Shown piece by piece: positions 1 through 20,000 of a stretch of 20,000 bases of DNA. Position 1 is the stretch's first letter. Every line of letters starts with the position of its first letter. The stretch lies in the IMG/VR virus record IMGVR_UViG_3300025821_000011; one strand, written 5' to 3'. The notes under the pieces were generated by a model. It had not been told where the DNA came from. It saw nothing but the letters and a program-made list of their open reading frames with translations, and did not search any database. Origin of the DNA: an uncultured virus (IMG/VR IMGVR_UViG_3300025821_000011) (lineage: Duplodnaviria > Heunggongvirae > Uroviricota > Caudoviricetes > Crassvirales). The translations under genes and the position numbers were made by a program.

Positions 1-543
1 GCTTTGCTTAGTTGTCATTTGTAAATGAACATCTAACTCTTCTTTGTTTTCAGGTAAATCTTCTAAGTTTCCAGTACGCGCCATGTCTATATTCATAGCT
101 TGTTTGATATTTTGCAACATAATTTTGTTGTTCATATCTTCTTCCACTGCTGCAGCGTATTCAGTTCTGCTCTTTACAGAAAACGGATCTTGCGCAAAAG
201 CACTTATTTCGTAAGTCTTGTTAGACATACCGTTTACAACGATATCTACAAACTTTGATATTACTGGTATAGGCTTCCAATCTAAATTAAGATAAGACAA
301 GTCACCATTTATAGATAATTCATCTTTGTATTTTTGTACTGACTGCTCGCCTCTGGCGTATAACCGTAGTGTGTGAAAACTATTCCAATTGTTTAAATAT
401 CTATTACCATTACCTCTTCCTTGATTGAACCACTCTTGTTCAATAGCTCTAGAGACTTGTAAGCCATAATCGTAACTAGCTTTTACTTCGTCGCTAACAA
501 CTTGGTTAGGGAAAGAACTATCGGTATTTGTTTGTATTTTCAT
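1..543 (-). CDS. Portal protein (N-terminal part; runs off the window edge)
   Basis: Not in the ORF track. ATG at 543 abuts the terL stop and reads MKIQTNTDSSFPNQVVSDEVK...LRLYARGEQSVQKYKDELSINGDLSYLNLDWKPIPVISKFVDIVVNGM. I recognise this N-terminus from portal proteins of Bacteroidetes phages, and the position right after terL fits. Confidence 0.8.
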   Translation of the reverse strand, partial: MKIQTNTDSSFPNQVVSDEVKASYDYGLQVSRAIEQEWFNQGRGNGNRYLNNWNSFHTLRLYARGEQSVQKYKDELSINGDLSYLNLDWKPIPVISKFVDIVVNGMSNKTYEISAFAQDPFSVKSRTEYAAAVEEDMNNKIMLQNIKQAMNIDMARTGNLEDLPENKEELDVHLQMTTKQS

Positions 544-2754
544 TTATCTTAATATTTTAGACGAAGAACCTCTATTGTCATATCTTTTAATTCCTAAATC
601 GTAAACTTTCTTTTGCACTGGACTAACTGGTGAATATAAATTTTTATTACAAGCCATTATAGCAAGTCCTGAACTTATAGAAGCATCATGCTTTGTCCTA
701 TTGTTTATATTAAATTTACCCCAATCTTCTAATGTTCTTTGGAAATACATATCTCCATAACCAGCTTCTGTTTGCCCAACACAAGTTTCTATATAAGATT
801 CTATAGCTGCAGCGTGCGCTTGTTTTATATCCTCACTTGAATTAGGTATTCCACCTATTTCTCTTTCAGTTACAGATAATTTGTTTAATCTTTTATCAGG
901 TCTGTTCATTGAAAAACCTCTATAGCCTCTTCTTTTAAAATGATACAGTAACCTAGGTTTGTTATTTTCAGCAAGTATTGGCATTCCGTAAAATACACAA
1001 GCCATTAATACGTCTTCAAAAAATATCTCAGCGGTTTGTGGTCTAGCTATATATTCTAAAAAGAATCTATTAGGTGGAACATCTTCCATACTAAACTTTG
1101 TTAAACCGTGCAAAGCTCCATTAGATCCTCTTTTATCAACGGTTCCAGATATATCATAACTGTCACACCCGAAGGCACCACAGTGATCGTTACCAGGATA
1201 TTTTACACCGCCTTTTACAACAACTCTATTTTGAAGTCCTACATGAGGAACCCAGCTAACATTAAACCTACCGTTTTTATTTGGTACAAAAACAACCTTA
1301 GTATCTTTGATACCGTTTTCCCACATAAAACTTCCTGTGGTTATTATAGCTGTATTTCTTAAGTCTTCGTTATAATCTATTTGTTCGTATATCTTTGTTA
1401 AATTAAACAGAGATTGTTTTGCTTCGTCTCTAAAAGCATGTTGTTCCGTTCTTGGAAACTGACGATAGTATTCGTTTAAACCATCTTGATCTCCTTTTAA
1501 TCCTTCTACTTCATTACCCCAATAATCAATTACGCCTTGAGTTATTAGCGACCCATCGGGGCCTTCGGTTTGTTTTTTTGGTTTTTCAAATACAGGAAAT
1601 CCATAAGAATCAATGTATCCTTCGTAGTTCCATTCCATAGGTATGAACAAACTATAGAGTCCTGAACGAGTCTGTCCGTTGGCGTTTCTTTTTGTTGCGT
1701 CGGAATCATAATATAATTTTTTAAAATTCTCACCACCTTTATCTAAAGCGTTTGATGTTGATCCCATCATACACTTACCTATAATTCTCGAACCTAGTCT
1801 TAAACAAGTTTTAGTTACCCTCCAGTTGTTTAATATATTTGTTGGTCTTTCCCACTTTCCACTTTCATCGTGTACTAGTAGTTTTAATTTTTCACCATCG
1901 TACGAGTTGTCCCCCGTGTTTTTCCAGTCGATCGTTGTATCGAGACCCGTGATCTCTTGTAGCTTTTCATTGGAGTCAAGTTTTTTACGGGTAAATTTGG
2001 ACGCTGGTACCCTGTATGCAAGTTCCGTCTTCGGCCTGTCCATTCCGTCTTGGACTGGTTTAAAGAAAAAAGGATAGTTGACTGAGATGGGGACGACCTT
2101 ATCAGTAAACATCTTTTTGGCATCTGGCCCGGACTTTGAAAGAATACCAAATCGTGAATCTGTGGATATTGTTGCCTGGTTAACTGTCTCACCTGACGCC
2201 ATGAAAGAGAAACCTGATCGTCTGTTCTTAAGATAACACATTCCGTAGGATCGTACATCTGCTTTACAAGCTTCCCAGAATATAAAGAATAATCTGTTTG
2301 ATTCCCTAAAATCTGGTTGCCCAACATCAATCTTGGACCACTGCAAGTACATGTAGTGAGTACCAGTAATATAAGAAGGCTTGTCTTTGTTATAAAACCA
2401 AAAACCTTCTTCACGCCTTTTAAACTCTGTATCAATGTAGTCATACCATTTTTCTTTAAACTCAACTGGGTATTCATCCCAATCAAATACTGATTTAATT
2501 CTATTTAGTTCTTTTGGATATTCAGAATATTTCCATCTATTTCCATCAAAAGCAACTACGTCATCTTCTTTAGGAAGAGCTATCTTAACACCTTGTATTT
2601 CGTAAACCTCTCCTATTTGACCTGTTCTACTAATAACAACTACGTCATGTTCTTGGTTGTAGCCATACTCCCATTTCTTATACCTATTTAATCTTTTAAA
2701 TATAGTAGGCTTTATATGGTCTTTTAATATTTTTACTAAAGTTTGCTCGTACAT
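544..2754 (-). CDS. terL: Terminase large subunit
   Basis: 736 aa. Walker A-like LKNRRSGFS, Walker B LLVHDESGKW, coupling-motif-like MGST, and RNase H-like nuclease acidic motifs (FGCDSYD, KHDASISSG). Adjacent to the portal gene. Confidence 0.92.
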   Translation of the reverse strand: MYEQTLVKILKDHIKPTIFKRLNRYKKWEYGYNQEHDVVVISRTGQIGEVYEIQGVKIALPKEDDVVAFDGNRWKYSEYPKELNRIKSVFDWDEYPVEFKEKWYDYIDTEFKRREEGFWFYNKDKPSYITGTHYMYLQWSKIDVGQPDFRESNRLFFIFWEACKADVRSYGMCYLKNRRSGFSFMASGETVNQATISTDSRFGILSKSGPDAKKMFTDKVVPISVNYPFFFKPVQDGMDRPKTELAYRVPASKFTRKKLDSNEKLQEITGLDTTIDWKNTGDNSYDGEKLKLLVHDESGKWERPTNILNNWRVTKTCLRLGSRIIGKCMMGSTSNALDKGGENFKKLYYDSDATKRNANGQTRSGLYSLFIPMEWNYEGYIDSYGFPVFEKPKKQTEGPDGSLITQGVIDYWGNEVEGLKGDQDGLNEYYRQFPRTEQHAFRDEAKQSLFNLTKIYEQIDYNEDLRNTAIITTGSFMWENGIKDTKVVFVPNKNGRFNVSWVPHVGLQNRVVVKGGVKYPGNDHCGAFGCDSYDISGTVDKRGSNGALHGLTKFSMEDVPPNRFFLEYIARPQTAEIFFEDVLMACVFYGMPILAENNKPRLLYHFKRRGYRGFSMNRPDKRLNKLSVTEREIGGIPNSSEDIKQAHAAAIESYIETCVGQTEAGYGDMYFQRTLEDWGKFNINNRTKHDASISSGLAIMACNKNLYSPVSPVQKKVYDLGIKRYDNRGSSSKILR
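1884..2486 (-). CDS. Candidate overprinted gene in the +1 frame of terL; putative lipoprotein/secreted protein (possible starts TTG 2486, ATG 2444, GTG 2414)
   Basis: 200 stop-free codons in an AT-rich gene. From GTG 2414 it reads MKKVFGFITKTSLLILLVLTTCTCSG (basic n-region, hydrophobic h-region, Cys). terL codon choice shifts across the interval. Confidence 0.5.
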   Translation of the reverse strand: MIGMNTQLSLKKNGMTTLIQSLKGVKKVFGFITKTSLLILLVLTTCTCSGPRLMLGNQILGNQTDYSLYSGKLVKQMYDPTECVILRTDDQVSLSWRQVRQLTRQQYPQIHDLVFFQSPGQMPKRCLLIRSSPSQSTILFSLNQSKTEWTGRRRNLHTGYQRPNLPVKNLTPMKSYKRSRVSIQRSTGKTRGTTRTMVKN

Positions 2755-3029
2755 TACCTAGATCTCCCTTCTGCAAAACCCCTAAAAGCTTTTTCTCCCG
2801 TAGCTTCTTTTGGTTTGTCATTTAGTTTTTCTTCTTCTTCTTCTATTCTAGTAAGTATTTCAAAGGCATCGAATATAGCTAGTTTTTTTGTAGCTGCAGC
2901 GTTTTTTAATCTGTCAGCAGATATATCATCATCAGAATCAATAATAGCTTCCTTAGCTACCTTAATTAATTCTTCAACTGCTACATGCCCAGCTTGGATT
3001 ATATTCTTCTTCGTTTCCTTTGTGTTCAT
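2754..3029 (-). CDS. Putative terminase small subunit / conserved phage protein
   Basis: 91 aa, helical-looking; stop overlaps the terL ATG (translational coupling). Function inferred from position only. Confidence 0.45.
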   Translation of the reverse strand: MNTKETKKNIIQAGHVAVEELIKVAKEAIIDSDDDISADRLKNAAATKKLAIFDAFEILTRIEEEEEKLNDKPKEATGEKAFRGFAEGRSR

Positions 3030-3579
3030 ACTTAATTACAATATCATTAGATTTCATACAATAAACTCTCTGATCATCTATAATAAAATCCCATTCACTG
3101 CCTGGAGTAAATCCAATCGTGTCCCCTGGGTTGATATTAAGTGCTTTTAACGAACTATTACCGATTTTTAGTATACCAATAAGTTCTTGCTCTTTTTGTG
3201 ACCTTAAAGTGTCTTTGTTTTTCAAAGGCATTACAAAGCATCTGTCGCCAAATGATTTCCAATCCCCGGTATTCTTATACAAATATATTTGATCTGCTGA
3301 ACAAAAATATAAATCATCATTAAAGTATGATCTACTTTTTTTCTTATTACCTCGGATATCATAAAAAACTCTAAATACATTATGATGTATTATTATTATG
3401 TCTCCTTTTTTAATATCTGTTTTAAAAGCTTTTGGAGTTTCAACTACTATAGCTAAATTATTAACTGCTTTAAAGTTTTCAATTTTAGTGTTTAGTATTA
3501 GTGTAACGTCTCCTAGCTTTATTTCGTTGTCATATTTATCACCAAGCGGCTTGACGATAAAATCATATAGACTTCTCAT
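2974..3579 (-). CDS. GroES-like protein with two tandem co-chaperonin-like domains
   Basis: Both halves follow the GroES pattern: SLYDFIVKP...IKKGDIIII...LYFCSADQI and GDRCFVMP...INPGDTIGF...IIDDQRVYCMKSNDIV (compare GroES DRVIV...VKVGDIVIF...IDNEEVLIMSESDIL). Confidence 0.6.
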   Translation of the reverse strand: MRSLYDFIVKPLGDKYDNEIKLGDVTLILNTKIENFKAVNNLAIVVETPKAFKTDIKKGDIIIIHHNVFRVFYDIRGNKKKSRSYFNDDLYFCSADQIYLYKNTGDWKSFGDRCFVMPLKNKDTLRSQKEQELIGILKIGNSSLKALNINPGDTIGFTPGSEWDFIIDDQRVYCMKSNDIVIKYEHKGNEEEYNPSWACSS

Positions 3580-3807
3580 TTAATATTCTAAATCATATTC
3601 AACGGATATTGCCATGTTAGGATTAAACTTTTTCCATGGCATTACCTCATCTCCTTTTCTTATATAAATACTGTAAGAATTAGATTGTTCATCATGTAAG
3701 ATGCAATCTATAGTATGTCCACCATAAACGCTTTGACCTACAGAGTAGTGCATTGCGTCGTTCTTATAGTCGGAGCCTATACTTATTTTCCTTACAACAG
3801 AGCTCAT
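3580..3807 (-). CDS. Hypothetical phage protein
   Basis: 75 aa, tightly packed between neighbours (abutting or overlapping start/stop). Confidence 0.75.
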   Translation of the reverse strand: MSSVVRKISIGSDYKNDAMHYSVGQSVYGGHTIDCILHDEQSNSYSIYIRKGDEVMPWKKFNPNMAISVEYDLEY

Positions 3808-4070
3808 TACTTTACTATCTCAAGTACTTCTGCTTCTTCTACTTCTGCTTCTACTTTTTCAAAACTACCATCAGCCAAGTTTACAGTTATGTCACCATAC
3901 TCTTCTTTTAATTCTGATTTAACTTCTTCTAAAGCTTTTACTGCCTCGAAGTGCGCTCCTAAAAATTCTGCTTTTCTAGCTTCTAAAAAACCAATCTCTA
4001 CTAATATAGAATTGATTTTTCCTTGACCTTCTTTTACTGACTTCAATTGTTCATCTGTTAATTTACCCAT
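3807..4070 (-). CDS. Hypothetical acidic coiled-coil protein
   Basis: 87 aa with heptad-like Leu/Glu/Lys pattern; A-rich leader AATTAAATTAAATAAAATG. Confidence 0.75.
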   Translation of the reverse strand: MGKLTDEQLKSVKEGQGKINSILVEIGFLEARKAEFLGAHFEAVKALEEVKSELKEEYGDITVNLADGSFEKVEAEVEEAEVLEIVK

Positions 4071-4091
4071 TTTATTTAATTTAATTGGTTA

Positions 4092-4125
4092 CTGTTATTA
4101 CTATTATTACTTGTTTTTTATCTTT
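4092..4125 (-). promoter_or_regulatory. Putative late promoter motif (A-run then GTAATAATA)
   Basis: Minus strand reads AAAAAACAAGTAATAATAG in one of the few intergenic gaps; GTAATAATA recurs upstream of groEL. Confidence 0.35.
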
Positions 4126-4527
4126 TTACTTTTTAAATAGCGGCCCTAGCTTGTCTACTATTTTTTCACCACTTCTACCGATTACATAACCCCCAATACC
4201 TATTTCCAATAAGCTCCAGAATTCTGGTTCTAAAACAGGTGTTATTAAGTGTGCTGATAACTGTGATATGAATTTTGTATATATAATTATAAAACCAAAT
4301 GAAAGCATTAGTATTGGTCTCCAGCTTCTTTGCAACCAATTACCTTTAGCTTCAGCTACAATAATTTCTGTTTGCATTTTCTGCAATTCTAACTGAGCAT
4401 CTTGTAATACTTTAAATATTTGATTTCTAGCATTTAATCTTTCCTCTTCGCTAGTGAATAGTTTATCAACTACATCACCTACTTGTTTAAATACTTTAGT
4501 GCTGAAAAATTCTAATATTTTTTTCAT
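4126..4527 (-). CDS. Putative holin (3TM / GTA-holin-like family)
   Basis: 133 aa; N-terminal coiled coil, signature AEAKGNWLQRSWRP, hydrophobic segments, and C-terminal GGYVIGRSGEK typical of that family. Confidence 0.75.
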   Translation of the reverse strand: MKKILEFFSTKVFKQVGDVVDKLFTSEEERLNARNQIFKVLQDAQLELQKMQTEIIVAEAKGNWLQRSWRPILMLSFGFIIIYTKFISQLSAHLITPVLEPEFWSLLEIGIGGYVIGRSGEKIVDKLGPLFKK

Positions 4528-4835
4528 TATGCTTTTTTATATGCCTCTGCCTCCCAGGGTAAGTTTTTAGCTCCTTCTTTCATTTGAGCTCTTGAATACT
4601 TTTTACCTTTCCAATACACATTGTTGTCATCGTAATCTAAATCACCACGTTTCATTTGATCTATGTGTATCTTTTCGTGGTTTACAACACCTTCTAACAT
4701 AGCTGGTGAAAGATTTTTGTTTACTATAATAGTACCGTTATTATTAGCTTTTCCTAAAACTCCGTCTTCCATATCTACGCTATAAATAGGTGTGTTATCT
4801 ATAGCGTATGGAGGATTTTGTAATTTAAAAGACAT
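4527..4835 (-). CDS. Small zincin-like (HExxH) putative metallopeptidase
   Basis: 102 aa containing VNHEKIHIDQ with a downstream WEAEAY glutamate motif. Confidence 0.6.
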   Translation of the reverse strand: MSFKLQNPPYAIDNTPIYSVDMEDGVLGKANNNGTIIVNKNLSPAMLEGVVNHEKIHIDQMKRGDLDYDDNNVYWKGKKYSRAQMKEGAKNLPWEAEAYKKA

Positions 4836-4839
4836 TAAC

Positions 4840-5004
4840 TTATTTCTTAACGTGCTTAGACATCCATGAACCTCCCATGTTAAGAGGTGATTTACCTAAC
4901 TCAGAACCATATCCTTTGTTAAGATTTTTAATAGCGGATGCTTTGTCTGCTATTGCATTGTCTTTAATCAAGTCTTTCTTTTCTTGTTTGTTGTAATTTT
5001 TCAT
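4840..5004 (-). CDS. Hypothetical 54-aa basic protein
   Basis: Below the track cutoff; manual translation MKNYNKQEKKDLIKDNAIADKASAIKNLNKGYGSELGKSPLNMGGSWMSKHVKK fills the gap between genes. Confidence 0.65.
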   Translation of the reverse strand: MKNYNKQEKKDLIKDNAIADKASAIKNLNKGYGSELGKSPLNMGGSWMSKHVKK

Positions 5005-5014
5005 AATTATTTAT

Positions 5015-5296
5015 TTACTTTTTAGATTTATTTTTTTGACAAAAACTGCTTGCAGCACCAACGCTACCAAAACCCCATTTTTTTAAAGCCATTGCTTTTT
5101 TAGTAGGCTCTCCTTTTGAATCTTTCATAGCTCCTTTCATACCAGCAAATCTACAAGCAAAAGAAACTCTACGAGGGCTTGTGCCACTTGTGAGTCTTTT
5201 ACCCATACCTGGATTTTCTTTTCGCATTTTTCTATTCTGCTTTTCGTAAGCTGCTTCTTTTATTTGAAACGGTGAGTTTGAGTTTGTACGTTGCAT
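5015..5296 (-). CDS. Small basic conserved phage protein
   Basis: 93 aa, Lys/Arg-rich; RRVSFACRFAGM...ALKKWG resembles a widespread phage domain of unknown function. Confidence 0.7.
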   Translation of the reverse strand: MQRTNSNSPFQIKEAAYEKQNRKMRKENPGMGKRLTSGTSPRRVSFACRFAGMKGAMKDSKGEPTKKAMALKKWGFGSVGAASSFCQKNKSKK

Positions 5297-5298
5297 AA

Positions 5299-5463
5299 TT
5301 ATTTATCTTTTTTTTCTTCATCTTTTAATCCAACCCATTTGGACAAAGTATAACCTATACTGACTAATAATAGCAGTACTTTTAAATAGTTCTCAATGTT
5401 AGTCATACTAACGGATAATGCGGTTATGTTTAAAGCGTATAGTTTTATGTCTCCTATGTTCAT
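5299..5463 (-). CDS. Small membrane protein, possible second holin/antiholin
   Basis: Manual translation, 54 aa: MNIGDIKLYALNITALSVSMTNIENYLKVLLLLVSIGYTLSKWVGLKDEEKKDK. Hydrophobic segments plus a charged C-tail; start overlaps the upstream stop. Confidence 0.6.
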   Translation of the reverse strand: MNIGDIKLYALNITALSVSMTNIENYLKVLLLLVSIGYTLSKWVGLKDEEKKDK

Positions 5464-5651
5464 TACATAGAACCTTTAGCAATCTGAGTAATAGGTCCTT
5501 TTATAGAGCTACATCCACAATGTGCTTTAGATAATTCCATGCCGTATTTTCCAGAACTAGATCCTTTACCTTTTGGCAATGCGTCTAAATCTAACGGTCC
5601 ATCCCATATAGCGTTCTGCCCTACTGATGCTTTGTTTTTATAGTCTTTCAT
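5463..5651 (-). CDS. Hypothetical protein (62 aa)
   Basis: Track ORF 5463..5705 trimmed to ATG 5651 (MKDYKNKAS...), which removes the overlap with the upstream gene and has an A-rich leader. Confidence 0.65.
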   Translation of the reverse strand: MKDYKNKASVGQNAIWDGPLDLDALPKGKGSSSGKYGMELSKAHCGCSSIKGPITQIAKGSM

Positions 5652-5661
5652 GTTTTTATAT

Positions 5662-5916
5662 TTAAAATTGTTCGAAATCTTCTTTTTGCACACCAGGCTC
5701 TCCATTATGCATAGGATCTAACTTAGCAAAAGGTGTTATTTGCCTTTGAGGCATGGTTGCTTGTCTTTGATCAACTGTATCAAATATATACTCAGCATTA
5801 CCTGCTTGGTTAGGATTAAAAACTGGTTTAGCAGCACCTAATTCATTAGAGGGCGTTGGAACACCTGGATTTTGGAATATTGGTTGACCCAATATAGATT
5901 CATCTTGTTTTATCAT
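5662..5916 (-). CDS. Hypothetical Pro/Gln-rich protein
   Basis: 84 aa ORF in the co-oriented gene train. Confidence 0.6.
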   Translation of the reverse strand: MIKQDESILGQPIFQNPGVPTPSNELGAAKPVFNPNQAGNAEYIFDTVDQRQATMPQRQITPFAKLDPMHNGEPGVQKEDFEQF

Positions 5917-6340
5917 TGTTTACATTCTTTATAGAAACACTTAGCACTTTATCAGTATAAGTATCCCCCTTCATTATTTTATTTCTTCTACCAGTTGGTA
6001 TATCTTCTGTACCGAGCATCATTCTGTACAACCTACTTATAAGTTGCTTACCTTTAAAGGATACTTTATATATATGATATTTCTGTGTAGTATGATTTCT
6101 TTTTCTCCAAACAACTATCCAACCTTCTTTCAATAATCTATTCCATCTTCTATTATCCCAACTATATGAAAAACAACCTGTTTTAAAATCTTGTTTAGTA
6201 AACATGTCCAAACAATCAAGGTATATTAACAATTCTAAATCAGCGTCGTTTAAATCATTATTTCTGCATGCCCACTTACGTATTATTCTGTAGTGCTTTA
6301 ATAATCCTAATTTTTTAACGTCACTGGCTTCTATTCTCAT
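5900..6340 (-). CDS. Putative winged-helix (MarR-like) DNA-binding protein
   Basis: 146 aa, basic; LNDADLELLIYL...RLLKEGWIVV...YKVSFKGKQL follows a MarR-type wHTH pattern. Confidence 0.5.
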   Translation of the reverse strand: MRIEASDVKKLGLLKHYRIIRKWACRNNDLNDADLELLIYLDCLDMFTKQDFKTGCFSYSWDNRRWNRLLKEGWIVVWRKRNHTTQKYHIYKVSFKGKQLISRLYRMMLGTEDIPTGRRNKIMKGDTYTDKVLSVSIKNVNNDKTR

Positions 6341-6603
6341 AAAACTACAACTATATCTTGCATTTTTATAACTTGATACGGATCACCGTTTATTTCTATG
6401 ATATGACCGGCATGTCTGTCGTAATATATTAAATCACCTTCTTTCATACCAGCATTAATAGCTTCTTCCCCTGGAGATACTACAGATGCTTTAATGTACC
6501 TGATATCTTCTCTTTGTTTTTCAGCTAAAAGTAATCCTCCCTTTGTAGGAGTTATACCTTCTTTTTCTTTCTTTATTATTAAGTTTCTACCTATCGCCTT
6601 CAT
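6337..6603 (-). CDS. groES: Co-chaperonin GroES
   Basis: 88 aa; MKAIGRNLII, mobile loop TKGGLLL, MKEGDLIYY, YQVIKMQDIV. Confidence 0.9.
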   Translation of the reverse strand: MKAIGRNLIIKKEKEGITPTKGGLLLAEKQREDIRYIKASVVSPGEEAINAGMKEGDLIYYDRHAGHIIEINGDPYQVIKMQDIVVVL

Positions 6604-8140
6604 TTGCTCTTAAATTATTAATTACACAATCAGTTGATAATATCGTAGTAGCTACAGACGCAGCGTTTCTTAATGCACTCTTGGTTACCATAAGCGGATC
6701 TATTATTCCTTGATCCACCATATTTACAGGTTTACCTGTTAAAGCGTTTAATCCAATTCCTTCGTCTTGTATATCAGACATTTCTATTCCAGCGTTTTCT
6801 AATATTGTAAAGTAAGGAGCTTGTATTGCTTTTAACAAAACTTTTTCTCCTATATTTTTAGCTATTAGCTTTTGACCTGCATTTAGTAATGCAACACCTC
6901 CACCTGGAACAATACCTTCTTTAACAGCCGCTTTCGTGGCGCAGATAGCATCTTCTACCCTGTCTGTTTTTTCTTTTAACTCTACTTCAGAGTTTGCACC
7001 AACTTTAACCACCGCAATTTTAGCAGTTAGCATTGATAATCTTTTTTCAAGCTTTATAACTTCCCAACTTTTAAGCGTGTTATTTGTAAGCTTTTCTTTT
7101 ATACTACGTATTACATCCTTTATCTTTTCGGATGCCTCAGAGACTGTTATAACAGTGTCCTCGTGAGACGTAACACTTTTTAGACAAGAACCTAAATAAT
7201 CTAAATCAATAGAATCTGCATCATCTCCTAAATCTTCATTAAATATTGTGGCACCTGTTAGTAAAGAAAGGTCTTCAAGAACTTCTCTCTTACTTATACC
7301 GTAAGTTGGAGCGTTAATTACATTAACTTTTAAGTTCCCTTTCTTCTTATTTGTAGCTAGAGTTGATAAAACACCTTCTTCTAAGTCGCCTATTATAAGC
7401 AAAGGTTTGTTGTTTTTTATTACGTACTCCAGCACTTTTTGTATATCTCTTATAGTGTTAACTGGTGATTCCATTATTAACACTAACGGGTTTTCTAATT
7501 CCGCTGTTTTTGTTTGAGGGTTTGTAATGAAATGAGAATTTGTTAAACCTTTGTCATAAGGAACTCCTTCAATTAATTCAGAAACAGTTTTACCGTCACC
7601 GGCAGTTTCCATCATTACAATACCTGTATTATCTACAGATCTAAAAGCGTCTGCTATAATAGATCCTAGTTCATTGTCATTATTTACCGATATAGAAGCT
7701 ATGTGATCTAACATGTTACCTTTAACATCGGTAGCTATAGTATCTAAGTAATCTATAACTTTTTCTACAGCTGAATTTATACCGTCTTTAATTTCTCTAG
7801 AGTTTTTCTTTCCAGAAACAGCATAAGCTTCTTTTAATATAGAGTGAGCTAATACAGTAGCTGTTGTTGTTCCGTCACCGGCTTCTTGTACAGTTTTTCT
7901 AGCAGCTTCTTTTAATAAAGTAGATCCCATGTTTTCTACAGGGTCTAAAAGTATTATTGAATTTGCTACAGTTACACCGTCTTTTGTTATAATAGGGTTA
8001 CCTGCACTGTCTTCTAGCATTACGCATTTACCGCCAGCCCCTAGTGTAGAGCTAACGGCTTTTGCTAGTTTCTCTATACCTTTAAATACTTGATCTCTGG
8101 CGTCATCACCAAAGTTCAAGTTCTTGACAATTCCATTCAT
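6587..8140 (-). CDS. groEL: Chaperonin GroEL (phage-encoded)
   Basis: 517 aa; ITKDGVTVA, AGDGTTTATVLA, KVGANSEVELKEK, GIVPGGG, GIIDP; lacks the GGM tail. Confidence 0.97.
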   Translation of the reverse strand: MNGIVKNLNFGDDARDQVFKGIEKLAKAVSSTLGAGGKCVMLEDSAGNPIITKDGVTVANSIILLDPVENMGSTLLKEAARKTVQEAGDGTTTATVLAHSILKEAYAVSGKKNSREIKDGINSAVEKVIDYLDTIATDVKGNMLDHIASISVNNDNELGSIIADAFRSVDNTGIVMMETAGDGKTVSELIEGVPYDKGLTNSHFITNPQTKTAELENPLVLIMESPVNTIRDIQKVLEYVIKNNKPLLIIGDLEEGVLSTLATNKKKGNLKVNVINAPTYGISKREVLEDLSLLTGATIFNEDLGDDADSIDLDYLGSCLKSVTSHEDTVITVSEASEKIKDVIRSIKEKLTNNTLKSWEVIKLEKRLSMLTAKIAVVKVGANSEVELKEKTDRVEDAICATKAAVKEGIVPGGGVALLNAGQKLIAKNIGEKVLLKAIQAPYFTILENAGIEMSDIQDEGIGLNALTGKPVNMVDQGIIDPLMVTKSALRNAASVATTILSTDCVINNLRANEGDR

Positions 8141-8222
8141 ATTTAATTAAATTTAATTTGATTTGATTATACCTTTTCAGGTATACGAGTATTATTACCC
8201 GTTTTAGGTTTTTTTTACCTAT
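8141..8222 (-). promoter_or_regulatory. groEL leader: GTAATAATA motif, 7-bp hairpin with GAAA loop, A-rich translation enhancer
   Basis: Minus strand: GTAATAATAC (8189-8198), TATACCT-GAAA-AGGTATA (8168-8185), then AATCAAATCAAATTAAATTTAATTAAATATG. Confidence 0.45.
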
Positions 8223-8588
8223 TTATTCTTCAACAGGAGGAACTGGAGGCGTTGGATTTTGCCACGTAAAATATAAATCTTCATTTACTGGTGTAATTTG
8301 AGATTGTATATTTGCAGCTATGCTAGCTTGCATTGATGTTACGTCTAAAGATCCTTCAAGCCACCCAATAACTATAGCTTCAAAAGCTTCAGTGTTTTCA
8401 TAAGGTGTAAAAGGTTCACCTGCTACATATGTATAACCCTGTGTTCCAATGTTAGTTGATGAATAAGTAACTCCTCCAGATTCTTCAGAACCTGTGTATC
8501 TGTAGTGTACTGTGTAAATTACGTTGTCTTGTCCATCCGCTTGAATGTGAGCATTCATTGTTGGGATATCCCATTTGTAAGTAATCAT
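8223..8588 (-). CDS. Hypothetical tail-fibre-associated protein
   Basis: 121 aa; small acidic protein of the kind often found after tail fibre genes; function not assignable. Confidence 0.65.
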   Translation of the reverse strand: MITYKWDIPTMNAHIQADGQDNVIYTVHYRYTGSEESGGVTYSSTNIGTQGYTYVAGEPFTPYENTEAFEAIVIGWLEGSLDVTSMQASIAANIQSQITPVNEDLYFTWQNPTPPVPPVEE

Positions 8589-8615
8589 ATTTATTTATTT
8601 ATTTATTTATTTATA

Positions 8616-9356
8616 TTATGGGCTATCACAACCAATTTCTTTAATAACTCCTGACACTCCAGAAATTGACATAAAAGCAACAAAAGATGTAGTACAGTGA
8701 GTTGTTGTAGCTGAACTCCCGTTTTGAAGATAGTAAAGTGACGTATAATTTAGAGGAGTTGTTAATGCAGCATCTGTATAAATAATATCTCCAACCGATA
8801 AATTACTTGCATTTCCAATAGTACTACTATAATAATAATCAACAGGGGTAGACGTTCCGCCACTTACACTGTAATAAACATCAGATAATACTAATGAAGG
8901 TAAACTACAAAACGTTACGTTTGAAGCAATACCTAAACTAGATAATTTAAAACTTGCAGAGTTTAGCCCTGTAAAAGCACCAAAAAACTGAAATTCTCCA
9001 CCTCCTGGGTAGGGATCACCTGGTGACCCATTATCATCTTCCCAAAATTTATCTCCATTCTGAACTGAATTTGGATTATTGTTTTTCCAAGCAAGTACAG
9101 TTCTACTGGTCGAGCAGGCCCCTGTAGGATTAAATTCATCAGGTGTAATATACACTTGATTTTGAGCAGCTGTGTCATTACCGTAATCTCTAAAATTTAA
9201 AAGGTTGGTGTTTTGATTACCACCTGGATTGTAAGTATAATTAAAAGCTCCTTGAATCGCATCTGTAAAACATTCATCTAAATCATTAGATGAAGGTAGC
9301 ACCGCTGCTATAACATCTGCTAGCGTAAAATCTGTTGTATTTGGTACACCTGGCAT
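8616..9356 (-). CDS. Putative tail-associated / adhesin-like protein
   Basis: 246 aa, Ser/Thr/Gly/Asn-rich, with two related modules (VQNGDKFWED and LSVGDIIYTD); coupled to the tail fibre gene. Confidence 0.55.
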   Translation of the reverse strand: MPGVPNTTDFTLADVIAAVLPSSNDLDECFTDAIQGAFNYTYNPGGNQNTNLLNFRDYGNDTAAQNQVYITPDEFNPTGACSTSRTVLAWKNNNPNSVQNGDKFWEDDNGSPGDPYPGGGEFQFFGAFTGLNSASFKLSSLGIASNVTFCSLPSLVLSDVYYSVSGGTSTPVDYYYSSTIGNASNLSVGDIIYTDAALTTPLNYTSLYYLQNGSSATTTHCTTSFVAFMSISGVSGVIKEIGCDSP

Positions 9357-12262
9357 TATATTCCTGCTTTTTCTAATCTTGCTTCTAACTCAGCAATTTT
9401 AGCGATTAGTAAATCTATATAAGCAACTGACTTAAACCCTTGTGTGTCTTCTCTTACAAACTCTGGGTTAGTCTTTTCTAACTCTTGAGCTATAACTCCG
9501 TATCTCTTTTGTCCTTTTTCAGTTTTTAATTCAAAAGTTTTCCAATCTGCTTTAATTCTATTATCACAGGCTTTTTCAATATTTTCTTTTAGCTTTTCAT
9601 CAGAAGATAGTATAAAGTTGGTTCCTGTAACTGTTCCTGAAAACACTGTGTTGTTATTGGCTCTATTCATAACCATTACAGCAGCTCCAGCAGCACTGTT
9701 GTTATGTCTAAGTATTCCAAATTGGTTTGCAGATAAGCCCCCATATTGAGCACCTTGTCCATCATAAGCTACTGAAAATCCATAGTCTTTTGAATTGGTA
9801 ACCCCTCCCTCTCCTTCATTTAAAAACACTCTTGCTGATTTGTCATTACCAGTTCCTTCAGCGCCAACTATTAAAGTTGTTTCAATAGAAGAACCTCCTG
9901 ATACGTGAAGTTTAGCTTGAGGACTAGTCGTACCAATACCGACGTTGCCAGTGCCCTTAACAATCATTCTGGTATTCAATGAACTGTATGCAGAGCCTCC
10001 TGTTTTAAATTTTAAATCACCAAAATAAGGTGAATTTTCTGTAGTAGAAGAAATAGCTGCTCTTATACTTGTACTACCACCATCTCCAAACATTAATGCA
10101 GTCTCATTTCCTACTGTGGTTCCATCGTTATTAATAACAATGTATCCACCTAACCCACCACTATTTGATCTGTAAACTTCTAAAGGACCAAGTGGACTAG
10201 TCGTCCCGATCCCGACGTTGCCAGATCCAGATCCATAGTAAAGATCTTGACCGTTTCTAGCCCAATTGTTTACTTGACAATTAGAAATAGTACTTGCGAC
10301 AACCCCTGGATTTGTTACGCTTATATCCATACTCCAACCACTATCCCATTTGTAGGCCTGGTAGTTTGAATGTCCTGGTTCATAGTTAATTACACTAAAC
10401 TTACAGTAGGTCCACGTAGAACTTCCTTCTCCTATTGTAATATAGGGTCTAGTGCCGGCTCCAGCAGCCCCAGTCATTGCTCCAAAACGAACGGTAAAAT
10501 TTCTATCATCATAAGATGAACTGCCTATCCAAGCAGTACAATTAGTCCAATTGTAACCCGAGTACCAGTATCCTGCAAAATGTATATCAAATGATTCGTG
10601 AAATGTATAATCAAAAACTCGTATTACTCCAGTCATCATATTATTTACTCCACTTGCTCCATTATCTGGAAGTTTTGCTATTAAATAACCTGTTTGAGTT
10701 CCATTCCCGTTGTATGTTGCCCCTGCTGGTGCAAATATTCTTGATGATGCTCCATCTACAGAGAAAGCAGACCCTTCAACTGTACCATCAACTTCAAGTT
10801 TGTAGTTTGTTGGACTATCCGTTCCGATACCGACGTTGCCACTCGAGTCTATGCGCATTCGTTCGGATTCAGAACCTGCCGTACTAAATACTATCCCATC
10901 ATATCCGTGCAGTTTAGCGTTTCCATTAACACCTAAATCCTCATTTTTAGTTAAATAAACAATATTAGGAGAATTGTCACTTGCTCTCTCCCATCCAAGT
11001 TTTGTTCCTGTTCCTTTTATCCCGACGTTGCCGTTTCTATTAACAGTTACAGCAGTATTAAATACGTTAACATCATTTCTTGTTGATAATTTAAACCCAC
11101 CTCCATAAGTTCCTCCGTCAGCATAACCTTCAATAAAAAATCTTTCATTGTTTCCATTACCACCTGTAGAAACCATATAAAGTTTAGCATCTGTTGTACT
11201 ACCTATTTGTACATTTCCATCTACCTCTAATTTCTCACTAGGACCAGTAGTTCCAATACCTACGTTACCGTTTACAAATAAAGTATTAGCCCCTCCTCCT
11301 AGTAATGTTAATTGTTGAGTGGAATATGGTCTAACTATGTTAGTAAATGTTGTTTGTCTTAAATAAACATCCCCTACTACATCTAACTTAACACCAGGAC
11401 TATTAGTTCCTATACCTACGTTGCCTCCGTATAATTGAAGAGCTAAGTCTTCATTGTTACTTGTTCCACCAACGTTTTGAGCTTGAATATATGAGTGAGT
11501 ATTTCCTGAACCGGAAGTTTCAAGAAGTAGCCTAGAACCTGTTGATCCCTGTACATAATCAGATGTAGTTGTTGAAATAGTTCCGTCTACTTCTAAAGCT
11601 GTATTAGGACTAGTCGTTCCGATCCCGACTCTATTATTTGGCTCATCTACATAAACTGTATCAGACACTATAGTATTTCCATCACCTACCCATATTCTAC
11701 CCTCAGGCAGGTTGGGTACATCGTTTGTACGCATAATAGAGGATACTGTAATAGACCCAGCGTTTCCACCAGATACTTTACCAACTAAACCTACGTTTTG
11801 TATAAAATTAACACCAGTTGGTTTTGTAAGAGTTAAGCCTCCACCGGGTTTTACATATATTGTATCTCCAACAGTAGGAGTCGATCCGTCTATAGGTGAT
11901 GTGGTGATGTTTAAAAGCTCTCCTGTTACAACTACATATCCAAAAGCATTATTTACAAGGTCAGACTGTAAAAGTCCAATAGCAGCCATCTTATCTTCAT
12001 CAGAAGCATCAGCTACCGCTATCTCTATAACAGCCGTAGCACCAACATTACCTGTTTGGTAAACTGGTGTGCCTTTTGATATAGTAACGCCTGAAGTGTT
12101 TTTACACTCTATAACCACGTCTGTTGCCGACGTGACTATGCTAGCTGGATCTATCCAATCAACTTGACTACCAGTTGAAGCTAGTATTTGACCGCTGCTT
12201 CCTACCTGACCGTCTTTGTCTTCTAGGCCAGCTTGTATTTCTATATTACTTTTAAATTTCAT
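9356..12262 (-). CDS. Tail fibre protein with GNVGIGT repeats and C-terminal intramolecular chaperone (peptidase S74-like)
   Basis: 968 aa; seven (G/N)(N/R)VGI junction motifs; C-terminal SSDEKLKENI...GVIAQEL...VAYIDL...coiled coil typical of S74/ICA domains. Confidence 0.85.
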   Translation of the reverse strand: MKFKSNIEIQAGLEDKDGQVGSSGQILASTGSQVDWIDPASIVTSATDVVIECKNTSGVTISKGTPVYQTGNVGATAVIEIAVADASDEDKMAAIGLLQSDLVNNAFGYVVVTGELLNITTSPIDGSTPTVGDTIYVKPGGGLTLTKPTGVNFIQNVGLVGKVSGGNAGSITVSSIMRTNDVPNLPEGRIWVGDGNTIVSDTVYVDEPNNRVGIGTTSPNTALEVDGTISTTTSDYVQGSTGSRLLLETSGSGNTHSYIQAQNVGGTSNNEDLALQLYGGNVGIGTNSPGVKLDVVGDVYLRQTTFTNIVRPYSTQQLTLLGGGANTLFVNGNVGIGTTGPSEKLEVDGNVQIGSTTDAKLYMVSTGGNGNNERFFIEGYADGGTYGGGFKLSTRNDVNVFNTAVTVNRNGNVGIKGTGTKLGWERASDNSPNIVYLTKNEDLGVNGNAKLHGYDGIVFSTAGSESERMRIDSSGNVGIGTDSPTNYKLEVDGTVEGSAFSVDGASSRIFAPAGATYNGNGTQTGYLIAKLPDNGASGVNNMMTGVIRVFDYTFHESFDIHFAGYWYSGYNWTNCTAWIGSSSYDDRNFTVRFGAMTGAAGAGTRPYITIGEGSSTWTYCKFSVINYEPGHSNYQAYKWDSGWSMDISVTNPGVVASTISNCQVNNWARNGQDLYYGSGSGNVGIGTTSPLGPLEVYRSNSGGLGGYIVINNDGTTVGNETALMFGDGGSTSIRAAISSTTENSPYFGDLKFKTGGSAYSSLNTRMIVKGTGNVGIGTTSPQAKLHVSGGSSIETTLIVGAEGTGNDKSARVFLNEGEGGVTNSKDYGFSVAYDGQGAQYGGLSANQFGILRHNNSAAGAAVMVMNRANNNTVFSGTVTGTNFILSSDEKLKENIEKACDNRIKADWKTFELKTEKGQKRYGVIAQELEKTNPEFVREDTQGFKSVAYIDLLIAKIAELEARLEKAGI

Positions 12263-12278
12263 GTGTTAATTTTTATTA

Positions 12279-13526
12279 TTAACCTATCTTTTGTACCAAA
12301 ACTCTAACACTATTAGTTGGTGTTGCAGCAAATGTAATCGTTGCTTCAGAGGTAGAACCTCTTTCAACATCTGCATAAACAGTTTCATTAGTTGTTACAT
12401 CGTAAAGCTGTATAATAACATCTTTACTCCCTAAACTATGTGTTATAGTCGCCGTGTCCGTTATTGTTACAGCATATGTGTTTGAAGAATTTGTATCTGT
12501 ATTTGTTACAGTTGCTGTACCTGATACATAGGCAACGCTTATGCCAGTACCGGCGTTTACATTACCAATACCTACTGTTGTCAACGTAGCAAGATCCGTG
12601 TCTGATTGCACTACTATAAAATCTGCTTCCGTAGAAGCGCCGGCTACTGCGGCTGTTTGAACTATAACTGAATCACCTGGAGTTAATGGTGTTGCTGCGT
12701 TTCCAAAGAAATCACCTGCAACGGTCACAACATAGTAATCACCAACTTCAACTGCAACCCTAGCTGCACCACTTGTTAGATTACCACCACCAACAATTGC
12801 GCCGGTGCTAGCATTGAAACCACCTTTGAATTCTAATAAACCTGTTACAGCTTCTTGCACGTAAGCGGTTGTTGCTATTTTAGTTGAACTATCACCGGAT
12901 GCCGGTGTTACCACATAACCATAACCGCTAGAGTCTCTAGCTACTAACTTACTTACAGTAGCAGCTTCAGTTCCTTCGACGTTTACTATTGGAACAGCAG
13001 GAGTTGTATTGTCTATAGTTATATAAGTACCCGCTCCAATACCTGTTAATGTACCTACAAATTGATCTGCTGAAGATATTGTTATATCCTTACCTGATCT
13101 AGTTATTGTTGTAGTACCTCCTTGTATGAAATCAACCGTTTCGTTATCTTCTACTGATTCAGCTGTTCCACCGTTAGCAGATAGATTCCAGCTATATATA
13201 TCAGCTAAAGCAGCCCATGTGTTGTCTCCTCTTAAATATGTTGTTGCATCTTTAGTCCCAGTGGCAGATAAATCTACAGTGTAAACTCTTTTTATCGATG
13301 TTCCACTATTTGTTAGACTTACATAAGTACCATTTGCAAAATCAGTTTGAACTAAGCTAACCCAAGTATCTGTTGCATTTGAATAATACTTAGCTATCGT
13401 ATCTCCGGTGTTAAAATATATTTGACCCGAACCGGAATTTAGCGGCGGGTTGCTTCCATTTTGAAGTCTTACGTTTTGTATCTCATTGTTATTGAGATCA
13501 ATGTTATTTAAAAAAGGTATCGCCAT
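12279..13526 (-). CDS. Putative tail fibre/structural protein
   Basis: 415 aa, Thr/Gly/Ala-rich; fibre motifs YLRGDNTW and STKIATTAYV; C-terminal ITHSLG domain. Confidence 0.7.
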   Translation of the reverse strand: MAIPFLNNIDLNNNEIQNVRLQNGSNPPLNSGSGQIYFNTGDTIAKYYSNATDTWVSLVQTDFANGTYVSLTNSGTSIKRVYTVDLSATGTKDATTYLRGDNTWAALADIYSWNLSANGGTAESVEDNETVDFIQGGTTTITRSGKDITISSADQFVGTLTGIGAGTYITIDNTTPAVPIVNVEGTEAATVSKLVARDSSGYGYVVTPASGDSSTKIATTAYVQEAVTGLLEFKGGFNASTGAIVGGGNLTSGAARVAVEVGDYYVVTVAGDFFGNAATPLTPGDSVIVQTAAVAGASTEADFIVVQSDTDLATLTTVGIGNVNAGTGISVAYVSGTATVTNTDTNSSNTYAVTITDTATITHSLGSKDVIIQLYDVTTNETVYADVERGSTSEATITFAATPTNSVRVLVQKIG

Positions 13527-13528
13527 AA

Positions 13529-14386
13529 TTAATTCATATAAGCCTTACCAGATTCGGCAGAGGCAAAAGTTATTGTTAAGTTGTTTTCATCTATATATAC
13601 TACATCCCCATAACCTTTTTGCCCGGTGGACAAAGCCATAGTTACAGAAGGAAACTTATCTAGGTTGTGCTGAACTGTCCACGTTGCACTAGCTCCTGCT
13701 TGTACAAATGTGTATGTTTCGTTTGCTCTAGCCCAAACATTATCTCCTCTTAGGAATTTAGTATTATCAGGCGTACCAGTAGCTGACAATGATGCTGTAA
13801 TTTCTACGTTACCCGTTTGAGGTGTTGTAGGTGTCATATCTATAAACGTAGTATCAAGACTTCTAACGCTGTCAACACCTGTTGCACCGAGTTCTAGATA
13901 GAAGTTTACAAGAGTGTAATAGTTGTCCATTGCTATGGAACCATTTCCACCTAAGTATTCTAATGTTAATGTGTAAAAGTTAGTTGTACCTATCTGCGTG
14001 TACCCTCTCATTATATAATGCCCAAATGAACCTTTACCGGCTACATCTTGAAACATTACTTGTTCATCTACAAGATATTCTAAGAAAGGTGAAACAATCT
14101 GACCTGATAGATCCATGTTCGATATTACTATAGAAGTAATACTAGACCAAGGAGTGCCACCACCGCTTCCGGCTGCAAAAGCAAAAGTACCTCCTTTAAA
14201 AGAAGGGTCTTGAACAAACTGATAATTCATTTGTCCTGCAATTGCTACCTTACCGTTTATATTCAAGTAATCCGCTACCGCCTTTGCTGTATATTGCTTT
14301 GTCTGTCTATTGACGGAATCAGTACCTACCCATGCGTCTGTATCAGTTATAATCTGATCATATGGGTATGAATATATTATTGCCAT
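13529..14386 (-). CDS. Putative tail/structural protein
   Basis: 285 aa; FLRGDNVW motif and C-terminal WTVQHNL domain. Confidence 0.65.
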   Translation of the reverse strand: MAIIYSYPYDQIITDTDAWVGTDSVNRQTKQYTAKAVADYLNINGKVAIAGQMNYQFVQDPSFKGGTFAFAAGSGGGTPWSSITSIVISNMDLSGQIVSPFLEYLVDEQVMFQDVAGKGSFGHYIMRGYTQIGTTNFYTLTLEYLGGNGSIAMDNYYTLVNFYLELGATGVDSVRSLDTTFIDMTPTTPQTGNVEITASLSATGTPDNTKFLRGDNVWARANETYTFVQAGASATWTVQHNLDKFPSVTMALSTGQKGYGDVVYIDENNLTITFASAESGKAYMN

Positions 14387-14389
14387 GTT

Positions 14390-15925
14390 TTAGTTGTATA
14401 TTTTTATTTCAAAAGAAGCGTTTTCTAATTCATTATCATAAGTTAATAAATCAATAGTATTTGTATTGACATATTCCCAGTAAATAGGTAAAAAAGTGTT
14501 TTCGCTTTTCCCTGCATTAACAAACACAACAGTTTTATCAAAAGTAAATGGAGTATTAGTTGCTGTTATTCTAAAGGTTCCAGCGCCTGTTCTTGTCCAT
14601 GTGTAAGTTTGTCCTGTGTTGTTGTAAACTTCTGTGGCTACAGGAGCATTAGTACTTGTTTGAGTTAATAGTTGAACCAAAGAAGTGTAAGGTAGACCTC
14701 CTATTAGATTTCCTGCAACCGTTACATCACCTTTTAAGTAGGTGTTTGTAATATTATCATTACCTAGTGTAACCGTATTACTCCCTGCTCCGATAGCATC
14801 AGTCCCTATTACGATTTGATTTGTTTGTCCGTCTGCGTTTGCTCTTGTGCTTTTTCCTATGAAAATAGAGTTCCCACCTGTTTCATTTTCAGTTGCTCCG
14901 TCTGCAATAAATCTACCTGAAGAATTTCCTATTGCTATATTACTAGCTCCTGTTGTATTTCCAAACAGTGAAAAATAACCTAAACCTACATTTAATCCTC
15001 CTGTTGTATTTGAAAAACCTGAACTTAATCCAATAAAACTATTATTTAAAGTATCACCTAAAACTAGTTTTCCAGTTAATGTTAAAGTTCCTGTAAAAGT
15101 ATCTGTCGTGTTTAGTAAATAACTTGTAAGATCAACTCCAGATACTGCGTTATCTACATAGTTTTTAGTAGCTGCGTCTTGAGCCGCACTTGGATCTGTT
15201 AACTGTTGAATAGTTCCAGTTACAGCTATTCCGTTTGTTTTTGTGTATAATTTTTGCCCTCCAACGTGATAAAGTGACACACCTCCTGCTGAATTAGCAG
15301 CAATCATATTTGTTAATCCGTCAGTCCCTTTAATTTTAAAGGAGTCAACACCTATCTGCAAAGGATTGTTAGGAGAGTCAATATAACTTGTAACTCCATC
15401 GTTATAAATTCGGACTCTGTCTGTTAATGATACAGGATCATAAATATTAAGAGTTCCGTACGCATCAACTCCTGAGGTTGTTGTTTCTAATTTGAGATTA
15501 CCGTAGTGATTTAATGACACAGATCCATTAGAACCATCACAAACAATATAGTTAGTAATAGATCCAGCTCCATTGTCAGATCTAAGTATTATATCTTTAT
15601 CATCAACAAGATTATCTATGAATAAATCTCCAACTGCTCCGCTTATGTTTTGTATATAGCTATTATTTCCGCTGTTATATATTTGTAAATCATTTCCTGT
15701 ACCATAAACAGACTTTACATTATCATTGTGGATAGTATTGCCAGTCATCGTACCGCCTGCAAGTGGTAAATATGAACCACCTCCTCCGCCTCCTGGAACT
15801 AAATCTACAATACTCTGTACTGTGAAGTTTTTTGTGCTTGGTATACCTGCCACATCTATCTGTGAGCCCAGTATTAGATCATCGCCATCTGGAATAGCCG
15901 TAGGGAAACTTGATATATTTGACAT
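14390..15925 (-). CDS. Putative tail fibre protein
   Basis: 511 aa; YLPLAGGTMTG, QDAATKNYVD, repeated VSLxHxGxxKLxT, and adhesin-head-like NTTGxxNxxxG repeats. Confidence 0.75.
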   Translation of the reverse strand: MSNISSFPTAIPDGDDLILGSQIDVAGIPSTKNFTVQSIVDLVPGGGGGGSYLPLAGGTMTGNTIHNDNVKSVYGTGNDLQIYNSGNNSYIQNISGAVGDLFIDNLVDDKDIILRSDNGAGSITNYIVCDGSNGSVSLNHYGNLKLETTTSGVDAYGTLNIYDPVSLTDRVRIYNDGVTSYIDSPNNPLQIGVDSFKIKGTDGLTNMIAANSAGGVSLYHVGGQKLYTKTNGIAVTGTIQQLTDPSAAQDAATKNYVDNAVSGVDLTSYLLNTTDTFTGTLTLTGKLVLGDTLNNSFIGLSSGFSNTTGGLNVGLGYFSLFGNTTGASNIAIGNSSGRFIADGATENETGGNSIFIGKSTRANADGQTNQIVIGTDAIGAGSNTVTLGNDNITNTYLKGDVTVAGNLIGGLPYTSLVQLLTQTSTNAPVATEVYNNTGQTYTWTRTGAGTFRITATNTPFTFDKTVVFVNAGKSENTFLPIYWEYVNTNTIDLLTYDNELENASFEIKIYN

Positions 15926-15928
15926 GTT

Positions 15929-16192
15929 CTATCTATTTTGTTTACGTTCGGCTTTAGTACCGTCTTTTTTACTTCTACTCTGCGTTCCACCCCTGTTATG
16001 AGACGATGTAACACATCTTTTGGTATTATGGTCATAATCATGGCCTTTAGAACAATTTTTCCTTTGACTCTCTGCCTTCATCTTCCTTCTTCTGTCCGTC
16101 ATGGCATACTTCTTGTCTCTAATTGCCTTTGCTGCCGCTGCTACTGGACTTAATTTTTGTTTCGGTCCGCCTTTCCTTTTTGGTTTTGCCAT
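15929..16192 (-). CDS. Small highly basic protein, possibly degenerate HNH-like
   Basis: 87 aa, Lys/Arg-rich; GHDYDH...SSHNRG loosely resembles minimal HNH motifs. First gene of the late block. Confidence 0.55.
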   Translation of the reverse strand: MAKPKRKGGPKQKLSPVAAAAKAIRDKKYAMTDRRRKMKAESQRKNCSKGHDYDHNTKRCVTSSHNRGGTQSRSKKDGTKAERKQNR

Positions 16193-16256
16193 AATGTGGT
16201 TTCTATATACCTTATATACTTACACAAAAGCCTCAATACTTACAATACTCAATAAT

Positions 16257-16310
16257 GCGACGATAGCCTACTACTATTATATATAACTACCTATTGTCAC
16301 ACTATTTTTT
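16257..16310. repeat. Imperfect palindromic element, copy A
   Basis: GCGACGATAGCCTACTACTATTATATATAACTACCTATTGTCACACTATTTTTT; homologous to 17619-17670. Confidence 0.7.
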
Positions 16311-16390
16311 AAAAAAAAATATTATATATAGAGAGCATGGGGGTTACACCTTACCTTAATGCCCTTAATCCTGTGGGAAAACGCGTTTCA

Positions 16391-16570
16391 TTTTACCGGG
16401 CCCCCTGCCTTTTTTTGGGTTTTGCCGTACGGTTTCGGCTTTTGCGTGTGATTTCGTGCCTGGTTCTGGCTTTTTCTGTCCGGGCCCGAGCTATTGCGCT
16501 GGTGCTGGTTGTTTCGTTGCCGTGCGTTTTTGTTCCCGTGCCTGGTCCTGGCCTTGGCCTGTGGTCTGGT
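16391..16570. other. A-depleted, GC/T-rich non-coding tract at the late/early junction
   Basis: Only 5 A in 180 nt on the + strand by manual count; T-tracts roughly every 10 bp; CCGGGCCC and CGTGCCTGGT each occur twice. Confidence 0.7.
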
Positions 16571-16584
16571 TCGCGAAGCATACG

Positions 16585-16634
16585 TTTACAGAGAGAATAC
16601 GATACGATACCGATAATATATATGAATCTAAAAT
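16585..16634 (+). promoter_or_regulatory. Early-region repeat element, copy 1 (putative promoter)
   Basis: TTTACAGAGAGAATACG-ATACGATAC-CGATAATATATATGAATCTAAAAT. Confidence 0.7.
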
Positions 16635-16644
16635 GATATACAAT

Positions 16645-16776
16645 ATGACTACCGAAGACAATTACAACGCCCCAAACAGAACAATCGCGGACTGGATCGC
16701 AGAAGGATATACAAAACCGTACGCAACCGCATTGTACAATCTTAACAACAGAACACAATGTACAGATCAGAAATAG
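16645..16776 (+). CDS. Hypothetical early protein (43 aa; alternative ATG 16633)
   Basis: 3' part of track ORF 16456..16776, starting just after repeat copy 1: MTTEDNYNAPNRTIADWIAEGY... Confidence 0.55.
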   Translation: MTTEDNYNAPNRTIADWIAEGYTKPYATALYNLNNRTQCTDQK

Positions 16777-16898
16777 TAACCAGACCAGATGGAACCAGCT
16801 ACGTGCAATGTATCAGGATCAATGGCCTGAGCCAGGATCTTACGCCTGAGCAGCAACAGATAGCAGACCAGCTCAAAGCATGGGACACTACGGAGTAG
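16758..16898 (+). CDS. Hypothetical early protein (46 aa)
   Basis: Manual translation MYRSEIVTRPDGTSYVQCIRINGLSQDLTPEQQQIADQLKAWDTTE. Confidence 0.55.
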   Translation: MYRSEIVTRPDGTSYVQCIRINGLSQDLTPEQQQIADQLKAWDTTE

Positions 16899-16945
16899 CC
16901 CTATCGGGAGACCTCATCATGGACGGCTGTTAGCCATCTTAAAAA

Positions 16946-16995
16946 TTTACAGTCTAAATACGGTCTTATACCGATAATATAACTGAATCTAAAAT
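16946..16995 (+). promoter_or_regulatory. Early-region repeat element, copy 2
   Basis: TTTACAGTCTAAATACG-GTCTTATAC-CGATAATATAACTGAATCTAAAAT. Confidence 0.7.
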
Positions 16996-17005
16996 AAATA
17001 TACAA

Positions 17006-17179
17006 ATGACAATCTCAAATTCAATTTTTCAAAACAAAACTTACTTTCAAATTTACTATTGCTCAAAAAATAAAATGTATGATTTTACAATCTTCAACTC
17101 TAATACAAAAGAAGTTGTTTATCATTACCACTTTTCAAATCTAAATGAAATTAACAAATTGATCCAAATATATAAATAA
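17006..17179 (+). CDS. Hypothetical early protein (57 aa)
   Basis: Manual translation MTISNSIFQNKTYFQIYYCSKNKMYDFTIF...KLIQIYK; fills the space between repeat copies 2 and 3. Confidence 0.6.
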   Translation: MTISNSIFQNKTYFQIYYCSKNKMYDFTIFNSNTKEVVYHYHFSNLNEINKLIQIYK

Positions 17180-17227
17180 TACAAACTAAATACGATCAAC
17201 AATCGATAATATAAGTGAATAACAAAT
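17178..17227 (+). promoter_or_regulatory. Early-region repeat element, copy 3
   Basis: AATACAAACTAAATACG-ATCAACAAT-CGATAATATAAGTGAATAACAAAT. Confidence 0.7.
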
Positions 17228-17256
17228 CAAATAATAATAACTAAATAAATTAAATT

Positions 17257-17595
17257 ATGTCAAATCAAGAATTAATTACAACTGCAATCGCAAAAATGTC
17301 AACTGAAGAAAAAGCTCTAATCTTCCCACCGATCACTCGAGCAAACTTTGTAGTCAGAAAATCATGGCTAGGTAGAAATCAAATCATAACTTTCAACTCG
17401 AAAGCTACTAAAACAAAACCAAGTATCAAAGTAACCTACAATCATGATGACGTCTTACAAGCGATGTTACCTAAACTAAATATCATGCCATGTTGGATCA
17501 AACGCGGATACTGGTCACAGTCAACTGATATGCCAGCAAATGTTAGACATCTGTCAGAACGTGAAACAATTGAAACTGAGGCTACTGAAAAGTAG
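17257..17595 (+). CDS. Hypothetical early protein (112 aa)
   Basis: Track ORF with A-rich leader AAATAAATTAAATTATG; a GAAA-loop hairpin overlaps the stop (17578-17599). Confidence 0.8.
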   Translation: MSNQELITTAIAKMSTEEKALIFPPITRANFVVRKSWLGRNQIITFNSKATKTKPSIKVTYNHDDVLQAMLPKLNIMPCWIKRGYWSQSTDMPANVRHLSERETIETEATEK

Positions 17596-17618
17596 TCTTA
17601 GGATCAACCCCTAAAAAC

Positions 17619-17670
17619 GTGACAATAGCCTGCTATTATATTAATATAACAAGCTAACGTCACACTTTTT
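17619..17670. repeat. Imperfect palindromic element, copy B
   Basis: GTGACAATAGCCTGCTATTATATTAATATAACAAGCTAACGTCACACTTTTT; homologous to 16257-16310. Confidence 0.7.
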
Positions 17671-17713
17671 ATTCCGCTTCGAGTTTCCGTTGCGAGATCT
17701 TGGCCTGGGTATA

Positions 17714-17770
17714 AATGCTATACACCGGAAGAGTAGACTCCGCCCTACGTAACGTTCAAATGCTATACAC
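17714..17770 (+). repeat. Two copies of 12-mer AATGCTATACAC (17714-17725, 17759-17770); also at 19681-19692 and 19984-19995
   Basis: Exact matches read directly from the sequence. Confidence 0.75.
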
Positions 17771-17939
17771 TTCACCTGTAACGATCAGTCGATCAAGTCT
17801 TTTTCACTACAAAACCTCCATTTCATAGGTAAAACAACTAAAATAACTACTATTTGTAGGTAAATATACTACTTTTACTTACATTTAGAGGTAGTATAAC
17901 ACTTTCACTACTATTTGTACCTATAAATAATTTTACACC

Positions 17940-17989
17940 TTTACAAACTAAATACGAAACTAATTCGATAATATATATGAATCTAAAAT
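17940..17989 (+). promoter_or_regulatory. Early-region repeat element, copy 4
   Basis: TTTACAAACTAAATACG-AAACTAATT-CGATAATATATATGAATCTAAAAT. Confidence 0.72.
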
Positions 17990-18021
17990 AATAACGATTT
18001 CAACTAAAAAATAACCAAGTT

Positions 18022-18102
18022 ATGAAAGAATATCACGGATTTAATAGCGAACAAGAGTATGAAGAGTATGCACAGTTAATGTGGTTAATAAATAACAATT
18101 AA
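18022..18102 (+). CDS. Hypothetical 26-aa peptide
   Basis: MKEYHGFNSEQEYEEYAQLMWLINNN; first ORF after repeat copy 4. Confidence 0.45.
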   Translation: MKEYHGFNSEQEYEEYAQLMWLINNN

Positions 18103-18107
18103 TAAAA

Positions 18108-18257
18108 ATGAGTAGAACAAAAAGAAAAGCCTACACCGGATCTAAAGCGATTGATAAGAGTTGCAGAGGTAAGCGCGGAAGTTGCCCTACTTGTAGTGGA
18201 AACAGACAATACAAAAATACTAAACGAGAAATAAAAGAAGACTATGGTATTAACTAA
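18108..18257 (+). CDS. Small basic Cys-containing protein (49 aa), possible Zn binder
   Basis: MSRTKRKAYTGSKAIDKSCRGKRGSCPTCSGNRQYKNTKREIKEDYGIN; resembles a recurrent small phage family (KAxDxSCR...GSCPxCxxNR). Confidence 0.65.
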   Translation: MSRTKRKAYTGSKAIDKSCRGKRGSCPTCSGNRQYKNTKREIKEDYGIN

Positions 18258-18420
18258 CGAAGAAATAAAATCTATCGCTAACCGCCTAGATGAAATAATA
18301 GGTGACAACTTTCATGACGCTATGTGGAATACCATAAGCGAGCGAGATGTAGACTACAACTTCGAAGTAAGTGACGAAGATATACTAAAAATAAAACAAC
18401 AATTAAAAAGAATAATATGA
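18244..18420 (+). CDS. Hypothetical acidic protein (58 aa)
   Basis: MVLTNEEIKSIANRLDEIIGDNFHDAMWNT...KQQLKRII; ATGA overlap with the next gene. Confidence 0.6.
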   Translation: MVLTNEEIKSIANRLDEIIGDNFHDAMWNTISERDVDYNFEVSDEDILKIKQQLKRII

Positions 18421-18635
18421 AAGTGATGACAATGAAAGAAACGTGTGTATACGTTGTACAAAAGAGAAAAGCGGATGCTGTACAACATCGCAAAACAGTA
18501 ACTCAGGGTGAATATTGTTCAGGGTTGACAGCGAAAGAATACCGAAAAGTGAGAACTAAAAGCAAAGGAGCAGGCAGTAAAGGTAGATCATTCTCTCACA
18601 CTAGATTGTGGAATCACCACCATCACCCAGCATAA
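18417..18635 (+). CDS. Hypothetical basic protein (72 aa)
   Basis: Track ORF; its stop abuts repeat copy 5. Confidence 0.65.
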   Translation: MKVMTMKETCVYVVQKRKADAVQHRKTVTQGEYCSGLTAKEYRKVRTKSKGAGSKGRSFSHTRLWNHHHHPA

Positions 18636-18684
18636 TTACAAACTAAATACGATCCCCTTTCGATAATATATATGAATTTAAAAT
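18635..18684 (+). promoter_or_regulatory. Early-region repeat element, copy 5
   Basis: ATTACAAACTAAATACG-ATCCCCTTT-CGATAATATATATGAATTTAAAAT. Confidence 0.72.
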
Positions 18685-18691
18685 AACAATA

Positions 18692-18793
18692 ATGAGTAAT
18701 AAATTTCAACACCGAGTGCTAATAGTATTAGCAAAAGTAAACAAAGTATTAACTAAGTTAGGTAGCGCCGCTGCTTATGCTATACGAAACTAA
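18692..18793 (+). CDS. Hypothetical 33-aa amphipathic peptide
   Basis: MSNKFQHRVLIVLAKVNKVLTKLGSAAAYAIRN; starts 7 nt after repeat copy 5. Confidence 0.5.
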   Translation: MSNKFQHRVLIVLAKVNKVLTKLGSAAAYAIRN

Positions 18794-18796
18794 AGT

Positions 18797-18958
18797 ATGC
18801 CACCAGAAGGATATCGCGAAAGACAAAGAGAAAAGTACGCTAAGATCAGAGAACAGAATAAAGCGTTTTTAAGAAACTTTCAGCAAGCTATGAGAGAAAG
18901 AATACAGTTAAGTAATCTAAACGACTTGTTAAAAGAGAACAATATAAAAACTATATAA
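18797..18958 (+). CDS. Hypothetical protein (53 aa)
   Basis: MPPEGYRERQREKYAKIREQNKAFLRNFQQ...; 3-nt gaps to both neighbours. Confidence 0.55.
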   Translation: MPPEGYRERQREKYAKIREQNKAFLRNFQQAMRERIQLSNLNDLLKENNIKTI

Positions 18959-18961
18959 GAT

Positions 18962-19201
18962 ATGAAATACAGAGGTTATTTTTACAAGCAAATCGAAGTA
19001 TCAGATTATCGAGAGAGAAAAGCAATTATGTACCGATGTAGCGACGAAGCATTACTCGAGCATGTACAAGTAACTAGCTTTACTAAGTTCACTGAAAAAC
19101 AAATGCGTGAAGCAATTGACGACTATATAGATAATGTCGATCACTATAAAAAACTAAAAGTACTAACGTACGAAGCAACTAAAGAATTTTTAAATAAGTA
19201 A
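18962..19201 (+). CDS. Hypothetical protein (79 aa)
   Basis: Track ORF in a tightly packed train. Confidence 0.7.
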   Translation: MKYRGYFYKQIEVSDYRERKAIMYRCSDEALLEHVQVTSFTKFTEKQMREAIDDYIDNVDHYKKLKVLTYEATKEFLNK

Positions 19202-19203
19202 CT

Positions 19204-19461
19204 ATGGAATTAATTAAAGTAACAAAAAAAGGCTCTATCTACTTCAAACTAGATGACGGTAGATTAGGTGTATCTTACAACAGCGGATACATAAGAGTAA
19301 GTACTAAAGACTCAAACTCTAAATTATACCAAATCAATAAGAAAATAATCTTACGCTATGGTAAACTAAACGATCAATATCACTACAAACGTAAGTTAAT
19401 CACTTCATCTTCTGATAGAGTAAAAGCTTTACTAGAATTTAATAATAATAATTGTAAGTAA
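19204..19461 (+). CDS. Hypothetical protein (85 aa)
   Basis: Track ORF in a tightly packed train. Confidence 0.7.
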   Translation: MELIKVTKKGSIYFKLDDGRLGVSYNSGYIRVSTKDSNSKLYQINKKIILRYGKLNDQYHYKRKLITSSSDRVKALLEFNNNNCK

Positions 19462-19586
19462 TGAAACTAACAGCGGATATACTACAAGAACTATCAATGT
19501 ACGTACAAGTAAACTACGAAGACGATTGGTACTTACAAGAAAAAGTAAACGAACTTAAAGAAAAGCTATATGAAAAAGATAAATGA
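19461..19586 (+). CDS. Hypothetical protein (41 aa)
   Basis: MKLTADILQELSMYVQVNYEDDWYLQEKVNELKEKLYEKDK; TAATG overlap with the upstream gene. Confidence 0.55.
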   Translation: MKLTADILQELSMYVQVNYEDDWYLQEKVNELKEKLYEKDK

Positions 19587-19752
19587 TATGGTACTTGAAG
19601 TAGCTGAAGTAACATTGCAATTAATGAAAGATACTACTGATTGGGTATTATCCGATCATTCAACATCGGGCGACGAGTATAATGCTATACACGCTGCTAT
19701 AATAAAGCTAGCGATCAACAAAATGTATATGCAAACTAAACACGATCAATAA
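19570..19752 (+). CDS. Hypothetical protein (60 aa)
   Basis: Track ORF; its 3' end runs into repeat copy 6. Confidence 0.65.
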   Translation: MKKINDMVLEVAEVTLQLMKDTTDWVLSDHSTSGDEYNAIHAAIIKLAINKMYMQTKHDQ

Positions 19753-19777
19753 CCGATAATATATATGAATTTAAAAA
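19728..19777 (+). promoter_or_regulatory. Early-region repeat element, copy 6
   Basis: TATGCAAACTAAACACG-ATCAATAAC-CGATAATATATATGAATTTAAAAA. Confidence 0.68.
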
Positions 19778-19784
19778 TAATAAT

Positions 19785-19985
19785 ATGACTTTATACCAAA
19801 GATTAAAACCAGAGCACAAAGAATCTATTAGCAAACACGGTAAAAGATATCCAAACAGTGCTGAAAGTATTATAACATCACTAAAAACCGAAAAGTTTTT
19901 TACAAACGTACGATATGGCGATGCTATGGAAGTACAAAGCATATGTAACCTTAAATACTTCGGCGATGCATTTATTACAGTCTAA
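19785..19985 (+). CDS. Hypothetical protein (66 aa)
   Basis: Track ORF starting just after repeat copy 6. Confidence 0.7.
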   Translation: MTLYQRLKPEHKESISKHGKRYPNSAESIITSLKTEKFFTNVRYGDAMEVQSICNLKYFGDAFITV

Positions 19986-20000
19986 TGCTATACACGAACG

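What the first reader, a model, noticed from the sequence alone, without database searches (positions are those of the whole stretch)
1884..2486. Hidden gene overprinted on the terminase ATPase domain, with a lipoprotein-like signal peptide
Seen: the +1 frame of terL (same strand) is open for 200 codons. In this frame any NTA codon followed by A/G, or NTG followed by A, creates a stop, and NTA codons are common in this AT-rich genome. Within the interval terL uses otherwise less common codons (AAG GTC GTC CCC ATC; ATC ACG GGT CTC GAT ACA ACG ATC GAC), and NTA codons resume right at the ORF's stop (AAA TTA AAA CTA CTA GTA). From GTG 2414 the product begins MKKVFGFITKTSLLILLVLTTCTCSG: basic n-region, hydrophobic core and Cys at 22/24, like a signal peptidase II substrate, although the lipobox is non-canonical. 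It ends in a very basic Arg/Thr-rich tail. Known: phage lipoproteins can be embedded out of frame (lambda Rz1 inside Rz), but I know of no described case inside terL. Inference: a late-expressed envelope protein, such as a spanin-like lysis factor or exclusion lipoprotein. Two holin-like genes are in the window and no spanin was recognised.
Basis: partly seen in the sequence, partly recalled or inferred. Interest (0 to 1): 0.85.

Follow-up and report, generated by a model that had tools for sequence, protein, structure and literature searches.

The report
Hidden membrane-protein gene inside phage terminase
A second gene, read one base out of step, lies inside the DNA-packaging (terminase) gene of a group of uncultured marine phages; selection has kept it open, and it appears to encode a small membrane-anchored protein with a floppy, positively charged tail whose function is unknown.

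Summary
The +1 frame of terL (window 544-2754, minus strand) is open for 206 codons. In 20,000 synonymous shuffles the longest open run was 177 codons, and 9.8±1.9 stops were expected in the interval.

The open frame is conserved. Of 81 terL genes at 73-100% protein identity, 54 keep it fully open and 8 carry a shorter version. None of 86 more distant terL genes does.

Stop avoidance depends on context. NTA codons make up 0 of 509 where they would create a stop, but 59% where they are harmless. This rules out a regional codon-usage shift.

Within the clade an upstream ATG, a hydrophobic helix and a polar tail composition travel with the open frame. Two four-fold Thr codons are fixed as ACT in 62 of 62.

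The likely product runs from ATG 2444 to the stop at 1884 (186 aa). It has a basic N-terminus, one membrane helix ending in C-T-C-S-G, and a disordered tail (pI 10.8).

The tail shows no residue-level constraint, and 19 of 81 relatives have lost the frame.

The lipoprotein reading fails: 0 of 62 have A/G/S at position -1. The spanin or exclusion role is untested. T7 already annotates nested +1 ORFs (19.2, 19.3) in its terL. No expression data exist.

The parts
544..2754 (-). terL (terminase large subunit), 736 aa; the host gene, in frame 0
   Evidence: ORF. PHROG phrog_6681, E=3e-164. tblastn hits to annotated terL of Flavobacterium, Cellulophaga, Maribacter and Tenacibaculum phages. No Pfam, NCBIfam or PDB sequence match.
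1884..2504 (-). Stop-to-stop open +1 frame: 206 sense codons plus the stop at 1884-1886
   Evidence: terL nt 250-868. Shuffle nulls.
1884..2444 (-). Most likely coding sequence of the overprinted gene: ATG 2444 to TAA 1884, 186 aa. Alternative starts are TTG 2486 and GTG 2414
   Evidence: An in-frame ATG upstream of the helix, with no stop between, is present in 48 of 54 open and 8 of 8 short-form relatives, against 4 of 81 in the sister clade. Many database calls are exactly 186 aa.
2385..2444 (-). Basic N-terminal region (residues 1-20, net charge +4)
   Evidence: Across the family the N-flank net charge averages +2.4 against -0.03 for the C-flank, and is higher in 53 of 62.
2337..2402 (-). 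Hydrophobic helix, residues 15-36 (FGFITKTSLLILLVLTTCTCSG). The most constrained core is terL codons 125-136 (window 2344-2379), with Cys32 at 2349-2351 and Cys34 at 2343-2345
   Evidence: AF2 helix 2-34, pLDDT 56-73. Third positions of terL codons 125, 126, 128, 129 and 131 are T in 54-62 of 62. ACT is fixed in 62 of 62 at the two Thr codons, Leu136 is TTG-type in 59 of 62, and the closed class is mixed at all of these. Synonymous entropy is -0.35 bits in codons 120-139. Core hydropathy is 2.57 in the open class, 0.77 in the closed class and 0.37 in the sister clade.
1887..2333 (-). Polar, basic, probably disordered tail (residues 38-186). Length varies among relatives
   Evidence: pLDDT <50 for residues 39-186. 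Whole protein pI 10.8, with 29 K+R against 7 D+E. terL third-position C is 0.23-0.28 in the open class against 0.09-0.10 in the closed class, only in this part. Family lengths are 117-216 aa.

Best explanation
A real protein-coding gene has been overprinted in the +1 frame of terL. It arose on the stem of one clade of uncultured phages, and all cultured relatives of their terL infect Flavobacteriaceae.

Expression (inferred): it is presumably read from the late mRNA that carries terL, by ribosomes that start independently at an internal AUG (window 2444). Bacteroidota ribosomes do not need a Shine-Dalgarno sequence.

Product in the window: 186 aa, made of a basic N-terminus, one hydrophobic helix ending in Cys-Thr-Cys-Ser-Gly, and a polar, strongly basic tail of about 150 aa with no predicted fold.

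Shown: selection keeps the frame open, keeps the helix hydrophobic, and keeps the tail polar. The tail sequence and length drift freely, and the gene has been lost repeatedly.

Inferred: the helix inserts in the cytoplasmic membrane with the N-terminus inside and the tail outside (positive-inside rule). The protein is then a dispensable late accessory factor acting at the cell envelope, in lysis timing, outer-membrane disruption or superinfection exclusion. The helix would be the specific part, and the tail would work through charge and composition, as in phiX174 E. The stated confidence is for a real, selected coding gene with this architecture. Any particular function is much less certain (about 0.1-0.2 each).
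For: 1. Length. Gene-wide and local synonymous shuffles never or almost never give an open interval.

2. Conservation. 54 of 81 terL at 73-100% identity have no +1 stop in terL codons 113-255, and 8 more carry a shorter ORF of the same kind. Among more distant terL, 0 of 81 sister-clade genes (2-12 stops each, GC 0.29-0.49) and 0 of 5 other cultured phages are open.

3. Context. In the open class, L/I/V codons ending in TA are 0 of 509 before A/G but 328 of 556 (59%) before C/T. Outside the interval the figures are 60% and 64%. Met followed by an A-starting codon is 0 of 284 inside against 122 of 661 outside.

4. Independence. There are 14 groups whose synonymous sites have diverged (median codon identity 0.58, against a permutation baseline of 0.51). 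Each has a local-shuffle P(0) from below 0.0002 to 0.017, and the log10 values sum to -38.

5. Features that travel with the open frame: a start codon, a hydrophobic core and Cys2; fixed ACT codons; and lower synonymous entropy in codons 120-139 only in this class.

6. Composition. A third-position T-to-C/G shift is confined to the tail region and to the ORF class. It lowers virtual L/I/V/F/M from 42% to 27%, which stop avoidance alone does not require.

7. No conserved RNA structure explains the constrained codons (alifold gives none).

8. Closed sequences keep a residual NTA depletion that is specific to the interval (odds ratio 0.30 and 0.45 inside, 0.83 and 0.86 outside). They are scattered on the tree, needing at least 10-11 changes. 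This fits repeated loss.
Against: - There is no evidence of transcription start, translation or peptide.
- Over the ORF as a whole, terL synonymous sites are not more conserved. Identical-codon fraction is 0.499 inside against 0.568 outside for open pairs, and entropy is +0.21 bits inside.
- An OLGenie-like ratio shows no residue-level purifying selection. dNN/dNS is 1.36 [0.82-2.63] for the whole ORF. The helix gives 0.82 [0.34-1.92], against 2.49 in the closed class, which is only a trend.
- AF2 gives no fold beyond the helix (mean pLDDT 43.6).
- No Pfam, PHROG or NCBIfam family matches.
- 19 of 81 close relatives do without the gene.
- The start context is ordinary and lacks the favourable A at -3. 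The window's own genes have A at -3 in 14 of 22.
- The open class was defined by having no stops, so the 0 of 509 is partly tautological. Its weight comes from the 59% control, from the number of diverged lineages, and from 0 of 86 outside the clade.
Confidence: 0.8

Rival explanations
1. Chance or composition. A regional rise in GC3, from mosaic origin or local codon preference in the ATPase domain, removes NTA codons and leaves the +1 frame open with no second gene.
For: GC3 is 0.33-0.53 in terL codons 120-280 against 0.12-0.30 elsewhere. Closed relatives tend to have lower GC, 0.30-0.37. Antisense ORFs in the same interval also become longer in the open class: 17 of 60 and 15 of 60 against 0 of 18.
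Against: NTA use stays at 59% inside the interval wherever it cannot make a stop. A shuffle that keeps local codon usage still expects 2.5-4.5 stops per sequence. The sister clade has higher GC (up to 0.49) and 0 of 81 open frames. Third-position composition in the rest of terL is the same in the open and closed classes.
Confidence: 0.03
2. Trans-frame product. The +1 frame is reached by programmed ribosomal frameshifting from terL, giving a fusion of the terL N-terminus to the helix and tail rather than an independently started protein.
For: The ORF lies on the same strand in the +1 frame. Database proteins of 277-294 aa are fusions of the terL N-terminus to the +1 product or, in P0013, the +1 product running into the terL frame. 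The A-rich run ...GAAAAATGG... and TTT AAA AGG lie just upstream.
Against: The six fused database proteins switch frame at different places, so they look like indel errors or mutants. In at least 13 ORF-bearing relatives a +1 stop sits directly before the ATG. An ATG is kept in 56 of 62 and GTG/TTG in the other 6. The candidate shifty codon 112 is not conserved: third base A34 C8 G12 T8.
Confidence: 0.06
3. The product is a lipoprotein cleaved by signal peptidase II at Cys32 or Cys34, serving as an outer-membrane spanin-like lysis factor or an exclusion lipoprotein.
For: The basic n-region, short hydrophobic core and Cys follow the general plan of a lipoprotein signal. Cys2 needs the less common Leu codon TTG and is kept in 59 of 62, against C-x-C in 6 of 19 closed sequences. 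The nearest language-model clusters are labelled 'Lipoprotein', but at 0.80-0.82, a score that shuffled proteins reach a third of the time. PHROGs found one holin and no spanin among 29 window ORFs.
Against: Position -1 is never A/G/S at either Cys (0 of 62). It is I, L or M in 17 of 62 at Cys1. The 7 sequences with Leu at -1 appear to have terL Phe at this position, so a synonymous TTC could give Ser there; none does (terL Phe inferred from the +1 residues, not checked in the terL alignment). The lipobox rule itself is recalled (PROSITE PS51257 / DOLOP), not run as a tool. The host gene is not an i-spanin. The tail is 150 aa and basic, not a short Pro-rich domain. There is no C-terminal membrane segment.
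Confidence: 0.1
4. Young proto-gene. The frame is translated and mildly selected, for example because a short hydrophobic peptide must be extended to be harmless, but the protein has no specific target.
For: The tail shows no residue-level constraint. Tail length varies from 117 to 216 aa in total. Loss is frequent, 19 of 81. The frame is absent from all 86 more distant terL.
Against: Two four-fold sites are fixed in 62 of 62, and Cys2 and a start codon are kept across lineages with saturated synonymous sites. The directed shift of tail composition points to selection on the product itself.
Confidence: 0.1

Closest known systems
phiX174 lysis gene E nested in scaffold gene D (single-gene lysis proteins in general)
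   Same: Both are same-strand, out-of-frame genes wholly inside an essential morphogenesis gene. In both, the product has a conserved N-terminal membrane helix followed by a basic, poorly conserved tail. The description of E is recalled, not tested here.
   Different: E is about 91 aa, belongs to a small ssDNA phage with no holin, and blocks MraY. This gene is 117-216 aa and sits in a dsDNA phage that has a holin. The charge pattern suggests the opposite topology, N-terminus inside. No lysis activity is known, and no sequence comparison was made.
Lambda Rz1 inside Rz, and T7 18.7 inside 18.5 (embedded o-spanins)
   Same: Both are nested same-strand genes encoding an envelope-directed protein with an N-terminal signal and Cys. 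The T7 case is seen.
   Different: There is no canonical lipobox (0 of 62). The host gene is terL, not the partner i-spanin. The mature part is about 150 aa and basic, not about 40 aa and Pro-rich.
T7 genes 19.2 and 19.3 (nested in gene 19, terL)
   Same: Both are same-strand +1-frame ORFs annotated inside terL (offsets 646 and 1183 from the gene 19 start, both 1 mod 3). Their function is unknown, and lysis has been suggested in print (PMC8365609, passages).
   Different: There is no sequence similarity (BLASTP finds no alignment at E<=100 against 19.2; 19.3 was not compared). They are shorter, at 85 and 57 aa. I did not test them for conservation or stop avoidance.
Overprinted, de novo genes of viruses in general
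   Same: Shared traits are restricted phylogenetic range relative to the host gene, biased composition, predicted disorder, an accessory role and easy loss. These traits are recalled from the overlapping-gene literature, whose review and papers I saw only as search listings and abstract starts.
   Different: Most documented cases are in small RNA or ssDNA viruses. This one lies in a dsDNA phage of about 60 kb (relatives 60-78 kb), where genome compression is not an obvious driver.

Membership tests
Overprinted (nested, out-of-frame) protein-coding gene | Alternative-frame ORF longer than synonymous-shuffle nulls allow | tested here: met
   206 codons against a null maximum of 177 in 20,000 shuffles. 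Local-shuffle P(0) is 36 of 50,000.
Overprinted (nested, out-of-frame) protein-coding gene | Frame kept open in diverged relatives beyond what codon usage predicts | tested here: met
   54 open plus 8 short forms of 81. NTA is 0 of 509 before A/G against 59% before C/T. 14 diverged groups give a summed log10 P of -38.
Overprinted (nested, out-of-frame) protein-coding gene | Reduced synonymous variation of the host gene across the overlap | tested here: inconclusive
   Met only for terL codons 120-139 (-0.35 bits; ACT fixed in 62 of 62). Not met over the tail (+0.2 to +0.43 bits).
Overprinted (nested, out-of-frame) protein-coding gene | Younger than the host gene (narrower distribution) | tested here: met
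   0 of 86 more distant terL are open.
Overprinted (nested, out-of-frame) protein-coding gene | Product is made (ribosome footprints, peptides) | not testable with these tools
   No cultured member of the ORF-bearing clade was found in the phage collection. No expression data were examined.
Bacterial lipoprotein (signal peptidase II substrate) | Lipobox [LVI][ASTVI][GAS]C after a basic n-region and hydrophobic core (rule recalled) | tested here: not met
   Position -1 of Cys1 is T45, I9, L7, M1. Position -1 of Cys2 is T60, I2. None of 62 has A/G/S.
o-spanin (Rz1-like) | Lipoprotein with a short periplasmic domain, paired with an i-spanin gene that it overlaps or adjoins | tested here: not met
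   The host gene is terL. The lipobox fails. The mature part is about 150 aa.
i-spanin (Rz-like) | N-terminal membrane segment plus a helical, coiled-coil periplasmic domain and an o-spanin partner | tested here: inconclusive
   The N-terminal helix is present. AF2 predicts only one low-confidence helix (residues 81-91) in the tail. No partner was recognised among 29 ORFs, but small lipoprotein ORFs were not searched for exhaustively.
u-spanin (T1 gp11-like) | N-terminal lipobox and C-terminal membrane segment | tested here: not met
   The hydropathy profile shows no hydrophobic segment after residue 40.
T7 gene 19.2 / 19.3 | Sequence similarity to the T7 nested ORF | tested here: not met
   BLASTP against 19.2 gives no alignment at E<=100. 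19.3 was not compared.
Terminase large subunit (host gene) | Match to a terL family model | tested here: met
   phrog_6681, E=3e-164, over residues 27-729. Pfam, NCBIfam and PDB sequence searches gave nothing.

The most novel reading that the evidence does not exclude
A dsDNA phage lineage created a new envelope-active protein from nothing by rewriting only the silent positions of its terminase gene. On this reading, the conserved helix with its Cys-x-Cys end targets a host membrane component, as phiX174 E targets MraY, or the cationic disordered tail breaches the outer membrane in place of the spanins that have not been recognised in these phages. The gene's birth point and about ten independent losses are all visible in natural sequences. 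That would make it a rare system in which de novo gene birth by overprinting in a large phage can be dissected.
Probability: 0.15. Interest if true: 0.85.

Novelty: new variant of a known kind. Interest (0 to 1): 0.66.

Why it matters
Annotation pipelines normally do not report genes nested in another frame, so such genes are largely invisible in phage genomes. This case has unusually clean comparative evidence: more than 60 natural carriers, 19 natural losses and 86 non-carrier outgroups.

It shows selection acting first on openness, then on one hydrophobic helix, and then on bulk composition. That is a plausible picture of how a new protein is born.

If the protein acts on the envelope, it could fill the gap left by unrecognised spanins in phages of Bacteroidota.

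It also warns that 'synonymous' recoding of terL, or its use as a neutral phylogenetic marker, is unsafe in this clade.

Tried and rejected
- Gene-content association: I clustered 1,640 ORFs from the window and 80 loci with up to 10 kb of flank, looking for a gene present in ORF-less phages and absent from carriers (a stand-alone replacement). None was found. The only strong association was the +1 ORF itself (60 of 60 against 5 of 18), plus two antisense by-product ORFs. Power is low because most contigs are short.
- OLGenie-like dNN/dNS: intervals are too wide and the control classes show the same bias, so it is not informative for the tail.
- AF2 of the +1 product: only the N-terminal helix was predicted, so no fold search was run.
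- AF2 of terL, meant to place the ATPase domain: mean pLDDT 42 and under 50 from residue 168 on, so it was unusable and no fold search was run.
- ESM Atlas: best hits 0.80-0.82 ('Lipoprotein' clusters), below the level at which shuffled sequences are excluded. I treat it as a lead only.
- Pfam, PHROGs and NCBIfam on the +1 product: nothing.
- Database proteins matching the ORF: 98 hits, unnamed apart from four labelled 'hypothetical protein' by JGI.
- Conserved RNA structure under the constrained codons: none.
- Start-codon context: ordinary, no support either way.
- Literature: three full-text searches listed no paper describing a conserved overlapping gene in terL of Flavobacteriia phages. 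Only listings were seen, apart from PMC4324244 and PMC8365609 (passages) and PMC6847099 (abstract and outline).
- Not available: earlier scan findings and the whole genome.
- Not used: sequencing-run search and read laying. RNA coverage of terL would not separate the two frames.
Full report
**What is in the window.** The window carries a late-gene block of a tailed phage, on the minus strand (PHROGs):
- portal (1-543)
- terL (544-2754, 736 aa; phrog_6681, E=3e-164)
- GroES-like proteins and a GroEL
- a holin (4126-4527)
- tail-fibre and structural proteins

The cultured phages with a related terL infect Flavobacterium, Cellulophaga, Maribacter and Tenacibaculum, at 30-45% identity. The closest named record is an uncultured podovirus, MW202828, at 65%. 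A Flavobacteriia host is therefore inferred.

terL has no Pfam, NCBIfam or PDB sequence match. Placing the finding in the ATPase domain rests on two invariant motifs, K176-x-R-R-S-G-F-S183 and L-L-V-H-D-E297. I read these as Walker A-like and Walker B motifs.

**The observation.** The +1 frame of terL is open from window 2504 to 1887, which is 206 codons, with the stop at 1884-1886. The listed ORF runs from TTG 2486 (200 aa). ATG 2444 and GTG 2414 lie in frame.

Elsewhere in terL the +1 frame has 50 stops, and the +2 frame has 91.

- Gene-wide synonymous shuffles (20,000) gave a mean longest open run of 61 codons (max 177). They expected 9.8±1.9 stops in the interval, never fewer than 2.
- Shuffling only within the interval keeps its already altered codon usage. 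It still expected 4.3 stops, with zero stops in 36 of 50,000 trials.

ATA is 2 of 10 Ile codons inside and 27 of 33 outside. GTC is 4 of 10 Val codons inside and 0 of 32 outside.

**Relatives.** A scan of IMG/VR returned 80 terL loci at 73-94% protein identity, the best of at least 613. I aligned them codon by codon with the window, giving 81 genes.

| Class | Definition | Count of 81 |
|---|---|---|
| open | no +1 stop between terL codons 113 and 255 | 54 |
| mid | 1-2 stops, mostly near codon 250-255, so a shorter ORF of the same kind | 8 |
| closed | 3 or more scattered stops | 19 |

Outside this clade the frame is never open:
- Five other cultured phages (elemoE, Panino, phi13:2, phi38:1, Gundel_1) have 6-11 stops.
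- MW202828 has 7 stops.
- The 80 IMG/VR relatives of MW202828 (63-71% identity to the window, GC 0.29-0.49), together with MW202828 itself, have 2-12 stops. That is 0 of 81 open.

**Why this is not a codon-usage artefact.** In the open class, inside the interval:
- Leu/Ile/Val codons ending in TA are used at 59% (328 of 556) when the next base is C or T, where they cannot make a stop.
- They are used at 0 of 509 when the next base is A or G.
- Outside the interval the two contexts give 60% and 64%.

The zero is partly built into the class definition. The 59% control is not. It implies about 5-6 expected stops per sequence.

Met followed by an A-starting codon forces a TGA in the +1 frame. It occurs 0 of 284 times inside and 122 of 661 outside.

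Synonymous sites are close to saturation among these genes. Median codon identity at identical residues is 0.58, against a permutation baseline of 0.51. Fourteen such diverged groups each give a local-shuffle P(0) from below 0.0002 to 0.017.

**Features that travel with the open frame.**
- *Start codon.* An in-frame ATG upstream of the hydrophobic stretch, with no stop between, occurs in 48 of 54 open sequences (the other 6 have GTG/TTG), 8 of 8 mid, 12 of 19 closed and 4 of 81 sister-clade sequences. It is either the ATG equivalent to window 2444, or an ATG placed directly after a +1 stop four codons later.
- *Hydrophobic core.* Mean Kyte-Doolittle value of the 11-residue core is 2.57 (open), 2.34 (mid), 0.77 (closed) and 0.37 (sister), although the terL peptide there (YITGTHYMYLQW) is conserved in all.
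- *Silent sites behind the core.* The hydrophobicity comes from silent sites of terL. Third positions of codons 125, 126, 128, 129 and 131 are T in 54-62 of 62 ORF-bearing genes. The two four-fold Thr codons (129, 131) are ACT in 62 of 62, and mixed in the closed class.
- *Second Cys.* Leu136 is TTG-type in 59 of 62, which makes the second Cys. The closed class mostly uses TTA, giving Tyr.
- *Entropy.* Synonymous entropy is 0.35 bits below expectation in codons 120-139 in the open class only.
- *RNA structure.* RNAalifold finds no conserved structure there.

**The tail behaves differently.** From codon 140 to 299, terL third positions in the open class shift from T to C and G. C is 0.23-0.28 against 0.09-0.10 in the closed class, and G is 0.18-0.19 against 0.10-0.12. 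The rest of the gene is identical in both classes.

In the +1 frame this shift replaces L/I/V/F/M (42% down to 27%) with S, T, P, R and G. Stop avoidance does not require that change.

The tail sequence itself is not conserved:
- Synonymous entropy is 0.2-0.43 bits above expectation.
- The identical-codon fraction is lower inside than outside, 0.499 against 0.568.
- An OLGenie-like dNN/dNS is 1.36 [0.82-2.63].
- Total length ranges from 117 to 216 aa.

AlphaFold2, with 73 aligned products, predicts a helix for residues 2-34 (pLDDT 56-73) and nothing confident after residue 38.

The window product is 186 aa with pI 10.8, 29 K+R, 7 D+E and no Ala.

**History.** On a terL tree rooted with elemoE and MW202828, open sequences lie on both sides of the deepest split. 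The closed ones are scattered, needing at least 10-11 changes.

Both the basal group of six closed sequences and the other 13 keep an NTA depletion specific to the interval. Odds ratios are 0.30 and 0.45 inside, and 0.83 and 0.86 outside. The sister clade shows no such inside-specific effect, at 0.56 against 0.63.

The simplest reading is one birth on the stem of the clade, followed by repeated loss. Recombination of the interval cannot be excluded.

**How it is made (inferred).** Six fused database proteins of 277-294 aa join terL-frame sequence to the +1 product, five as terL N-terminus then +1 product and one (P0013) the other way round, but their junctions lie at different places, so they look like indels.

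A +1 stop immediately before the ATG in at least 13 relatives, together with the conserved ATG, argues for independent initiation rather than programmed frameshifting.

Bacteroidota ribosomes ignore Shine-Dalgarno sequences and prefer A at -3 (PMC6847099, abstract read). The 2444 start has 45% A upstream but G at -3. That matches terL's own start and differs from 14 of 22 window genes. This is neutral evidence.

**What it does (inferred).** The flank before the helix is more positive than the flank after it in 53 of 62 products, with means of +2.4 and -0.03. This suggests the N-terminus faces the cytoplasm and the tail is exported.

The lipoprotein reading fails the recalled lipobox rule in 62 of 62.

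Spanin classes are not matched. There is no partner gene, no confident coiled coil and no C-terminal membrane segment.

By architecture and evolutionary pattern, the closest analogy is phiX174 E, which has a constrained membrane helix and a basic, replaceable tail. The description of E is recalled.

I commit to a dispensable, late, bitopic membrane protein acting at the envelope, with low confidence in any specific role.

**Known precedents.** T7's RefSeq record annotates genes 19.2 and 19.3 nested in the +1 frame of terL. [quoted passage not shown] T7 19.2 shows no similarity to this product.

Mycobacteriophage Patience has peptide evidence for two embedded out-of-frame ORFs. The passages place one inside gene 91 and point to gene 20 for the other; neither is terL (gene 6) (PMC4324244, passages).

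Three literature searches listed nothing on a conserved overlapping gene in terL of Flavobacteriia phages.

**Verdict.** An overprinted coding gene is well supported by comparative evidence, but its expression has not been shown. The lipoprotein and spanin details are not supported. The mechanism of origin is a known kind, while the gene family and its location are new.

Noticed in passing
window 6587-8140, 6337-6603 and 2974-3579 (all minus strand): The phage encodes a GroEL-like chaperonin (phrog_5725, E=8e-134). It also has two GroES-like proteins, one of which is a 201-aa form.
   Followed up: no
window 4527-4835 (-), directly downstream of the holin 4126-4527 in the direction of transcription: A 102-aa ORF containing an H-E-K-I-H (HExxH-like) motif. 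It matches only PHROGs of unknown function and could be a small metallopeptidase or the missing lysin.
   Followed up: partly
window 5299-5463 (-): A 54-aa ORF with one hydrophobic segment and a charged C-terminus (holin-like shape).
   Followed up: no
window about 1826-2493 (+), antisense to the finding: Antisense ORFs of 50-85 aa lie in the same interval. Related antisense ORF clusters are seen in 17 of 60 and 15 of 60 ORF-bearing loci and in 0 of 18 closed ones. They are most simply a by-product of the altered third positions.
   Followed up: partly
terL codons 160-299 (window about 1857-2274): In ORF-bearing genes, terL-synonymous differences are more frequent here (0.61 per site) than elsewhere in terL (0.39) or in closed genes (0.47). 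This could be relaxed codon bias or diversifying selection on the tail. It is unexplained.
   Followed up: partly
P0003, P0009, P0012, P0013, P0025, P0085 (database proteins): Metagenome gene calls of 277-294 aa that switch between the terL frame and the +1 frame at different positions. They are probably indel errors that become long ORFs only because the +1 frame is open.
   Followed up: partly
terL, whole gene (window 544-2754): This terL family is invisible to Pfam, NCBIfam and PDB sequence searches. It folds poorly in AF2 with 31 sequences (mean pLDDT 42), and only residues 1-140 are confident.
   Followed up: partly
L088 717-974 and 1254-1427 (T7 NC_001604 38016-38273 and 38553-38726): T7 genes 19.2 and 19.3 both sit in the +1 frame of terL. 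The context-specific stop-avoidance test used here could show whether they are real genes.
   Followed up: no
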